Position numbers and translations under genes: made by a program | Assembly: GCA_963708675.1 (NCBI GenBank) | Contig: CAVPTO010000003.1 | Location: forward strand, 327,749 to 391,748 | Reading direction: 5' to 3' | DNA from: an uncultured Planctomycetota bacterium | GTDB lineage: Bacteria; Planctomycetota; Planctomycetia; Pirellulales; PNKZ01 | DNA: 64,000 bases | Notes under the pieces: model-generated | The model's input: only the letters and a program-made list of their open reading frames with translations | Told to the model about the DNA's origin: nothing | The model's database searches: none | In this document: piece by piece, positions 1 through 64,000 of the stretch | Numbering within the stretch: position 1 is the first letter of the stretch | Layout of the letters: the number at the start of each line of letters is the position of its first letter

Positions 1-4
1 GCTT

Positions 5-334
5 CTACTTTCCCGGCAGCGTCTCGACGAACGCCATCGCTCGCTCGATCCAGCCGTCAAGCTGCCGGTCGTCCTCCAAACCATCGGGCTCGACCATAAT
101 CCAGCCCTTCATGCGTCGTCCGGTCGCGTCGAACTCCTTGACGTGCGGCTTCTTCAAGGCCGTCGCTGCTTGATCGGGCCCAAGTCGCGCGATCAGCGAC
201 GAATCCCAAACGCCCACAAGTATGTTGCCGTTGAGCATGAAGCCGACGCCACCGAACATTTTCTTCTCGACGATGCTTCGGTGGGCTCGTAGGTTATGGC
301 GAACTCGGTCGGCAAGTGATTGGCTATAGACCAT
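5..334 (-). CDS. TfoX/Sxy N-terminal family protein
   Basis: EKKMFGGVGFMLNGN motif and C-terminal 'MKGWIMV...W...A..FV.TLP' typical of TfoX_N proteins; start set at ATG 334 (MVYSQSLADRVR). Confidence 0.85.
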   Translation of the reverse strand: MVYSQSLADRVRHNLRAHRSIVEKKMFGGVGFMLNGNILVGVWDSSLIARLGPDQAATALKKPHVKEFDATGRRMKGWIMVEPDGLEDDRQLDGWIERAMAFVETLPGK

Positions 335-906
335 TGGCGAATCGACATTCCATTGCACCCAACTTTCCGGCGGCGAGTCGAGCACTTCCTTGCGTGGACC
401 GGCATATTAAGTCATTGCCCGCTATCGAAGTGCCCGCGTCCTATTCCTATGCGGCGACGGCGGGTTGGTTTACAGCCGGCGCAGTCGTCACCGCAATCTT
501 CTCCGGCTCGCTGGCCGCGTTAACCTCGAACGCTGGGATCACCGAAGTCCTGGTTGTGGGTATGGTCGTCCCGTGCTTCACATGGGTGGTTCAATTGTGT
601 GCGTCTGCAATTGCCCTGACGCCGACCCAGCGTCAGCTGTATTGGGGCGACCTCGGACGCATCTGCCTGCGGGGGTCGGTGGCGCTGCTGCCTGCCGCAA
701 TTGTGAACCTGAGTTTGCCCAACGCGCCGCAATGGGTGTCGGCAGCGAACGTGCTGGCCAGTGTGGCGATCATGGGGGCCGACCTCTTCCGTCGATCGGC
801 CCGACACGGGCTGGTTGTCGGTTGGCCCATCAGCTGGTGCCTGACGATCACCGTAAACATGCTGCTGTTCTTATGGTCAAGCCAACGATGGTGGCAGGCG
901 GAATGA
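316..906 (+). CDS. hypothetical integral membrane protein (~5 TM)
   Basis: Several hydrophobic stretches in a 196-aa ORF; true start uncertain and probably downstream of 316. Confidence 0.6.
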   Translation: MIGYRPLANRHSIAPNFPAASRALPCVDRHIKSLPAIEVPASYSYAATAGWFTAGAVVTAIFSGSLAALTSNAGITEVLVVGMVVPCFTWVVQLCASAIALTPTQRQLYWGDLGRICLRGSVALLPAAIVNLSLPNAPQWVSAANVLASVAIMGADLFRRSARHGLVVGWPISWCLTITVNMLLFLWSSQRWWQAE

Positions 907-1088
907 AAACTCGCTGCGATTAACCCGCCGTTATAGCCACTCGTCGCGAGACACCATCGATGGGTGTGGCACGTCGCTCATGTTCAAACTCCTCCCCACG
1001 CACGGTCAAAGGCTTGCAATCCATGACGAAATCAAGCCAAGATGATCGGTCACGTTCGTCGCCCATCTTCTCACGGAAACACTCGCTC

Positions 1089-2327
1089 ATGCAACGTCGG
1101 CAATTCCTAGCCCAAGCCGCGACCGCTGTCGGTCTGTCGCAAATCCCGTCGCTCGTGGGCGCCGCGGTGGCGAAGAAGCGGCCGCGCATTTTGTTGCGAG
1201 GCTCGTGGCAGACCGTCAATATCGGCGACATCGGGCACACGCCCGGCATGTTGCGATTGTTGTACGACTATCTGCCCGAGGCGGAGGTAACGTTGTGGCC
1301 AAGCAGCGTCGACCAAGGCGTGCACGACCTGCTGATGAAGCGGTTTCCGGAATTGAGAATCATTAAAGCCGACGATGCTACTCAAGCCATTGAGGACAAC
1401 GATTTCTTGCTGCACGGATCGGGCGCGTCGTTTGTCGCGCAGAAAGACGTGCAGCGATGGTGGAACCAAACGGGCAAGCCGTTCGGCGTCTACGGAATCA
1501 CGCTCAACGACCCGGCGCCAAACACGGTCGAGCTGCTGAGCATGGCGAAGTTCGTCTTCTTTCGCGATACCGTGTCACTCAAGATCGCCAAGGACAACGA
1601 CTGCAATTGTCCGATCATGGAGTTCGGTCCGGACTCGGCGTTCGGAGTCGATCTGCGAAACGACGCGGCGGCCGATGCATTTCTTCGCGAGACTCAGTTG
1701 GAGGATGGCAAGTTCCTGTGCGTGATTCCTCGACTGCGTTACACGCCCTACTGGCTCATTCCATCCAAGAAGCGAGCGTTCGACGAACCGAAGCACACGC
1801 GCAACGAAGAGATGAAGGAACACGACCATGCTCCGCTCCGCGATGCGATCGTTGCAGTCGCTCAGCAGACGCCGATGAAGGTGCTCATCTGCCCCGAAGA
1901 CGAAACGCAGATCAAAATCGGCAAGGAACTGCTCTACGACCAGCTTCCAGAGAACGTGCGGTCGAAGGTCGTGTGGCGTGACCGCTATTGGCTGACCGAC
2001 GAGGCGCTGAGCACGTATGTGCGATCGGCGGGCCTGTTCGGGCTCGAGATGCACTCGCCGATCATGTGCATCGGCAATGGCGTCCCCGCGCTCGTCGGGC
2101 GATTTGCCGAGCAAACAACGAAGGGTCTCATGTGGCGCGACATCGGCCTGGGCGATTGGCTATTCGACATGGACGACACCAACGACGTCGCTCGACTGAC
2201 GCCGACGGTGCTGTCGCTGGCGAACGATCCTGAGGGAGCGAAAGCGAAAGCCGCGAAGGCGTTCGCATTCGTGCAAGAGCGACAGCGCGCGACAATGGAA
2301 GTGCTCACGCGAAGCCTGGGCGGATAG
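1089..2327 (+). CDS. polysaccharide pyruvyl transferase family protein with Tat signal
   Basis: MQRRQFL twin-arginine signal; NIGD, FFRD, GPDSAF and EMHSPIM motifs of the PS_pyruv_trans-like family. Confidence 0.8.
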   Translation: MQRRQFLAQAATAVGLSQIPSLVGAAVAKKRPRILLRGSWQTVNIGDIGHTPGMLRLLYDYLPEAEVTLWPSSVDQGVHDLLMKRFPELRIIKADDATQAIEDNDFLLHGSGASFVAQKDVQRWWNQTGKPFGVYGITLNDPAPNTVELLSMAKFVFFRDTVSLKIAKDNDCNCPIMEFGPDSAFGVDLRNDAAADAFLRETQLEDGKFLCVIPRLRYTPYWLIPSKKRAFDEPKHTRNEEMKEHDHAPLRDAIVAVAQQTPMKVLICPEDETQIKIGKELLYDQLPENVRSKVVWRDRYWLTDEALSTYVRSAGLFGLEMHSPIMCIGNGVPALVGRFAEQTTKGLMWRDIGLGDWLFDMDDTNDVARLTPTVLSLANDPEGAKAKAAKAFAFVQERQRATMEVLTRSLGG

Positions 2328-2339
2328 CGCGTCCATCGA

Positions 2340-3134
2340 TCACTGAACCTGACCGGACGACGCGCCTTCGGGAATTGCAGTCACCTCTTCTGGCAGCGGA
2401 ACGAGGCGATACTCGAAGCCTTTCTCGACCATCAGCGTTCGCAACGCCGCAAAAGTGTCAAACGAGTCGTCCCAAAGGAAGACGGCGAGGTATTCCTTCG
2501 CGGGGTCGAAGCCTGCCAGCGCCGCCGCGATTTGATCCTTCGGCACGCTGTCCGCAGTCAACGCAATGCCCGCTCCTGGTCGCGGACCGACGCTGCGCTG
2601 CCCCGAGCTACTCCGCTGTTGAATGATATCGGCGTCGTTCACGCTCCGCGCTGCATCTGATTTGACGAGCACTGTCAGGCGGTGAGCTTTCAAAAAGATC
2701 GGCACCTCCGTTTTCGTCGTCGCATGGAGCATTGGCAATCGAGTCTCGCGAGTGCGGGCCGCAGCCTCGTTGCTTAGTCGCGTTTCGAGCGACGAAAGCT
2801 GTTCTCGCAATCGAAGCGGCTCCGTTGCTTCGGCGAGTTGCTTCTTAAGTTGCGCAATATCGCCGGCCGGCGCCGATGAAGTCGTACGGTCGAGCGAAGC
2901 AATGAGCTGATCCTGTCGAGCGATTGCACGTCGGGCCGCGGCGATCTCTTCGGCCAGAGCGTCGCTCGCAGAGGACGGAGTGGTCTTCGCGACACTCTGA
3001 TGCGCCGACCCGCTAAACTGAAGCAGCACCGCAACCAGAATCGCAAGAAAGATGATTCCACCAAACGTATTGCAGATGGTGTCGAGCAACAGGTCGAGGC
3101 TGCCGAGTTCGGTCGTTGCGCGACGTCGTCTCAT
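2340..3134 (-). CDS. ExbD/TolR-like single-pass protein (TM Asp, coiled coil, C-terminal alpha/beta domain)
   Basis: Basic N-terminus MRRRR, then TM 'SLDLLLDTICNTFGGIIFLAILV' with an Asp at the ExbD position; ATGA overlap with the upstream gene. Confidence 0.65.
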   Translation of the reverse strand: MRRRRATTELGSLDLLLDTICNTFGGIIFLAILVAVLLQFSGSAHQSVAKTTPSSASDALAEEIAAARRAIARQDQLIASLDRTTSSAPAGDIAQLKKQLAEATEPLRLREQLSSLETRLSNEAAARTRETRLPMLHATTKTEVPIFLKAHRLTVLVKSDAARSVNDADIIQQRSSSGQRSVGPRPGAGIALTADSVPKDQIAAALAGFDPAKEYLAVFLWDDSFDTFAALRTLMVEKGFEYRLVPLPEEVTAIPEGASSGQVQ

Positions 3135-3862
3135 GTTCCGGCTGCTCCCACGATCGGATCGATTGCCGTCTGCTCAGACATGAGCACGTCGAAGCCCAGG
3201 TCAAAACGATCGGTCTTCAATGCGTCGCGAACATTGCCGTACGATTTGATGCCCGACGGCTTGATGAGCAGCACGAAGTATTCGCTCGCGCGATCGCGAG
3301 TTCGCAACCATTTGCGAAACGTGTCGAGCCATTGTGGTCCATCGAAAGTTAGCGGAGCGGCTACTTCGCCGACTTTCGCGATGAGTAGACGGTGATCGCT
3401 GACTTCGGCGAGCCAAGCCTGCTTCGCGGCGCCAGCGGCCGGGTTATACACCACGCGGTTGATTTGCTTCATGCGCTCGAGCGATTCTGAAAGCTCGGTC
3501 ACGCGCTGACGCAACTGTTCAATCTGAGCCGCTGTCATGGCGGGTTCGCTGGTCGCTCGAGCGATGGCTCGGCGAAGATCACCGGCCTCGGTGTGGTCGA
3601 CGCTAGTCGTCGACGAAAGCTGCTGCAACCGCTTGGCGCCTTCTTGTTCGCGACGCCGCAACTCGTCGAGTTCCTGCTGCGATGCCGACGAGTCGTTGCG
3701 TGCCGGTTCCGGGACCGCGGCGCTCGCGGCTTGCTTCGGTCGACGTATCAGCTCTACCGCCATCAGCAACGTCACCAGAATCATGATTCCGGTAACCGAT
3801 GTGATGATGTCCTGAAACGAGAATAGCGAGATCGGTGGACCGCTCGCACGCCGACGTCCCAC
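3131..3862 (-). CDS. second ExbD/TolR-like single-pass protein
   Basis: MGRRR, then 'SLFSFQDIITSVTGIMILVTLLMAV' TM with Asp, coiled coil, and C-terminal 'YFVLLIKPSG' domain paralleling the neighbour's 'YLAVFLWDDS'. Confidence 0.65.
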   Translation of the reverse strand: MGRRRASGPPISLFSFQDIITSVTGIMILVTLLMAVELIRRPKQAASAAVPEPARNDSSASQQELDELRRREQEGAKRLQQLSSTTSVDHTEAGDLRRAIARATSEPAMTAAQIEQLRQRVTELSESLERMKQINRVVYNPAAGAAKQAWLAEVSDHRLLIAKVGEVAAPLTFDGPQWLDTFRKWLRTRDRASEYFVLLIKPSGIKSYGNVRDALKTDRFDLGFDVLMSEQTAIDPIVGAAGT

Positions 3863-3880
3863 GGCAAGGCCTCAAATCTT

Positions 3881-5137
3881 TTATTGCGATACGTACCGGT
3901 AGGTGCCGCCGCTTTGCTCGCTGATTTTCTTCAGCAGCGGTTCACCAACATTATTGAGAAACGCGATCGTATGAATGGGAATGCGCCAACTGTTTGCCGC
4001 GACGAGCATGTCGGTGACTGCGGGATTGAAATCGCCATCTGTGAGCAAATAGATGGCATCAGGACGTCGGGCCAACGCGAACTTGAGCGCGTCGGTCGGA
4101 TCGGTTTCACCTTCCGCGACGCTGCGACGTATCCAGCGCTCGATTCGTTTGCGGCTATCGTTGCTGACCGTGAGCATGCGCTGCTCGGCCGTGGGAAAGA
4201 ATTGCGGATACGCACGATCGTTAAAGAAGACGACGTAGAACTTCTGTCCTTGTTTCAATTCTCCAATCGAACGAATCAGCTCGTCGCGCGCCCGTGTAAA
4301 CGGCTCGCCCTGCATACTGCGCGAGCAATCGACGACGTAGGCGACATTCGTGGCCGGCGCTGTAATGCCGAAAAAATCGGAGCTTCCTTGAACGCCCTTG
4401 GCGCCGCCGGTCGCCGAGCCGCCGTCCGACTGGTCATCGGAAGCAGATGTCGTCGAGTCTGGCTTGTCGCTTGGAGGAGCCGGTGTCGCGGCTGCCGACA
4501 GATTGACCGTTTCTCCGTTGAACGTGACGTGCGTGCCCCCGGAAGAGTCGCCTGCTTTGGTGGATGGCGGCGGTGCACCGCCTGAAGGTGCGGCAGCGCT
4601 TGGAGCATCGGCAGATTTCTTCGCCCCTGTCTTTACGTCTGTCGGCGCGGCGCGATCGATTGGCGCGTCGTGCTTGCGAACATTCTCGAGAGGTTTCGAC
4701 ACACGCGGCGCGGCGATTGGATCGTTCGGCGTGGGTGCGGCGATTTCGCCGATGGATGCCGTCTCGCGAGCACCGGGCAACAAAACGAACAACATGACGA
4801 GCGTTATAACGCTCACGATTGCAGCGGCCACGATGGCAGGCCGCTTGTCGAACGCCGGCGGCGAAGCGGGGACAGGCTCGAGAAGTCCGGTGAGCAAATC
4901 AGTCGGAGGAGTATCGTCCGGCGTTTGAACCGGTGCCGGACGCTGAACACGCGGCGCCAACGTTGCCCGCGGCACGAGTCCCATCGCCACGTCCGCCCGT
5001 TGCCAGGCGTCCTGCGGCCCTCGACGCACCTGGCTGCCGCGATCGATGCGGCCGGCAGTCACCAGGTACTTCAGTTCGGCCGACGACATCGGTCCGATAA
5101 TGCCTAGGCTCGATTGGTAGAACCACTCGTCAGCCAT
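3881..5137 (-). CDS. GYF_2 (DUF4339) - TM - Pro/Ser/Ala linker - vWA domain protein
   Basis: N-terminal WFY..GP.S..EL..L...G.I...V.....W GYF_2 pattern; TM 'AIVAAAIVSVITLVMLFVLL'; vWA MIDAS DCSRS...T...LLTDG and IHTIAF. Confidence 0.85.
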   Translation of the reverse strand: MADEWFYQSSLGIIGPMSSAELKYLVTAGRIDRGSQVRRGPQDAWQRADVAMGLVPRATLAPRVQRPAPVQTPDDTPPTDLLTGLLEPVPASPPAFDKRPAIVAAAIVSVITLVMLFVLLPGARETASIGEIAAPTPNDPIAAPRVSKPLENVRKHDAPIDRAAPTDVKTGAKKSADAPSAAAPSGGAPPPSTKAGDSSGGTHVTFNGETVNLSAAATPAPPSDKPDSTTSASDDQSDGGSATGGAKGVQGSSDFFGITAPATNVAYVVDCSRSMQGEPFTRARDELIRSIGELKQGQKFYVVFFNDRAYPQFFPTAEQRMLTVSNDSRKRIERWIRRSVAEGETDPTDALKFALARRPDAIYLLTDGDFNPAVTDMLVAANSWRIPIHTIAFLNNVGEPLLKKISEQSGGTYRYVSQ

Positions 5138-6032
5138 CGGTCGACGCCTCGAACGGCATGATCCGCAGGCGGCTTACGACGTTGCGCAGACAGTAGTCTG
5201 AGCAGTCTTCGAGAAACTCTTGCTCGCGAGTCTTGATGTACGTCAGCCAAAGCTGGATGAACAGCGCCCCGACGAGAGCCGCCAGTGTCGTCTCGAACGC
5301 CGTGCTTAGCCCTCCTGTCACGCCACGCAACGCATCGGTGATCTGACTCAGATCTTCGAGGTTGCCAAGCACGCCGCTAAACGCAGCAATCGCCTCGGAA
5401 AGTCCGAGCACCGTTCCAATGAAGCCAAGGACGGGAATGCCCCAAATGAAGCCGCCAATGAGCGCGTAGCTCGTTTCGAGCGAATCTTCGTCCTGGTTCG
5501 CAAGCGACTGAAGGATTTCGTCCACGTCAGTCACACGCCCCAGATTGCGCAGGTTCGACAACGCGACGGCGATGCGATTGAAAAGCACGAACTGCTTCGG
5601 ATCGTCGACAATGGTGTAAATGCGCTGCATCACTTCGTCGACGGTCGCCGACGAGAGAACGAAGTCGGGTGATGATGGGACGACTTCGTACTTGAGGGCT
5701 TTGCGCTGCAGCGCGAGTTTCCGCCATTTAAACCACAGAATCGCGGCGGACCAGAACGTGAGAAAGACGGTCGGATATTGCGTGGGCCCGCGCTTGGTGA
5801 ACATGTCGCCAAAGTAGGTGCCTTGCAGCGGGATGATAGCGCAGTAAAAAGCGACGCTCAGTATCGTCGCGATCAGGAAGGTGAGCAGATTGCCAGGCCG
5901 CGTGAACCGGCCTCCGCTGAACCCGATACGCTGCTCGGGATCTTGTCGCGCCCAAGAAAGCGACGGCAACCCGTCGTGCTCAGTACCCAACGGAGCGTCC
6001 ATCACGGCGGCGGTCTTGTGCAAAGTGGCCAT
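5130..6032 (-). CDS. MotA/TolQ/ExbB proton channel family protein
   Basis: 'IPVLGFIGTVLGL' and 'GLSTAFETTL.AL' conserved channel helices; two N-terminal TMs. Confidence 0.9.
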   Translation of the reverse strand: MATLHKTAAVMDAPLGTEHDGLPSLSWARQDPEQRIGFSGGRFTRPGNLLTFLIATILSVAFYCAIIPLQGTYFGDMFTKRGPTQYPTVFLTFWSAAILWFKWRKLALQRKALKYEVVPSSPDFVLSSATVDEVMQRIYTIVDDPKQFVLFNRIAVALSNLRNLGRVTDVDEILQSLANQDEDSLETSYALIGGFIWGIPVLGFIGTVLGLSEAIAAFSGVLGNLEDLSQITDALRGVTGGLSTAFETTLAALVGALFIQLWLTYIKTREQEFLEDCSDYCLRNVVSRLRIMPFEASTDG

Positions 6033-6104
6033 GATTCGATTCTAGACGCGGGTCAAGTTTCGCCGCTACTGCCATTGCACGTCGGAAACCGGTTCAATGA
6101 TGCG

Positions 6105-6773
6105 TTAGGACACCAGATCGGGACGAAGCCATACGATCAGCGCCGCTGCGGCAGCTGCGACGGATATCGCGATGAGCACCGCCAGGATGATCCAACTCCA
6201 AGGTATCGACGATTCCCGGGGGGCGTGGGGCACTCCCGCTAAAGGCTCGGAGACGCTTAACAGCGCGTTCTCCGTGGGGTCGCCGTCGTCGGAAAGCGTT
6301 ATTGTCGGTTGAAGCGGCGCCGATTTCGGCGCAGCCTGCACGGCCAATGTCGGGTCAGCATTCGAGCGATCGCCGGGCTCGGGGAACAGACTCGGAACCG
6401 TCGAGGCGCGGACCCACGAGATGCCGTCGATCGAGATCTCGTGCAAGCGGCTGAACTGTCCTTTGCGTGCCAGTGACCGCAAGTATTCCTCCGTGTAGGG
6501 GCCGACGGTGTGGCCACGAACTCGAAGAAAGTATTCGCCGCCCGTCGCCGATGGCGGAGCAGGTTCGTCGAAGAAGTCTCGGCTCTCGTCCCTTCGCGGC
6601 CCTTCGCTGGCGAAGAGTTCACGAACCGTCCCGGCTCGCTTCCACTCGACGCCGTCGAGCGAGACTTCGTGCAATCGGCTGAGCTGCCCGCGGCTGGCGA
6701 GCTGTTGCAACTGCTCAGTCGTATAAGGGCCTTGCGTTTTGCCGCGCACCCGCACGTACATGCGTTGATCCAA
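6105..6773 (-). CDS. tandem GYF_2 (DUF4339) domain protein with C-terminal membrane anchor
   Basis: Two near-identical repeats 'Y.RVRG.T.GPYT.E.L..LA..GQ.SRLHE.S.DG..W.RA..V..LF'; C-terminal TM; TTG start at 6773 with GGAG upstream. Confidence 0.8.
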   Translation of the reverse strand: MDQRMYVRVRGKTQGPYTTEQLQQLASRGQLSRLHEVSLDGVEWKRAGTVRELFASEGPRRDESRDFFDEPAPPSATGGEYFLRVRGHTVGPYTEEYLRSLARKGQFSRLHEISIDGISWVRASTVPSLFPEPGDRSNADPTLAVQAAPKSAPLQPTITLSDDGDPTENALLSVSEPLAGVPHAPRESSIPWSWIILAVLIAISVAAAAAALIVWLRPDLVS

Positions 6774-6813
6774 CGGTCGTTTACTCCAAGACGTCCGACA
6801 GTCGGTAAAGTTG

Positions 6814-9784
6814 CTATTGTCTGTTCGCAGCGACGCTGACAAACACGGGGCGTCCCTCGACCAGCGCCTCACCATCGTCTGATGAAACTGTCGCGACACC
6901 GTCCTGAAGTTTGCCGATCGTTTTGAGTTGGGCAGTACCGGCGCCATCCGCACGCACGACCACTAACGGCCCAGCACTCGACGAAAGATTTCCCATGAGG
7001 ACGCACGTCCAACGCTCGTCACCTTGCACGGAGTCGTCGTGCTTCAGCCAGCCGATCCGTTCGTACAAAGGACCGATCGGCTCGTTCAATTCCGTCCACT
7101 GTGAACGAACGTCATTGTGAATCTCTTTTCCAGTCGGAAGGCGCTTCAGTAGATCTCTGGCTTTCGAACGCTCGGACCGCGCTTCGGCGTCTTCGGGATT
7201 AAGCCAATTCACGGTCAGCGTTAGATGCGCACGCATCATCAATTCTCGCGTTCGCGCAAACGCTTTCTGAAGCACCACGCTCGTCGCACTGCCAACATCG
7301 GTAAACCGGTCGAGCAGCGCTAGCCTCAGAATAGGGTCGAGCGAAGCGTCGTCTCGTACGCGCTCGGTCATCGTGCTCAAAGTTTCGTCCCAGCCCAGCG
7401 ACTTGAGCTTCGTATCAAGAACGTCGAGCAACTGTTTCGCAAGCTCCGACTGCGGTGCAGGCTCGTCGTAGGGGGATGTCGAATGAGACAACTCCTCAGG
7501 GCGCACGGACCTGGTCTTGAGCTTCATGTCGAAATCGCTGACATACTTGATGACGATTTTGCCTGTCGCCTGATCCAGCTTCGGATTCTCGCGCACAAAA
7601 TATTGTTTCGTCGCTTCCGGGTCGCGCACATCGACAACGCGCAGATCGGCGATGGTCGGCTCACGGAGCAAATCGAACAGCTGTTTAACGATCTGCGATT
7701 GCTTCGCTCCGCGCGCGGCAACCGACTCTAAGACCGGCATCTTCTCGCGAATCTTTGCGACTGCGGGGAGCGTGGTTGACGCAGGATCCTTGGCCACCTG
7801 TTGCGAATCATTCAACAACGTCTTCGCCTCGTCCGCGCTGAGAGCGTCGATCTTCGTTGCATTCCAGCGACGCACGAGAGCGTTTACCCGTTCGAGTTGC
7901 TTCCACAGCGGCGCCTCTTGCGATACGCGTTTGAAGTCAACGGCGCGGGCTGTCTGGCCAAAGCGGTCGGCGTAGGCGGCAAGTGCCGTCGTGAAGGAGT
8001 CCGGATTGCCGACGGCGGCCGTTACTTGACGCAGCATCCGATCTTGTTCGTGGCGCTGGGTGACGTTACGTGAGAGTGCCTCGGCTCGCGCCTTGAGCGG
8101 CGCGAGCGCGGCCGAGGAATGCGCACTCACAAGCCCCGATTGTGCCGACAAGTCGACGACGTCGCGCGTCAGCGCGAGCACCTGATCGTTGCTAGCCGTC
8201 GCATGCCTGGCGGCTTCTTCCAACTTTACGAGACGATCGGTGAGCGCTTGCACGCGCTCGTCGAATTGCTCATCAACGCGTCCCTGTTCCCTACGTTGTG
8301 CGGCGGCGATTCGGTTGTGCAGGTCGGAAACGCGTTCCTTTTCGTCAGCCGTTTTCGCCAGGCGTGTCGTTTCATCGCGTAGGTGACGATCCGCCTGGCT
8401 CAATCCGCTTAGTTGTGGCTTGTCAAAACGTGCGAGCTTCTCGGCGACATCGAGCGAAGCTTCGAACGACCGATGGCGTTTCGTCTCCTCATCGATCATC
8501 AACGCAAGTCGCGCGGCAACGGTCTCGACCGATGCACTGGCTGCGATCTCAGGTTCGGTGGCGCGAAGCTTGTCGAGAAAGTCGGAGGCCCCTGCCGTAT
8601 TGTCATCGTGCATCAGTCGCTCGATTGCCGCCACCTGACGCGCGACCTCGTTTCGCCACATGACTTCGCGGACGCCGATCGCCGTCAGCGCCTCCAGCCA
8701 CGAGGACGCCGACGGCGATGCCCACTACCATCAATCGTCGACGGCGCATGGCAGATAACGTCAGCGACGACATGCGATCGCGAACGCGCCGTTCGAGCAC
8801 CGGCGACAGCGGCATGTCGTAACGCAGACAGTCATGCACCAGACGTTCGAGAGCCAGCAGCGAGACGTCCGAATCGAGTGATTGCTCCAGTTTCGCCACG
8901 GCTGCCGAGAAAGCGACCTGCCGTTGTTCGCTGGCATCTTGCGAGTCGAGCCATGCAATCGTCGGCGAGACGGCCTCGACTAAGGGATCGTGATCGTCCA
9001 CGCCGGCGATCATCACGCACGCCTGCCATCGCCCCCGCAAGCTCCGTCCACGCTCGACGTCGAACTCCGAGTGCGCAGCGGTCAACTCGACCTCGAGACG
9101 CTTCAGCTCGGTGCGTGCGGCGTCTTGTCGTAGCCGTCCATGCGATTGACGTATCCGTTCGACGACCGACAGGACGGGCGGCTCAAGCCATCCCGGCGCG
9201 GTCACTTCGTCTTCGAGCGCTTCGACGGTCGTCACGTCCGAGTCGCGCACGGCGACCGCAAGCTCCTGTCCAATCGCCTGGACTCGGGTGCGTTCGTAAA
9301 TCCTCAGGTCTTCGGGCCATACCGGATTCGCCGGGTCGGCCTTGGCAATGCGTCGCAACGTGGCGATACGCTCCGACAGCGGCGCCCGAGCGAGCGCCAA
9401 TCGGCGATGCTGCTTCAGGAGGCTGTCGAGCGACAGGTTGGCGGCATATGCCTCGTTCAACTCGCTGGCGATGTCGATCAACAACTCCGGTGGTGGAAGC
9501 TCGCTATTCTCCTTGAGCAACGTCGCCCACTCGCGACGTTCGGGAAAGTCGAGCGTCGTGACGAGATCGAGCAGGTTGGGCTCGGTGTCGCAAAGCTGGA
9601 TCGCCTCGCTGCGTAGTCCTTGTCGCAACAACTTGGCGCATTGCCGCAACCGTGCATTGGCGTCGTTGCACAGTTGCATATAGTCGCCCGCCAGCGACGC
9701 CAACTCGTCCGGCATCGGTATGTGCTGCGAATGCAGCAGCGTCTTGATTTCGTCGATCAGCGCGTGTTCGTCGATTGCGGGCAT
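6814..9784 (-). CDS. large (~990 aa) helical/coiled-coil single-pass membrane protein; split by one frameshift near 8690
   Basis: ORFs 8603..9853 and 6814..8661 join in the middle of a TM helix (RRRRLMVVGIAVGVLVAGG/ALTAIGVREVMWRNE); ATG 9784 lies 7 bp after the upstream stop. Confidence 0.75.
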
Positions 9785-9791
9785 GACAATG

Positions 9792-12059
9792 CTACGGCCG
9801 GTCTTTTTGGATGTGACCAACCAGCCGGATGATTGGCTGCTGATCCTGTTCATCCAGCCATCGGTTCAATTCGGTAAGCTGGGCCTGCAACTTGGTTTCC
9901 TCAGCAATCCGCGACTGGACATTCGCTTCGGCGGAGCTCAGCGAATCCTTCTTGAGCTGACTCAAGGAGCTTTTCGATTGGTTGAGGGCACTCGTCACCG
10001 AAGCCTTCGTGAGCGGCTGGAATGCGCTGTTCGTTTTGTGCGGAAACAACAGGATTTTGACGTCGGGCTTGATCGTGAGTGCGGCAACTTTCGCCCCATC
10101 AGATTTCTCGGCAGCAGCGAAGACCAGCTCGATTTGAAATCCCTTTACCCAACCGCTGTGCGTTGTCCCGCGGGAGGCATCCAAAGCAAGGTCGTTGGAC
10201 GCCGATTCGACCGTCTGCACAACATGGTAGCCGAGCGGAAGATAACGCCAGCCCGGCTCAAACGCCTTGGAGCGTCGCTTCTGACAATCTTCGACACTGA
10301 ACGCGATGACCGATTCGTGGCGAGGAAAATCGAACGTCACCAGACAATCCTCTTCGCCCACGAAGACGCGCAGTACATGACCCAACAGACGAGCTTGATC
10401 CTCGGGCCTCTTAGCATCGAAGTTCAGCACCAGTGTATTGTCATTTTGCTGAAGGTGAGCGATCGTCAGCGGCGTGATGCCCATATTGGTTTTGATCACC
10501 CAGTCGCGGGCAACGTTCTCAAGGGTCAAAGAGCCGTGCGCAGACTCGGTATCTTCGATCTCGATTCGAACAGCGTCGCCACGGTTGTTCTTCCAACGCA
10601 CGAGCTCCATCGACTCCGACGTTCCGTCGAAACGCAACATGGCCTTGGCTGTGCGACCTTCGTGTAAGCCGACGAACGCGAACTGCTGGTAGGCGGGGTT
10701 CACATCGGCAGAGACTACCGGAGACGCTTGTGACATGTTCGGCGCACCGCCAATGGCAATCTGCGGCGAAGGTTCTTCGTTTGGCTTGAGCGGCGATTCA
10801 CTGACGTTGGACGCTGAAGCGACCTGTGAAGTTTCACGCGTTGGCGCTTCTTGAGTCGCTTGGGCGGGCTCAACTTCGGAGACTTCAGTCTTGCGTGTCG
10901 AGGTCGACGATTTGCCGTCGTGAACCGGAGCGGCCGAAATTTCACGATGCGACCGCGAACCGAGGACATAGGCGACAAACGCCAACGACGCCATCACCAG
11001 CACCACACACGCGATGGCGGAAGCATACAGAACGGCTTTGGGAACTCCTCGTCGTTCCCGATGCGGAACGAGTGGGGTGCGGGTCGAGGGATTCTCCGAG
11101 TTGCGATCGTCGTTGGCCGAGTCGCGAATCGTTGGCTGCAGCGCCGATACGCGGATGTCACCGGCACTTTCAACAGCCTCGGATGGTGGAGCATCTGCTG
11201 CGTCCTTCAGATCAGCAATCACCATCGTCGCCCGTGGGTGTCGAACGGGTTCCACCTGCGGCAGCTTCCCGGTCAGCGCTGCGGTCACCAGCGGTCTGTC
11301 GGGCGCTGGAGGCATTTGCTTACAAAGATCGAACACCAGCCAATGCGGCGAACGCCGCGCGGTCTCCGCCTCGGGCTGTCCGTCGACGACGAATCGCCAT
11401 TGACAATCGACACCCGGCGGAAGGCGCGTGAAGAATGTGCTGAACGTCACGTCCCAACGATGCTCCGGCGCGACCAATGCCAGCGCCTCGGCTACCAACG
11501 GCAACGCATTGAGGCCGAGTGGAATAATGACGTGTGTGGGTTTGGCATCGCGATCGCCGGCTGTCGCTGCAAGAACGCCTGCCCAGCCTGCGTCGCCCGT
11601 GGCTCGCTGCCATGCCGTGCAAATGCGTGGCGATTCGGTCAACGCAGGCGGCTTGCGACCAGACGGCAGAATGCGCGGCTCGCCCTGCCACGACGTCTCC
11701 ATGAAGTTCGGCTCGGCCAAGAGACGCGCCGGCCCGCAGGCGGAGCGTTCGGCCGCGGTCAACGCCACGTGGTGCGCGAGTTTGTTAGACCGCTGCGAGT
11801 AATCGATGCCGGCATCGCAAACCCGCGAGAGGACATCGAACGACTGCCCGCCGACGACGATCTTCAGGTGTGAGTAGTTGACCGGGTTTTGCGACGCGCG
11901 CTCGTCATGGGGCGGAAACAGATGGCGATAGCCGCTCAGCGATTCGAGGCGATCGGCGAGCGTGACGGCCATTCCCGCCGTGCTGGCGACCGTGCAGAAC
12001 CCCTTCACGCCGCTGCGGAGTCCGCGCGGAGCGGAAGTGTAAATCAGCTCCTGCGTCAC
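9792..12059 (-). CDS. GTPase-associated protein 1-like (GAP1-N2/GAP1-M) with TM and extracytoplasmic domain
   Basis: N-terminus 'QELIYTSAPRGL...GFCTVA...LESLSGY...GIDYSQRSNKLAHH' and 'RWDVTFSTF' match GAP1-N2/M as recalled; GTG start overlaps the GTPase stop; TM 'AVLYASAIACVVLVMASLAFVAYVLG'. Confidence 0.75.
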   Translation of the reverse strand: MTQELIYTSAPRGLRSGVKGFCTVASTAGMAVTLADRLESLSGYRHLFPPHDERASQNPVNYSHLKIVVGGQSFDVLSRVCDAGIDYSQRSNKLAHHVALTAAERSACGPARLLAEPNFMETSWQGEPRILPSGRKPPALTESPRICTAWQRATGDAGWAGVLAATAGDRDAKPTHVIIPLGLNALPLVAEALALVAPEHRWDVTFSTFFTRLPPGVDCQWRFVVDGQPEAETARRSPHWLVFDLCKQMPPAPDRPLVTAALTGKLPQVEPVRHPRATMVIADLKDAADAPPSEAVESAGDIRVSALQPTIRDSANDDRNSENPSTRTPLVPHRERRGVPKAVLYASAIACVVLVMASLAFVAYVLGSRSHREISAAPVHDGKSSTSTRKTEVSEVEPAQATQEAPTRETSQVASASNVSESPLKPNEEPSPQIAIGGAPNMSQASPVVSADVNPAYQQFAFVGLHEGRTAKAMLRFDGTSESMELVRWKNNRGDAVRIEIEDTESAHGSLTLENVARDWVIKTNMGITPLTIAHLQQNDNTLVLNFDAKRPEDQARLLGHVLRVFVGEEDCLVTFDFPRHESVIAFSVEDCQKRRSKAFEPGWRYLPLGYHVVQTVESASNDLALDASRGTTHSGWVKGFQIELVFAAAEKSDGAKVAALTIKPDVKILLFPHKTNSAFQPLTKASVTSALNQSKSSLSQLKKDSLSSAEANVQSRIAEETKLQAQLTELNRWLDEQDQQPIIRLVGHIQKDRP

Positions 12060-13486
12060 GGCGTCGCCTCCTTGCGAGACGTGTTGCTCGTATCCTCGTG
12101 AAGTCGAGTGACGGGCAGCGTTTGGCCGTCGGATGGCGTGCTGCGCGTGTACGGGATGAGTCCTTCGACCCATCGAGCCAGCGCATAGAGCATCGGAACT
12201 TCCGTCCACATGGGCTGAATGTCTTGCGGACGGACCAACAACGCGCCGGTGCCGGCCTGCGATTCGGGCGGACGCCCCAAGGCGCTGGCGGGCACGTAGA
12301 GAACTTCTTTGCAGAACCCCTCAGCCGCGGCGACGAATTCACCGCGATGCTCGAGCATCACCTTGCGAACGCGGCGCGACATTTCTTCGACCACTGAAAG
12401 ATCAACGGCTGACAAATCACCTTTGCCCGCGCGGACCACTTGCGACAACTCGAGCCGTTGGGGCAGATCGCCGAGCAGCGATCGCCACGCGTCGAATTTC
12501 GTGACGACGACAACGAGGGGCGCCGTGTGCTGGCTGGTCTGCCCGATTCCCGCATGGCGCCGCACGCGTGCCGCGGCTTCGAGCAACACGAGCTCTTGCC
12601 GGTACGTGCGGACTCGATCACGCATCTGCGGGTCGGTCGTGTGCTCGGCACATGCCCGACGAAAGTCGGGGTCTTGCGAGGGATCGAAAAGGAAGAACAG
12701 CACCCGTGACAGCGCAAGGTGCCGTGTGACCGGCGTGCCGAGCTTGTCCGAGCCGGGGATGAAATGCTCACCCGCGTTGTCGTACAGACACAAGGCCCGC
12801 GACAGTCGTTCGCGCTGCTCGAAGTATGGATGCCCTTCGAGCGGACGCAGGCCAAACACATACGGCTGCGGAAACATGACTGCCTGATCGCCGAACAGGA
12901 CGGAGTCGTACAGGTGCGCGCCCTCGGTATCGGTTTTGGGCAGCGTGGTCGGCGTCTCGGGATCGGCGTTGAGAAACAGCAACTCCTCATAGCCGTTGAG
13001 CGTCTCGTTGAAGGATGGATCGGCATCGCCGAGTGACAAGTTGAAATACTTCGGCAACACTTTGCGGAGCTGCCAGGTCATGCTCGCCAGGAAGTACGAC
13101 TTGCCCGAGGCCGGTGCCCCGAGGATCGAAAAGAACAGCGGGTCCATTTCGAACAACGCGCGCGGCACCGCGAGATGACAGTTCGGGCAAGCGAGCGTGT
13201 GACACGCGAAGCCGCGGGCGTCGATGGCGTCGCCCTCGGGCGTGAACCGTGAAGGGAGGAACCGAAGCTGCTGTTCCTTGCCGAGTCGCGGATCGCCTTG
13301 CAGCTCTGGGTCTTGCGACACCCAAAGAGTATCGTGTGGCGCAAAGTGATGCCAACAATGGGGGCAGGTCACGCGAGACTGCAAGCGCAGCGATGACCGT
13401 GAAAATCGCTTGGAACTCAAGCGACAGCCTCCAGGATGACACCCTAGACAGGACGCGGGCATCGAACGACAGCCCGACCACTTCAT
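12056..13486 (-). CDS. TRAFAC-class P-loop GTPase with N-terminal Zn finger (double-GTPase/DO-GTPase2-like)
   Basis: CPHC and CPNC; G1 GAPASGKS, G3 DNAG, G4 TKFD, G5 SAL; real start probably ~13385-13400. Confidence 0.85.
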   Translation of the reverse strand: MKWSGCRSMPASCLGCHPGGCRLSSKRFSRSSLRLQSRVTCPHCWHHFAPHDTLWVSQDPELQGDPRLGKEQQLRFLPSRFTPEGDAIDARGFACHTLACPNCHLAVPRALFEMDPLFFSILGAPASGKSYFLASMTWQLRKVLPKYFNLSLGDADPSFNETLNGYEELLFLNADPETPTTLPKTDTEGAHLYDSVLFGDQAVMFPQPYVFGLRPLEGHPYFEQRERLSRALCLYDNAGEHFIPGSDKLGTPVTRHLALSRVLFFLFDPSQDPDFRRACAEHTTDPQMRDRVRTYRQELVLLEAAARVRRHAGIGQTSQHTAPLVVVVTKFDAWRSLLGDLPQRLELSQVVRAGKGDLSAVDLSVVEEMSRRVRKVMLEHRGEFVAAAEGFCKEVLYVPASALGRPPESQAGTGALLVRPQDIQPMWTEVPMLYALARWVEGLIPYTRSTPSDGQTLPVTRLHEDTSNTSRKEATP

Positions 13487-13581
13487 GCCATCTTACGGTG
13501 GCTCGCGACACAGAGCAATTGACGGAACTTGTTGCTGACGCGCGAATTCGGTGTTGTTCGCACCTGCGTTAGTCCCGGATG

Positions 13582-13809
13582 TCACCTCGTGAAGAATCGC
13601 GACACGATTCCGTAGATGAGTGCTCCGCCCATGAGGAGGGCGAACGTGCACCACATCCATCGCACCGTCGCACGTCGGCTAGCGGCGCAACGGTGACACA
13701 TCGTGATCCGGTAGGTCTTGTTGCCGATGAAACGGCCGGACCGGCCCACGCTGTGCGTATCGATCGTCGCGTCGTGGCCAATCTCTTCACCGCACAAGTC
13801 GCAGTTCAT
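13582..13809 (-). CDS. small CxxC...CxxC zinc-ribbon protein with C-terminal TM (75 aa)
   Basis: MNCDLC...MCHRC followed by the hydrophobic helix WMWCTFALLMGGALIYGIV. Confidence 0.6.
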   Translation of the reverse strand: MNCDLCGEEIGHDATIDTHSVGRSGRFIGNKTYRITMCHRCAASRRATVRWMWCTFALLMGGALIYGIVSRFFTR

Positions 13810-13843
13810 CGTGATCGGACTCAGTCGACATGTGCCGCGATAT

Positions 13844-14860
13844 CTATCGCTTTTCGAGCACGAAGCGGAACACGGTGCCGATGCCGTCGTCGAAGTACCG
13901 CCACGACGCTGGGAAGAAGACGATATAGCGGTTGTAGGTTTCGACACCCACGAGCTTGATAGCCTCATCGCGGTTGGCAACTAAACGGTCGAACCATGCC
14001 CGCAGTGTCGGACGGTAATCGTGCACCGAAAGGCGTGTGACGCGAAAGCCGGCGTCCTCGAAAACCTTGCGATGGAATCGGAACGAGGCGTTGATCGAAC
14101 CGGGGAAGAATATCTGGCTGACGATCGCCGATGCCGGAAGCGACTCGCTAAACCGGCAGAAGAAGTGGTGCATCACGCGGCCACCGGGCTTGAGTGCTCG
14201 GTGCAGTTTGGGCATCAGCCGCTGCGACTCGTGCGGCCGCACGTGCTCCCACGCGCCGATCGAATAGATCTTGTCGAACGACGCTTCGGGGTAGTCGGCC
14301 TCGACGAAGTTCTGAAACTTGACGTGAAAGCCGTTGTGCTGCTCGTTGTACGCGACTTGCTCACTCGACAGCGTGTAGCCGTACAGGTTGTCTTTGTCGC
14401 CCGTCGACTCGTAAATGCGCTTGAGCATCGCGCCCCAGCCGCAACCGAGTTCGAGAATCTTTTCGCCCGGCTTAGGGTCGAGGAGGTTGAAGATGAAGTT
14501 CGCTTTGTTCGTCTGCGCTTCCTCGATCGTTTCGTCGCCGCGGTCGAAATCGGCGCACGTGTAGAACATGTACTTCTTGTCGAGGAACAGCTTGTAGAAG
14601 TCGTTCGAAACATCGTAGTGCGCGGCGATGCCTTTACGGGCATCCTGTCGCCGCTTGCTCGCCAGCAACAAACTGCGAGTGAAGGTGGGGGGATAATTCT
14701 TCGCCACCCACACGGCGGCCTTGTTGCTTCGGTCGGTCACGTCATGCCAGGCCTTCTCGGGATCGAGAGGCTCGGGCGAACGGATCATCCAATTCAGATA
14801 GCCGTAAGAAGGTCCATAGACGAGCGCTTCGGTAGCGAGCGCAAGATTTCGATTTGGCAT
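13844..14860 (-). CDS. cyclopropane-fatty-acyl/mycolic-acid-type SAM methyltransferase (CMAS family)
   Basis: AHYDVSNDFY, YTCA, LELGCGWG, TLSSEQ, SIGAWEH, IFFPG and Y..TL..W motifs. Confidence 0.9.
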   Translation of the reverse strand: MPNRNLALATEALVYGPSYGYLNWMIRSPEPLDPEKAWHDVTDRSNKAAVWVAKNYPPTFTRSLLLASKRRQDARKGIAAHYDVSNDFYKLFLDKKYMFYTCADFDRGDETIEEAQTNKANFIFNLLDPKPGEKILELGCGWGAMLKRIYESTGDKDNLYGYTLSSEQVAYNEQHNGFHVKFQNFVEADYPEASFDKIYSIGAWEHVRPHESQRLMPKLHRALKPGGRVMHHFFCRFSESLPASAIVSQIFFPGSINASFRFHRKVFEDAGFRVTRLSVHDYRPTLRAWFDRLVANRDEAIKLVGVETYNRYIVFFPASWRYFDDGIGTVFRFVLEKR

Positions 14861-14921
14861 TCGAGAAGCCTACCTCGGGTTGCCATTCAGCGAACGACGG
14901 GCCTCGGAGTGGACCAAAGGT

Positions 14922-16271
14922 CTACGTCAAATCCGGCAGCGGCCCAGCACCGCAGTAGTCGGGATTGCCGAAGCGGTCGATGCGATGCCCCATGCCGTGC
15001 GCGAGCGATATTAGCAGACGATTGTGCGGGAGTTTCGGGAATTTCAACGAGCGTCCCATGCGGTAGTCCAATCCTCCGCCGACGAGGACGAAGGGAATAT
15101 CGTCCAAGGTGTGCGTGTTTCCTTTACCCAATTCGTTGGTCCAAACGATCAGTGTGTTGTCGAGCAAACTGCCAGGTCCGCCGGGCTCGGGCGTCTCGGC
15201 CAACCGCTTCGCCAGATAGGCCAACTGCTCGCAGTACCACTTGTTGATGCGCGTCAGCTTGTCCTGCGCGTCGGCGTCCTTATCTTCTTTGTGCGAAAGC
15301 TCGTGATGTCCTTCGTCAATGCCGATCCATCGCATCCGTTCGCTGCCAACCGAGTTCGTGAACTGCAAGGTGGTAACGCGTGCGAAGTCGCCGAGCAGAC
15401 TGCTCACCATCAGGTCGATTTGCATCTTCGTGAGGCGAGGCATGTTGTCGTTTTGTTCGTCGATGCCGGGCTCGAGCTCGGGGACCGCGTGACCAACTTG
15501 CTGCGAATCATTCGATCGCAGCTCCTGCTCCATTTCGCGCACGAAGGTCGCATGCTGGTCGAGTAGACGGCGGTCTTCGGCACTCACCATGCCTTGAATC
15601 TTACGCAGATCGCTTTGTACGCCGTCGAGCACGCTGCGCAGCGTCGCTTGATCCTTGGTGCGCCCGTACAGTCGGGCAAACATCTGGTATGGGTCGTCGA
15701 TCGGCGCAATCGGTTGATTGGGGCCCGCGTAAACCATGCGCGTCCAGGTGTCGGCACGGTCGGGCACCATGACGCCGAATTCGAGCGAGCCGTAGCGCGT
15801 GCGTGTCGCGTCGTCGGCTTGCAAAAATCGCTTGATTTCCTGATCGATCGAGATGCCGCTCGCCCAGCCGGCAGGCGTGTCGCTGCCCCCCTGCACATTG
15901 CCGGGAAACAGTTCACTGCCAGTGAGCAAGCAGCCCATGCCGCGCATGTGATTGTCGCCGTCGCCGCGCACCTTATCGCACACGCCATGCAGCGTGAGCA
16001 TGCGATCGCGGAAAGGTTCGAGCGGTTTCAGGCTTTCAGGCAGCGTGAAGTTCTCGCCCTCCTCCGACGGCCAAAAGTTATTAGGAACGACGCCGTTGGG
16101 GCTGAAGACGATGATGAGACGCTGCTTGCGTCGCGATTGGTTCGCGAAGCCGAGACTCGGCAAATTGAGCACCAGCGGCACCGTAGCAGCGCCGAGCCCG
16201 AGCTTGCGGATAAACGCGCGTCGACTGGTCGTGGTCATCGGAATCTCCAATTCAGCGCTCTCTCGGTTCAC
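14922..16271 (-). CDS. DUF1552 family Tat-exported protein
   Basis: SRRAFI Tat motif, 'PNG', 'SIDQ', 'HHELSH', 'GSLLDNT' motifs; paired with the DUF1592 gene. Confidence 0.85.
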
Positions 16272-18676
16272 CGCTTCGCGTCGAACGACAGTTGTCCTTC
16301 GGTTTTGCCACTTTTGGCGCTCGTCGGCTGCGATGCCGAGGCGACCATGATTTCGATCATCAGCTGACGGAAGTTGAATCCGCTCATCTCGAACGATTTC
16401 GTCAACGTGTCGAGCGTGCCGGGAGCATAAGCCCTGACCGGTTGCTTGACCAGATGATGGAACAACTGCTCGACGAGCGCCGCATGGGCCTCGGGACTAT
16501 CGGACAAAAAGGTCGCCAACTCGCGGACGTTGGCAAAGGTGACGGAGGTGCCGTCTCGCGTCTGGTACAGGCCGGTCGCATCGATCGGTTTGCCTTGTTC
16601 CTTCTTGCGAAACCGGCCGACAGCGTCGAAGTTTTCGAACGCGAAGCCCAGCGGGTTGATCATGCGATGACACGACTGACAGGCGGTCGCCTCGGTCTGC
16701 AGCGACACGCGCTCGCGGGTCGAAAGGTTCGCGTGCAAGTTGGCAGGCAGCGGCGCCACGGCCTCGGGGGGCGGACGCAGCGCACGGCCCAGCACGTTGC
16801 GGGCGACGAACACTCCGCGATGGATCGGCGAGCTCGCACTCGTGTAGGCCAGCCCCGCCATGAGATACGGATGCGTCAACACGCCGGCGCGTTTGCCGTC
16901 GTCGAGCTTAACCTTCTGAAACGGTGCGTCCGCTGGAAGTTTGACGCCATAGAACTTCGCGAGACGTCCGTTCATATACAGCGAATCGGCGAGCAACAAC
17001 TGCCGCAGGTCGCCGCCTTGAGTGAAGATGGCGTCGTCGATCGACATGTCGAGCGCGGCTCGCAAGTCGGAAACGAACTCCTCGTCGAACTCGGGAAATC
17101 GTTTAGCGTCTTTGGCGAGATCGACGAATTGATCGGCCTTGAGCCAGCGCAGGAAGAAAGCCCGCAGCTTCGCACGGCAGCGCTGGTCGTCGGCCATCCG
17201 TTCCGCCTGATGTCGAACACCTCCGGCACTCTTCAAGTGTCCCGAGGCGGCGGCCTTGGTGAGTTGGTCGTCGGGGAGCGAATCCCACAAACCCATCGAT
17301 AGCCGCGACGCGATGTCGTAAGCGTCGAGTTCCTTGTCGACATCTTGATACAGGAAGCGGGGCGAGATGAGCGTCATCAGCACCATGCGCTGAATTGCAA
17401 CATTCTGCGCGGCGGCATCGTCCGTTCCTAAACATTCAAACTGCGCGTCGACATAGGCTCGCTTTTCCTCCGACGTGAGCGGACGACGGAAGGCGCGGCT
17501 GGTCCATCGATAGCCGAACTCGAGGGCTTTGGCCCGCGGAACGGGCTGCTTCTTGGAAACGCCGATGAGTTGATGCAGGTTCTCGGTCACGTAGGCCGCG
17601 GTCTCGAGCGCTGCTTCGGTCGCGGCCTCTTCCCAGGCTTTCGAGACCGAATTGCCGCGCTCGTAACCGATGCTGCGATCGTCGGGCGGAAACGCAGCGC
17701 CGCTCACGTAGACGGTCGGGTACGGCTTCGGCGATAAGTACCGGGCCGGAATGACTTCAATGGCGCGGTGAGGCATCCGCCACTTAAGAGCGACGGCCGC
17801 CGACTTCTCTTTGGCCTTGCGCGATTTGAAGTATTGCAGTCGCAACGGCATCGGACGGCCGTCGAGCATTCGCACGGTCGCGCGATGTTGAATGTCGTCA
17901 CCGGATCGCACCGTCGCGTCGATCAACGGGCGATCCAAGTCGTTCAGCCACAGCAGAGCGCCGTTGGCGGATTCGAGAATGATCTCGTACTGACCAGGCT
18001 CGGGCGCGAGCAACCCGCCGGTCCATTGAATCGCGAACTCGTCGTCGGCCATGGACTCGGCGTCGGGGCTACCGGTTCCGAAGTCGAACGCGACTTCGCC
18101 GTCGAGACGATCGAAAACGAAATCCTTCTTGTTGAATCGGCGGCTGTGGTGGTATTCGCCCTTCAAGCCTCCGCCGCCATCCCATGCCTGCCACCAGCGA
18201 AAACTTCCGACGAGGTCGGCCAGCGATTGACGATGCTGCCGGACGGTCAACCGCGAAAGCTCGATCCGCGCGGGCCGCAGACGTTCTTGGGCGAGCGGCG
18301 AATAAAAGGCGTCGTGGATGAACTCGGCCACGCTTTGCGCGTCGGGGCCGACGCAACTACCCGGGTCGTCCTCGGGCATCGTCTTGGCAATGAGCGTGGT
18401 GAGTTCCGCAACCGACTTGTCGCCAACGAGCGGCTTGTCGTACTCGTCCTTCACCCCCTGCCCCACGTCGCCATGACATCGCGCACACTGCTCGACGTAG
18501 ATCGCCTTGCCACGCGCAGGCTCGTTGGCAAGCAAACAATCGCCAGCGGTGGCGATCGCAAGTAGCGCGGTGACGACGATCGTGGCAGTTCGAAGCACGA
18601 CGGTCTCGAAAAAGGGGCGGGCCACCGCGGGCGTCGGAGGACGCAAACGGTAAGTGCTCAGCAGGCCTCTAAGCAT
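16268..18676 (-). CDS. planctomycete cytochrome c / PA14 / DUF1592-DUF1588-DUF1585 protein
   Basis: CARCH and CQSCH haem motifs, PA14-like segment, 'RLTVRQ', 'LISPRFLY', 'ASRLS..LW.S.PD', 'SSPIHRG', '[14 protein letters not shown]'; start uncertain. Confidence 0.85.
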
Positions 18677-18712
18677 AGCAGATTTGCGACAAATCGTCGC
18701 GGGGCGAGCCGA

Positions 18713-20027
18713 TCACTCGACCGGATTCGCCGCGGATTCGTTTGTGATGCTGTCCGGCTCGTCGCCAGTGCCGCCTTGTCGAGGGATTTTGGCGGGATCG
18801 AGGCTGAGGCGGCGCAGCTTCGGGGCGGCGACCGCTGCAACCGCCACAATCAACAGCGTCACGACGCCTCCCATCCACACCGACGGAACGGTCCCCAGCA
18901 GCTTGGCGGCCATACCGCTCTCGAGCGCCCCAAGCTCGTTCGACGAACCGATGAAGATCATGCTCACGGATGCAATGCGACCGCGAAGCGCCTCGGGCGA
19001 CATGAGCCGAATGATGCCGCGACGCACGACGACGCTCACGGCATCGAACACGCCGCTGAGGAACAACATGACGACCGAGAGCACGATCGATCGCGAGAAC
19101 GCGAAGACGATCATCGTCACGCCGAAGCCGGCCACGGCGATCAATAGACTTCGGCCCGCGTGTTCGACCGGCGGATGCTTCGTCGACCAAAGCATCATCA
19201 CGAGCGCCCCGGCCATCGGCGCAGCGGTCATTACGCCCAGTCCCCTGGGGCCGACGTGCAGGATGTCGCTCGCAAAGACCGGCAACAGCGCGATGGCTCC
19301 GCCAAACAACACGGCGAACAAGTCGAGCGCCATTGAAGCGAGCATGATCTGATCGCTAACGACGTAACGCACGCCAGCCGACACGCTCTGCCAAATCGTT
19401 TCGTCGTGAGGCGCGGCCAACGGCGATCGTGGCTTGAGAAAATGCACCGGCACCCATGCGGCAGCATAGAGCAGCCCGATGCCGACGAACGTCCATGCTG
19501 CGCCGAAGTACGAATAAACCACGCCACCGACCAGCGGGCCGATCGTGCCAGCCGTGAGAAAGACGCTAGCCATGACCGTCGAGCAGTTAATCAACAACTC
19601 CCACGGCACGACCTGAGCTTCGAGCGCCGACGCCGCCGGTTCGGCGAAACCTCGCGCGATGCCCGCCACAAAGACAACGGCATACAACAGGAAAAGCTCG
19701 GCCTCACCTGCGCCGACAGCTTCAAGTACGGCGAGCACCATCGCGCACACGGCCAGCGCAGCGAGCGTCACTCGCAGAATCGACCGTCGATCGACACGGT
19801 CGGCCACGTGACCGCCAAACAACGCGAGCGAAACCGAAGGAATCGCCTCGACCAGCCCCAACATGCCCAGCGACAGCGGATCGTGCATAAGTTCGTAAAC
19901 CTTGTAGCCGAGCACGACCGCGAGCGCACGGCTACGCGCCCGTCGCCAGCGCTGTCGCCGTGAGCAAATAACGGAAGTCGGCAAACGCGAAGGGGCCGGC
20001 CGTGGGCTGGGTTTCGGCAGTAGTCAA
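18713..20027 (-). CDS. MFS transporter (MFS_3/EntS-like); N-terminal frameshift near 19940
   Basis: GGHVADRVDRR motif A and ~12 TM; the N-terminus 'PFAFADFRYLLTATALAT' is in another frame starting at TTG 20027. Confidence 0.8.
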
Positions 20028-20080
20028 CGTGTCGCGATGCTTGGTAGTGGGTCAGTTTGAAATCGGACAACGTGATCGCG

Positions 20081-20329
20081 CTACTTGCGACTCAGCAAAA
20101 AGAAAAGAACCGCGCCAACCGCAGCCCAACATTTCATGGCGAGGTCACCGCCGCGATGGATGAATTCGACGAGCTTTTCGTCTGGCTCGTCCAAGATCCA
20201 GTGCTCAAAGAAGAAGTAAAGCGGCGGCAGGATAGCCCACGCCCCTCCAAGCCAAAGCGCTAAATCGTTTTTGGGGTCCGTCGCCGCTAACCATATCGAT
20301 ATCGCGGCGACAATGGTCGCCACTGGCAT
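20081..20329 (-). CDS. small 3-TM hypothetical membrane protein (IS passenger)
   Basis: Hydrophobic helices incl. 'WAILPPLYFFFEHW' and 'KCWAAVGAVLFFLL'; start could be further upstream (ORF to 20404). Confidence 0.55.
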   Translation of the reverse strand: MPVATIVAAISIWLAATDPKNDLALWLGGAWAILPPLYFFFEHWILDEPDEKLVEFIHRGGDLAMKCWAAVGAVLFFLLSRK

Positions 20330-20431
20330 GCAATACTGGCCAACCCTGATTACCTCGCGCCCATTCACTTGTTCCGTCCTCCGATGCGAATCGGTTGTTG
20401 CCAAAGCTGTTGCTCAGGTCATAATTAGACC

Positions 20432-20677
20432 ATGCCAAAGCGCTCACGCAACCGCTACGACTTTAATCAGCTCGCCCGCAAGATCGTCGACCAAGCTACG
20501 GGCGACAAGCCGGCAGAGCCGGCAAAGAAGCCGGCCAAAGAGAAAGACCCCGCAGCCGTCGCGCTTGGGCACAAGGGCGGACTCAAGGGCGGCAAGGCCC
20601 GGGCGGCGAAGATGACCGCAGAACAGCGCAAGGCAAGCGCGAAGAAGGCAGCACGGGCGCGGTGGGGCGAAGGCTAG
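20432..20677 (+). CDS. small basic 'histone H1-like'/KGG-motif protein (IS passenger)
   Basis: NQLARKIVDQATG...AAVALGHKGGLKGGKARA..MT.EQR...AKKAARARW; TTGCCA-N16-CATAAT-N6-ATG upstream. Confidence 0.8.
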   Translation: MPKRSRNRYDFNQLARKIVDQATGDKPAEPAKKPAKEKDPAAVALGHKGGLKGGKARAAKMTAEQRKASAKKAARARWGEG

Positions 20678-21237
20678 CGCGGCTTGCCCGGCCTGTGATC
20701 TTGCATCTGTGCCGCTTCGGGCGAAGTTGCGGCGATTCGCGCGACCTGCTGTTCGGCCGGTGCATCAACGATCATTGTAAAATCGAATTGCAGCTGGGAC
20801 TCGTTTCCGCATGCGTTCGGATTATTCACGTTGAAGTCCGTCTGTGAAGTGTTCAGCGACCGGCAATGGCCGGCGATTTGCTCCCACTCTTGGCGAAATG
20901 AAATATGAGCGTGGTTGGCGCTCATCTTCTTACGATCCGCCCAGAATGTTTTCTGAACCTTCTTTCCACCTATGACCACCTCCACGCGAGCGGCGTGGTA
21001 CTTCTTTACGACTTCCCCTTGCTCATTCCTTTCGCGCTGCGCCCCAGTGACTTTTGCAAGGTGCCTCGCCAGCTCCCGAATTAGGTTTCTTTTCTGCGGT
21101 CGCCAATCGCCGCTGTTGATCACCTCAAGGGCAATCTGCTCGTGGTCAATCGGATCGTTAGGATGCGCTTCGATCCATGTTTGGACCATGTCGTGCAGCG
21201 CGTCTGCATAACTCTTACTTAAGCTTCCCGTTGACAT
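20674..21237 (-). CDS. conserved hypothetical protein (IS passenger)
   Basis: 187-aa ORF with 'YHAAR...Q.TFW...QI.GHC..L.....DFN.NNP...QL.FDFT' pattern; AGAGG upstream of ATG. Confidence 0.65.
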   Translation of the reverse strand: MSTGSLSKSYADALHDMVQTWIEAHPNDPIDHEQIALEVINSGDWRPQKRNLIRELARHLAKVTGAQRERNEQGEVVKKYHAARVEVVIGGKKVQKTFWADRKKMSANHAHISFRQEWEQIAGHCRSLNTSQTDFNVNNPNACGNESQLQFDFTMIVDAPAEQQVARIAATSPEAAQMQDHRPGKPR

Positions 21238-21426
21238 GGCCTCTTAGCTCCATTTCAAGATCGACGACGCTGGTTTTCAATCCGCTGAGCAGCCTCAAAA
21301 GATAATCCGTTTTCGCCTCATCCCATTGCGGGCTTTCGACAACCGCAGCGATTCCGCCGAGTTCGGAGTCTATCGAAGTTAGCGCAACGCTTGCGGATTC
21401 AATCCATCCCACAACAGCGTTTGGTG

Positions 21427-22537
21427 TTATTGCTTCGCGCGTCTTTTCTCGTCTCCCGATTCCCATTCAAGTTTCACCTTTAAGTCGTTGCAGAACGACG
21501 GCTGAAGAATTCGCTCTCTTTGCAGCCGCCCAACCACTATACCGGGTGAAACTCCAACCTTTGCCGCAAATTCGCGGATAGCGATGCGCAACTTGAGATA
21601 CGCAAAGTCTCTGGTGAACTGTGTCGGAATCAGCAAGTCGCGGGCAAACGCGTTGGCGTCATCCTCGTACTCTCCCGACAATTGGCCATCGTCAATAAAC
21701 ATGTGCTTCTTGCCGTGAAGAAGGATATGACCAGCTTCATGAAACAGCGTGAACCAGAACTGGTCGTCAGACTTGTATCGCAAGCTAACCATGATGATCG
21801 GTTTGTCGTTGATCCATTTTGCAACACCACTCACGCTCGCGCCTTGGATTTCAGGAATCAGAAGAACGACTGCGCCAGCCTCCGAGCAAAGTCGCTTGAT
21901 GTCCGCTACGATTTCGTTAGCTGGCCTCGTCGCAATTTGAACGGTTAGCTTGCGAACCTCCATCAGCGCAGCCTTGAGCTTGCGCACGTCGTATGAAGGC
22001 ACTTCGATAGATTCCGCCTCGATTTCTCCCATGCGAATCCAGGCAGCGACGCGGCCCGGGTGCTTCTTCTGGACGCTCTCTCCACGAAACTGAACGCAGG
22101 GCTGAAGCCATGTTTCATTCCACGCGGAAACGTCGCTAACACCGAAGAACTTCAGGACGTTTCTCACGAGAATTCCCTTGTCGTCGCTCGTTTCAACAAA
22201 GCGGCGCTCAATCAATACCTTCACGGGAATCTGTTCGAGCCATTGAGCGTCCTGCTCTAGGCGCTCACTTGCCTCTATTCGCGCCAGTGCTTCGCGGTAA
22301 GAAAGTTCTCGCTTATTCCAAAAGCGCGCGGGTATGCCAAGCACCATTTCTAGCTTGTCGGCCGTCTCGTAAGAGATTGGTGCGATTCCATTGATGATTT
22401 GACTGATTGTCTTTTCGGCGAGCCCGGTACGCATCGCTAGGTCCGATTGGCTCAGGCCTTTCGCGTCCAGAGTCTCGCGCAGGTGTTGCGCCAGGTGGAA
22501 CTGCGTAGTCAGGCTCGAATTTGAATTGCTTCTTCAT
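21427..22537 (-). CDS. higA: HigA-type HTH antitoxin fused to an ImmA/IrrE (HExxH) metallopeptidase-like domain; frameshift near 22483
   Basis: 'PDYAVPPGAT/LRETL...SQSDLA.RTG...KTIS.II.G..PIS' HigA N-terminus; 'DDQFWFTLFHEAGHILLH' and 'E..AN.FA..LL'. Confidence 0.85.
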
Positions 22538-22552
22538 GTTTCACCATCCGCT

Positions 22553-22888
22553 TTAGTGGTAGTCGCCGATTGCAACAATCTCGACGCGCAACACCTTCGA
22601 CCAATCCAGGCCTCCGTCATCTTTGCGCGGCACCGGATCATCGGCCGGCTTAAAAGCCAGCCTGTCAGGATGGACCAAATCCACGGCCAGCAGACCCTTC
22701 AAGTTCTGCGTTAGTTCGTGGCACCTAGCCCCGACAACAAACCGCATATCTTCGAGAGTGTCGGCGTCATCCAGTTCGACGAGCCGTTGCTGAATAATGT
22801 TTGCCATCCTTTCCCCGTACTCGCCGCGCAGCTTTTTCGCTGAATTGCACAGCTTGGCTAGCTTCGAGTTCGTGAACGTTACATCCAT
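22553..22888 (-). CDS. higB: HigB/RelE-family toxin (killer-suppression type)
   Basis: MDVTF...L.KLCN...RL.EL..A.TL.D.......RCHEL..NLKG..AVDL.HP.RL.F.P...I..I.DYH; directly upstream of higA. Confidence 0.85.
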   Translation of the reverse strand: MDVTFTNSKLAKLCNSAKKLRGEYGERMANIIQQRLVELDDADTLEDMRFVVGARCHELTQNLKGLLAVDLVHPDRLAFKPADDPVPRKDDGGLDWSKVLRVEIVAIGDYH

Positions 22889-22904
22889 GATCGGCGTCTC
22901 ATTG

Positions 22905-22975
22905 TTCTTTACGTAAAAGGTAAACGATTTTTCATAGACAGTCCAGCGAATTTCTTTACCACTCAGGTAAAGAAA
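22905..22975. promoter_or_regulatory. two TTCTTTAC-N7-GTAAA operator-like palindromes (probable HigA operators)
   Basis: Copies at 22905-22924 and 22952-22971; the second is a perfect 10-bp-arm IR, TTTCTTTACC-N5-GGTAAAGAAA. Confidence 0.6.
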
Positions 22976-22978
22976 ATC

Positions 22979-23007
22979 TTGACATGACAACCTCGCTCAC
23001 GCATAAT
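22979..23007 (+). promoter_or_regulatory. sigma70 promoter for a leaderless transposase mRNA
   Basis: TTGACA(22979-84)-17 nt-CATAAT(23002-07)-6 nt-ATG(23014). Confidence 0.7.
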
Positions 23008-23013
23008 GCTCTT

Positions 23014-23892
23014 ATGAATACAGTTTCAAATGAGCGGAAGTTGCTGGTTCTCAAGTGCCTTGTCGAGGGTTGCTCGATCCGCAGTACGGTTCGACTGACG
23101 GGCGTCGCGAAGGGAACCATCCTCGGATTGCTGGCCGAGGCAGGCGAAGCGGCGCTCGAATACCAAGACGTGATGCTCAGGAACTTGCCGTGCAAGCGCA
23201 TCGAGTGCGACGAGATTTGGGCGTTCTGTTACAGCAAGCAAAAGAACGTTCCAGAGTCGATGCGCGGCACGCCGGGCGTGGGTGACATTTGGACATGGAC
23301 CGCGATGGAAGCTGAAACGAAGCTGATGGTTAGCTGGCGTCTCGGTGCCCGCGATGCAGCTAACGCACACGCCTTCATGTCGGACGTGTCTGACCGCCTT
23401 GCTAACCGCGTGCAAATGACGACCGACGGCAATCGCGTCTATCTGGATGCCGTCGATCATTACTTCGGTTCAAACATCGACTACGCGATGCTGATTAAGA
23501 AGTACGGAAAGGGCGATGAAAACCCAGACACGAAGTACAGCCCCGCGAAGTGCCTCGGGACGAAGAAGAAGGCAATCCAGGGCGAGCCCGTCATGGCACA
23601 CGTTTCGACGAGCTACGCCGAGCGCCAGAACTTGAATATCCGCATGAAGAATCGCCGCTTCACAAGGTTGACGAATGCTTTCTCCAAGAAGGCGGAGAAC
23701 CTCGCCTACTCGATCGCGATCGACTTCTTCCACCACAATTTCTGCCGTATCCATCAGACGCTTCGGATGACGCCAGCGATGAAGGCCGGCATTGCCAAGT
23801 ACCCGATGACGATGGAGGATTTAGTCGAGATGCTTCCGCTGCCGGTCGCGAAGAAGCGCGGGAAGTACAAGCCGCGAAAGCTACGGGCGTAA
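23014..23892 (+). CDS. IS1-family DDE transposase (single ORF, ISMhu11-like)
   Basis: N-terminal HTH (LVEG.SIRST.RLTGV.K.TI), 'CDEIW.F', 'WTW.A', 'TTDG...Y', 'TSY.ER.NL..R...RR.TRLTNAFSKK'; stop abuts the right TIR. Confidence 0.92.
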   Translation: MNTVSNERKLLVLKCLVEGCSIRSTVRLTGVAKGTILGLLAEAGEAALEYQDVMLRNLPCKRIECDEIWAFCYSKQKNVPESMRGTPGVGDIWTWTAMEAETKLMVSWRLGARDAANAHAFMSDVSDRLANRVQMTTDGNRVYLDAVDHYFGSNIDYAMLIKKYGKGDENPDTKYSPAKCLGTKKKAIQGEPVMAHVSTSYAERQNLNIRMKNRRFTRLTNAFSKKAENLAYSIAIDFFHHNFCRIHQTLRMTPAMKAGIAKYPMTMEDLVEMLPLPVAKKRGKYKPRKLRA

Positions 23893-24000
23893 TTCAACCT
23901 GACCCACTACCCGATGCTTTGGGCTCGTGAAGGGTTGGTCGCCATCTTGGCGAAACATCGAAAGAGCCGCAACCGCTCCGGTGGTGGAACGATCGCGAAG

Positions 24001-25599
24001 TTAATGCGCCGCCGCTTGGCCAGGCTTCGCTTTTTGAAGCAAGAACACGAGCGGCAACATCAGCAACGAAGCGCATGCGAGCAGGAAGAAGAGGTCGATA
24101 TAGGTAAGCATCGCCGCCTGCTGCTGAACCGATTGATATACCGCTTGCAGCGCCGAGTAGCCTTTTTGCGTCAAGCTGCCGTGCATCTCGGCAAGCGTGT
24201 CACGCAGCGTCGTGTTGTACGGCGTCAAGTTACTGACGAGGCGCTCCTGATGCAGCTGGCTGCGCCGCGCCATCAATGTTTGTGCCATCGAGATGCCGAA
24301 ACTGCCACCGAGGTTGCGCGAAAGATTCACGAGCGCCGAGGCATTGTTGTTTTTGCCGGGAGGGAGCCCGACATAGGCGACCGTTGACGTCGGAACAAAC
24401 AGAAACGGAATGCCGATCGCTTGAAACACGCGAGCCCACGCCACAGTGCCGTAGCCGACGAGCGAATTCAGGCCCGTCATGTGCCAAAGCGAAACGGCTT
24501 CGAGGATGAATCCAATGCCGATTAACGTGCGCGGCTGCACACGCTTGAGCAACAGACCGATCATCGGCATGACCATCATCACGGCAAAGCCGCCGGGCGT
24601 GATGACCAGGCCTGCGTACGTCGCGGTGTATCCAAGAAGCTCCTGCACCATCTGCGGCAGCAACTGCGTCGTGCTGAAAAGGATGAACCCCATGGCGAAC
24701 ATCACGATGTTGGCGGCAAAGAAGCCACGGTTCTTGAGCAACGGCAAATCGACGATCGGGTCCTTGCGTGTGAGTTCCCAAATCACCATCGCCACAAGGC
24801 ACACGCCCGACACGATCGAAAACCCGATGATGAAGTTCGAGCCGAACCAGTCTTCGCGCTGCCCTTTGTCGAGCACCACTTGCAGACAGCCGAGGCCCAA
24901 CGCCACGAGCCCGAAGCCCACGTAGTCGACGCGCACTCCCTTGGCCAGCAACTTCTTGCGATTGCGCGTCTCAGCAGGCGGCTCGACGAGCACGAGGTAA
25001 GACAGCGTCAGCGAGATGATGCCCACGGGGACGTTGACCAGAAAGATCCAGTGCCACGAATAGTTGTCGGTGATCCATCCGCCCAAAGTCGGCCCGACCG
25101 CTGGCGCGACAACGACGGCGATGCCGTAGAGTGCGAAGGCCATACCTCGCTTCTCGGGCGTGAAGGTGTCGGCCAGAATTGACTGTTCGCTGGGTGCAAG
25201 GCCTCCACCGCCGATGCCTTGCAACACGCGAAAGAAGATGAGCCATCCGAGCGATGGCGCGAAGCCACACAGGGCTGAACTAACCGTGAACAGGGCAACG
25301 CAGAGCATATAAAAGCGCTTACGACCGATGACGGTCGCAAGCCAACCGCTGATCGGCAGAATGATCGCGTTCGAAACGAGGTAACTCGTCAGCACCCACG
25401 TTGACTCGTCGATCGACGCCGCCAGACTGCCTGCAATGTGCCGCAAGGCAACGTTGGCGATGCTCGTGTCGAGCACTTCCATGAATGTTGCAATCGAGAC
25501 AATGATGGCGACGAGCCACGGGTTGTGGTTGCCTGCCATCGACAGCGACTGACCATCCGCACTATTTGCACGTTCGGCAGTGGCCTCGCCGGTGCTCAT
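24001..25599 (-). CDS. emrB: DHA2 family (EmrB/QacA) efflux MFS permease
   Basis: ATFMEVLDTSIANVAL, WVLTSYL, GPTLGGWITDNYSW.WIF..NVP.G; 14 TM. Confidence 0.92.
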   Translation of the reverse strand: MSTGEATAERANSADGQSLSMAGNHNPWLVAIIVSIATFMEVLDTSIANVALRHIAGSLAASIDESTWVLTSYLVSNAIILPISGWLATVIGRKRFYMLCVALFTVSSALCGFAPSLGWLIFFRVLQGIGGGGLAPSEQSILADTFTPEKRGMAFALYGIAVVVAPAVGPTLGGWITDNYSWHWIFLVNVPVGIISLTLSYLVLVEPPAETRNRKKLLAKGVRVDYVGFGLVALGLGCLQVVLDKGQREDWFGSNFIIGFSIVSGVCLVAMVIWELTRKDPIVDLPLLKNRGFFAANIVMFAMGFILFSTTQLLPQMVQELLGYTATYAGLVITPGGFAVMMVMPMIGLLLKRVQPRTLIGIGFILEAVSLWHMTGLNSLVGYGTVAWARVFQAIGIPFLFVPTSTVAYVGLPPGKNNNASALVNLSRNLGGSFGISMAQTLMARRSQLHQERLVSNLTPYNTTLRDTLAEMHGSLTQKGYSALQAVYQSVQQQAAMLTYIDLFFLLACASLLMLPLVFLLQKAKPGQAAAH

Positions 25600-25621
25600 G
25601 GCTCGCTCACATGCAGCCCAC

Positions 25622-26821
25622 TCATTTAACTGTCACGCTCGGCACGACTGACATGCCCGGCCCGACGATCATGTCGTCAGGCAGCGGCTCGTCGAACACG
25701 ATCTTCACCGGCACGCGCTGCACGACCTTCACGTAGTTGCCCGTGGCGTTCTCGGCCGGAAGCAGGCTGAACCGCGCGCCGCTGCCCCGCTGAAAGCTAT
25801 CGACGTGCCCGTGCAATTCGTGGCTGGGGTACGCATCGATGCTGATCGCCACGGGCTGGCCGACACGCATGTCGGTTAGTTGCGTCTCTTTGTAATTCGC
25901 CGTGACCCACACGTTCGGGTCGACAATTGCGAACACGGCAGCACCGGGTTGCACGTAGTCGCCAAGTTCGACGCTGCGATGCGTGATGCGTCCGCTGATG
26001 GGCGCCGTCACGTGACAATACGACAAATTCAACTCGGCTTGGCGCACTTGCACCTCTGCCTGCCGCTGCGATGCCTCGGCCGAGTCGCGTTGAGCGCGCG
26101 TCAGCTCAACTTGCGCCGTTGCGGCGGCGACACGATCACGTGCAGCGGTGACTTGTGCTGCCGTTGAGCGTGCGCTCGCCGTCAGCGATTCGACGCTCTC
26201 GCGGCTCACGGCCAGCGGAGCGAGTTTTGCGTTGCGTTCGAGTTGCTGAGCGGCATTCATCGCCGTTGCCTCGGCCGCGACGAGGTCGGCCTCGGCAACC
26301 TTCTGTTGAGCTTTGGCCGCAGAAATCTGCACGTCGGTTTGGCGTAAATTCTCCGTTGCCGCATCGGCGGCGGTGCGAGCCCGCTCGAGCGCGAGCACAT
26401 AGTCGCGTGGGTCGATTTCGAAAAGCACGTCCCCTTCATGAACGAACTGATTGTCGTCGATATTCAGCACTTCGACGTAGCCCGCCACCTTAGCCGCCAT
26501 TTGAACGATGTGCCCGTCGATGAACGCATCGTCCGTCCACTGGTAATGTCGCGAGTGCAACCAGTAACCGACGCCACCGGCAATCAACAGCAGCGAACCC
26601 ACGACGATCGCGGTCATCAGTAGTGGCCGCTTGTAGAACGGTTTGGTCGGCGGAGCGCCGTCCTTGTTGCCTTCCTGTTCGTCTTCCCCGCGGTCGTCTA
26701 CGTCACGGGGCTTGCGGCGTCGGCGGCGGTGTTGGCTGGGATGCGGCGCGTCGTGCGGGCGCTCGCGGTGATGCTGTGTCTTGCCGCTTGCGGGGGATTC
26801 GATCGCGTCGCGTTCAGGCAT
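25622..26821 (-). CDS. emrA: EmrA/HlyD-family membrane fusion protein
   Basis: TDDAFIDG, ANYKETQL, SLLPAENATGNYVKVVQRVPVKI. Confidence 0.92.
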   Translation of the reverse strand: MPERDAIESPASGKTQHHRERPHDAPHPSQHRRRRRKPRDVDDRGEDEQEGNKDGAPPTKPFYKRPLLMTAIVVGSLLLIAGGVGYWLHSRHYQWTDDAFIDGHIVQMAAKVAGYVEVLNIDDNQFVHEGDVLFEIDPRDYVLALERARTAADAATENLRQTDVQISAAKAQQKVAEADLVAAEATAMNAAQQLERNAKLAPLAVSRESVESLTASARSTAAQVTAARDRVAAATAQVELTRAQRDSAEASQRQAEVQVRQAELNLSYCHVTAPISGRITHRSVELGDYVQPGAAVFAIVDPNVWVTANYKETQLTDMRVGQPVAISIDAYPSHELHGHVDSFQRGSGARFSLLPAENATGNYVKVVQRVPVKIVFDEPLPDDMIVGPGMSVVPSVTVK

Positions 26822-26950
26822 ATCACCACCTATGACCGGTTACGGTGAGAGGGGTGGTTGCAGCTTGCGTGCCGAAAAAGAGATTGGAAAGCACGACGAC
26901 CCATGGCCAGCAGGCCATGGGCTTAGGGCGTAGTGCCAATCCGAGATAGA

Positions 26951-27880
26951 TCACGCCCGCGGGTGAAACTGCTGATGCACCTTTTTCAGACGCGTGTGGT
27001 CAACGTGCGTGTAGATCTGCGTCGTGGCGATGCTTGAGTGGCCGAGCATCTCTTGCACCATGCGCAGGTCAGCGCCGCCGGCGAGCATGTGCGTCGCGAA
27101 GCTATGTCGCAGCGTGTGAGGGCTGACGCCTTCGGCCGCGCCGACGCGCTTGGCGTAACGTGTAACGAGTTCCCAGATCCGTTCACGCCGCAGCGCGCGG
27201 CCCGATCGCGACAACAGGAGCCAGGTTGGCGGCGTCGGCGCTTGGGCTGCCAAGGCTGGACGCTCGGTTTCGAGATACTGAGCGACTGCTTCTGCGGCCC
27301 GGCGACCGAGCGGCACCAGGCGTTGCTTGTCCCCTTTGCCATGACACAGGCAATGTCCCTCGTCGAGATGCACGTCGCGCAGCTGCAACGTCGAAAGTTC
27401 CGACGCACGACAACCCGTCGCGTACAACATCTCGAGCATGGCCCGATCGCGCCGCCACCAAGGCTCGCTCTTCTTCGGGGCCGTGAGAAGCGCCTCGACG
27501 ATTCGTGGCGGCAGAACCGTAGGGATGCGCTCCCATAGCTTCTGGCTTCCGAGAAGCTCGACCGCGTTGTCCTTGAGCACCCCTTCGAGTTGCAAGTAGC
27601 GGAAGAACAGCTTCAGCGAGACGAGATGCCGCGCGAGGCTGGCCGGGGCGAGGTTTTGCTCGTGCAGCCAGCCGGCATAGTCGGCCAGTTGTCGCACGCC
27701 GAGGGTTTGGATGTCCTTCTTGCCTCGCCACTGCTGAAAGCGTCGCAGGTCGCGACGATAGGCGGCGACGGTGTTGTCGGCGAGGTGGCACTCCGAGCGA
27801 ATATAGGTCGTGAACGCCTCGACCCACGGGTGGTCGGGCGTCGCGGCCTGATCGGGAGCTTTGTCTTTCGCGGGCTTCAT
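26951..27880 (-). CDS. xerD: site-specific tyrosine recombinase XerD
   Basis: NTVAAYRRDL, RDRAMLEMLYATG.RASEL, GKGDKQR, SPHTLRHSFATH, LGH..IATTQIYTHV. Confidence 0.88.
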   Translation of the reverse strand: MKPAKDKAPDQAATPDHPWVEAFTTYIRSECHLADNTVAAYRRDLRRFQQWRGKKDIQTLGVRQLADYAGWLHEQNLAPASLARHLVSLKLFFRYLQLEGVLKDNAVELLGSQKLWERIPTVLPPRIVEALLTAPKKSEPWWRRDRAMLEMLYATGCRASELSTLQLRDVHLDEGHCLCHGKGDKQRLVPLGRRAAEAVAQYLETERPALAAQAPTPPTWLLLSRSGRALRRERIWELVTRYAKRVGAAEGVSPHTLRHSFATHMLAGGADLRMVQEMLGHSSIATTQIYTHVDHTRLKKVHQQFHPRA

Positions 27881-28008
27881 GGCGTACTCTTTCTAAGAAT
27901 CGACCGAAGCCAAGGACAACATGCAGCCTGAACCGCCCATCAGCACCGCTTGCGGTTTCGCGCTTAACCCGTTGTGAGCACGCAGCTAGCACGGTACAAA
28001 GTCCCGTT

Positions 28009-28989
28009 ATGAACATCCTTGTTGTCGGCGGCGCCGGATATGTCGGCAGCCACGCCGTGAAGCTGCTCGTCGAAGCGGGCCACCAGGTCTGCGTTTACGA
28101 CAACCTCGTCTACGGTCATCCCCAGGCCACGTTGGGCGTCAGGCTTGTCGACGGAGAGCTGTCGGAAGGCCCGCGGCTGACCGCCCTGCTCCGTGAGCTT
28201 AAGACCGAAGCGGTGTTTCACTTTGCCGCCTATGCCGCGGTAGGCGAGAGCGTCATCGAGCCCGCGAAATACTATCAGAACAATATTGTCGGCAGCTTGT
28301 CGCTGTTAGACGCGATGCGAGCGGCCGATGTTCGTAAGATCGTGTTTTCGAGCACGACGGCGGTCTACGGCATTCCGAAAAGTATGCCGATTAACGAAGA
28401 TATGCCGCGCCTGCCTGTGAACCCTTACGGCTTCACCAAGATGGTGATCGAGCAGGCACTCGACGACTACGCTCGCGCTTATGACTTCGCCTACGCGGCA
28501 CTGCGATACTTCAACGCCTCGGGCGCCAGCCCCGACGGCGACATCGGCGAAGATCACACCCCCGAGTCGCACCTGATTCCGATCGTGTTGCAAGTCGCGC
28601 TCGGGCAGCGCAAGGATGTCACGATCTTCGGCGACGACTATCCAACGCCCGACGGCACATGCATTCGCGATTACGTTCACGTGAACGATTTGGGCCGCGC
28701 GCATCTGGCGGCGCTCGATCGTCTGATGCCCGGCGTCGGGTTGCAGCTCAACCTTGGCACCGGGCGCGGCCACAGTGTTCGCGAAGTGATCGAAGCGTGC
28801 CGCAAGGTGACGGGTCATGCTATTCCCACCGTCATGGGTGCGCGACGCGCCGGCGATCCGCCCGAACTGATCGCCGACCCTTCGCGAGCCAAGAAGCAGC
28901 TCGGCTGGCAACCGCGGTTCGTCGAGATCGCCGACATCGTCGAAACCGCCTGGGCATGGCATCGCAGCCATCCCAACGGGTACGCATAG
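28009..28989 (+). CDS. galE: UDP-glucose 4-epimerase
   Basis: GGAGYVGSH, AVGESV, NPYG.TK, LRYFNA, GEDH.PE.HLIP, DGTCIRDYVHV. Confidence 0.95.
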   Translation: MNILVVGGAGYVGSHAVKLLVEAGHQVCVYDNLVYGHPQATLGVRLVDGELSEGPRLTALLRELKTEAVFHFAAYAAVGESVIEPAKYYQNNIVGSLSLLDAMRAADVRKIVFSSTTAVYGIPKSMPINEDMPRLPVNPYGFTKMVIEQALDDYARAYDFAYAALRYFNASGASPDGDIGEDHTPESHLIPIVLQVALGQRKDVTIFGDDYPTPDGTCIRDYVHVNDLGRAHLAALDRLMPGVGLQLNLGTGRGHSVREVIEACRKVTGHAIPTVMGARRAGDPPELIADPSRAKKQLGWQPRFVEIADIVETAWAWHRSHPNGYA

Positions 28990-29212
28990 CGCGCTCGGCG
29001 CGCGTCTCCAACCCCGCCGTTGTGTCACGCGCTCGGCGCGGGTCTCTGACCCCGCCGCTCCGCCGACCGCAGGTCTCCGCTGCTCTCCGCCGCCCCACGT
29101 TATTGCGCACCCTATAGGAACGGGGTTTGTGCGCAATAATCCGGCGTCTTTCCAATGTTGACATGTCCGCTCCAACAGCACGCGCGCTCGGCGCGGGTCT
29201 TCGACCCCGTCG
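28990..29212 (+). repeat. three direct copies of a ~30-bp REP-like unit CGCGCTCGGCGCGGGTCTC.GACCCCGCCG
   Basis: Copies at 28990-29019, 29028-29057 and 29183-29212; internal GGGTC/GACCC hairpin. Confidence 0.75.
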
Positions 29213-29327
29213 CACGGCACCCAGTCGCACACTCGTTATGCGATTTGTCTTGGAGACGCCGTCCACGATAAAATCCGGTCATATACATGGTCGAACTTGC
29301 ATCACTCGTTTTTTGAGGGCTAGGAAC

Positions 29328-29861
29328 ATGAAACGATTCGCGCTCGCATTGACCGCCTTTGCCCTGCTCGTGCTGCCGGTGCTTGGCGAGGACGCCCACA
29401 AGCATTCGCCAACCGCGACGTCCAACGCAGGACTCGACAAAATGAAAACGCTTGTCGGCACATGGATGGTGGCCGACAAAGATGGCAAGCCCACGGACCA
29501 AGTCGCTTCGGTCATCACACTCACGGCCGGGGGCAGCGCGATTCACGAGGTTCTTTTCCCAGGCCAGCCGCACGAGATGGTTTCGATGTACACGGCCGAC
29601 GGCCCGGACCTGGTGATGACGCACTATTGCGTGCTCGGCAATCAGCCCCGCATGCGAGCTCACGGCGTCGAGAACGGCAATCAGTTGCGTTTCGAGTTCG
29701 ACGGCGGCACGAATCTCGACCCGGCGAAGGACAAGCACATGCACGCCTCGACGCTGAAGATCGTTGACGCAGACCATTTGGAGATCGATGGCACGGGCTG
29801 GGAAAATGGCGGCCCGGAAAAAGACATGTGCCACGGCATCAAACTCGTCCGGAAGAAATAA
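29328..29861 (+). CDS. secreted beta-barrel (lipocalin-like) hypothetical protein
   Basis: Signal peptide MKRFALALTAFALLVLPVLG; 'LVGTW', 'EMVSMY', 'THYC..GNQPRM', 'HMH' motifs. Confidence 0.8.
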   Translation: MKRFALALTAFALLVLPVLGEDAHKHSPTATSNAGLDKMKTLVGTWMVADKDGKPTDQVASVITLTAGGSAIHEVLFPGQPHEMVSMYTADGPDLVMTHYCVLGNQPRMRAHGVENGNQLRFEFDGGTNLDPAKDKHMHASTLKIVDADHLEIDGTGWENGGPEKDMCHGIKLVRKK

Positions 29862-29862
29862 G

Positions 29863-30032
29863 TGATCGTTTATTGATCTTCAGGTTGCTAATCGAACGAC
29901 GACTCCTTTTGCTCCCTCTCCCCTTGCGGGAGAGGGCCGGGGTGAGGGGTAGTGAAGCGTGTACTCGCCTCAACCCCTCACCCGGTTCGCCTGCGGCGAA
30001 CCACCCTCTCCCGCAAGGGGAGAGGGTATAAG
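29863..30032. repeat. ~170-bp palindromic intergenic repeat (CCCTCTCCC...GGGAGAGGG type), copy 1
   Basis: Reverse-complement homologue at 35087-35261; contains CCCTCTCCCCTTGCGGGAGAGGG hairpins. Confidence 0.85.
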
Positions 30033-30232
30033 ACATTCCACTGTCGGTTCGATTGACAACCTGAACACCAATAGCCAGCTCGCCTGCAAGCCGTGCCCGG
30101 CCGCTACGCGGCGGGCAAGGCCCGCCGGCTAAACAGAGCGCTCAAATGAAAAAGTGAAGATCAATCAACGCGTCGGCCATTTCGCGCGGCGCAGGTTGCG
30201 GACGGATCGATGCGTCCTCTATGCTGCACTCA

Positions 30233-30320
30233 CTGTAGGGAACGCCCTCCGTGGCGTTCCGCGGAACCAGTGGAACGGACAATCCACTTCGCGGAACGCC
30301 ACGGAGGGCGTTCCCTACAG
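30233..30320. repeat. GTAG-type REP doublet (REPIN): 31-bp perfect inverted repeat
   Basis: CTGTAGGGAACGCCCTCCGTGGCGTTCCGCG (30233-30263) and its exact reverse complement at 30290-30320. Confidence 0.9.
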
Positions 30321-30376
30321 AGCAGTCGATCGGTGCAGGAATCCGCAATCCGAAGTCCACAACACGCAATCCAACC

Positions 30377-31395
30377 ATGCCTACGAAGACGATGCAGGTT
30401 GTCGCGCTGTGCGCGATGACCAACGGCCAGGAAGCCGATCTGTTTGCGCTGCTCACGAGCAAAGAAGAACTGACGACGCGCGATGGTAAGCCGTATTTCA
30501 AAGTCGGCTTTCGCGATGCCGGCCGGTCGGTGCAGTTCCCCGTCTGGGGCGATTCGTCGTGGGCCGATGATTGCCGCAACAACTGGACGCCGGGCACGTA
30601 CTACAAGCTACGTGCCGTGTATCGCGACACCAACTACGGGCCGCAGTTAGAGATTCGCAAGATCCGCGCGGTCAACGACGACGATCATGCCGAGGGCTTC
30701 GACCCGACGCAGTTTTTGCCGCGGTCGAAGTTCGATGCCGTCGAGATGTACGACGAACTGGTGGCGACAGCCCGCAAAGGGATCGAAGATAAAGCGCTGC
30801 GGCAGTTGGTGGTCGACCTGCTCGAAACGCATCGCGAGCAACTGTTGACGCTTCCCGCCGCGACGCGCAATCACCACTGCTTCGTTGCCGGCTGGCTCGA
30901 GCATGTGCTGAGCGTCACGCGGACGGCCGCGTTTCTCGCCGATAAATACGACGACTATTACCCGGACCTCAAGCCGCCGTTGAACAAAGACATCGTGATA
31001 GCCGGGGCGATTCTGCACGACATCGGCAAGCTGCAAGAGATCGCCTGGCAGCCGACCGGCGCCGAGTACACGCCTGAGGGGACGTTGGTCGGGCACATTC
31101 TTCAGGGCGCGATATTGTTCGCGAGGCGGCCGCCGAGCAAGCGCGAAACGGCAAGCCGATCGATGCCGAAACCATGTTGCGGCTCGAGCACGTGATCATT
31201 TCGCACCAACGGCTACCGGAGTGGGGCTCGCCGAAGCCACCGATGACGCCCGAGGCGCTGCTCGTTCACTACGCCGACGACCTCGACGCGAAGTACCACA
31301 TGATTTACGTGGCCTTCCGCGACGACCCGAGCACGGGGCCACTCACGAGCAATAAGAATCAACTGTTCCAGAAGTTGTTCCGCGGCGGGCAATGA
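30377..31395 (+). CDS. YhaM/Cbf1-family OB-fold + HD 3'-5' exoribonuclease; frameshift near 31105
   Basis: OB fold (GKPYF...D), 'PAA..NHH...GWLEH', 'LHDIGK', 'GTLVGHI', then 'H.IISH...EWGSP..P.TPEA..VH..DDLDAK' in the second frame. Confidence 0.85.
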
Positions 31396-31551
31396 GATTC
31401 TGATCGCTTAAGAATCGAGTGAAACATTCCGTAAGAGCCATTCCACGTTCGCATAAGTTCGCATTGTGCGAGTCAGAGTTCGCGAGAATAACGTTCCGGC
31501 GAGTGTCTGTCGCTGTAACAGGTCGAACACCTGAGCGGGAGGACACCACAT

Positions 31552-32682
31552 ATGGCAAAGAAGCCGGCACCGGAAAAACTCCAGCGGCCGTTATTGGATC
31601 GATTAGCCGCCCTAGATGATCGCCTTTACCTTCTGCGTGACGCGTTCCACCGACTCCCAACGAACCTAGCGTACGTCAAGTCAATCGCCGTCGAATTACG
31701 ATCGCTAGTATGTTGGTCAAGCAGGACAGAAGGCCTTTTGTGGCGACTTGCTGATGAACTGAGCATATCCGACGAAATGGAATTGCACGTCGGTTCGTCC
31801 GTAAACCGCGACCATGCTTTGGCGCACGGTCTAATGTTTTGGCTACTTCCCATCCATCGGCCTGGTGAGGGACCACCGACTGCAAATGCAGAGTTCTGCA
31901 GTCTTAGGCGTGTTTTCAGACAATGCGAAGCAATTTTCATCGCGCAGATTTCCGACAGTATTGTTACGCATGAGCGGCTGATTTTGGCCGTCGCGAATCA
32001 AATGGGAGCTCACGAAGACGATGGTCTTGACCCCACCCTCGTGCGCTTGAGGAACATTGTCATCAACAACGTGGAGTCATATGTTCCTGTACTCGCGAAA
32101 GACGCTGATCTTACGTTGCAAATTGGGGAACGGGTGCTTGACCACGCCGAGCGGCATGTCGGTTTTTGCCGCAAGCATAAACCACATGACGCCGGGGACG
32201 TTTCTCTCTGCATTCGATTTGCATTGCGGCAGTACCTCGCTGGCCGGTTGCAGATCGTTGCATTTCATTCGGCAATTAGCGAAGCACTGATAACGTTTTC
32301 GGCGGGACCGCAGTCAGCGGTCTTTAGTCTGTGTAAGCGGGGAGAGGCTGTAGCGGAGTTATTTGCTCTATATCCGAGCGAATGGCAACACGACACTGAC
32401 GCTCTCTTTACGTTCTCGTATTCGTCGCAGCATCAACAGGTGCGAACCCTGACGAATGGCCGATGTAATTGCGAACCGACGCATTGCGATTTTGGTTGGC
32501 TGGATGCGCGAGAGTTGCGACCTGAACTTCAGGCAGGTTTCGGCGATTTTGTATCCCTGCGCTGGGTTCCACTTTATGGAAGGCTACTGACCGCGAGGGA
32601 GTGCGGCGAGCTCTCGGACTTATCCGTCGATGCAAGAGAAATGCGAGCACCTCAGAAGTACACGGGGGTTTTCCCCGATTAG
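31552..32682 (+). CDS. hypothetical protein, possible HEPN-like N-terminal domain + LamG/ConA-like C-terminal domain
   Basis: GGAGG RBS; visibly AT-richer than its neighbours; 'ELR.L', 'RLILAVANQMGAHED' and C-terminal 'LYGRLLTAREC.EL'. Confidence 0.6.
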   Translation: MAKKPAPEKLQRPLLDRLAALDDRLYLLRDAFHRLPTNLAYVKSIAVELRSLVCWSSRTEGLLWRLADELSISDEMELHVGSSVNRDHALAHGLMFWLLPIHRPGEGPPTANAEFCSLRRVFRQCEAIFIAQISDSIVTHERLILAVANQMGAHEDDGLDPTLVRLRNIVINNVESYVPVLAKDADLTLQIGERVLDHAERHVGFCRKHKPHDAGDVSLCIRFALRQYLAGRLQIVAFHSAISEALITFSAGPQSAVFSLCKRGEAVAELFALYPSEWQHDTDALFTFSYSSQHQQVRTLTNGRCNCEPTHCDFGWLDARELRPELQAGFGDFVSLRWVPLYGRLLTARECGELSDLSVDAREMRAPQKYTGVFPD

Positions 32683-32747
32683 CCCCCCTCAATCATTCCA
32701 AAACGTCGAGTCCACGTCGTAGACGCGTAGACGCGAGCAATTGTCAC

Positions 32748-34158
<1,411 letters not shown>

Positions 34159-34159
34159 C

Positions 34160-35030
34160 CTACTTCTTCCTCGCTTCGACGACTCGCGAGAGCCCAGCGA
34201 GGTCCTTGGTTGTCGGTTGCACCGTCAAACGAGAATCCGCCGCTAGCATCTCGCGGACGGCTGGTTCGATCATCGGGCTCACTTCGATGAGCAATGCCCC
34301 GCCGGTCAGCAAGCGTTCGGCCGCTTGCGGGATCAGCCGCTCGATGACTTCCGTCCCCTTCGGCCCGGCCTCCAACGCCCTGTGGGGCTCGAAGTCGCGC
34401 ACGTCGGGAGCTAGCTCCGTCATCTCGGCCGACGAGATGTAAGGCGGGTTGCTGACGATGAAGTCGAACCGTGCGTCGGCAGACGCCTTGGCGAAGAGGT
34501 CGCTTTCCAAGAACTCGATCTGCTCGCTCACACCGTGAGCGGCCGCGTTGGAACGAGCGACGTCGAGCGCGGCAGGGCTGATGTCGATGGCTGTGACGCG
34601 CGAGCCCTTTGCTTTTCGCGCAGCGCAGATCGCGAGGATGCCACTGCCGGTGCCAATATCAGCAATACGCAGTGGCGACTCGGTCTTGCGCCGCGGCAAG
34701 GTCGAGCAGCCGCACGACGACGAACTCGGTTTCAGGGCGCGGAATCAATACATCCGTCGTCACGCGGAACGACAGCGAATAGAACTCGCGATGTCCGACG
34801 AGATACGCGACCGGCTTGCCCGCCGCCCGTTCCTTGACGAGACCTCGATAGGCGTCACGCACGTCGGTGTTCGGCTCTTCGTCGAACCGCGTGTAGAGCG
34901 CAATGCGCTGACACTTGAGAACATGGGCCAGCAGCACCTCAGCATCGAGCCGCGGGCTTTGAGAAGCGTGCTGCTTCAAGTAGCCGGTCGTCCACTCAAG
35001 CAGCCGGCCGATCGTCCATGTTTCGGGCAT
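34160..35030 (-). CDS. prmC: release factor glutamine methyltransferase; frameshift near 34690
   Basis: PRLDAEVLL, GKPVAYLVG.REFY, VLIPRPETE, DIGTGSG, VSNPPY; downstream of prfA. Confidence 0.93.
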
Positions 35031-35086
35031 GGGCGTTAACTTAGCGGGCGCTGCCGGATGCGACTACGCGCTAGACTGCGGCGTGC

Positions 35087-35261
35087 CTTATTCCCTCTCC
35101 CCTTGCGGGAGAGGGTGGTTCGCCGAAGGCGGACCGGGTGAGGGGTTGAGGCGAGTACACACTTCAGCACCCCTCACCCCGGCCCTCTCCCGGAAGGGGA
35201 GAGGGAGCAAACGGATTCGTCGTTCGATGAGCGACCTGACGGTCATTAAATCCGGCGATCA
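35087..35261. repeat. ~170-bp palindromic intergenic repeat, copy 2 (inverted relative to 29863-30032)
   Basis: Reverse complement aligns to copy 1 over both the hairpin core and an ~50-bp flank. Confidence 0.85.
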
Positions 35262-36336
35262 TTCAATCGTGCCCATCGCGCTGCGCTGCGCCTGACGATC
35301 GTGCTCGACGAGCGCGTTGTGCACGGGCTCGAGACCGCCGGCGATGATTCGATCGAGCTGATACAGCGTCAGGTTGATGCGATGATCGGACAGCCGATTC
35401 TCAGGGAAGTTATACGTGCGAATGCGCGCGCTACGATCGCCTGAGCCGACAAGCGTCTTGCGTTCTTCCGACCGCTTTGAATGTTCCTGCGCGGATGTGT
35501 TCATAGAGGCGAGACTTGAGCACGCGCAGCGCCTTGGCGAAGTTCTTGTGCTGGCTTTTCTCGTCCTGACACTGCACGACGATGCCGCTTTCGAGGTGCG
35601 TGAGCCGCACGGCCGATTGCGTCTTGTTGACGTGCTGACCGCCGGGACCGCTGGCGCAGAATAAATCTTTGCGGTAGTCGTCTTGCTTGATGTCGATTTC
35701 GACGTCTTCGGGCTCGGGCATGACGGCGACCGTGGCAATCGACGTTTGGATGCGACCCTTGGCCTCGGTTTCGGGAACGCGCTGCACGCGGTGGCCGCCG
35801 CTTTCGTACTGCATGAGTGCGAAAACGCCTTCACCTTCGAATCCGAGCACGAGCTCCTTGAAGCCGCCGAGTTCGGTAGCGCTCATGTCCATGATCTCGA
35901 TCTTCCACTGCTTCGCCTCGGCATAGTGCTTGTACATTTCGTACAAGTCACGCGCGAAGAGTCCGGCCTCTTCGCCACCGGTGCCGGCGCGAATTTCGAC
36001 AATGCAGCGGGCACGGAGCGCGTCCTCGCCACCGATGGTCATGTCGAGCAATTCGTTCCACAAAGCCTCGCGCTCCTCGCGCAGGCCGGGGAGCTCGGCC
36101 TCGGCGAGCTCGCGCATCTCGGAGTCGCCGTCAGATGCCATCGCCATGACGTCGGCGATCTGCTGATTCAGGTCTTTGAACCGACGGTACTTCGTCGCGA
36201 CCTTGGCCAGCGTTCCGCGTTCGCGCGAAATCGAGGCGATCTGCGAGGAGTTGCTCAGGACCACGGGGTCCATGAGCATGCGGTCGAGTTCTTCGAAACG
36301 GTCGAGCTGATTATCGAGAGTATCGCGGAGTTTCAT
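35259..36336 (-). CDS. prfA: peptide chain release factor 1; frameshift near 35490
   Basis: [24 protein letters not shown] (PxT), [31 protein letters not shown]. Confidence 0.95.
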
Positions 36337-36459
36337 ACGGCCACCGGGGCGTCATGCCCGAGGAATCAAAGGACTGATCGAGGGACTGGTGGAAACGCCA
36401 ATCAACGAAAAGGGCGCAAGACCCGACGAAGGTCTGCGCCCTAAACTCGATGTCCGTAG

Positions 36460-36720
36460 CTACTCGCTGGCGGCGGCTTCGGCCTTGACGGCCTTCTTGT
36501 CGCGCTTGAGGCTCGCGTAACCGGAAGCCGAGAACTTGTTCTTGAACTTCTCGATGCGGCCGGCCGTGTCGAGGAACTTCAGCTTGCCGGTGTAGAACGG
36601 GTGGCAAGCATTGCAAATGTCGATCTTGATCTCAGGCTGCGTGCTGCGGGTCGTAAACGAGTTACCGCAGCCGCACTTGACGACCGTCTCGACGTACTTG
36701 GGGTGGATGTCTTTTTTCAT
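36460..36720 (-). CDS. rpmE: 50S ribosomal protein L31 (Zn-binding, C+ type)
   Basis: MKKDIHP.Y...CGCGN...[10 protein letters not shown]...DTAGR.EKF. Confidence 0.97.
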
Positions 36721-36833
36721 GGTCTAAGGCCCTTCCTATGGGACCCCTAATAGTATCGGCGAGGCCGCCCAGCGGCAAGAGCTGCGATTCTCCGTTCACA
36801 AAGCGGAGAGGCTAACTGCCGGCGGGGGAACGG

Positions 36834-36955
36834 TTAACCGCAGAGGGCGCGGAGGACGCAGAGAGGGAAAGAGTTCAAGGCATTGTCTTTCTGCCTTTTC
36901 TTTACTTCCTAGCTGCTCCTTCCGCCTCTGCGTGCTCTGCGAACCCCGCGGTCAA
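36834..36955. repeat. imperfect inverted repeat of the AACCGCAGAG..CGCGGAG..CGCAGAG type
   Basis: TTAACCGCAGAGGGCGCGGAGGACGCAGAG pairs with CTCTGCGTGCTCTGCGAACCCCGCGGTCAA. Confidence 0.7.
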
Positions 36956-36958
36956 CTA

Positions 36959-37483
36959 CTAGATGTAAAGCAAGTGCCCATCCGCCTCGACTTGCGCATG
37001 TGCGTGCAGTGTGTGCAGCTTCGCGGCGGCGCCGAGAATGTCGCGGACTTCCACTCCGCGAGCGACTAGCGAGTCGGCGATCAATTGACGATGGCAACGC
37101 CACGGGACAGCCTCGGAACACATGATGGCGGTTGTTCGCGCGGCGGCAGCGTTCAACAGGCGATCGAGCGCGGCGTCGAACTCGGGGGTACGCATGTAAT
37201 CGGCGTAGGCACGGAACGACGCGTTCTTCCAAAAAGTGTTCGGCGACTCGCCCAATGACTGCCGCCGCCCGCCGAGTCCCGGCTCGTGCACATACGCGAT
37301 GCCTGCTTCCGTCAGCCACTCGCGCATCGCCCCGGCGTTAAAGTGCGGATAGCGACGCGAGCCTGGCAACTTGCGAACGTCCACGATCTGGCAAACGTTG
37401 TGGGGTCCGAGCAACTCTAGGAACGCTTCGGCCGAGTGCGTCGAATGCCCAATCGTGAAAATGGTCGCAGGGTCAATCGTCAT
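36959..37483 (-). CDS. DUF488 family protein
   Basis: IFTIGHS, VDVR..P.SRR.PHF, LGGRR, MCSEA.PWRCHRQLIAD. Confidence 0.92.
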   Translation of the reverse strand: MTIDPATIFTIGHSTHSAEAFLELLGPHNVCQIVDVRKLPGSRRYPHFNAGAMREWLTEAGIAYVHEPGLGGRRQSLGESPNTFWKNASFRAYADYMRTPEFDAALDRLLNAAAARTTAIMCSEAVPWRCHRQLIADSLVARGVEVRDILGAAAKLHTLHAHAQVEADGHLLYI

Positions 37484-38145
37484 CGCATTGCATGATGGGC
37501 GGGTCGTCGAGATCGCGAGGCCTCATGGGCCCTGCGTAGGTCGTTGGCAAATTGTACGCGCATCTCGTCACGGGCGGCCTTATCGGGAGCTCGCAGGATC
37601 GCCGAAGGGTGAAACGTCGCCAGAATCGGGACGCCCCAATCGGATTCGAGTACGACGCCGCGCTGCTTCGTGATGCGAAACGACGCGCCCATCAGCGATT
37701 GGGCGGCCGTCGCGCCGAGAGCCACGACGATACGCGGCATAACGGCCTCCAATTCCGCTTCGAGCCAAGGTCGACATGCCGCCATCTCTCGCGCCGACGG
37801 CTTGGCGTGCAGACGCCGTTTACCTCGCGGAGTCCACTTGAAATGTTTGACAGCGTTCGTGACGTACACGTCATCGCGATCGATGCCGACCTCGGCCAAC
37901 GCCTCGTCGAGCAGCCGGCCGGCGGGTCCGACGAAGGGCTGGCCTTGCAGGTCTTCCTGGTCGCCGGGCTGTTCGCCGACCAGCATCATCCGTGCGTTTT
38001 CGGGACCGCGACCGAACACGGTTTGCGTCGCATTCACGTAAAGAGGACAACCTTCGCACTTCGTCGCGGCGCGAGTCAAGTGCGGCAAGTCGCGCTGAGT
38101 CGGAAGAAAATCGGCGGCAGAGGTGCTGAGTCGCGAAGGGCACAT
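37480..38145 (-). CDS. udgX: UdgX-type family-4 uracil-DNA glycosylase
   Basis: C..C.L Fe-S motif, [20 protein letters not shown]....GKRRLH (UdgX R-loop His), HPS. Confidence 0.88.
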
Positions 38146-38333
38146 GCATCGCCGAAACTGCACAAATTGTACCGACATCGTCCGGCAAAACTCGCTGGTA
38201 TCGGGTCTTTGGCGATAATTGTCAGTCACCCACGGTTCGGGTATGCTGCCAGCGCATCGGGGATTCGACGCAGCAGACGCACCCCGCATATCGCACAAAC
38301 TTTCTGACGGTCCAACCGCTTGGAGATTCAGCC

Positions 38334-38945
38334 ATGGCCTATAGCTTGCCCGAACTGCCGTACCCGTTCGACGCACTCGAGCCGTCGATCGATAAGAAGA
38401 CGATGGAAATCCATCACGACAAACATCACAAGGCGTACATCGACAATCTGAACAAGGCGATCGAGGGGACCGACCTCGGCAACCAGAGCATCGAGTCGCT
38501 GTGCATGAACATCGACAAGGTGCCCGAGAACATTCGCGCCGTCGTGCGCAACAACGGCGGCGGTCACGCGAACCACTCGCTGTTCTGGACCATTCTCGCC
38601 CATGGCGGGGGCGGACAGCCCAGCGGCAAGTTGGCTGACGCCATCAAGACCGACCTCGGCGGGTTCGACAAGTTCAAGGAAGACTTCACCAAGGCCGGCC
38701 TCACACGCTTCGGCAGCGGCTGGGCTTGGCTGAGCGTCAACAAGGCCAAGAAGCTGGTTGTCGAAAACACGCCCAACCAGGACAGCCCGCTGATGAGCGG
38801 CAACACGCCGATCCTGGGCTGCGACGTTTGGGAGCACGCCTACTACCTGCTCTATCAAAACCGTCGTCCGGATTACATGGCGGCGTTCTTCAATGTCATC
38901 AACTGGCCGAACGTGGCCGAGCGCTACGCCGCCGCGACCAAGTAG
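38334..38945 (+). CDS. sodA: superoxide dismutase (Mn-type signature)
   Basis: [28 protein letters not shown]. Confidence 0.93.
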
Positions 38946-38979
38946 CGTCACGCATCGATAACTCGCGCAGTCACCCAAG

Positions 38980-39006
38980 CCCAGGGCCTGCTGGCCCTGG
39001 GTTTTT
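38980..39006 (+). terminator. rho-independent terminator after sodA
   Basis: CCCAGGGCC-TGCT-GGCCCTGGG-TTTTT. Confidence 0.85.
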
Positions 39007-39036
39007 GTGCGTTCACACATCACGGAGGACACGCCC

Positions 39037-40823
39037 ATGTTCCAACGCCGAATTCTCGCCTGCGCGATCACAGCGCTGCTGTTAACTGGCGCCGCCTTGG
39101 CGCAGGTTTCTGTCACCCGCGCCGCCGACGACATTCTGATGCAGGTTCCGAAGTCGGCGTGGGCCGTCGTGATCGTCAATCGGCTCGACACGACCAGCGG
39201 CCTGGCGGAAAAGATCGGCGGACAGTTGAACGTGCCGGTTTTCAATCCGCTCGGGTTGTTGAAGGTGCTGACGCGCATCGAAGGCGGCCTCGACGACCAA
39301 GGCGCCGCCGCGATCGCATTTCTTCCCGATCCCGACGGAGGCCCGATGCCGATTGCCGTCGGTTACCTGCCGGTCACGAACTACGACACATTCATCGAGC
39401 ATCTGGTGGTTGGCGATAAGCAAGGCGACGTCTCGACGATCAATCTCGCGGGGCAACAACTGCTCGTGTCGCCACGCGGAAAATACGCCGTCCTCGCGCA
39501 GCCCGGCAGAGAAGCGATCCTCACCGCGACGGTGAACGCCAAGGAAGACGCCATGACGGTGTTCGCACCTTTGGCGGCGTGGATGTCGGGCAACGAAATC
39601 GTGGTCGTCGCGACGGCCGATGGCGTTCGTGCCGCAACCGCCGGCATGACGCAAGGATTGGCGCAAGCCAAGACGCAGATGGCCGACGCGGGGTCGTCGA
39701 ACGAGGCGGCCGTCGCGTGGTTCGACGAAATGGAGAAGCTACTCGGCGACATTCGCACGCAAGTGTCGCTGGCCGGCGTGGGGATCGACGCGAGCAACGA
39801 CGGGCATCTGACGACCAGCATTCGCACAACGTTCGGCCCCGGCAGTTGGGCTCAAGCAGCCTCGACCGCCATGCCCGCCGCCGCGCCGCCGTTAACCGGC
39901 CTCGCAGATGCTCCGTTCGCCTTGGCGCTGGCGCCGCGGACTTCGGTTCATGGACGGAGAAGAAGCTCGACTTCGGCCTCGACATGATTCGTCAATCGAC
40001 GAAGAACTCGCCGACACCCATCACCGACACGCAGATGTCGCAACTCCGCGACGCCAGCCTCAAGATGATCAAGCTGTCGCGCAGCTACGCGATGCAGGTC
40101 GGCGTCGCCAAGGTCGACGAGGGGATGCTCGCCAAGACGTTCGGCATCATGCAGGTCAGCGACTCGGCAGCCTACATGGACGCGGTGAAGAATTATCTTG
40201 CGGTGTACGAAAAGATCGCCGCCGACGCGAAGTCACCCGCCCTGCCCCAATACGCAACGCAAACGGTCTCGCTCGGCGGCAAGTCGGCGCTCGCGATGAC
40301 GGTCGATATGAAGCAGATCATGCAAAACGTCGAGGCCCAGGGGGGCGCTGATGCCTCGGCCATGGTCGACCGCGTGCTTCGGCTGCTGTTTGGCGCTGAT
40401 GGCAACCTCACGGCCTACGTCGCGCCGGTCGACAAGCAACGAGTCCTTGTTGGTTACAGCAAGTCAGCCATCGAAGCGTACATCGCCTCGCCGCCAGCGG
40501 CAGACAACCAACTCATCGGCGACGACCTGGTGCAACGCACGCTCGCGTTGCTCCCCGCCGGTTCGCAAACGGTCGGCGTCATCAGTCCGGCAGGCTTGAT
40601 TGCCGTCGCCAACGCGGTGCTCGGCACCGTGCCGCCCGCGCAAGGTTTCCAACTTCCCGCCATCAACGCCACGCCACCGCTGGGCATCGGTTCGCTGTTT
40701 TCCGCGACGGGTTATGAGCTTCGCATCGTCGCGCCCGCGGAAACACTGAGCGGCATCGGGTCGCTCATCTCCGCCCTCAGACAAGGTCCGCCGCGAGGCC
40801 AACCGCAGGGTCGACAGGAATAA
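39037..40823 (+). CDS. secreted hypothetical protein (~595 aa); frameshift near 39930
   Basis: GGAGG RBS and signal peptide MFQRRILACAITALLLTGAALA; coding-like sequence switches between ORFs 39007..39987 and 39579..40823. Confidence 0.7.
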
Positions 40824-40829
40824 GGCGAC

Positions 40830-41534
40830 ATGGCGGCGAGCACGAGCAAAGCCCGTCAGATCGTCATCACCGGCGTCAGCCGTGGCCTCGGCCGAGCGAT
40901 GGTCGAGAGTTTCATCGAACGAGGCCACATCGTGCATGGCTGCGCTCGCGATGCGAAGGCGATTGCAGAACTCGCCAAGAAGTATGGCGAGTCGCACACG
41001 TTTGCCGTCGTCGATGTCACCGATGACAAGCAAGTGAGGTCGTGGGCCGAAGCGACGCTGAAACTTGCAGGGCCGCCCGACTTGCTGATCAACAACGCGG
41101 CGATCATTAACCGCAACGCCAAGCTGTGGGAGTTCACCGCCGACGAGATCGCGTCGATCGTGAACGTCAACATCGCCGGCGTGGTGAATGTGATCCGCCA
41201 CCTCGTCCCCGCGATGGTGGCGCGTGGCCGCGGCGTGATCGTGAACTTCAGCTCGGGCTGGGGACGCACCGTCTCGGCCGAGGTCGCGCCTTATTGCGCG
41301 ACGAAGTTCGCCATCGAGGGGTTGACCAAGGCGATGGCCGAAGAGCTTCCCACCGGCATGGCCGCCGTTCCGTTGAACCCAGGCATCATCGACACCGAGA
41401 TGCTCCGCGGCGCCTTCGGCGACAGCGCCGGCAGCTACCCTTCTCCGCGCGACTGGGCCAAGCGCACCGTGCCCTACATCCTCAACCTCAGCCCCACCGA
41501 CAGCGGCGAGTCGTTGAGTGTCGACGAAGAGTGA
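40830..41534 (+). CDS. SDR family oxidoreductase
   Basis: TGVSRGLG, NNAA, YCATK. Confidence 0.9.
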   Translation: MAASTSKARQIVITGVSRGLGRAMVESFIERGHIVHGCARDAKAIAELAKKYGESHTFAVVDVTDDKQVRSWAEATLKLAGPPDLLINNAAIINRNAKLWEFTADEIASIVNVNIAGVVNVIRHLVPAMVARGRGVIVNFSSGWGRTVSAEVAPYCATKFAIEGLTKAMAEELPTGMAAVPLNPGIIDTEMLRGAFGDSAGSYPSPRDWAKRTVPYILNLSPTDSGESLSVDEE

Positions 41535-41578
41535 GGCATTAGGCGGCGCCGAGCGCTCCGCTGGCGCGTCGCGGCTAA

Positions 41579-41678
41579 GAAGCTGTTTCAGAACCTGGTT
41601 CGCTCGCTTAGCCGCCCCGTCCACGGGGCGGAATCCGGGTCGTGGACGACCCGGCTAAGCAGGTTCTGAAACACCTTC
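41579..41678. mobile_element. 100-bp MITE with 19-bp TIRs and TAA target duplication
   Basis: GAAGCTGTTTCAGAACCTG vs reverse complement GAAGGTGTTTCAGAACCTG (18/19); TAA at 41576-78 and 41679-81. Confidence 0.7.
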
Positions 41679-41708
41679 TAAACCGGGGGCGATCGCACAC
41701 CGACGCGG

Positions 41709-43067
41709 TTAGCGCGTCTGCGAGGTCTTCTGCGAGACGGTCAGATGGCCGTACAGCGTCTCGCTGCCGCGGAGGATGTAGAACTTCAGCGGATCGAGCT
41801 GCGCGAAGTCGGGGCGGCCGAGGATGAACGTCACGTTTTCGAGCGTGATCGTTTCCCACACGTGCATGCCGACCAGCACGTCGCCGCGGCGAATGCCTTG
41901 CCGCGAGGCGGGGCTGTCGGGCCGCACGTCGAGCACCTGCAGGCCGCCGCGGTAGCTGGTGCGTTGTTGCTGAAGTTGGCGAGCTTGGATGGGCTCGAGC
42001 CGCATGCCAAGCACATCCCAAATCGCGTCGTCGCCGGCAAACTTTTCGCCCGACGGAACCTTGGCGAGCGTCAGGTTCGTTGTGACCGATCGTTGGTTGC
42101 GACGCAGCGTGACTTCGACCGCTTGGCCGAAGTTGCGTCCCAGGAAGGCTCGCTCGACGTCAAGAGGCCGGTTGACCGTCTGACCACCGATGGCGGTGAT
42201 AACGTCGCCAGCCTGCACTCCGCAGCTCGATGCCGGGCTGTCATCCTCGACGGTCAACACGGTGACGCTGTGCGGATCGCTGGCGTGCGCCTGCATGCCG
42301 TGCCACGTCTTGTCGAGGCGTCGCGTGCTCAGCAGCTCGGCGGCGATGTCGACCACCTTGTCGGCGGGAATCGCAAAGCCAATGCCTTGCGCCCCAGCAC
42401 GCACGGCAACGTTCAGGCCGATCATGTCGCCGTCGATATTGAGCAGCGGTCCGCCAGAGTTGCCTGGGTTGATGCTGGCGTCGGTTTGAATCAGGTCGTC
42501 GTACTGCTGGGCATCGCTGACCTGCACGCTGCGGTGCAGTGCACTGATGATGCCGCGCGTGACCGTGTGCTCGTAACCGTAGGCGTTGCCGACGGCGATC
42601 ACGGTCTCGCCCGGCATCAGGTCGCTGGACGTGCCGATCGAGATGACCGGGAAGTCCTGCTCGGCATCGATCTTGATGATCGCCAGGTCGGTCTTGGCGT
42701 CGCGAGAGATCAGCCGGGCGACGTAACTGTCGCGGGCGGCCGTGGTGACCATGATCTTCTTCACGCCATCGACGACGTGGTGATTGGTGAGAATGTAGCC
42801 ACGCTCGTCGACGAACATGCCAGTGCCCATGCCGTTGACGCGACGCTTGGCATCGCCGCTGCGGGCGTCGGTGGCGTCGACCATCTTCTCGCCGTGAATG
42901 TTCACGATCGACGCCCGGGCACGCTCGACGGCTTGCACGATGGCCGAGCGCCGAGACTCCGATGCCTGCGCCATCGCGCGCGGCACGCTCGACACCATCG
43001 CGATCGTTAAACCGGCAAGGATCAGCCAGGTGCGGCAGTCCCAGAGGCGCTCCGGTCGCTTTGGCAT
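41709..43067 (-). CDS. HtrA/DegP-family serine protease with two PDZ domains
   Basis: TNHHVV, DLAIIKI, QTDASINPGNSGGPL, two PDZ-like domains, signal peptide. Confidence 0.93.
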   Translation of the reverse strand: MPKRPERLWDCRTWLILAGLTIAMVSSVPRAMAQASESRRSAIVQAVERARASIVNIHGEKMVDATDARSGDAKRRVNGMGTGMFVDERGYILTNHHVVDGVKKIMVTTAARDSYVARLISRDAKTDLAIIKIDAEQDFPVISIGTSSDLMPGETVIAVGNAYGYEHTVTRGIISALHRSVQVSDAQQYDDLIQTDASINPGNSGGPLLNIDGDMIGLNVAVRAGAQGIGFAIPADKVVDIAAELLSTRRLDKTWHGMQAHASDPHSVTVLTVEDDSPASSCGVQAGDVITAIGGQTVNRPLDVERAFLGRNFGQAVEVTLRRNQRSVTTNLTLAKVPSGEKFAGDDAIWDVLGMRLEPIQARQLQQQRTSYRGGLQVLDVRPDSPASRQGIRRGDVLVGMHVWETITLENVTFILGRPDFAQLDPLKFYILRGSETLYGHLTVSQKTSQTR

Positions 43068-43379
43068 GATGGACTCTACGGCGGACGATTCAGTGGTGGC
43101 CGTGGACGACCCGCGTGCAGATTATCGCGACTGCGCAAACCGCAAGCGGCGACGGACTAAACTGTTCATCGGCCCCTCCGTCGAACCCCTTCAGCAGTCA
43201 CGTCGGAACCTGCAAACTACGCCTAGCTTGACAGCGCCCCGCGACCGAGGCCTCAAAGGCTTCCTGCCTTACGGCATCACAAGTGCTTGCTTGGCAGCAG
43301 GAGCTAGCGACGATGGCTGGTCGATTGACCATTTTCGCACGGCTCCCTAGAATCCGAGGCCTTGAAGCCATCGATACTT

Positions 43380-44444
43380 ATGGACGAAGCTCCGATCGCC
43401 GCTCCAGCCGCCACCACGACGCCGAAGTCCGAAACCCCGCCAACGGGGCCGCTTTTGCAGGTCGACGAGCTGCGAACTTATTTTCATACCGAGCAAGGGC
43501 TCGCCCGTGCTGTCGATGGCATCACGCTCACCGTCGAGCGCGGCAAGACGCTGGCCGTCGTTGGCGAGAGCGGCTCGGGCAAGACCGTCACGTCGCTCAG
43601 CATTTTGCGGCTGATCCCAATCCCGCCCGGCGAGATCGCGGGGGGACGCATCCTGTTCGAAGGCCGCGACCTGCTCGAGATGGACGCCGAGGAGCTGCAG
43701 CAGATCCGTGGCGGCGATATCGCCATGATCTTCCAAGAGCCAGCGACGAGCTTGAACCCGGTCTTCACCATCGGCGACCAGATCGCTGAGGCCATCCGCT
43801 TGCATCGCGATGATGTCGCCGCCAGCGAGGTTCGCGGCGAGGTGCTGAAAGCACTGAGTGAAGTTCGCATGAGCGAGCCAGAGCGGCGCATCGACCAATA
43901 CCCGCACGAGCTATCAGGTGGCATGAAGCAGCGGGCCATGATCGCGATGGCGTTGTCGTGCAAGCCGAAGCTGCTGATCGCCGACGAGCCGACGACCGCA
44001 CTCGACGTGACGATCCAGGCCCGCATCCTCGACCTGCTTCGCAAGAGCCAGAGCGAGCACGGCATGGCCATTCTGCTCATCACGCACGACCTCGGTGTCG
44101 TCGCCGAGATGGCCGACGATGTAGCCGTGATGTACGCCGGCAAGGTGGCCGAAAAGACGTCGGTGCAAGCGTTGTTCAGCAAGCCGTTGCATCCTTACAC
44201 GCGTGGGCTGTTCAGCAGTCTGGTGCGCATCGATCGTCGCGAGCAGCGCCTGCAAACGATCGAAGGCAACGTCCCATCGCCAACGAATTTCCCGACTGGC
44301 TGTCGCTTTCGCACGCGCTGCCCGATGGCAGCCGAGAAGTGCGTCGAAGAGCCACCTTTGGCCGAGATCGAGCCCGGCCACTGGTCGGCCTGTTGGTTCG
44401 CCAAGGATCTCGCAAAAGAACCGTCCCGGAACAACTCCGTTTAG
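43380..44444 (+). CDS. oppD: oligopeptide/dipeptide ABC transporter ATPase (OppD/DppD)
   Basis: [39 protein letters not shown]. Confidence 0.9.
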
Positions 44445-44470
44445 CCGGCTCGCTTGCGAGCCGTGTGTGA

Positions 44471-45532
44471 ATGATGTCTACCGCCCCCGCCAAAGCGCCC
44501 AAGGAAGCAAAGGCCTACGACGGCCCGTTGCTCGAGGTTCGCGACCTGGCCAAGTGGTTCCCCGTCCGCGGAGGCCTGTTCTCACGCGTTCGCCAACACG
44601 TGAGGGCTGTCGATGGCGTGAGCTTCACGCTCGCTCGCAGTAAAACACTGGGCCTGGTTGGCGAGAGCGGCTGCGGCAAAACCACCGTCGGACGCACGAT
44701 CCTGCGGCTCATTCACGCCACCGCTGGGCAGGTGTTGTTCGAAGGTCAAAGCGTATTCGATTTGCCTCGCGCCCAGATGCGTGCCCTGCGTCGTCGTATG
44801 CAGATCATCTTCCAGGATCCTTACGGATCGCTGAACCCGCGCATGACCGTCGGCGGCACGATCGGCGAACCGCTGATCATTCACGGCGTCGCGCGTGGAC
44901 GAAAGATGCGAGAGCGCGTCGCTCAGTTGCTCGAGCAAGTCGGCCTCAACCCCGAGGCCATGAGCCGTTATCCGCACGAGTTTTCAGGCGGGCAGCGACA
45001 GCGCATCGGCATCGCTCGAGCGCTAGCGCTCAACCCGGCATTCATCGTCTGCGATGAACCAACCAGTGCACTCGACGTTTCGATTCGCGCGCAGGTGATC
45101 AATCTGCTCGGCGATCTGCAAGAAAAGTACGGCATCGCGTATTTGATGATCAGCCACGACCTGGCGGCCGTGCGTCACGTGAGTCACGAAGTCGCCGTGA
45201 TGTATCTGGGCCGCATTGTCGAGCAGGCTGACACCGAGACTTTGTTCAACGACCCGCGACACCCGTACACACGCATTCTGCTGGCAGCGATTCCGGTGCC
45301 CGACCCGTCGAAGAAGCGGCCTCGCCTGGTCGCCGTCGATGACGACATTCCCTCGCCGATCAACGTGCCGAGCGGGTGCCCGTTCCATCCGCGTTGCCCG
45401 CTGTACGAGTTGAAGCAGAAGCCCGAGGTCTGCCGACGCGACGTGCCGCCTCTGCAGCCCGTGGGCGGCGACGCCTCGCACATCGCAGCCTGCCACTTCG
45501 CCGAAGAGAGCCAAGCGCTCACAGGCGCGTGA
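44471..45532 (+). CDS. oppF: oligopeptide/dipeptide ABC transporter ATPase (OppF/DppF)
   Basis: [48 protein letters not shown]. Confidence 0.9.
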
Positions 45533-45586
45533 CGGCGATGCTGCAAATTCGTCGCGCCTCAAGCGCACGGACTGCCGTCCGTGGGT

Positions 45587-46711
45587 TCAGGGCCGTGTCT
45601 TCACCGGGAACACCAACCTCAACAGCTGCAGCCCCAAAAAAGCCACAAGCACCACCAACAACACAATCGGCCAAAAGCTAAATCGCGGCCCGCCGCCAAC
45701 AATCGTCGCCAGAACCAGCACGCCGAGCACCAGCACGAGGACTAAACACCCTCCGGCGGCCATCATCCCCTTGAACGTGGTGTCCTCGGTTTGCTCCTCG
45801 AAGTGCAGATCAATTGTTCGCCCGCGAGCAAGGCTTCGCTCGATCGCGTCCGCAAGCTCCATATCGCGGCACGCGTCGAGCCAAGTCGGCGAAGTCGTCT
45901 GACCTGCACGCGCGGCAATCAGCTCTTCGATGCCCTCCGCAGCCGGGTCAAAGTTCTCGAAGGTTTCTTCCGTCACGCGATCGCCGCTTCGCAACTCAAG
46001 GTTCCAACCACTCATGTCGTTGCTCATCGGCAGCGTGACGGCGCCGCGACGCCCGATCAGAGTCATTCGCCCGGTTGAGGCTGGGAGAGATCCGATCGAC
46101 CATCGTGCCAAGATGCCTGGTGACCCGGACATCTGCACGCTCAAGCTCGCGAGGTCGGCCTCGTTGTTCGTCCCGCCGGGCGTCATCGCGCCCAGCTTGT
46201 TGAGATCGCCGACGATGGCACGCATGACACTCACGTCGCGTATGAACGCCGCGACAATGTCGGCCTTGCGTTGTGAATCGACGGCGCGTTCGACCACGAG
46301 CTGCTGGGGCGGCCCGATCGGCGAGTTTTCTCCCTCGGCGACGATTTCGGCTAGGCGCTCGACGGCGGGATGCCAACGCGCGGCCACATAGGGAACAATC
46401 CGGCAACCGCTATCCTGACGAATCATGTCGAGCTCGTAGTAAACGAGCATCGAGTTCATGACCGGGTGCGCCACCAACAGCGGCAACTCCGACTGGATCA
46501 ACACTCGCAACTGTTCGGTTCGAGCATCCTCGCGGCCGGGCGTTGCTCGCGCAACGATGACCGCATCGGCGTTGCCGTCGACGAGAAGCGGTTGCCAATT
46601 CCCCTGCTCTTCGAACTGCTGATCAATGGCCGTCACCTGGTGGCCTGCCGCGACCGCCGCCGCCACCAGCGACGGCGTATCGTCATCGACACCAAGCAGT
46701 GCGATCTTCAT
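45587..46711 (-). CDS. degenerate Gfo/Idh/MocA-like protein with two C-terminal TMs
   Basis: MKIALLG Rossmann-like start, 'RWHPA', 'ELADAIERSLARGRTI', C-terminal hydrophobic hairpin. Confidence 0.6.
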   Translation of the reverse strand: MKIALLGVDDDTPSLVAAAVAAGHQVTAIDQQFEEQGNWQPLLVDGNADAVIVARATPGREDARTEQLRVLIQSELPLLVAHPVMNSMLVYYELDMIRQDSGCRIVPYVAARWHPAVERLAEIVAEGENSPIGPPQQLVVERAVDSQRKADIVAAFIRDVSVMRAIVGDLNKLGAMTPGGTNNEADLASLSVQMSGSPGILARWSIGSLPASTGRMTLIGRRGAVTLPMSNDMSGWNLELRSGDRVTEETFENFDPAAEGIEELIAARAGQTTSPTWLDACRDMELADAIERSLARGRTIDLHFEEQTEDTTFKGMMAAGGCLVLVLVLGVLVLATIVGGGPRFSFWPIVLLVVLVAFLGLQLLRLVFPVKTRP

Positions 46712-46731
46712 GGCGCGGCCTGTTGTCGAGA

Positions 46732-47508
46732 TCAGAGACGGCGAATGTGGAAACCACCATCGACGTTGATCCGGTCGCCCGTCGAAAAGGCGAAGTCGCC
46801 ACGCACCAGCGAGACGACCGCACGTGCGACATCCTCGGGCTGCCCCCAGCGACGAATGGGCGACATTCCGTCAGCGATCATCCGGTCGTACTTCTTGCGC
46901 ACGGGGCCGGTCATGTCGGTCTCGATGACGCCGGGACATACTTCGTACACGCGGATGCCGGCATCGGCGAGGCGCTCGGCGAAGAGCCACGTCATCATTT
47001 GCATCGCCGCCTTCGTGAGGCAGTAATCGGCCCGGTTGCTGCTGACCGCCTGACCTGAGATCGACGAGACGTTGACGATCGTTCCGTAAGCGATCTTCTG
47101 CTCGTCGAGCAGCTGCAGCATTTCGCGAGCGGCCCGCTGCGACAGAAAGAAGGGCCCCTTCAAGTTAGTTGCGAAGACCTGGTCCCAGCTTTCCTCGGTG
47201 GCTTCGAGGATGTCGCGGCGACCGGGCGAGGTGATGCCGGCATTGTTCACGAGAGTATCGAGCCGGCCGAACTCGTCGAACGCCCGGTGAATCATGCCCC
47301 GACGATCGGCGTCGAGCCCGACATCGCCAGCGGCCGCGATTGCCAAGCCGCCAGCCTTGCGAATCTGTGCGACAACCTCTTCGGCCGCCTCGGCGCTGCG
47401 GGCATAGTTCACAACGACCGCGTGCCCCGCCTTGGCCAACTCGATCGAAATCGCCCGGCCGATGCCGCGCGAACCTCCGGTGACGAGTGCGACGGGTTGA
47501 TCGATCAT
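46732..47508 (-). CDS. 3-ketoacyl-ACP reductase-like SDR
   Basis: [35 protein letters not shown]. Confidence 0.9.
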
Positions 47509-47612
47509 GGGTTGCACGATGAGGTGTCGAGGCCAGCGACGAGCGGCCATCTTAATCTCCGATCCGCCGGTCGTCAGTAAGCGATCGGCCGTCGCTCTGC
47601 TAAACTGGGCCT

Positions 47613-48797
47613 ATGCGAGCGGAAATCATCTCGATCGGCGACGAAATGACCAGCGGCCAGCGCGTCGACACCAACAGCGCCTGGCTGAGTCAACGGTTAG
47701 GCGAACTCGGCGTGACGGTGGTCGCTCATGCGACGGTCGCCGACGACTTGGCCGCGAACATCGAAATCTTCCGCCAGGCCGTCGAGCGTGCCGATGTCGT
47801 CATCTCCACGGGTGGCTTGGGTCCGACGGCCGACGACCTTACGCGCGAAGCGCTGGCGCAGCTGACGGGTGCTCCGTTGGTTCTCGACGAAGAGCAACTC
47901 GGGCACATTCGCGCGCTATTCGCTCGCCGCAAACGTCCGATGCCGGAACGCAACGTGGTTCAGGCGATGTTCCCAACCGGCAGTCGACCAATCTTCAATC
48001 CCAACGGTACAGCGCCGGGCGTGGCCGTTTCGGTCAATCGTGACTCTGGCGGCATGGCGCACGTGTTTGCGTTGCCCGGCGTCCCTGCCGAGATGTTCGA
48101 GATGTACGAAGCCTCGGTTAAACCTGCGCTGATCGAACTCGGCGCGGGCAAAACGGTGATTGTCCATCGACGCATCAAATGTTTCGGACTCGGCGAGAGC
48201 GACGTCGAGCAAAAGCTGCCCGACATCATTCGCCGCGGTCGCGTGCCGCAAGTTGGCATCACCGTCAGCGAGGCGACGATCACCCTTCGCATTACAGCCG
48301 AAGGTGCAAGCCGCGAAGAGTGCGAGACGTCGATGCAACCCACGATCGACACCATCCACGAATGTCTCGGCACTTTGGTCTTCGGCGAAGAAGACGACGA
48401 ATTGCCGGACGTCGTTCTTCGCATGCTGCGCGAGCGTGGCCAAACGCTCGCCACTTGCGAATGGACCACTCAAGGGACACTCGCCACCTGGCTAGCCGAG
48501 GCGGCGAACGATTCGACTTACGTCGGTGGCGAGGTCAGGACGGGCGATGCACCTGAGATCGAGGTGGCTGCGACAGAAAGTCGATCGCGATACGGCGTCG
48601 ACTTCGCTTTGGCCATTGGGCCGGCGCCGCAGGCCGCCGCCGCGACTGAAGTGCCTATGGCCTTAGCCACCGCCGAGGGCGTGATTTCCAAGGCCGCGTC
48701 GCTCGCCGGGCATCCGTCGATTTTGAAGCCGCGAACTGCCAAGCAAGCGTTGAACTTGCTTCGGCTGCACCTGTTGAGGCACCCACCTCCGGGCTAA
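47613..48797 (+). CDS. cinA: competence/damage-inducible protein A (MoCF domain + degenerate PncC domain)
   Basis: IGDE..SG..VDTN, GGLGPT.DDLT, N..QA..P, GTAPG, LPGVP.EM. Confidence 0.85.
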   Translation: MRAEIISIGDEMTSGQRVDTNSAWLSQRLGELGVTVVAHATVADDLAANIEIFRQAVERADVVISTGGLGPTADDLTREALAQLTGAPLVLDEEQLGHIRALFARRKRPMPERNVVQAMFPTGSRPIFNPNGTAPGVAVSVNRDSGGMAHVFALPGVPAEMFEMYEASVKPALIELGAGKTVIVHRRIKCFGLGESDVEQKLPDIIRRGRVPQVGITVSEATITLRITAEGASREECETSMQPTIDTIHECLGTLVFGEEDDELPDVVLRMLRERGQTLATCEWTTQGTLATWLAEAANDSTYVGGEVRTGDAPEIEVAATESRSRYGVDFALAIGPAPQAAAATEVPMALATAEGVISKAASLAGHPSILKPRTAKQALNLLRLHLLRHPPPG

Positions 48798-49035
48798 CGC
48801 CTTCGTAACGACGAATCCGCCCCCAGGCGAACTGCAAAGTCGAGGGTTATTCACGCAAGTGCCGCCGCGAAGAGGCAAGCCTTTGCCATCGTTGTTCGAG
48901 CTACGGCGATTCTCGTCGACTTTGCAGTCCTCCCGGAACCCGCCCAGCGATTCGTTGAAGCCGTCAAGCGCCGACGACTAGAATGGAAGGTGGTAGTTCC
49001 CACCTTGCGCCGTTTCTCGCGCGCGGAGGCCGGCT

Positions 49036-52000
49036 TTGAGTCGAACGGAAAGCTCGTCCGAAACACGCAGCGAATTCCCGCATTCGATTCTGCTGAAGCT
49101 GACGGTCTTCGTCGCGGTGCTCGTCGTGCTCACCGCCTGCATCCTGGGCGGCGTCGGATACAAGTTCACGCGCGACGTGGTTGTCGACCAGATTCGCGAC
49201 CGCTTGAACGTGGTCGCGGCAAGTCGTCAGGCCGCCGTGCTGAACTTCATCCAGCAGCACCGTGAGCGTGCGCAGTACCTCGCCAGCCGCACGCGCGTTC
49301 GTGGGATCACCGTCTCAACGCGCCCGCGACGTGCCGAGGCAAACTCTGAGACGGAGCTCCAAAACTGGCTCGAAGAACTTCCCGAAAGCCTGCCGCAGTA
49401 CCGCATGATCATGATCGCCGACCTGCAAGGGAAGGTTCTTGCGTCGTCGCAACGGCCCAAAATCGGCACGAATGTCGCCGACCTCGCCATCTTCGAAGAG
49501 GGAAAGCAGACCTCGTCGTTGGCGTTTCCGACAACCGATGGCAATTCTTATCAAGCGTGGCTTGCGGCGCCGATCCGTCAGCGCGACGGCCAAACGACGG
49601 GCGTTGTCGTGGTGGAACTCGACGCCGATCCGCTCGCTCAAATCATTAGCGACGCGAATCAGCTTGAAGAAACCGGTCGTGTCATTCTCGCCATGCGACA
49701 CGACAACGCGCTCAACTACCTGATGAACGAGGGCGCGTTCGACGTCGACGCAACTCGCGCACCGGCAACCGACCGAGCAACTCACGGCGAACAAGGCTTC
49801 ATGGCAACGAACGATTACCGAGGCGTGCCGATCCTGGCGGCGTATACGCCGGTCGGTTATCGCGACTGGGCCATCGTTGCGAAGATGGATGCGGCCGAGG
49901 CGTATCACCCCGTCGATCGGTTGCGTCGTGTGCTGAGTGCCCTGCTGGTTGGCGTGCTCATGGCGGGTGTCGTCGTCTCGTACTTGCTGGCCCGCCGATT
50001 CACGCAGCCCATCGTCGCACTCGCACACGCGACCAACGCCGTCGCCACGGGAGCGCTTTCAACGCGCGTCGCGGTCAAATCGGCCGACGAGTTTGGCGCC
50101 TTGGCGACTGCATTCAACCGCATGACTGAAGAACTCGCGGCGTCCTACGCGCTTCTCGAACAGCGTGTCGCCCAGCGAACAACGGAGCTCACGCGTGCCG
50201 AGGCTCGATACACGCTGCTGGTCAATAGTCTGCCGTTGACGATGTGGAATAAGGATCTCGAAGGGCGGTTCACGTTCGCCAATCACCGGAGCGTCGCCGC
50301 CAAGCAAACGACGCTCGACCAGGTGCTGGGCAAGACCGATTTCGACTTCCACCCGATCGAGCTTGCCTCGAAGTACCATCGCGACGATCTGCGCGTCATC
50401 GAAACCGGCGAAGTCTTCCAAGACGTTGAGCGCATACGGCGTGCCGACGGCCACGACGTTTTCATCCAGGTCTTCAAGGCGCCGATTTTTGATGCCGAGG
50501 GGCGCATCTCCGGCACCCAAGGAATGAGCTGGGACATCAGCCTGCTCAAGCGCACCGAAGAGCAACTTCGCCAGGCTCGCGAAGAGGCCGAGGCCGCGAG
50601 TCGTGCGAAAAGCGCCTTTCTGGCCAACATGAGTCACGAGATTCGCACCCCGATGAACGGCATCATCGGCATGGCCGAATTGCTGCTCGACACGCCACTC
50701 TCCAGTGAACAGCGCGCTTATCTCACCATCGTTCGGGAAAGCGCCGAGTCGTTGCTGTCGGTGATTAACGATGTCCTCGACTTCTCGAAGATCGAGGCCG
50801 GTCGATTGGCGCTCGACGTGCAGTCGCTGCGTCTGCGCGAGACGCTGTGCGACCTGATGAAACTGCTCGGCGTTCGCTTGCAGACGCCGAACATCGAGTT
50901 GGCGTACTACGTTCATGCCGATGTGCCCGACGCGCTCGAAGGCGACCTCGGCCGCCTGCGGCAAGTGCTGATGAACCTGTTGGGCAACGCGATCAAATTC
51001 ACCGAGCGCGGCGAAATCGTCGTCGAGGTGACGCAAGAATCCCTCACCGAGTCGGACGTCCTTTTGCACTTTGCCGTTCGCGACACCGGCATCGGCATCG
51101 AGGCCGACAAGCAGCAACCCATCTTCAGACCGTTCGAACAGGCGGATAGTTCGACAACGCGCAAGTATGGCGGCACGGGCTTAGGCCTCAGCATCTCGAG
51201 CAAGTTGGTCGAGCTGATGGGCGGCGACATGTGGGTCGAAAGCCAGCTCGGCAGCGGCAGCGTGTTCCACTTCACGGCGCGGTTTCGATGCCTCGAACCT
51301 TGCGATGCGACGCAAGAACCCGTGGTCGATGCCGAGCAATTGTCGGTGCTCGTCGTCGAAGACCATCCGACGCAGCAACTCGTAATGCGCGAGATGTTCG
51401 AGCGGTGGCGAATTCGCGCAATCGTGGTTGGGTCGGCCGATGAGGCGCTCGACGCTTTTCGAAGCGAGGAGGAGTTCGATTTTTGTCTCATCGACGCGCA
51501 TCTCGACGGATGTAATGGCTTCGCATTGGCGCAAGAACTTGAACGTCGCGGCCAGTCGGCAAACGGGTTGATCATGCTGCTTGTGCCCGGATCGCAGTTG
51601 GCCGACCTCGCAAAATGCCGCGAGCTTGAGTTGCCGAATTATCTCGTCAAGCCGGTCAAGGCGTCGGAGCTTTTCGACCTGATGGCGACTCGCATGAACG
51701 GCGTTCAACGCGACGTCGGCGAATCGACGAATGTCATCGTCCCCATCTCCAGCCTCCGCATTCTCTTGGTCGAGGACAGCCTCGTGAATCAAACAGTTGC
51801 CATGCGGCTGCTTGAGCGGCGAGGACACACGGTGGTCGTCACGAGTGACGGTCAGCAGGCAGTCGATCGGCTCGAGCGCGAGAGCTTCGACGTTGTGCTG
51901 ATGGATGTGCAGATGCCCGTGCTCGATGGCTTCGCGGCGACGGCAATCATCCGTGAACGCGAAAAGACCACCGGCAAGCATGTGCCGATCATCGCCATGA

Positions 52001-52494
52001 CTGCCCACGCCATGCAGGGCGACCGGCAGCGGTGCCTTGATGCTGGCATGGATGGATACGTCACAAAGCCAGTGCGACCAAACGACCTTTTCGACGCTGT
52101 TGAGAAATGTCGAACGAAACCTGAGCCGACCACGGCCACGGAAAAGCGTGGCGAGTCGGGGGACATCGTCGATTGGCCCGCCGCACTGGCGAGGCTAAAT
52201 GGCGATCGGATCTTGTTAGGAGAGTTGAAGGACGTGCTTCTCACGGAGTGTCCGAAGCTCCGCACGGCGATTCGGCACTCGATCGAACAGCACGATATCG
52301 CGGCACTTCGCCTGGCCGTCCACACGTTGAAAGGGGCGGTCGGAAATTTCGTCGCCAAGCCTGCGTTCGAGGCGGCTTTGCGGTTGGAAACGCTCGCGCG
52401 GAATGGTAGCTTTGACGGCGTTGCGGACGCCCACACGACGCTCGAGTCCGAACTCGAGCGCCTTGTTCCGGCCCTCAGCGCGTTCGAAGTTTGA
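49036..52494 (+). CDS. hybrid sensor histidine kinase (Cache-HAMP-PAS-HisKA-HATPase-REC-REC-Hpt)
   Basis: FLANMSHEIRTPMNG, NLLGNAIKFT, DTGIG, GGTGLGL, MDVQMP..DG, HTLKG. Confidence 0.95.
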   Translation: MSRTESSSETRSEFPHSILLKLTVFVAVLVVLTACILGGVGYKFTRDVVVDQIRDRLNVVAASRQAAVLNFIQQHRERAQYLASRTRVRGITVSTRPRRAEANSETELQNWLEELPESLPQYRMIMIADLQGKVLASSQRPKIGTNVADLAIFEEGKQTSSLAFPTTDGNSYQAWLAAPIRQRDGQTTGVVVVELDADPLAQIISDANQLEETGRVILAMRHDNALNYLMNEGAFDVDATRAPATDRATHGEQGFMATNDYRGVPILAAYTPVGYRDWAIVAKMDAAEAYHPVDRLRRVLSALLVGVLMAGVVVSYLLARRFTQPIVALAHATNAVATGALSTRVAVKSADEFGALATAFNRMTEELAASYALLEQRVAQRTTELTRAEARYTLLVNSLPLTMWNKDLEGRFTFANHRSVAAKQTTLDQVLGKTDFDFHPIELASKYHRDDLRVIETGEVFQDVERIRRADGHDVFIQVFKAPIFDAEGRISGTQGMSWDISLLKRTEEQLRQAREEAEAASRAKSAFLANMSHEIRTPMNGIIGMAELLLDTPLSSEQRAYLTIVRESAESLLSVINDVLDFSKIEAGRLALDVQSLRLRETLCDLMKLLGVRLQTPNIELAYYVHADVPDALEGDLGRLRQVLMNLLGNAIKFTERGEIVVEVTQESLTESDVLLHFAVRDTGIGIEADKQQPIFRPFEQADSSTTRKYGGTGLGLSISSKLVELMGGDMWVESQLGSGSVFHFTARFRCLEPCDATQEPVVDAEQLSVLVVEDHPTQQLVMREMFERWRIRAIVVGSADEALDAFRSEEEFDFCLIDAHLDGCNGFALAQELERRGQSANGLIMLLVPGSQLADLAKCRELELPNYLVKPVKASELFDLMATRMNGVQRDVGESTNVIVPISSLRILLVEDSLVNQTVAMRLLERRGHTVVVTSDGQQAVDRLERESFDVVLMDVQMPVLDGFAATAIIREREKTTGKHVPIIAMTAHAMQGDRQRCLDAGMDGYVTKPVRPNDLFDAVEKCRTKPEPTTATEKRGESGDIVDWPAALARLNGDRILLGELKDVLLTECPKLRTAIRHSIEQHDIAALRLAVHTLKGAVGNFVAKPAFEAALRLETLARNGSFDGVADAHTTLESELERLVPALSAFEV

Positions 52495-52568
52495 GACAGC
52501 GTCGATGGCCCGCGGCAATCGGCCTCGCAACGCCGCATCGCACTTCTTGGTTCTCACAGGATGTATTG

Positions 52569-53459
52569 ATGACGAAGGTGTTGATCGTTGACGACTCGGC
52601 CGTCGACCGTCATTTGGTCGGGCGGTTGCTCACGTCCACCTATCGAGCATCGGTCGCCTACGCGACCGATGGCGTCGAAGCACTCGAAGTCATGGCACGC
52701 GAACAGCCGGACATCGTGCTCACCGACTTGCAGATGCCCAACATGCCGGGCCTCGATCTCGTCGTGGCGATCCGGCAGAAGTATCCGCTGGTGCCGGTCG
52801 TGATCATGACGTCGCAAGGCAGCGAGGAGCTTGCGATCGCCGCGCTGCAAAAAGGCGCCGCCAGCTATCTTTCCAAGTCGCGATTGAGCGATGAGTTGCT
52901 CGAAACGATCGACAGCGTGCTGTCAGTCGCGCGGGCGGACCGTCGCAGTAGCAAACTCCTTGAGTGCCTTTCTGAGACGGAATGGCATTTCGCGTTGGAG
53001 AACGATCCGAGCCTGATCCCGGCACTGGTCGATCAGGTGCGGCAGGACCTCACACGGATGCGATTGTGCGACGACACGTCGCTGACGCGCACCGGCATCG
53101 CGTTGCACGAGACCTTGGCCAACGCTATGCAACACGGCAACCTCGAACTCGCGTCAGAGCTGCGAGAGCGCGATGAAGGTTCCTATCAGCGCTTGCTCGA
53201 CGAGCGACGACGCACGCCACCGTTCAGCGATCGACGCGTGCACGTCCATATCAAGGTGACGCCGCAACAGGCGACCTTTGTGATTCGCGATGAAGGGCCG
53301 GGCTTCGACCCTTCACACCTGCCCGACCCGACCGACCCGGCGAACCTCGAACGCGTCTGCGGACGCGGACTGTTGCTGGTGCGAACGTTCATGGAAGACG
53401 TTCGGCACAACTCGACGGGCAACGAGATCACGATGATCAAACGTCGTGAGCCGCGCTGA
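52569..53459 (+). CDS. response regulator fused to an RsbW-like HATPase_c_2 domain
   Basis: VLIVDD, TDLQMP, YL.K; E.L.NA..HGN, DEG.GF, GRGL.L...FM. Confidence 0.88.
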   Translation: MTKVLIVDDSAVDRHLVGRLLTSTYRASVAYATDGVEALEVMAREQPDIVLTDLQMPNMPGLDLVVAIRQKYPLVPVVIMTSQGSEELAIAALQKGAASYLSKSRLSDELLETIDSVLSVARADRRSSKLLECLSETEWHFALENDPSLIPALVDQVRQDLTRMRLCDDTSLTRTGIALHETLANAMQHGNLELASELRERDEGSYQRLLDERRRTPPFSDRRVHVHIKVTPQQATFVIRDEGPGFDPSHLPDPTDPANLERVCGRGLLLVRTFMEDVRHNSTGNEITMIKRREPR

Positions 53460-53501
53460 AGCGATCGGCACGCGGTGCAATCGTCTAAGTGCACGTTTCG
53501 T

Positions 53502-54482
53502 CTAACGGCGCATCGCCGCTCGTGGAGCGTAGACACTCGGCGACCCGTCGTCGGCGTAACTCGACGACGAAAGCGCGTTCGATTGCGGGGGAACGACGGC
53601 GAATCCGCTACCAGCGCTGCCGTTCATCGGCGCGTTCGCGAGCGATGGCTCGGGCATCACCTGGTCGGCGCTCTGTCCGCGAACGACCCGATCGCCGGGC
53701 GCGGGCGCGTTGCTCGCCAACATGCCAGGAGCCATATCCGGCACCGAGATCGGCGGGCTGCCTTGTTTCACCCAATCGAGCCACGTGTCCTGCAGTTGGC
53801 CGAGGCTCGCGTAGCCATAGTGTCGATGCACGGCTTCGGTCCACTTTTCGTTCTGCAACCCATCACGCACGAATTGCAGAAACTTCGCTCGTCCGCCCTG
53901 AGCGAGCAGGTACGTCGCCAGCGAGTGCCCCTGAGCGTAAAGCGGCAGAATGTCGCGCGGATAATCCTTCATCGCGAACATTTGGCTGAAGGGGATGCCG
54001 CGACCGCTTCGGAGAAAGGTCACGAGCATCTTCTGCTGCTTGTTGCGCTCCTCGACGTGTTCGACGGTCGTACAGGCGCCCTCATCAGCCCAGCGCGGAA
54101 GTGGACATCGAAAGTGGCTCGCAATGATTGTGTGCGTGACCTCGTGTGGAAGCACCGAGTCGAGCACGCGATCGAGCGGCCCTTGGATGTTCATCTGCCA
54201 ACCGAAGACTTCGCCGTGATCGAAGACGAAGCTCGTCGCGCCGCCGGCGCCGAGGTGATCGCCGATCTCGACCGTGATCGGGCAAGGCTGCGACCAGGAC
54301 GGCATCGGCTTGCCGAGCCATTCGATGGCCAGCTGCTGACGAAAGCCTTCGGCCGCCGTGCCCACGCGACGCGCGATGTCGGGCGTCGGCGCGTTGACGA
54401 TAAAGTTTGTGGTGCGGTGACTAGCCCCGAGCGACGCGATCGTGCCAACCAGAAAGGCGACACGCACAAGGCGAGCATCCAT
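53502..54482 (-). CDS. secreted HExxH (peptidase MA-like) protein
   Basis: PHEVTH...PRWADEG and Y..G.SL pattern; signal-like N-terminus. Confidence 0.75.
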   Translation of the reverse strand: MDARLVRVAFLVGTIASLGASHRTTNFIVNAPTPDIARRVGTAAEGFRQQLAIEWLGKPMPSWSQPCPITVEIGDHLGAGGATSFVFDHGEVFGWQMNIQGPLDRVLDSVLPHEVTHTIIASHFRCPLPRWADEGACTTVEHVEERNKQQKMLVTFLRSGRGIPFSQMFAMKDYPRDILPLYAQGHSLATYLLAQGGRAKFLQFVRDGLQNEKWTEAVHRHYGYASLGQLQDTWLDWVKQGSPPISVPDMAPGMLASNAPAPGDRVVRGQSADQVMPEPSLANAPMNGSAGSGFAVVPPQSNALSSSSYADDGSPSVYAPRAAMRR

Positions 54483-54697
54483 GCTCCGAATCTCCTGGCT
54501 TTTCGGCTGATGTACGCGGCTGCATCGTGCAGTCGGCACGTGCGTCGTCGTCGGACTTCACCGAAGTCAACGTCGACACGTCTGGGGTCTCAGCCACCTC
54601 AGCGGTTCCGGTGAACGGCGATCACTTGCGATCGCTGGCCACTCGGGCGGGGTCCGCTGCCGGTGTTGAAAACTGCGGGAGACTAGCCGTTCGGGCC

Positions 54698-55090
54698 TCA
54701 CGGGCCTAGAGCACTTTTGGAGAGCCGGTCGAGCAGAAGTGCATTCGCCGGCGGAAACGTGTAGTGCTGCAAGGTGGCACGCGGAACCCAGCGAAAAGGG
54801 GGCTTCGGTTCGCTGGTTTTGTCGCACGGTGAACACGCGAAGAAATGCAGTTTCAGAAGTGTCTCACCGAGCGCATGCTCGGCGGGGGCGTATTCACCGT
54901 CGATCTGGACAGCGAGCCCGGTTTCTTCGAGGCATTCACGCTGCGCGGCCTCTGCCGGTGTTTCGCCGTATTCGACTTTCCCCCCGGGAAACTCCCACAA
55001 GCCCGCCATCGCGACGCCCTCCGGCCGCCGTCCGATGAGGAACGAGTCGTTGTGTTCAACCACAGCGATGGCGATTCGAACGATCTTCAT
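54698..55090 (-). CDS. mutT: MutT-like Nudix hydrolase
   Basis: GLWEFPGGKVEYGETPAEAAQRECLEETG Nudix box; FPPAN tail. Confidence 0.85.
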   Translation of the reverse strand: MKIVRIAIAVVEHNDSFLIGRRPEGVAMAGLWEFPGGKVEYGETPAEAAQRECLEETGLAVQIDGEYAPAEHALGETLLKLHFFACSPCDKTSEPKPPFRWVPRATLQHYTFPPANALLLDRLSKSALGP

Positions 55091-55171
55091 TCGCATCCAG
55101 CGAGATGGCAACGTGCGCAGTCGCGGCGCTTCAGAGCAACACCGAGACGATCATAGCAAAACGCTATGACT

Positions 55172-55876
55172 TCAACCGATTGCGGCCGGTTCGTGAATCG
55201 CAAGACAGCGGCAGATGCTGGCTGCCACGCGAGCGTTGAACGGGGCGCTCGGGCTGGGCAAGTCGGCAATGGGCCGATACGAGCGTCGCAACGATTGTCG
55301 CACGAGCGTCCACGGAGGCGAGTATGCCCTGCCCGCACGTTCGATAGCTGCCAGTTCCACAACTCGTTGCGGGTGTGGCGCCCAACGGCTGACGTCGAAC
55401 GTCACCTCCAGGGAGCCGATCAATCGGTCTGTCCATGTCTCCGCACGACGTCGCAATGAATTCAAGCTGTGCGTGTCGTGCGATGGGAGGACGGTTCCGC
55501 ATTGCAAGAGATACAGCACGCGCGATCGCGCTTCGATGTGGCCGTTGAACGCACGCTCGACGACAGGCATCAAGCGGTCGCGCCGGTCCAAGTGTTCGGC
55601 GCCGGCCACGATCGCCGTGAAGACGCGGGTCAGGATTTCGCTGGCGAGGATCTCTTCGAATGTGGCCGTGATGAGGTTGCGTTGATAATCGTGACGCGGA
55701 GGCTCGCCATCGGCAGTGAGCGCGTCGAGTCGGCGATGCCAGGCGTCGAACCTGCCCTTCGAGGCGTTCCAGTACTCTGCGATCGCAGAGTCCGGAACAT
55801 GGGAGATGCTGTCCAACAGCGACGTGCTGCGGCAGGTCAGCGTCGTCGCCAGTTCAATGGTCTCGCGTGCATCCAT
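55172..55876 (-). CDS. helical hypothetical protein
   Basis: 234-aa ORF with 'YW.AS..RFD.W', 'EEILASEILTRV', 'RRRAE.WTD.LIG'; directly behind a consensus sigma54 promoter. Confidence 0.75.
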   Translation of the reverse strand: MDARETIELATTLTCRSTSLLDSISHVPDSAIAEYWNASKGRFDAWHRRLDALTADGEPPRHDYQRNLITATFEEILASEILTRVFTAIVAGAEHLDRRDRLMPVVERAFNGHIEARSRVLYLLQCGTVLPSHDTHSLNSLRRRAETWTDRLIGSLEVTFDVSRWAPHPQRVVELAAIERAGRAYSPPWTLVRQSLRRSYRPIADLPSPSAPFNARVAASICRCLAIHEPAAIG

Positions 55877-55890
55877 GGCAGCGGGTCGTT

Positions 55891-55906
55891 TGCAAACAAG
55901 GTGCCA
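55891..55906 (-). promoter_or_regulatory. sigma54 (-24/-12) promoter
   Basis: TGGCACCTTGTTTGCA on the minus strand (GG-N10-GC), ending 14 bp before ATG 55876. Confidence 0.75.
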
Positions 55907-56005
55907 CGCTTAGCGGCGGCGACACACGCCGATTGCTAACCATCGGACGGAACGGGACTTAATCGAAGCTAAGGAGGTAATGTTCTGCAAACCGAGGCGT
56001 TGCGG

Positions 56006-56025
56006 GTGTTGCGTTTTTGCAACAC
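56006..56025. promoter_or_regulatory. palindrome GTGTTGC-N6-GCAACAC, candidate enhancer-binding-protein site
   Basis: Perfect 7-bp arms ~100 bp upstream of the sigma54 site. Confidence 0.5.
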
Positions 56026-56044
56026 TCGCTGAGACAACTCACCA

Positions 56045-57007
56045 TTACTCGTCGAGTACGAACGGCAATGGGATCGGCGCGGTTTCGCTCGAAACGATCA
56101 CCGAATCGTGCGAATCGACCCCCGCCGCGACATGCCCGCGGTGATTTTGAAAGAAGTCGTCGCCGACTTCTGCGACTTGACGCGTGGTGAGAAGTTGCAC
56201 ACGGCCGTCCTCGAAGAGAACGTTCTGAACGCTCATGCCATGATGCGAACTGCCAAGCGTGCCGCGATGACCACCGGAGGGCGCGTCGGACATCAACGCA
56301 AACGTCGACCGTCCAAGGTTGCGTAGCCGGTGATAAGTTCCGTCGCTCACGTATCCGAGACTGTAGCCGTAGCTGCCGCCCATTTCGCGCTGCAACTGTC
56401 GCAGCCTGGCGCCTTGGGCTTGCTGCAACTCAGCAATGCTTGGAATGCTTAACTCGACCGAAGCCATGCTCGCCGGGCAACGCACATGACGCCGCTCGAT
56501 CAGGCCGGCTTCGAGAAGTCGCGGAGCATAGATGCCCGCCGCGGCGAAGTTCCCGCTGGTCGGCACCTCGGGAAAGAACTGATTGTGGACGGCACTGTAT
56601 TGCAGAAGTCCGTGACCAAGGTGCAACAAGTTCGCCTGGCAACCGCGAATCTGCGCCTGATAGCGACTGCTGCTGATCGCGGGGAAGACGAGCATCGCCG
56701 CAACGACAACGACCATGCCCGCGACGAAGACATCTTGCGCGCGCCACTGGTTCGACGAACCAAACTGCCCCGGCCTCGGCCCGATACGCGCCATCACGTA
56801 GCCGAAGGTCTTTGCCGCCAGGCCGGCACAAGGCATTTCACAATCGTCTTCGCAAGCGTCGAGCGGCTCGAGGCACTTGCGAAGCCGTTCCAACTCAGCC
56901 GCTAACTCAGGATCATGCTTAAGGCGCTCGTCGACGGCCTGATGTTCATCAGCGTCGAGAGCGCCCAGCAGATAACCGACTAACTGCTCACGCATGGCTA
57001 TGCTCAC
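56045..57007 (-). CDS. anti-sigma factor with TM and DUF1559/H-X9-DG pilin-like domain
   Basis: EQLVGYLLGALD..E anti-sigma N-terminus; 'PAI..SR..A....C..NL..LG..L..Y'; 'HHG...QNVLFEDG.V'; overlaps the sigma stop. Confidence 0.75.
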   Translation of the reverse strand: MSIAMREQLVGYLLGALDADEHQAVDERLKHDPELAAELERLRKCLEPLDACEDDCEMPCAGLAAKTFGYVMARIGPRPGQFGSSNQWRAQDVFVAGMVVVVAAMLVFPAISSSRYQAQIRGCQANLLHLGHGLLQYSAVHNQFFPEVPTSGNFAAAGIYAPRLLEAGLIERRHVRCPASMASVELSIPSIAELQQAQGARLRQLQREMGGSYGYSLGYVSDGTYHRLRNLGRSTFALMSDAPSGGHRGTLGSSHHGMSVQNVLFEDGRVQLLTTRQVAEVGDDFFQNHRGHVAAGVDSHDSVIVSSETAPIPLPFVLDE

Positions 57008-57669
57008 GCATTGCTTGCCGTTTCGCCTTCAACGTGCGCGTGGTTCCAAGCTTCATTGAGTTTGACCAATGCCGTGTGCAAGCGACTTTTCACCGTTCCG
57101 ACCGGAACTCCCAATGCATCGGCTGCTTCACGGTACTTCAAACCTTGGTAGTAAATCAACGTTACGGCCAATCGCAGGGCGTCAGGCAACTCGGCCACAG
57201 CCGTGCGCGCCCAACCTTCGCGTTCAACGCTTTCGAGTTGAGCGGCAGGCCCCGACTCTCGGCTCTCCAACAACTGCAACAGTGAACCCAAATCGTCTTC
57301 GCTCTCGTTCGTCGTGCGACGATCGAGGCTGACCATCTTGTGGCGCTTGTTGCGACGCTGCGAGTCGATCGCCTGATTGGTGGCAATCGTGTACAGCCAC
57401 GGGCGGAACTTTCGTCCTTCCTCGAACTGGTGACTCTTCAAGTGCACCTGGAGGAATGTCGACTGAAAGGCGTCCTCGGCCGTCGCGGCTTCGCCCAAAT
57501 ACCTCCGCAAGTAAGTGTATAGCTCTCGCTCGTAGCGATGCACCAACTCGGCGAACGCTCGCCGATCTTGGGTGCGTCGATAGGTTGCGAAAAGCTCTTC
57601 GTCGGTCCGTTCCAACGAAGGGGCCTCGACCATTTCGACCATCGGCATCGCCATCGTATTACTACTCAT
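57004..57669 (-). CDS. ECF RNA polymerase sigma factor
   Basis: AFAELV.RY, AEDAFQ.TFL, F.PWLY.IA.N, Y.E.A..LG.P.GTVKSRL; start ATG 57669 with GAGGT upstream (ORF extends to 57804). Confidence 0.92.
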   Translation of the reverse strand: MSSNTMAMPMVEMVEAPSLERTDEELFATYRRTQDRRAFAELVHRYERELYTYLRRYLGEAATAEDAFQSTFLQVHLKSHQFEEGRKFRPWLYTIATNQAIDSQRRNKRHKMVSLDRRTTNESEDDLGSLLQLLESRESGPAAQLESVEREGWARTAVAELPDALRLAVTLIYYQGLKYREAADALGVPVGTVKSRLHTALVKLNEAWNHAHVEGETASNA

Positions 57670-58340
57670 TGCTACGAACCTCATGAGGCCGAGTTCGCGC
57701 GATCGGAAAAAACGCATCCTTGTCTTCCGATGACCCGTCCCAGCCGTATTGGAATGAGGAACTGATTGCCCGTCTCCGTCCATCTTGGACCGGATGGTAG
57801 GCATGTCATTTTGACATCGCCCGGCCCATTACCGGTTGCACGACTGGTACATAGGCAAAGGCCATGCCCAGTCGGTGCCGCGAAAGGTCAGAATGAACAT
57901 GTCGATTTCGACACAACGCAAAGCACTACATGAAATGGACTTAGGATATTAAGGCCGCGATCGACACATGCTAGCGAATCCACATCGAGCAAACCGCCGA
58001 CTTGCAAGTTCTTCCGTTCGTTACAAACGATCGGCTGCTTGCACGCTGTGGCATGACAGCACGCCCGACCGAAAACGTCGATTCATAACGTGCTATCTAA
58101 AAATGATTTACGTTCGCTTCGCCGTAACTATGCGATAAACGTTGCCCCCTCTTTAGACGCCACTCCCGATCCCGGCGTCTCACGAAATTCGATCGGGGTG
58201 CCCGCATCGAGTGTCGCGTGCGTTGTCAGGATGACGACACACCGTTAACTCTGCCCAGACTGCCAAAACTTGTGAAGGGCGCTCACCGGCACTAGCATGT
58301 TCCTAGTTGCCGCCGCCCCGAAAATCTTGCGACGCCGCAC

Positions 58341-59585
58341 ATGCCGCAGAACCTGCAAACTCCCACCCGAAGGACATGCGCGCTCGCGTTGACCGTGTCG
58401 ACGCTGGTTCTAAGCTCCGCACCCGCTCTCGGAGGTGAGTCTTACTCCGAAGTGCGCGACTTCTTAGCTCGCCACACGCGCGTGATCGAGCTAGTCGATG
58501 GCTTGGCCCGCGTCGCGATCTGCCCGAAGTATCAGGGCCGCGTGATGACAAGCACCTGCGACGGCGACGACGGCCCCAGCCTCGGTTGGGTGAACCGCGA
58601 CTTCATCGAGGCTGGCAAGGCGAGCGACATCTTCAACAACTACGGAGGCGAAGACCGCTTCTGGCTTGGGCCCGAGGCGGGGCAATTCGGTCTGTGGTTC
58701 TCTCACAACGACGAGCAAATCCTGCAGCACTGGCAAACGCCGCCAGCGCTCAACGAGGGTGGCATGACGGTCGCGAAAGATCGCAGCGATGTGTTTTGTC
58801 GCATGTCGCGGCGGGCGAAGCTGACCAACGCTTCGAACGTGATGTTCCATGTCGATATTGCGCGGACCGCAAGTCTGCTCGGTCGCGCGGCGTTATCAGA
58901 TCGTGGCGCGACGCTCGTCACGGACGATCTGAAGTTTGTGGGCTTCCAAACAGAGAACACCGTCACCAACCGCGGCGTCGCCTGGGACGAAGAGACGGGC
59001 CTATTAGCGATCTGGATACTCGGCATGTTTCCGCCGAGCGATAACGCGATCATCATTGTGCCGTATGTCGCTGGGGATGAAGCATCGCTGGGCCCGAAGG
59101 TGCTCGACGACTATTTTGCGAAGCCGTCAGAAGATCGCCTCAAAGTGTCGCCGCAGGCGATTCTCTTCCGTGGCGACGGCAAGTTCCGCTCGAAGATCGG
59201 CGCGTCGCAGCGTCGTGCGCGGTCGTGGGCAGGATCGATGGATTTCGATCGCGGCGTGTTGACGCTCATCAACTTCACCATGCCCGCCGACCCCACGCAG
59301 TCGCGATACGTGAACAACACGTGGAAGCTGCCGCAGGATGAACCGTTCGTGGGCGACGTATTCAACAGCTACAACGATGGCCCACCGGAACCAGGCACGA
59401 AGGCACTCGGCGGCTTCTACGAACTCGAGACGATGTCCCCCGCGAAGGAACTGGCCAACGGTCAATCGATCGAGCACACGCACCGAACGTTTCACCTGAT
59501 GGGACCGACCGAGTCGCTCAAGCGCGTCGCTCGCGCCACACTCGGTGTCGATCTCGACGAAGTTCGACAAGCGATGGCGCAGTAA
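58341..59585 (+). CDS. DUF6786-like secreted protein
   Basis: 'P.YQGRVMTS', 'GGEDRFWLGPE.GQF', 'N.YNDGP', 'G.FYELET.SPA' motifs; N-terminal signal. Confidence 0.7.
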   Translation: MPQNLQTPTRRTCALALTVSTLVLSSAPALGGESYSEVRDFLARHTRVIELVDGLARVAICPKYQGRVMTSTCDGDDGPSLGWVNRDFIEAGKASDIFNNYGGEDRFWLGPEAGQFGLWFSHNDEQILQHWQTPPALNEGGMTVAKDRSDVFCRMSRRAKLTNASNVMFHVDIARTASLLGRAALSDRGATLVTDDLKFVGFQTENTVTNRGVAWDEETGLLAIWILGMFPPSDNAIIIVPYVAGDEASLGPKVLDDYFAKPSEDRLKVSPQAILFRGDGKFRSKIGASQRRARSWAGSMDFDRGVLTLINFTMPADPTQSRYVNNTWKLPQDEPFVGDVFNSYNDGPPEPGTKALGGFYELETMSPAKELANGQSIEHTHRTFHLMGPTESLKRVARATLGVDLDEVRQAMAQ

Positions 59586-59587
59586 TC

Positions 59588-60250
59588 ATGATTCCGCGTC
59601 AGCTTGAACCGGAAGTGATGGCTTCCGAAACTGAAGCCGTCGATTACGACGCCATTGACCATCGCGAGGTCAATCGACGCTTCGTTGACGACTTGCTCGA
59701 ATTTTGGAAGCCCACCGGGACGGCCCTCGATTTGGGCACCGGCACCGCGCTCATTCCGATCGAGCTGTGTCGAGCCGCTGCGACGGTGCGCGTGATAGGC
59801 GTCGACATGAGCGATGCGATGATCGCCCTGGGACGAAAGAACATCGAAACCGCAGGACTCGCTCACGCAATTCGCCTGGAAATGGCCGATGCCAAGCGAT
59901 TGCCATTCGACGACGGCACGTTCGACGCCGTGATTTCGAACAGCATCGTCCATCACATTCCTGCACCGTGCGCGGTGTTGGCCGAAACGATGCGCGTCCT
60001 CGCGCCAGGTGGCGTGATGTTCGTCCGCGACCTCATGCGGCCGGAAGACGAAGTAACCGTCGACCTTTTGGTTGAGACGTACTCCGCGGGCGATTCTTCA
60101 GCTCAACGGCAAATGTTTGCCGACTCGCTTCGGGCGGCGTTGACGCTCGACGAAATGCGCGAACTTGTCGAACGTTTAGGTTTTGACGCCGAGACCGTGC
60201 AAGCCACGAGCGATCGCCATTGGACTTGGCGTGCCCGCGGCCGCCATTGA
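59588..60250 (+). CDS. class I SAM-dependent methyltransferase
   Basis: R.LEPEVM...EA..YD..DH..VN, LDLGTG, SNSIVHH, RDL.RP, SDRHWT. Confidence 0.88.
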   Translation: MIPRQLEPEVMASETEAVDYDAIDHREVNRRFVDDLLEFWKPTGTALDLGTGTALIPIELCRAAATVRVIGVDMSDAMIALGRKNIETAGLAHAIRLEMADAKRLPFDDGTFDAVISNSIVHHIPAPCAVLAETMRVLAPGGVMFVRDLMRPEDEVTVDLLVETYSAGDSSAQRQMFADSLRAALTLDEMRELVERLGFDAETVQATSDRHWTWRARGRH

Positions 60251-61689
60251 CGGCGGATTGCGGACACCCGTGGGTGCGAGCGAGCAACGACACTCTGGCG
60301 CCGCAGCCGCGAAGAGGCAAGCGAGTTCGAACCTGGCACTCGGCGCTGGGCGTCGGGCTGATACCAGGTGGGGCCAGCGTCGCTTCGAGCAATCGGAGGC
60401 TTGCGCGGACCGCACGGCCGCGAAAGCTCCGGCCATTCCACGCCGTTTTGCGTGGCAAGCGTCAGATCGCTGCGCTTCCACTGCGTGTCGAGCGCTTTGA
60501 TTCCTAGTTCCGCGCCTGCCGCGATGTTTCGCGACCAAACGACTTTGGCCTTGGGTTCACGCAGGGCGACGATCGGGGCTCGCTTCGCCATGACCACATT
60601 GCCCGAAATGGTCACGCCCTGCGGCGGCACGCTGTTATTGGCATCGTCATCGCGCAGTCCAATGATAAACGACTGCTTGCAATTCACGAGCACGTTGTCG
60701 ACGACGGAAGCTCGGACCACTGCCGCGTAGCCATTCAGCGGCGAGTTCGGCACACCATTCATGATCGAAACGGCGGCTCGCGTGTCGTCCCCTTCAAGAT
60801 CCGCGAAGTAGTTGTTCGTCACAACATGCCCGCTGCCAATGATGCGCACACCACCGGTGCCGCGCTCCTTCGCGCCGAGAAAGTAGTTGCCTTCCACGCG
60901 ACAGTCGTTGCCGTGCCGCAGCGTCAGAGCACCAGAGCAACGACTGAAGACGTTCTCACGGTAAAGATTGCCGCACGACTTGTTCGAGACGATCTCCACT
61001 TCGCCATCGCATTGCTCGAACCAATTCTGCTCGACGACGGTACTGCTTGTTTGCATCGACGTTTTGCTGTCGCCAACGCGGATAGTCTCGCCACCGTTCT
61101 TCTTCAAAACCGGGCGCGGGCCGAAATAATTGTGATCGATGTGATGCTCGTTCGGCCTGCCACCCTGCTCCGGAAGCCAAACGACCAGCGTCGTGCCGAC
61201 GTTCGTCTTGCCTTCGAGCAAACAATGGTCGATCCGATTTCGCTCGCCATAAAGCGACACCCAATGTGATTCGCATTTGGTCGACGTCGGATTGCAATCG
61301 ACGATCGCGCAATCGGTCAGGCGGCAACCGTATGCCAACCGTTTAGAATCACGGCGGAACTGTACGAGTGCTTCGGGATGGAACGCCTCGCGGAACATGA
61401 TCCCCGAGACAATTAGATGGCTACCCGCGATCAGGATGCGAGAGTTGCCGCGAAACACGGTCTTGCCCGGCGTTTGAGCTCGAAGCGTGATCGGCCGCTC
61501 AGCAGTGCCGTTCGCTTCGAGCAGCAATTCGGCATCTTGCCACGTCCCTTCAGCGAGCACGATTGTATCGCCGGGCGCCGCGTGCTGGACCACGGCCGCG
61601 AACTCGCTCGGATTTCTAACGCCGACTTCCGCCGACCAAAGGGGCGCAACGAGTGTTATCCAAGCAATGAGAACCAAGGAGCGATGCAT
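60103..61689 (-). CDS. polysaccharide lyase family 6 (alginate lyase/chondroitinase B-like); 3' end uncertain
   Basis: PGD.I.L..G.W, NRIDHC..EGK, NGGETIR.G.S, E.EIVS.KS..N, G.LTLRHG, GG.RI; the last ~80 codons look non-coding and overlap the convergent gene. Confidence 0.88.
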   Translation of the reverse strand: MHRSLVLIAWITLVAPLWSAEVGVRNPSEFAAVVQHAAPGDTIVLAEGTWQDAELLLEANGTAERPITLRAQTPGKTVFRGNSRILIAGSHLIVSGIMFREAFHPEALVQFRRDSKRLAYGCRLTDCAIVDCNPTSTKCESHWVSLYGERNRIDHCLLEGKTNVGTTLVVWLPEQGGRPNEHHIDHNYFGPRPVLKKNGGETIRVGDSKTSMQTSSTVVEQNWFEQCDGEVEIVSNKSCGNLYRENVFSRCSGALTLRHGNDCRVEGNYFLGAKERGTGGVRIIGSGHVVTNNYFADLEGDDTRAAVSIMNGVPNSPLNGYAAVVRASVVDNVLVNCKQSFIIGLRDDDANNSVPPQGVTISGNVVMAKRAPIVALREPKAKVVWSRNIAAGAELGIKALDTQWKRSDLTLATQNGVEWPELSRPCGPRKPPIARSDAGPTWYQPDAQRRVPGSNSLASSRLRRQSVVARSHPRVSAIRRQWRPRARQVQWRSLVACTVSASKPKRSTSSRISSSVNAARSESANICR

Positions 61690-61703
61690 AGCGAAAGGGC
61701 GAC

Positions 61704-61976
61704 TTATTTGATCGTGATCGATCCGTCGGGATGCGCGACGATGTGTTTGTTTTCTTTTTGAAGCTTCTTCAAGTGCTCGATCGTCTTGTCGGTGACCTTG
61801 TAGGTTCCCGGACCACCGATGACGCCGGTCGTATTCGGCAATGCTTCGAGCTGTAACGTGCCGAGCACTCCCTCGGTAATCGCTTGAAACTGCGAAATGT
61901 AAAAGTTTGCAGAAACAAGCACTAACGCACTTACGATAACCACCGAACTCAGAACTTGTCGCATGTGATCCTCCAT
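61704..61976 (-). CDS. small secreted/membrane hypothetical protein
   Basis: GGAGG-led start, hydrophobic N-terminus, packed between purN and the PL6 gene. Confidence 0.5.
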   Translation of the reverse strand: MEDHMRQVLSSVVIVSALVLVSANFYISQFQAITEGVLGTLQLEALPNTTGVIGGPGTYKVTDKTIEHLKKLQKENKHIVAHPDGSITIK

Positions 61977-62611
61977 TAAGTTATGCGAACTCGCCGCCCT
62001 TCAAGTTTCAATCGCCCTTGGCCGTACAGGCGTAACGCCTCGGGATAGGTCTCGCACTCGGCGGCGAACACACGCGCGGCGAGCGTGTCGGGCGTATCCT
62101 CTTCGAGCACCGGCACGAAGCGCTGCAGAATGATCGGCCCATGATCGTATTGCTGATCGACAAAGTGCACGGTGCAGCCACTCACCTTCGCGCCGTAGGC
62201 AAGCACCGCCTCGTGAACGTGATGGCCATAATAACCGTGGCCGCAGAAGGCGGGTATCAGCGAAGGATGAATGTTGACGACGCGGCCTTCGAAGTCCGAT
62301 GGAATCGTCACGAACTTCAAGAAGCCGGCCATGACGACGAGATGCGGATTAGCCGCCCGACAAGCAGCAAATGTCGTTTCGCTGTAGGCTTCGACTGACG
62401 TGTAGTCGCGTGGAGTGACGACGTGCGTTTCGATGCCTGCCTGTTTGGCGATGTCGATGCCGCGGGCCTTCGACGTGCTTGAGACCACGACTTCGACACG
62501 AGCGTCGAGTTCTTTCGCGGCGATACGCTCAAGCAGATTCGCGAGCGTTCGGCCGCTGCCCGAAAGGAGCACCGCGAGCCGCAACGGCGAGAAGCGATTG
62601 GTTGCGCTCAC
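61976..62611 (-). CDS. purN: phosphoribosylglycinamide formyltransferase
   Basis: SGSGRTL, AGF, NIHPSL.PAF.G, GCTVHFV...YD.GPII.Q. Confidence 0.95.
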   Translation of the reverse strand: MSATNRFSPLRLAVLLSGSGRTLANLLERIAAKELDARVEVVVSSTSKARGIDIAKQAGIETHVVTPRDYTSVEAYSETTFAACRAANPHLVVMAGFLKFVTIPSDFEGRVVNIHPSLIPAFCGHGYYGHHVHEAVLAYGAKVSGCTVHFVDQQYDHGPIILQRFVPVLEEDTPDTLAARVFAAECETYPEALRLYGQGRLKLEGRRVRIT

Positions 62612-64000
62612 GCCTTGATCACTTTCACGTACAGCGACGCGCTTTTGCCAGACAGCGAGAGTTCGACAGGATCGACGCCTGGCAACTTGCCGATTGTTAC
62701 TGAATTCGCTAGCGTTTCGGCGGCGATCGCGTCGGCGTAATCACGTACAGCGACGACGATCTCGGGGGCACCGCTGTCGATGGCGACTTCGATGCGATCC
62801 GTATACTCGCAACTGATTTCTTTGCGGCGTGTCTGAACGGAATGCACAATTTCGTTCGCGAAGCCCTCGCCGACGAGTTCCGCGGTGAGCTCCGTCGACA
62901 ACACGACAACGGCCAACGTTCCTTGCGCTGCTGCCCAGCCGGGCTTCGCCTGAAGCCGAACCTGCAAGTCCTGCTCGTCGAGCGTGACGTCGCCGCCGGC
63001 GAGTATCATCGTCACCTGTTTATCGCCCGCCAGACGAGCGAGAAGCGACGCGGCATCTGTCTCTGCGAGTGCCTTCTTCAACGCCGGCAACTGCTTTCCG
63101 AGCCGCGGCCCCAGACGTTTTAGATCAGGCAGCACGGTGTATGTCACGTACTGATCGGCCCGCTCGGCAAATTCGACCACCTTGACGTTGAGCTCCTCGC
63201 GAATCAGATCGACGTGCGTCGCCAACCATTTGCGATGTTCCTGCTTCGCGAGAATGATCTCGACCTTCTCGAGTGGCTGACGCACCTTGAGACCCGCGGT
63301 CGTACGCGCACCACGACCCAACGACACGATCTCGCGCACGAGCTGCATCTCTGCGGCCAGCGACTCGTTGACGATCGACGCTTCGGCCGTTGGATAATCG
63401 GCCATGTGTACGCTCTCGACCGCGCGACCGTCGGTCGCGGCGACGGCGAGGTTTTGCCACAAGGCTTCGGCTAAGAACGGAACGAACGGCGCGACGAGCT
63501 TCGCTGTCGTGAGCAAGCATTCGTACAACGTCCAATAGGCGTCGAGCTTGTCGCGATCGCGTTTGTCTTCGCTCCAAAAGCGATCGCGACTGCGGCGGAC
63601 GTACCAGTTGCTCAAGGCGTCGACCCATTGCGTGATGCGGTCGCACGCGCCGAAGTTGTCGTAAGCGTCCATCGCCTTCACAACGTCACGGACCGTCCGA
63701 TGCACTTCGCTCAGAATCCAGCGATCGAGCTCGCCGCGTTCGGCAGGCGGACGATACGACTTCCCCTTGGCTAGCACATCCGACTTCAAGTCGTCGACTT
63801 TGCCGGTCAACTCGCTGCCGGGATCGAAGCCGTCAATGTTCGCGTAGATCACGAAGAAGCTGTAGACATTCCACAGCCGCAAAAGGAATTCTGGGATGCT
63901 GTCCTTGATCGCTTGTTCGCTGTAGCGAATGCCCGTCCACGGCGGCTGGTTCGCGAAGAAGTACCACCTGAGCGCATCAGCCCCGTAACGATCGAAGATC
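62608..64000 (-). CDS. ileS: isoleucyl-tRNA synthetase (type 2), 3' part; truncated by the window end
   Basis: YGADALRWY, LWNVYSFF, LDRWILS, LSNWYVRRSR.RFW, SVH, KVRQPL, EELNVK, DRI. Confidence 0.95.
   Translation of the reverse strand, partial: IFDRYGADALRWYFFANQPPWTGIRYSEQAIKDSIPEFLLRLWNVYSFFVIYANIDGFDPGSELTGKVDDLKSDVLAKGKSYRPPAERGELDRWILSEVHRTVRDVVKAMDAYDNFGACDRITQWVDALSNWYVRRSRDRFWSEDKRDRDKLDAYWTLYECLLTTAKLVAPFVPFLAEALWQNLAVAATDGRAVESVHMADYPTAEASIVNESLAAEMQLVREIVSLGRGARTTAGLKVRQPLEKVEIILAKQEHRKWLATHVDLIREELNVKVVEFAERADQYVTYTVLPDLKRLGPRLGKQLPALKKALAETDAASLLARLAGDKQVTMILAGGDVTLDEQDLQVRLQAKPGWAAAQGTLAVVVLSTELTAELVGEGFANEIVHSVQTRRKEISCEYTDRIEVAIDSGAPEIVVAVRDYADAIAAETLANSVTIGKLPGVDPVELSLSGKSASLYVKVIKA

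Follow-up and report, generated by a model that had tools for sequence, protein, structure and literature searches.

An operon-like cluster of eight genes in an uncultured Planctomycetota bacterium raises the question of whether a GTPase switch and a proton-driven membrane motor can be parts of one envelope system, and what such a system would do. The cluster occupies positions 2340–13486, on the minus strand, of a 64,000-nucleotide stretch of contig CAVPTO010000003.1 (assembly GCA_963708675.1), which is referred to here as the window. On balance, we lean towards reading it as an accessory, horizontally shuffled membrane system of the GAP1-N2-type DO-GTPase kind, which would work as a GTPase-gated, PMF-driven envelope device with periplasmic payloads docked through GYF domains.

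Gene order and the GTPase core

The eight genes, numbered G1 to G8 in their order of reading, are co-oriented and tightly packed, with overlaps at 12056–12059, 5130–5137 and 3131–3134. Intergenic gaps measure 7–72 nt, provided that G3 starts at 9784 and G4 at 6761; with these starts, the packing given in a preliminary description of the same DNA was reproduced. That description had also named a TRAFAC GTPase with two CxxC motifs (G1), a GAP1-N2/M-like TM protein (G2), a doubled GYF_2 domain with a TM segment (G4), a MotA/TolQ/ExbB gene (G5) and a GYF_2-TM-linker-vWA protein (G6), all in agreement with the domain searches reported below. A promoter and terminator scan of the cluster gave results at chance level.

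G1 (12056–13486) is a 476-aa ORF of the TRAFAC GTPase class, predicted to be soluble and cytoplasmic. The window protein scored 19 bits against the Pfam DO-GTPase2 model, under the cut-off of 27, and 34 of 39 family members matched this model at E ≤ 0.01, the best at 1e-7. Invariant residues in the 39 sequences were C41, C44, C100, C103, G123, G128-K129-S130, T185, D236, G239-E240, K330 and D332, which include a P-loop GxxxxGKS, DxxGE and KxD motifs and both CxxC pairs. The pairs C41-x-x-C44 and C100-x-x-C103 confirmed N-terminal Zn ribbons, and the invariant D236-x-x-G239-E240 confirmed a DO-GTPase family with a Walker-B Glu. G1 is a divergent DO-GTPase2. Directly downstream, the GAP1 gene G2 (9792–12059) begins with GTG and overlaps the G1 stop by 4 nt. 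Its Pfam matches were GAP1-N2 (6e-28) and GAP1-M (1e-13), both present in 35 of 35 homologs, and its layout includes a Pro-containing linker, a single TM helix (~338–370) and a predicted periplasmic region of ~385 aa after the TM helix. GAP1-C was found in none of the 35 homologs at E ≤ 1e-3, in a Pfam copy that may not hold the GAP1-C model. Beyond N2 and M, only one of the 35 homologs searched had Pfam matches (Ig-like domains).

G3 (6814–9853) belongs to a family of large, helical, single-pass TM proteins. The preliminary description had given it as a gene of ~990 aa, which holds for the family, with 43 homologs that are single TM-bearing ORFs of 940–1035 aa, and fails for the window, where a 1-base frameshift near 8691, within the TM helix, splits the gene into two overlapping ORFs at 8603–9853 (416 aa) and 6814–8661 (615 aa). 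No significant Pfam match was obtained for G3. An AF2 model of the homolog from locus L013 (pLDDT 84) consisted largely of alpha-helices, with two small beta domains, and it had no PDB match at E ≤ 1e-3.

Because G3 is frameshifted, the window's copy of the system may be inactive. Whatever the system does, it is quite conceivable that the copy in this genome is decaying or inactive and that the frameshift is real, though we incline slightly the other way. The two overlapping ORFs point to decay, as does the metagenome depth at position 8691, where the contigs with most depth keep the window's extra base (10.7 of 13.6). Against this, one metagenome contig, with a depth of 2.9 of 13.6, is one base short at 8691 and would thereby regain the frame, so that an intact form of G3 is present in the data. 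The depths are low, the metagenome contigs possibly come from the sample behind the window's own assembly, and all genes of the cluster except G3 are intact.

Membrane proteins with cytoplasmic GYF domains

The G4 ORF is open to 6953, and alignment of homologs placed the conserved start at 6761, giving a gene at 6105–6761. Pfam matched GYF_2 at 1.6e-16 in two stretches of the 6105–6953 ORF, and the product is predicted to carry both GYF_2 domains in the cytoplasm, held by a TM anchor at the C-terminus. Among relatives, the C-terminal module found at the G4 position differs, being multi-TM, PrsW or trypsin-like (trypsin-like in loci L128, L130, L021 and L139, PrsW in L018). Hence, the earlier statement that no nuclease, peptidase or TIR effector is visible stands for the window, in which no enzymatic effector was seen, but does not extend to relatives with peptidases at the GYF position.

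G6 (3881–5137) combines GYF_2 (2.7e-6), a TM segment, a Pro-rich linker and VWA (9e-11), with a predicted topology that places GYF_2 in the cytoplasm and the vWA domain in the periplasm. Among 19 sequences, the MIDAS residues D270 and T345 were conserved in 100%, and S272, S274 and D367 in 89%. The SHLS/His motif was absent from the 26 G6-type TM helices inspected. The slot itself is variable: it was empty in 37 loci and occupied in 27, by GYF-TM-X proteins in which X was vWA, an alpha/alpha toroid or unassigned. The vWA gene is likewise optional, with a G6 match in 18 of 49 loci. GYF proteins are common to both the core and the motor module.

A predicted stator subunit and its two partners

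G5 (5130–6032) encodes a stator subunit of 300 aa. It matched Pfam MotA_ExbB (PF01618) at 4e-10, scoring 39.9 bits where the cut-off is 22.9, and the TM scan gave three segments, at 46–72, 188–222 and 245–266. Residues P200, G203, G206-T207-V208, G210, T239, G241, T248 and T249 were conserved in 100% of 79 sequences. The match over the cut-off, the three TM segments and the conserved Pro, Gly and Thr residues of TM2/TM3 place G5 in the MotA/TolQ/ExbB family; we take the conserved Thr residues to be channel-lining positions. G5 belongs to a distinct subfamily of ~280–300 aa without a C-terminal tail, and its relatives adjoining GAP1 loci were 58–71% identical. In PADLOC, G5 had only weak ZorA matches (5e-5) and the remaining cluster genes had none, which gives a defence role no direct support.

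G7 (3131–3862) and G8 (2340–3134) share one architecture, an N-terminal TM helix with Asp18, a coiled coil (~80 residues in G7) and a C-terminal alpha/beta domain. Asp18 was invariant in 66 G7 and 59 G8 sequences. The two families aligned to each other with 98.9% hhalign probability (E 4e-17), and G7 and G8 are, by this profile comparison, predicted paralogs. Among 1.84 billion library representatives, G7 had 916 matches at E ≤ 1e-30. A profile search of the PDB returned coiled coils only. The G7-type C-terminal domain (148–226) was modelled with pLDDT above 94 in the order beta-beta-beta-alpha-beta-alpha-beta; the 50 Foldseek PDB matches listed were weak S11-like or RNase-H-like folds, with no ExbD or TolR among them. 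As modelled, the C-terminal domain of G7/G8 is apparently new.

Both proteins had been called ExbD-like. No homology to ExbD or TolR was detected by Pfam, profile-profile or fold search: neither protein had a Pfam ExbD match, a PF02472 search of this genome found six other ExbD genes and neither G7 nor G8, and hhalign of the pair against those six proteins gave probabilities of 0.1–0.2%. What survives of the earlier label is a likely analogy to ExbD/TolR rather than a detectable homology, because the TM Asp is invariant, the ExbB-like gene is adjacent and the two proteins were modelled as a parallel heterodimer. The heterodimer scored 0.81 against 0.00 for the best control, with runs agreeing in at least 94% of contacts and a partner pLDDT of at least 83. 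Of 80 solved complexes, 58 came up to this mark, as did 2 of 110 mismatched pairs; for the alignments used here, these counts apply only approximately. In the model, the two partners are in contact along their TM helices, coiled coils and C-terminal domains.

Conservation and distribution of core and motor

Upstream synteny was counted only where a locus had 9 kb or more of DNA upstream (34 species loci). GAP1 lay upstream of this ExbB subfamily in 32 of them, and GTPase and GAP1 were both present in 31. G3 was found at 41 of 44 ExbB-subfamily loci, a GYF protein at 56 of 61, and G7 together with G8 at 46 of 49. Where GAP1 was missing from the locus, it was encoded elsewhere in all four genomes examined. 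In the several orders and families to which their records assign them, GAP1–ExbB loci keep one gene order and strand, and because the arrangement is conserved across species, it is not a product of chance. The preliminary description had made its proposal depend on synteny of the GTPase/GAP1 genes with the ExbB module in other genomes, and with 32 of 34 loci it was not overturned.

Across a phylum sample of 401 genomes, 11 had both the ExbB subfamily and GAP1, 3 the ExbB subfamily only, 13 GAP1 only, and 374 neither. The ExbB subfamily thus occurred in 14 genomes, 11 of them with GAP1, and GAP1 in 24, of which 13 had motor-less cores. Closer to the window, GAP1 was present in 12 of 41 relatives, and ExbB at ≥58% identity was found only in five genomes, each time adjacent to GAP1. 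Neither of the two same-genus genomes had GAP1; in them the flanking genes are present and the cluster is absent. The window's flanking genes were found in 0 of 92 related loci. On the GTPase tree, presence of the motor changed 7–8 times, at least three of these changes being forced by well-supported branches, and L014, whose GTPase is the nearest to that of the window, has no motor. Motor trios without GTPase or GAP1 also occur. In related trios, the ExbB-like proteins are extended far at the C-terminus (517–1088 aa), and in one genus a reduced variant of G3-like protein, ExbB, G7 and G8 adjoins a TonB-dependent receptor gene. The core and motor modules are separable and the motor is optional, and for this reason their coupling may be loose or regulatory only.

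Discussion

The conserved core has four parts, namely the Zn-ribbon GTPase, the TM-anchored GAP1, G3 and the paired-GYF membrane protein, and a large sub-lineage of planctomycetes carries it combined with the ExbB-like stator gene and G7/G8 in a single predicted operon. On the reading that we favour, ExbB-like subunits would form a ring around the G7/G8 pair, in the manner of 5:2 proton motors, and proton flow via the Asp pair would move the coiled-coil stalks and the periplasmic C-terminal domains. GAP1 and G3, whose large periplasmic parts could sense the envelope, would set the nucleotide state of the GTPase, and this state would gate assembly or activity of the motor. The cytoplasmic GYF domains would serve as docking modules that tether exchangeable membrane or periplasmic payloads; the payload in the window would be the vWA domain, and those of relatives would include an alpha/alpha toroid and trypsin-like or PrsW proteases. 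Patchy occurrence and exchange of modules suit a device for conflict at the envelope or for surface interaction better than a housekeeping machine. A more specific version of this proposal, which we put forward tentatively and regard as doubtful, is that the switch of DO-GTPase, GAP1 and G3 directly gates an unannotated 5:2 motor made of an ExbB-like ring around a non-ExbD TM-Asp heterodimer that has coiled-coil stalks, with GYF domains as the plug-in socket for interchangeable payloads. If true, this would amount to a modular, GTP-licensed, PMF-powered envelope effector platform and would provide a mechanistic bridge from "conflict systems" to stator-type motors.

Information could also flow in the opposite direction, as in Zorya. 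Zorya is an anti-phage system with a ZorA/ZorB 5:2 motor, in which ZorA has a long C-terminal tail and ZorB a peptidoglycan-binding domain, accompanied by ZorC/D or ZorE. The ExbB-like/G7/G8 motor would then be the input, an envelope sensor (e.g., of phage entry or wall damage) that passes its signal to the GTPase/GAP1/G3 switch inside the cell and to proteases or other effectors linked through GYF. The cluster resembles Zorya in having a MotA/ExbB-family subunit outside flagella and Ton/Tol and in its patchy accessory distribution, and the weak ZorA matches of G5, the protease modules on the GYF proteins of relatives, and the extended ExbB-like proteins of related trios, whose extensions presumably resemble ZorA tails, all favour this direction. 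However, the G5 subfamily itself is tailless, Pfam and PADLOC revealed neither a ZorB-like domain for peptidoglycan binding nor any gene resembling ZorC/D/E, many genomes keep the core without any motor, and the window lacks an enzymatic effector. We consider a motor acting as input unlikely.

Equally improbable in our view is a niche-specific envelope machine that is no conflict system at all, i.e., a TonB/TolA- or Agl-Glt-like PMF device serving uptake, adhesion or movement on surfaces, in which the vWA protein would transduce force or act as an adhesin and the GTPase would be a spatial regulator. G6, with its TM segment, Pro-rich linker and MIDAS-bearing vWA domain, has the topology described for "vWA force transducers" in the main text of PMC12204202, the reduced variant lies beside a TonB-dependent receptor gene, and GltJ, MglA and AglRQS offer a precedent (PMC11135422). 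Yet the rarity of GAP1 and of the ExbB subfamily among the 401 genomes, and the absence of the cluster from both same-genus genomes, argue against such a role, as do the optional vWA gene, the G6-type TM helices without the SHLS/His motor-binding motif and the protease-bearing variants, which are better explained by an effector logic. Finally, two independent systems could simply be neighbours that are not coupled in function, as either module is found without the other. The adjacency of GAP1 in nearly all loci, in the same order and strand over several orders and families, the retention of both modules in the four split genomes, and the GYF proteins common to both modules make this highly improbable.

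Comparison with known systems

Compared with ExbB-ExbD-TonB and TolQ-TolR-TolA, the cluster has a G5 in MotA_ExbB and partners with an essential-type Asp in an N-terminal TM helix, but G7/G8 fall outside PF02472, with an ~80-residue coiled coil and another C-terminal fold, and no TonB or TolA is found here. The Myxococcus Agl-Glt machinery (PMC11135422) shares a motor of TolQR type whose two small subunits differ (AglR with AglQ and AglS), a membrane protein whose cytoplasmic ZnR and GYF regions read the GTPase state, and a vWA adhesin; GltJ uses its GYF and linker regions to bind AglZ and MglA-GTP beside the AglRQS motor. The GTPase there, MglA, is small and Ras-like, in contrast to the 476-aa DO-GTPase paired with GAP1 here, no Glt homologs were seen in the cluster, and the cluster is a predicted accessory operon. 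The parallel to GltJ, MglA and the Agl-Glt machinery is probably one of analogy only.

Closer counterparts are found for each module separately. In the PVC group, TM-tethered vWA "force transducers" adjoin tolQ-like genes and pairs of tolR-like genes (Mol Biol Evol 2025, PMC12204202, main text). Compared by description only, these clusters, like ours, combine a TolQ/ExbB-like gene with genes for two heterologous single-pass partners and for a vWA protein that is tethered to the inner membrane and has a disordered, Pro-rich linker; a gene for helical repeats ("TPR") also lies nearby. They differ in the SHLS motif and conserved His of the vWA TM helix, which G6-type helices lack, whereas G6 has an N-terminal GYF domain and its vWA gene is optional; the main text of PMC12204202 makes no mention of a GTPase.

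The core, in turn, corresponds to the planctomycete systems of Zn-ribbon GTPase, TM-anchored GAP1-N2 and paired-GYF protein in the main text of Kaur, Burroughs, Iyer & Aravind (eLife 2020, PMC7159879), which presents GAP1-N2-type systems as computationally predicted conflict systems with patchy, mobile neighbourhoods. Shared with these are the Zn-ribbon GTPase with its Walker-B Glu, a GAP1 gene immediately after it with N2 and M domains and a C-terminal TM, and the paired-GYF TM protein with swapped modules (G4 and relatives). Their third component is an FNIII-repeat protein, in place of which the cluster has G3, a ~990-aa alpha-helical TM protein family in which no FNIII repeats were found (no significant Pfam match; helical model). 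GAP1-C was also detected in 0 of 35 homologs here, with the Pfam copy that may not hold its model. With the core already described, calling the locus a "candidate new system", as the preliminary description did, was too strong. The words MotA, ExbB, ExbD, TolQ, TolR, proton and stator are all absent from the main text of PMC7159879, and the core–motor junction appears in the main text of neither paper. Relative to the described core, the cluster adds an ExbB-like gene, two TM-Asp genes and a GYF-TM-vWA gene. What appears to be new, a link that we did not find in print, is the joining of a GTPase "conflict" core to an ExbB-like motor module in a conserved predicted operon.

Gene content and predicted topology

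The cluster occupies positions 2340-13486 on the minus strand, where nine ORFs make up eight genes, G1 to G8. The gene overlaps listed in the preliminary description (12056-12059, 5130-5137 and 3131-3134) were borne out by the ORF coordinates, as were its gaps of 7-72 nt, provided that the starts of G3 and G4 are placed at 9784 and 6761, respectively. Pfam searches likewise upheld its domain calls, namely GAP1-N2 (6e-28) and GAP1-M (1e-13) in G2 (9792..12059), two stretches of GYF_2 in G4 (6105..6761; 1.6e-16), MotA_ExbB in G5 (5130..6032; 39.9 bits, cut-off 22.9) and GYF_2 with VWA in G6 (3881..5137), the MIDAS residues of which are conserved. The GTPase G1 (12056..13486) matched the DO-GTPase2 model weakly (19 bits, cut-off 27), and 34 of 39 G1 family members matched the same model at E ≤ 0.01. 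Across the alignment of 39 G1 sequences, two CxxC pairs, GxxxxGKS, Thr185, DxxGE and KxD were all invariant, which fits the definition of DO-GTPases by zinc ribbons and a Walker-B glutamate in the main text of PMC7159879.

Based on a hydropathy scan, G1 is predicted to be soluble, G2 and G3 to be single-pass proteins with large parts on either side of the membrane, G4 to be tail-anchored, and G6 to be single-pass with vWA outside and GYF inside. Three TM helices were predicted for the ExbB/TolQ/MotA-like G5, and a TM helix at the N-terminus for both G7 (3131..3862) and G8 (2340..3134). NCBIfam yielded nothing useful on any of the nine ORFs, PADLOC returned weak ZorA matches and coiled-coil noise and nothing more, and a promoter/terminator scan of the cluster did no better than chance. 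Planctomycete genes of ordinary kinds flank the cluster. Unrelated to it, at 14922-18676, a PSCyt/PSD-domain gene that also encodes cytochrome c and PA14 domains has a DUF1552 gene downstream, a pair typical of planctomycetes.

The gene that had been described as encoding a helical membrane protein of ~990 aa (G3) is split in the window into ORFs 8603-9853 and 6814-8661, with the frame switch falling within a hydrophobic helix. The homologs in related loci (n = 43) are single ORFs of 940-1035 aa. In one metagenome contig a base is missing at 8691, and a deletion at precisely this point brings G3 back into frame; the remaining metagenome depth retains the base of the window (10.7 of 13.6), and hence the frameshift is probably real in the main population. 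The two metagenome runs examined did not differ in their results and are probably duplicate entries of a single data set, which may be the source of the window itself; they contained ~30% of the words of the cluster, with frameshifted and in-frame forms of G3 both present. The window's own copy of the cluster may be disabled by the frameshift. The predicted model of G3 is helical, with no Pfam family for the protein and no PDB match for the model at E ≤ 1e-3 in Foldseek.

G7 and G8 form an unannotated family

The preliminary description had called G7 and G8 ExbD-like, a label that failed at the level of homology, as none to ExbD was detectable by Pfam, profile-profile or fold search. Neither protein had an ExbD match in Pfam, and a PF02472 search of the window's genome returned six canonical ExbD genes located elsewhere, G7 and G8 not being among them. 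Profile-profile comparison with these six gave probabilities of 0.1-0.2%, and the G7 and G8 families, searched as profiles against the PDB, matched coiled-coil proteins only. The AF2 model of G7 (pLDDT 82) consists of a TM helix, a coiled coil of ~80 residues and a confident beta-beta-beta-alpha-beta-alpha-beta domain; with this model Foldseek gave weak S11-like/RNase-H-like matches, and ExbD and TolR were absent among the matches listed. A weak Pfam/NCBIfam match of G7 to Rv2743c/PspM (25.2 bits, below the cut-off) was attributed to TM and coiled-coil composition and rejected.

The likeness of G7 and G8 to ExbD, TolR and MotB lies in an invariant TM aspartate, a site beside an ExbB-like gene, and pairing. 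Residue D18 in the TM helix was invariant across 66 G7-like and 59 G8-like sequences, and hhalign identified the two proteins as paralogs (probability 98.9%, E 4e-17). For the G7:G8 model the score was 0.81 (best control 0.00), with contact agreement between runs of at least 94% and partner pLDDT of at least 83. Among solved complexes 58 of 80 reached this mark, as did 2 of 110 mismatched pairs; these figures apply only approximately to the alignments used here. The modelled interface comprises the TM helices, the coiled coil and the C-terminal domains, and the model supports binding of G7 to G8. Among representatives at 50% identity, 916 matched G7 at E ≤ 1e-30, and the closest atlas clusters, from Planctomycetota and Verrucomicrobiota, are named 'hypothetical protein'. 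G7 and G8 constitute a sizeable unannotated family that seems to fill the role of ExbD/TolR and is not recognisably ExbD.

GYF proteins and variable positions

The position between ExbB and G7 was empty in 37 loci (one duplicate record included) and held one or two genes in 27. Seven of the ten proteins scanned from this slot carried an N-terminal GYF_2 domain, and those inspected also had a TM helix; their periplasmic parts were vWA, a squalene-cyclase-like alpha/alpha toroid, or of no known family. Slot proteins with a squalene-hopene-cyclase-like or prenyltransferase-like alpha/alpha toroid, predicted to be periplasmic, are encoded at L038:1246-3072, L034:12094-14073 and L050:10901-12742 (L-numbers denote related loci from other genomes), and two of the three also have an N-terminal GYF_2, an unusual domain pairing.

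The module fused to the two GYF domains of the G4-position protein differs between loci, being one TM helix in the window and a multi-TM region in some relatives. In L018 it is a PrsW intramembrane protease, and in the motor-less loci L128, L130 and L021 as well as the motor-linked L139 it is a trypsin-like peptidase. The earlier remark that no peptidase effector is visible is therefore true for the window and does not extend to the family. Residues ~250-337 of G2 form a proline-containing cytoplasmic linker before the TM helix, with Pro309 and Pro324 nearly invariant; this linker is a candidate ligand of the GYF domains, as is the C-terminal tail of the ExbB-like protein.

Co-occurrence of core and motor

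GAP1 was present in 12 of 41 genomes (the window's genome and 40 relatives) and in 0 of 2 genomes of the same genus. In all 12 of these loci GTPase and GAP1 occur together, and G3 and a GYF protein come after them wherever the contig extends far enough. ExbB, G7 and G8 came next in four of the loci, the trio was missing in five whose downstream sequence runs to 8 kb or more, and three were truncated by contig ends. Within the 41-genome set, ExbB relatives with 58-71% identity were confined to five genomes, adjoining GAP1 in each.

The alignment of the ExbB subfamily was also scanned against a single genome for each of 185,579 species, which gave 116 species-level relatives. Of these the best 80 were taken, every taxon-naming title being that of a planctomycete group, and the genes around ExbB were counted by tblastn with the window's proteins. 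Of the 34 loci whose sequence extends 9 kb or more upstream of ExbB, 32 contained GAP1 and 31 both GTPase and GAP1; this count was drawn from L025-L104 only and is unaffected by the duplicate records L015/L048 and L016/L044. G3 was found in 41 of 44 ExbB loci, the GYF protein in 56 of 61, G7 with G8 in 46 of 49, and a G6-type vWA match in 18 of 49. Four exception loci were examined (L081, L087, L100 and L102), and each of their genomes has a GAP1 gene at another site (E 3e-62 to 1.5e-77). When the phylum was sampled evenly (401 genomes), GAP1 occurred in 24 and this ExbB subfamily (identity ≥ 40%, E ≤ 3e-59) in 14, with both in 11, ExbB only in three (one genus), GAP1 only in 13 and neither in 374; kinship inflates any statistic from these counts. 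A collection of metagenome data at 90% identity held 2,678 clusters matching ExbB at E ≤ 1e-20, and the 120 matches listed bore generic names only.

The window's flanking genes were found in 0 of 92 related loci, and genomes of the same genus have the flanking genes (there on different contigs) and no cluster, which indicates that the cluster moves as a unit. One complete genome has GAP1 on both sides of the GTPase (L137:3207-17798; GAP1-GTPase-GAP1-G3-GYF-ExbB-GYF protein-G7-G8).

Separability of the modules

In a tree of 53 GTPases, which includes two identical pairs from the duplicate records (L015/L048 and L016/L044), motor-linked and motor-less systems are intermingled. The pattern needs 7-8 changes, and well-supported branches force at least three motor changes; the sister of the window's GTPase, L014, is motor-less (SH-aLRT 96). 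Four genomes without GAP1 carry a trio of an ExbB-like protein of 517-1088 aa with a long C-terminal extension, a G7-like and a G8-like protein (L119:6709-10542, L120:7380-11031, L121:6440-11085 and L122:8918-12403). Judged from sequence, the core (G1-G4) and the motor (G5, G7 and G8) are separable modules. The neighbours of the stand-alone trios are of housekeeping type (G6PD; an ammonium transporter-histidine kinase fusion).

A reduced module was found in a genus represented by three genomes that all lack GAP1, where a G3-like protein of 568-693 aa accompanies ExbB, G7 and G8 (L124:8903-17280 and L125), with no GTPase, GAP1 or GYF. The similarity of this protein to G3 is limited to two segments of the latter, the juxtamembrane/TM part and the C-terminal periplasmic part. 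The neighbours of the reduced module in L124 encode a TonB-dependent receptor, a YfiR-like protein and a CHASE8 histidine kinase.

Discussion

The results above show the gene content, the conserved arrangement, the invariant catalytic-type residues and the pairing of G7 with G8 in a model. We propose that ExbB-like G5 subunits and the G7/G8 pair would form a proton-driven unit of the 5:2 type, with the coiled-coil stalks of G7 and G8 acting in the periplasm. The GTPase, together with GAP1 and G3, would license or localise this unit, and the GYF domains may dock exchangeable payloads. The motor may be either the output of the switch or its sensor. The biological role may be defence, conflict or a surface function; we lean towards a conflict-type accessory system because the distribution is patchy and shuffled and protease variants occur.

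To our knowledge, DO-GTPase/GAP1 systems are known solely through computational prediction, and experimental work on them did not turn up in the literature searched. Where an enzyme effector is absent, the output of such systems is obscure; the large, conserved sub-lineage described here points to a concrete and testable one, a stator-like proton motor, of interest to the fields of both stator-type motors and prokaryotic conflict systems. Genetics is possible, since cultured carriers exist, namely Planctomicrobium sp. SH527, which has the fused operon, and Neorhodopirellula pilleata Pla100 (in which the modules are split). The observation of a GTPase/GAP1 core coupled to a GYF/vWA/ExbB-ExbD proton-motor module is partly confirmed, and its interpretation partly supported.

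Comparison with known systems

The cluster is not a wholly new system: GAP1-N2 systems were defined by Kaur et al. (2020; PMC7159879), whose main text describes the same core. There the third component is an FNIII-repeat protein, whereas G3 is helical and belongs to no Pfam family, and the main text of that paper contains no MotA, ExbB, ExbD, TolQ, TolR, proton or stator. vWA proteins tethered to the inner membrane have been described in the PVC group (PMC12204202, 2025), in a text that nowhere mentions a GTPase; the SHLS/His motif of those proteins is absent from G6-type helices. The junction of core and motor was not found in the literature searched on DO-GTPase/GAP1-N2 and on GYF with ExbB/ExbD in Planctomycetes; the figures and supplements of PMC7159879 and PMC12204202 may show ExbB-like genes in GAP1-N2 neighbourhoods, or even the present loci. 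Myxococcus GltJ, the GYF region of which, with neighbouring segments, can read GTPase state beside a TolQR-type motor (PMC11135422), offers a working analogy and not a sign of orthology. As in GltJ, the cluster suggests that the GYF domains of bacteria are docking modules for membrane proteins that accompany a motor.

Follow-up and report, generated by a model that had tools for sequence, protein, structure and literature searches.

An intact IS1-type transporter element with a PD-lambda-2-like cargo operon that is probably defective in this copy

Positions 20043–23911 of the window, the whole 64-kb stretch of DNA analysed here, hold what we read, with a probability of about 80%, as an intact, single-copy transporter insertion sequence (tIS) of the IS1 type, in which a two-gene backbone is combined with an operon similar to PD-lambda-2 whose gene B is probably defective (Table 1). 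The anatomy, family, backbone gene and homologies of the element are observed directly. Its main passenger is the four-gene operon, the A-B core of which is similar to PD-lambda-2, an abortive-infection system of E. coli.

Table 1. Features of the element and its insertion site, in window coordinates.
Feature	Position	Strand	Basis or remark
Host MFS_3 transporter gene, 5' end struck by the element	18713–20034	-	Pfam MFS_3
Left target duplication copy, CGATGCTT	20035–20042		same 8 bp as at 23912–23919
IRL, GGTAGTGGGTCAGTTTGAA	20043–20061	+	equals family consensus from 61 elements
107-aa ORF with hydrophobic stretches, between IRL and H1-like gene	20081–20404	-	predicted ORF
Sigma-70-like promoter match, TTGCCA-16-CATAAT	20398–20425	+	consensus match only; directly upstream of H1-like gene
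Backbone gene, 81-aa small basic protein ("H1-like")	20432–20677	+	HMM, conservation in family
hyp187, 187 aa, operon gene 4	20674–21237	-	homologues downstream of Xre-peptidase gene
hyp83, 83 aa, operon gene 3	21215–21466	-	overlaps both neighbours
Gene B, Xre-HTH + M78 (ImmA/IrrE-type) metallopeptidase, operon gene 2	21427–22537	-	Pfam, PADLOC
Gene A, HigB-like (RelE/ParE-type), 111 aa, operon gene 1	22553–22888	-	PHROG, Pfam homologues
Two operator-like palindromes, 47 bp apart	22907–22972		conserved half-sites
Palindrome 1, CTTTAC-N7-GTAAAC	22907–22925		operator-like
Palindrome 2, CTTTAC-N7-GTAAAG	22954–22972		ends 6 nt before transposase -35
Sigma-70-like promoter, TTGACA-17-CATAAT (11/12), for transposase gene	22979–23007	+	consensus match only; conserved in L005
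Single-ORF DDE transposase, IS1 type, 292 aa from ATG 23014	23014–23892	+	IS1 profiles, homologues
IRR	23893–23911	-	reverse complement is GGTAGTGGGTCAGGTTGAA
Right target duplication copy, CGATGCTT	23912–23919		same 8 bp as at 20035–20042

The 3,869-bp element is bounded by 19-bp inverted ends matching at 18 of 19 bases, with a perfect 8-bp target duplication beside both, as the sequence-only reading had described. With up to three mismatches allowed, the end sequence occurs just twice in the 64-kb window, at IRL and IRR, with none expected from 100 shuffles, and the GC content of the element is 54.6%, against roughly 60–65% in the flanks. All of the cargo ORFs named in that reading are present, and its interpretation as an intact cargo-carrying IS is borne out by the IS1-type ends, the 8-bp duplication and the IS1-like DDE transposase. 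The latter is encoded, again as described, by a single ORF, open from 22984 to 23892, the TAA codon of which (23890–23892) directly abuts the right end. ATG 23014 is the likely start, as 98% of 60 homologues retain M11 and a promoter-like site precedes this codon. The candidate catalytic residues D76, D148, and E213 (ORF numbering) are invariant among the 60 homologues, with no cysteine conserved in 95% or more of these, hence no conserved zinc finger is evident. Matches to NCBIfam transpos_IS1 (1.3e-14; 54.6 bits against a cut-off of 100) and Pfam DDE_Tnp_IS1 (20.4 bits against a cut-off of 24.1), both under the curated threshold, are accompanied by more than 8,000 homologues which, where named, are called “IS1 family transposase”, the RefSeq names being this generic one only. 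Recognition of the conserved 19-bp ends would presumably fall to an N-terminal helix-turn-helix region of the transposase, with insertion producing the 8-bp duplication.

Relatives retrieved via the transposase span many phyla and have common ends and mostly an 8-bp duplication. Family-type ends lie on both sides of 54 of the 80 loci found in this way, with 46 of these 54 elements flanked by a direct repeat (8 bp in 40, 6 bp in five, and 9 bp in one), and within the same order, relatives contain six related elements that share the same ends, five with perfect 8-bp duplications of unrelated sequence. Element length ranges from 1,984 to 6,079 bp (n = 61; median 3,179 bp), none of the 61 being shorter than ~2 kb. 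One relative, in G012, measures 3,551 bp and has the same cargo at ~70% nucleotide identity, and cargo across the family is mostly toxin-antitoxin (TA)-like or defence-like. The family is widespread and almost always combines one small basic protein gene with swappable TA- or phage-defence-like cargo. The backbone comprises two genes, that of the small basic protein usually just inside the left end and that of the transposase near the right end. Passengers mostly occupy the interval between the two, or occasionally lie beyond it while remaining within the ends.

The gene regarded in the sequence-only reading as “histone-H1-like” cargo is instead a near-constant backbone gene, with an HMM of its product matching 53 of 54 elements outside the seed set and giving 56 matches in 178 kb within elements, compared with two in 489 kb of flanks. 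Including seeds (n = 60), 58 matches share the strand of the transposase gene, and the start of 39 falls within 100 nt of IRL. The small protein was not found in L083 or in L092 (the latter dropped by the end filter), nor in 15 of the 26 loci lacking a recognisable end pair. It has conserved N-terminal (...RD.NQLAK.IVD.ATG) and C-terminal (KDPAAVALGR.GGLKGGKARA..L.PE.RSEIARKAA.ARW.) motifs and an AF2 model of three helices (pLDDT 79.6), and matches no Pfam or other named family. No description of such a near-constant gene in IS1-type elements was found in the literature searched, which did not extend to ISfinder or TnPedia. In IS1 itself, a gene just inside IRL encodes InsA, a small, basic, end-binding repressor of transposition. 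Our best guess, by analogy, is that the small basic protein may be an InsA-like end-binding regulator; the two agree in position (just inside IRL, on the transposase strand), in size (~80 residues), and in basic charge. However, the small protein has no sequence similarity to InsA, neither a zinc finger nor an HTH was detected in it, it is not frameshift-fused to the transposase, and cargo lies between the two genes, such that the analogy is positional only. At L104, a transposase-less locus of the same genome, the small protein lies beside B-like and hyp187-like genes, and may for that reason be a component of that module rather than of the transposition machinery. To the left of this gene, an extra segment of ~330 bp, absent from the closest relative, holds the 107-aa ORF, a possible gene, which has no match in Pfam, NCBIfam, PHROG, or PADLOC and no tblastn match in any fetched locus; in L005, the H1-like gene begins 77 nt from IRL.

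The operon A, B, hyp83, hyp187 is transcribed divergently from the transposase gene, and profile matches uphold the presence of a HigB-like gene and an Xre-HTH/M78-peptidase gene in the cargo. Gene A matches PHROG 3066 “toxin of TA system” (3.4e-9) and scores 15.4 bits with Pfam HigB-like_toxin against a cut-off of 27, with seven of nine aligned homologues matching this family at E ≤ 0.1. Gene B matches Pfam Peptidase_M78 (2.9e-14) and HTH_3 (4.4e-7), and its HEAGH motif conforms to an HExxH that is invariant in 13 homologues. The best PADLOC match of B is the defence component PD-Lambda-2_B (3e-27; 1.8e-35 for an intact homologue). hyp83 is conserved in L005 alone (66% amino acid identity). 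Homologues of hyp187, for which three helices, a beta hairpin, and a long helix are predicted, lie downstream of an Xre-peptidase gene in ten other loci (alignment A4), and a fold search with hyp187 gave no convincing match. Of the “higB/higA-ImmA TA system” proposed earlier, the two genes stand; they form the first half of a four-gene operon for which PD-lambda-2-like is the better description.

Modelling of the intact A-B pair of G012, with our own alignments, supports, though it does not demonstrate, binding between the two proteins, with a predicted complex scoring 0.85 compared with 0.26 for the best of three controls, runs agreeing in at least 98% of contacts, and a partner pLDDT of at least 90. 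Of 157 solved complexes, 116 reached the mark that this score passes, as did 2 of 215 mismatched pairs; the pass may reflect likeness to solved HigB-HigA structures. The predicted interface involves residues 4–26 and 68–80 of B, such that A and B would form a TA-like pair through the N-terminus of B. One of the two may neutralise the other, and any defence function is likewise putative.

A reading of the cargo as an ordinary type II HigB-HigA addiction module, in which toxin A and antitoxin B stabilise the element or its replicon as the sequence-only reading proposed, seems to us improbable. The toxin-first gene order is that of higBA, and the matches of gene A and its homologues, a weak HigA match of B (TIGR02607, 24.6 bits against a cut-off of 47.7) and the predicted A-B binding are what such a module would show; TA pairs are also known as passengers beside Tn3-family transposition genes (PMC7157771). 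However, B has a full M78 peptidase domain with its invariant HExxH, two more conserved genes follow, and many family members (e.g. L018, L016, L030, and L065) have B and a hyp187-like gene with no HigB-like gene. Furthermore, just one relative of this architecture has been tested, and in it B is toxic and A rescues (PMC9519451). Were A the toxin, loss of the A-binding N-terminus of B should also be lethal, yet the present copy shows this loss if its frameshift is real.

Genes A and transposase are separated by a 125-bp divergent region, and the palindrome motif within it has a single occurrence in the window, where 0.01 would be expected. In L005 the half-sites and their spacing are conserved with differing spacers, over an intergenic stretch that is 85% identical. 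Lying between operon and transposase promoter, both palindromes would be bound by the HTH of B, and such binding would couple expression of cargo and transposase. B might be mainly a stress- or phage-sensing switch for the element, combining an HTH repressor with a self-acting M78 protease in the manner of ImmR/ImmA, IrrE/DdrO, or CapH/CapP, rather than a defence effector, its cleavage derepressing both operon and transposase; we regard this as possible but doubtful. It would fit the matches to CapP (5.3e-10 for B) and CapH (in the L005 homologue) among the PADLOC results, the conserved operator-like palindromes adjoining the transposase -35, and the position of the A/B operon directly beside the transposase 5' end in all 13 tabulated elements with a B-type gene. 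This adjacency is partly trivial, however, as the main cargo slot lies between both backbone genes; in many members of the family B is missing entirely, and a defence component remains the best match of B.

Against the intact 370-aa homologue in L005, gene B has one extra base at about 22480–22484, leaving a 5' piece of 18 native codons from ATG 22537 and a main ORF of 335 residues (22434–21427). This frameshift removes the predicted binding region for the HigB-like protein, and with B broken by a single-nucleotide insertion the cargo module of this copy is probably defective, which makes the “self-stabilising” role proposed earlier doubtful here. The element landed at the 5' end of the MFS transporter gene, a possible original start codon of which (ATG 23958) lies on the far side, and this gene is now frameshifted too (+1, at about 19934 by frame analysis), with orthologues in five relatives reading through the site and a contig in runs X1/X2 lacking the extra base. 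Neither frameshift is mentioned in the sequence-only reading.

Both frameshifts could be assembly errors, since no read covered the site in B, and a tentative alternative is that cargo and MFS gene are intact in the organism. The five-contig assembly suggests long reads, and a near-identical transposase is truncated in another assembly, so indel differences between assemblies do occur. However, the window contains 46 ORFs of at least 300 residues (including 1,152, 805, and 802 residues), implying that indel errors are infrequent, and neither frameshift site is a long homopolymer.

The “recent insertion” of the sequence-only reading is unproven, as relatives and metagenomes yielded no empty site and the adjacent MFS gene is itself frameshifted. 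Neither a second copy in the genome nor a circle junction was found, and present-day mobility is thus not supported by a second copy, an empty site, or a circle junction. These results, together with the two frameshifts, would suit a dead relic, an old and immobile insertion with decaying cargo, which we nevertheless think unlikely. The full-length transposase ORF retains all residues that reach at least 95% conservation among the 60 homologues, the ends match the consensus of the family, and no base differs between the duplication copies. Additionally, a protein identical to the transposase over 212 residues occurs in another assembly, and contigs in runs X1/X2 and X4, in which both element ends are joined to DNA unlike the window, hint that a copy of at least 90% similarity exists in another place.

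The ends of IS1-family elements have the form GGnnnTG, and those of the present element begin with GGTAGTG. It resembles the single-ORF, passenger-bearing tIS branch of this family, which the sequence-only reading calls the ISMhu11 group (a term absent from the literature searched), furthermore, in its transposase profile matches, which include the ERxNxxxR...FSKK region, in the 8-bp duplication, and in the passenger genes held within one end pair. In contrast to IS1, it has no insA/insB' frameshift and no evident conserved zinc finger, its profile scores lie below curated cut-offs, and it carries the second, near-constant small basic protein gene. As a class, tIS are described in PMC9330008 and PMC7986276.

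The anti-phage PD-lambda-2 system of E. coli, as given by Vassallo et al. 2022 (PMC9519451), consists of a HigB-like gene, an Xre-peptidase gene and a third gene, with the Xre-peptidase rather than the HigB-like protein being the toxic part. The order of a HigB-like gene, an Xre-HTH gene with C-terminal peptidase, and downstream gene(s) is shared with the operon described here, in addition to the PADLOC match of B. However, neither A nor any downstream gene has a match among the PD-Lambda-2 models (0 of 9 for A and 0 of 11 for hyp187), PADLOC models match no operon gene other than B, and two downstream genes are present here, compared with one “P4 antitoxin-like” gene in that account. The operon also lies within an IS, with B frameshifted.

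The Tn3-family TA transposons treated by Lima-Mendez et al. 2020 (PMC7157771) similarly place a TA-like operon divergently beside the promoter region of the transposition genes. The present element differs in having a much smaller transposase of another family, no resolvase or res site, and an “antitoxin” that carries a peptidase domain. By analogy, the position of the cargo operon beside the transposition promoter suggests coupling rather than free-riding.

The element spans 3,869 bp, with a GC content of 54.6% compared with roughly 60-65% in its flanks, and its description in the sequence-only reading as intact, with 19-bp ends, a perfect 8-bp duplication and a transposase stop abutting the right end, was confirmed in the sequence. 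With up to three mismatches allowed, the end motif matches only twice in the 64-kb window, at the two ends of the element, with no match expected from 100 shuffles. The search of the genome and its relatives, proposed in the same reading, found a single copy in the element's own 6.7-Mb, five-contig genome, by DNA search and by protein search, and related elements with ends of the same type in relatives. The IS1 family is characterised by a DDE transposase homologous to InsB, ends of the form GGnnnTG, and a target duplication of 8-9 bp. Both ends of the element open with GGTAGTG, and these ends and the 8-bp duplication fit that definition. Between the left end (IRL) and the small basic protein gene, the window copy holds an extra segment of ~330 bp containing a 107-aa ORF, for which no homologue was found in any fetched locus. 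No tRNA was detected in the element by ARAGORN, and no structured RNA by Rfam at E ≤ 1.

Features of the element and its insertion site, in window coordinates (IRL and IRR, left and right ends; A, B, hyp83 and hyp187, genes of the cargo operon)
Feature	Position	Strand	Description
Target duplication	20035-20042 and 23912-23919		CGATGCTT; perfect, abutting both ends
IRL	20043-20061		GGTAGTGGGTCAGTTTGAA
Small basic protein gene	20432-20677	+	81 aa
hyp187	21237-20674	-	No convincing fold match
hyp83	21466-21215	-	No family matched (Pfam, PADLOC)
B	22537-21427	-	Xre HTH fused to M78 (ImmA/IrrE-type) peptidase
A	22888-22553	-	HigB-like
Palindrome 1	22907-22925		CTTTAC-N7-GTAAAC
Palindrome 2	22954-22972		CTTTAC-N7-GTAAAG; ends 6 nt short of the -35 in the promoter match
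Transposase promoter match	22979-23007		TTGACA-17-CATAAT
Transposase ORF	22984-23892		TAA stop immediately before the right end
IRR	23893-23911		Inverted copy of IRL, 18/19 bases match
MFS_3 gene	18713-20034 and 23920-23958	-	Probably split or decapitated by the element

The transposase is encoded by a single uninterrupted ORF, and matches the NCBIfam profile transpos_IS1 (NF033558; E = 1.3e-14) with 54.6 bits and the Pfam family DDE_Tnp_IS1 (PF03400) with 20.4 bits, both below the respective cut-offs of 100 and 24.1. The IS1-family assignment of the sequence-only reading is supported by the ends and the duplication, with a transposase that matches the IS1 profiles below their curated thresholds. 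At least 8,000 homologues were found in the database search, the best among the matches listed sharing 82% identity; source records call the homologues ‘IS1 family transposase’, and several come from Pirellulales. In an alignment of 60 homologues from elements of the family, residues D76, D148, and E213 are invariant, as is the stretch ERxN...R..RxTRLTN.FSKK, and no cysteine reaches 95% conservation. The true start of the protein is probably ATG 23014, giving 292 aa, since M11 is conserved in 98% of these homologues and the promoter match lies upstream of this codon. A 216-aa protein of another assembly (P0009) shares its first 212 residues with the transposase without a difference and departs from it thereafter; it may come from a near-identical copy elsewhere that is truncated or frameshifted.

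A DNA search of 40 relatives revealed a 3,551-bp sister element in a genome of the same order (locus L005), with GGTAGTGGGCCAATTTGAA ends, the same gene set and ~70% nucleotide identity; no flanking duplication was found at this copy. Five further elements of 2,332-4,261 bp in other genera of the order have the family ends and perfect 8-bp duplications (AGCACTTC, AGGAATTG, CAACCGCG, GAATGAGC, and AAAAGTTC) that are unrelated in sequence. A wider transposase search yielded 80 loci, from Planctomycetota, Rhodobacterales and other Alphaproteobacteria, Chloroflexota, Actinomycetota, Acidobacteriota, Bacteroidota, and others. By scripted end-calling, 73 of these loci have a candidate inverted repeat of some kind, and filtering for family-type termini on both arms retained 54; together with the first seven elements, these form a set of 61. 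Flanking repeats in the 54 measure 8 bp in 40 cases, 6 bp in five, and 9 bp in one, with none in eight, and one locus dropped by the filter (L092) has a duplication and one arm reading GGTCGTG. The elements range from 1,984 to 6,079 bp (median 3,179 bp), their consensus end is identical to the IRL of the window, and positions 1-2 and 6-7 are invariant in all 122 ends. That chance inverted repeats happen to flank a genomic islet was considered as an alternative and rejected, with the evidence of this family against it. None of the 61 is a bare transposase-only insertion sequence, all being at least about 2 kb in the sample examined. The 6,079-bp element, on a Roseovarius MAG contig (L043), holds three other transposase genes in its middle (IS1595-type, DDE_3, and DDE_Tnp_1), and is either a landing pad for other insertion sequences or a case of mis-paired ends.

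The small basic protein gene is a near-constant backbone gene of the family. An HMM built from the seven first-found copies matches 53 of the 54 other elements, the exception being L083 (L092 is also without a match), and the gene, which had been read as a ‘histone-H1-like’ cargo gene, therefore belongs to the backbone. It lies on the transposase strand in 58 of 60 matches (seeds included), and in 39 of the 60 the ORF starts within 100 nt of the outer end of the IRL. As a control over the same loci, 56 matches fall in 178,180 bp inside elements compared with two in 489,454 bp outside. In the 26 loci lacking a recognised end pair, the gene was found upstream of the transposase gene in 11 and not in 15. 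The protein, of ~80 aa with two conserved blocks, is modelled by AF2 as three helices (pLDDT 79.6). It matches no Pfam family, gives no convincing similarity to PDB entries by profile search (best E = 0.69) or Foldseek (best E = 7.6), and falls only in unnamed clusters of the protein atlas. At E ≤ 0.001, a profile search recovers 15,370 cluster representatives, of which 4,315 reach E ≤ 1e-10; most are of ~80 aa. The C-terminal motif of the protein also begins the P63C-domain proteins carried in some elements. By position, size, and charge the protein is comparable to InsA of IS1, which we take to be a positional likeness only. As a caveat to the backbone reading, one further locus of the window's own genome (L104; G000:C3:5464000-5482000, about 9160-10942) carries the small-protein gene with hyp187-like and Xre-peptidase genes in the same arrangement. 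Integrase-like ORFs and the gene of a SWIM-zinc-finger protein lie next to this set, and neither family ends nor, within 18 kb, a transposase were found. The set may be either the fossil of an element or a module in its own right.

The cargo of the family is varied and lies mostly between the two backbone genes, and in 30 of the 61 elements more than 200 nt follow the transposase stop. Pfam analysis of 142 ORFs of at least 100 aa from the other elements, many of which match no family, identified Xre-HTH/M78 proteins with both domains in seven elements and with the HTH only in four homologous long proteins, HigB-like_toxin above cut-off (2), nSTAND1/AAA_16 (STAND-type) ATPases (7), P63C (6), NYN (3), SocA_Panacea (3, one with PemK), DUF5343 (4), SDH-type ClpP-like protease (2), and one each of a HipA-like kinase plus DUF3037, a dCTP-deaminase-like protein, an N6/N4 methylase with an Mrr domain, AAA_21, and AAA plus subtilase. 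A cultured strain also contributes a locus: on a plasmid of Acidiphilium multivorum (L117; NZ_CP041717.1, 5016-6736), the gene of a homologue annotated in RefSeq as ‘IS1 family transposase’ is followed directly by genes for a RES-domain toxin and an MbcA/ParS/Xre antitoxin, and this strain could serve in experiments on the family.

In the window, the cargo operon consists of four tightly packed genes pointing away from the transposase gene. Protein A matches PHROG 3066, ‘toxin of TA system’, at 3.4e-9 and scores 15.4 bits against Pfam HigB-like_toxin (cut-off 27), a family detected at E ≤ 0.1 in seven of nine aligned homologues and above cut-off in two (L024, 27.4 bits; L029, 33.7 bits). Protein B contains the Pfam domains HTH_3 and Peptidase_M78, with an HExxH motif that is invariant in 13 homologues, and scores 24.6 bits against TIGR02607 antidote_HigA (cut-off 47.7). 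Fold searches with hyp187 gave a best Foldseek E of 0.43 and a best VIA-align wide Z of 4.6, the latter over a long helix only. The cargo of the window is a mosaic, with A 73% identical to its counterparts in two transposase-less loci of two other genera (L020 and L021) and 62% identical to that of L005, and B showing the reverse, with 80% identity to L005 and 53% to the other two.

Relative to the L005 copy, an extra base sits at about 22480-22484 in B of the window. Read from ATG 22537, the frame departs from the B protein after 18 residues, and the long ORF is picked up again only from ATG 22434. For the intact L005 A-B pair, a complex model scores 0.85, compared with 0.26 for the best of three controls, a mark reached by 116 of 157 solved complexes and two of 215 mismatched pairs; the alignments were made for this analysis, and likeness to solved HigB-HigA complexes may aid the model. 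At least 98% of contacts agree between runs, with partner pLDDT of at least 90, and the model supports, rather than shows, binding of A to B. The predicted interface involves B residues 4-26 and 68-80, the first of which is removed by the frameshift.

A and the transposase gene diverge from a 125-bp region in which two palindromes stand 47 bp apart. The region is 85% identical between the window and L005, compared with ~70% for the element overall, and in L005 the half-sites and their spacing are kept while the spacers differ. The perfect palindrome motif occurs once in the window (0.01 expected); of the loci fetched, none but L005 and the window's own copies contain it. We infer that the palindromes are putative operators for the HTH domain of B, and such operators could couple expression of the cargo and the transposase.

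The element sits at the 5' end of an MFS_3 gene. An EmrB-like gene of the same strand has its stop (24001) 81 bp upstream of the element. In the orthologue frame, ATG 23958 reads through the duplicated octamer into the MFS N-terminus. The original start was probably this codon, and the insertion probably split or decapitated the gene, because the likely start lies in the right flank, on the far side of the element; from the alternative start TTG 20027, the insertion would be 15 nt upstream of the start codon. ATG 23958 is 42 nt downstream of the EmrB-like gene, and the two genes may once have formed an operon. At about 19934 the MFS_3 gene carries, in addition, a +1 frameshift; five orthologues read through this point, and a contig of two moss-metagenome runs that look like the same data (X1 and X2) is without the extra base. 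Since the window otherwise has 46 ORFs of at least 300 aa, we lean towards the frameshifts in B and MFS_3 both being real. The read data comprise contigs of four such runs at low depth, which partly cover the flanks, without differences; the element interior, including the frameshift site in B, lies outside this coverage. For annotation of the window, the points to note are the insertion at the 5' end of an MFS transporter gene and, if the extra base in B is real, a cargo module that is probably defective in this copy, to judge from the modelled interface.

The insertion had been read as recent, and this now rests on the perfect duplication and intact ends, because no empty site was found in relatives, metagenome contigs or run contigs. 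None was readable in two same-genus genomes, since the flanking genes (~70% identity) lie on different contigs and are not syntenic, and no contig of the four low-depth runs bridges the insertion point. One exact match to the joined 20-nt site in metagenome contigs (L116) was judged a chance match, as would be expected in so large a collection, its flanks having no blastn similarity to the window. Contigs in X1/X2 and in a further moss run (X4) join both element ends (20035 and 23917) to DNA unlike the window, with matches that include 8 and 6 nt of the duplicated octamer, which suggests a close copy of the element in another context with a similar flanking octamer. These contigs and P0009 are hints of close copies elsewhere. 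Separately, short stretches at about 28990-30140 of the window have dozens of counterparts (75-100% identity) in one same-genus genome, and look like REP/MITE-type repeats.

Across phyla, one transposase lineage with the same ends keeps one uncharacterised small-protein gene and exchanges a middle rich in TA-like and defence-like genes. We give roughly one chance in four to the reading that this undescribed IS1-like branch is a dedicated shuttle for TA and anti-phage cassettes, in which the small protein would be an obligatory end-binding cofactor or regulator of transposition, and the cargo Xre-peptidase sensor would be wired to the transposase promoter through shared operators. Under this reading, phage attack or DNA damage would turn on both the defence operon and movement of the element. 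If the pattern of shared ends, a constant small-protein gene and exchanged cargo holds, the family would be a simple and very small vehicle spreading immune and addiction genes, the small orphan proteins of one large family would gain a role, and a tractable system would be available for asking whether cargo regulators control transposition.

In classical E. coli IS1, InsA has a zinc finger and the transposase arises from a -1 frameshift between insA and insB'. The window element differs in lacking this frameshift arrangement and in having no cysteine conserved at 95% or more in the transposase. Insertion sequences are usually regarded as carrying only a transposase. The window element has at least four cargo genes between one pair of ends with one transposase, and relatives have different cargo in the same arrangement, which upholds its earlier designation as a transporter IS (tIS), a known kind of element (PMC9330008, PMC7986276). 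No description of this IS1-type family was found in the main texts searched on tIS, defence, and IS1 passengers, and the term ‘ISMhu11’ occurs in no searchable paper. Two features of this branch appear to be new, as judged from the literature searched rather than against ISfinder: a small-protein gene is nearly always present, and TA-like and defence-like cargo predominates.

The cargo had been described as a toxin-antitoxin system, of which the HigB-like A and the HTH-peptidase B were found, within an operon of four genes in which B matches PD-Lambda-2_B of PADLOC (window copy, 3e-27; intact L005 protein, 1.8e-35). In Vassallo et al. 2022 (PMC9519451), PD-lambda-2 is an abortive-infection system against phage, encoded by a HigB-like gene (A), an Xre-peptidase fusion gene (B), and a third gene (C). 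B is toxic by itself and rescued by A, and C, which is related to a P4 phage antitoxin, is required for defence. Window B has the Xre-HTH and C-terminal peptidase of component B, and a HigB-like gene lies upstream of it. However, no counterpart of component C was recognised, with hyp187 and hyp83 judged by models rather than against the component C sequence, and at E ≤ 1 none of nine A homologues matches any PADLOC model, and hyp187 and its 10 homologues match no PD-Lambda-2 model. Because B matches a model and A and hyp187 match none, the operon is best described, on sequence grounds, as resembling PD-lambda-2 in its A-B core rather than as a demonstrated member. A likeness also extends to Tn3-family transposons, in which the TA pair, as described in PMC7157771, is placed similarly to the window operon beside the transposase promoter.
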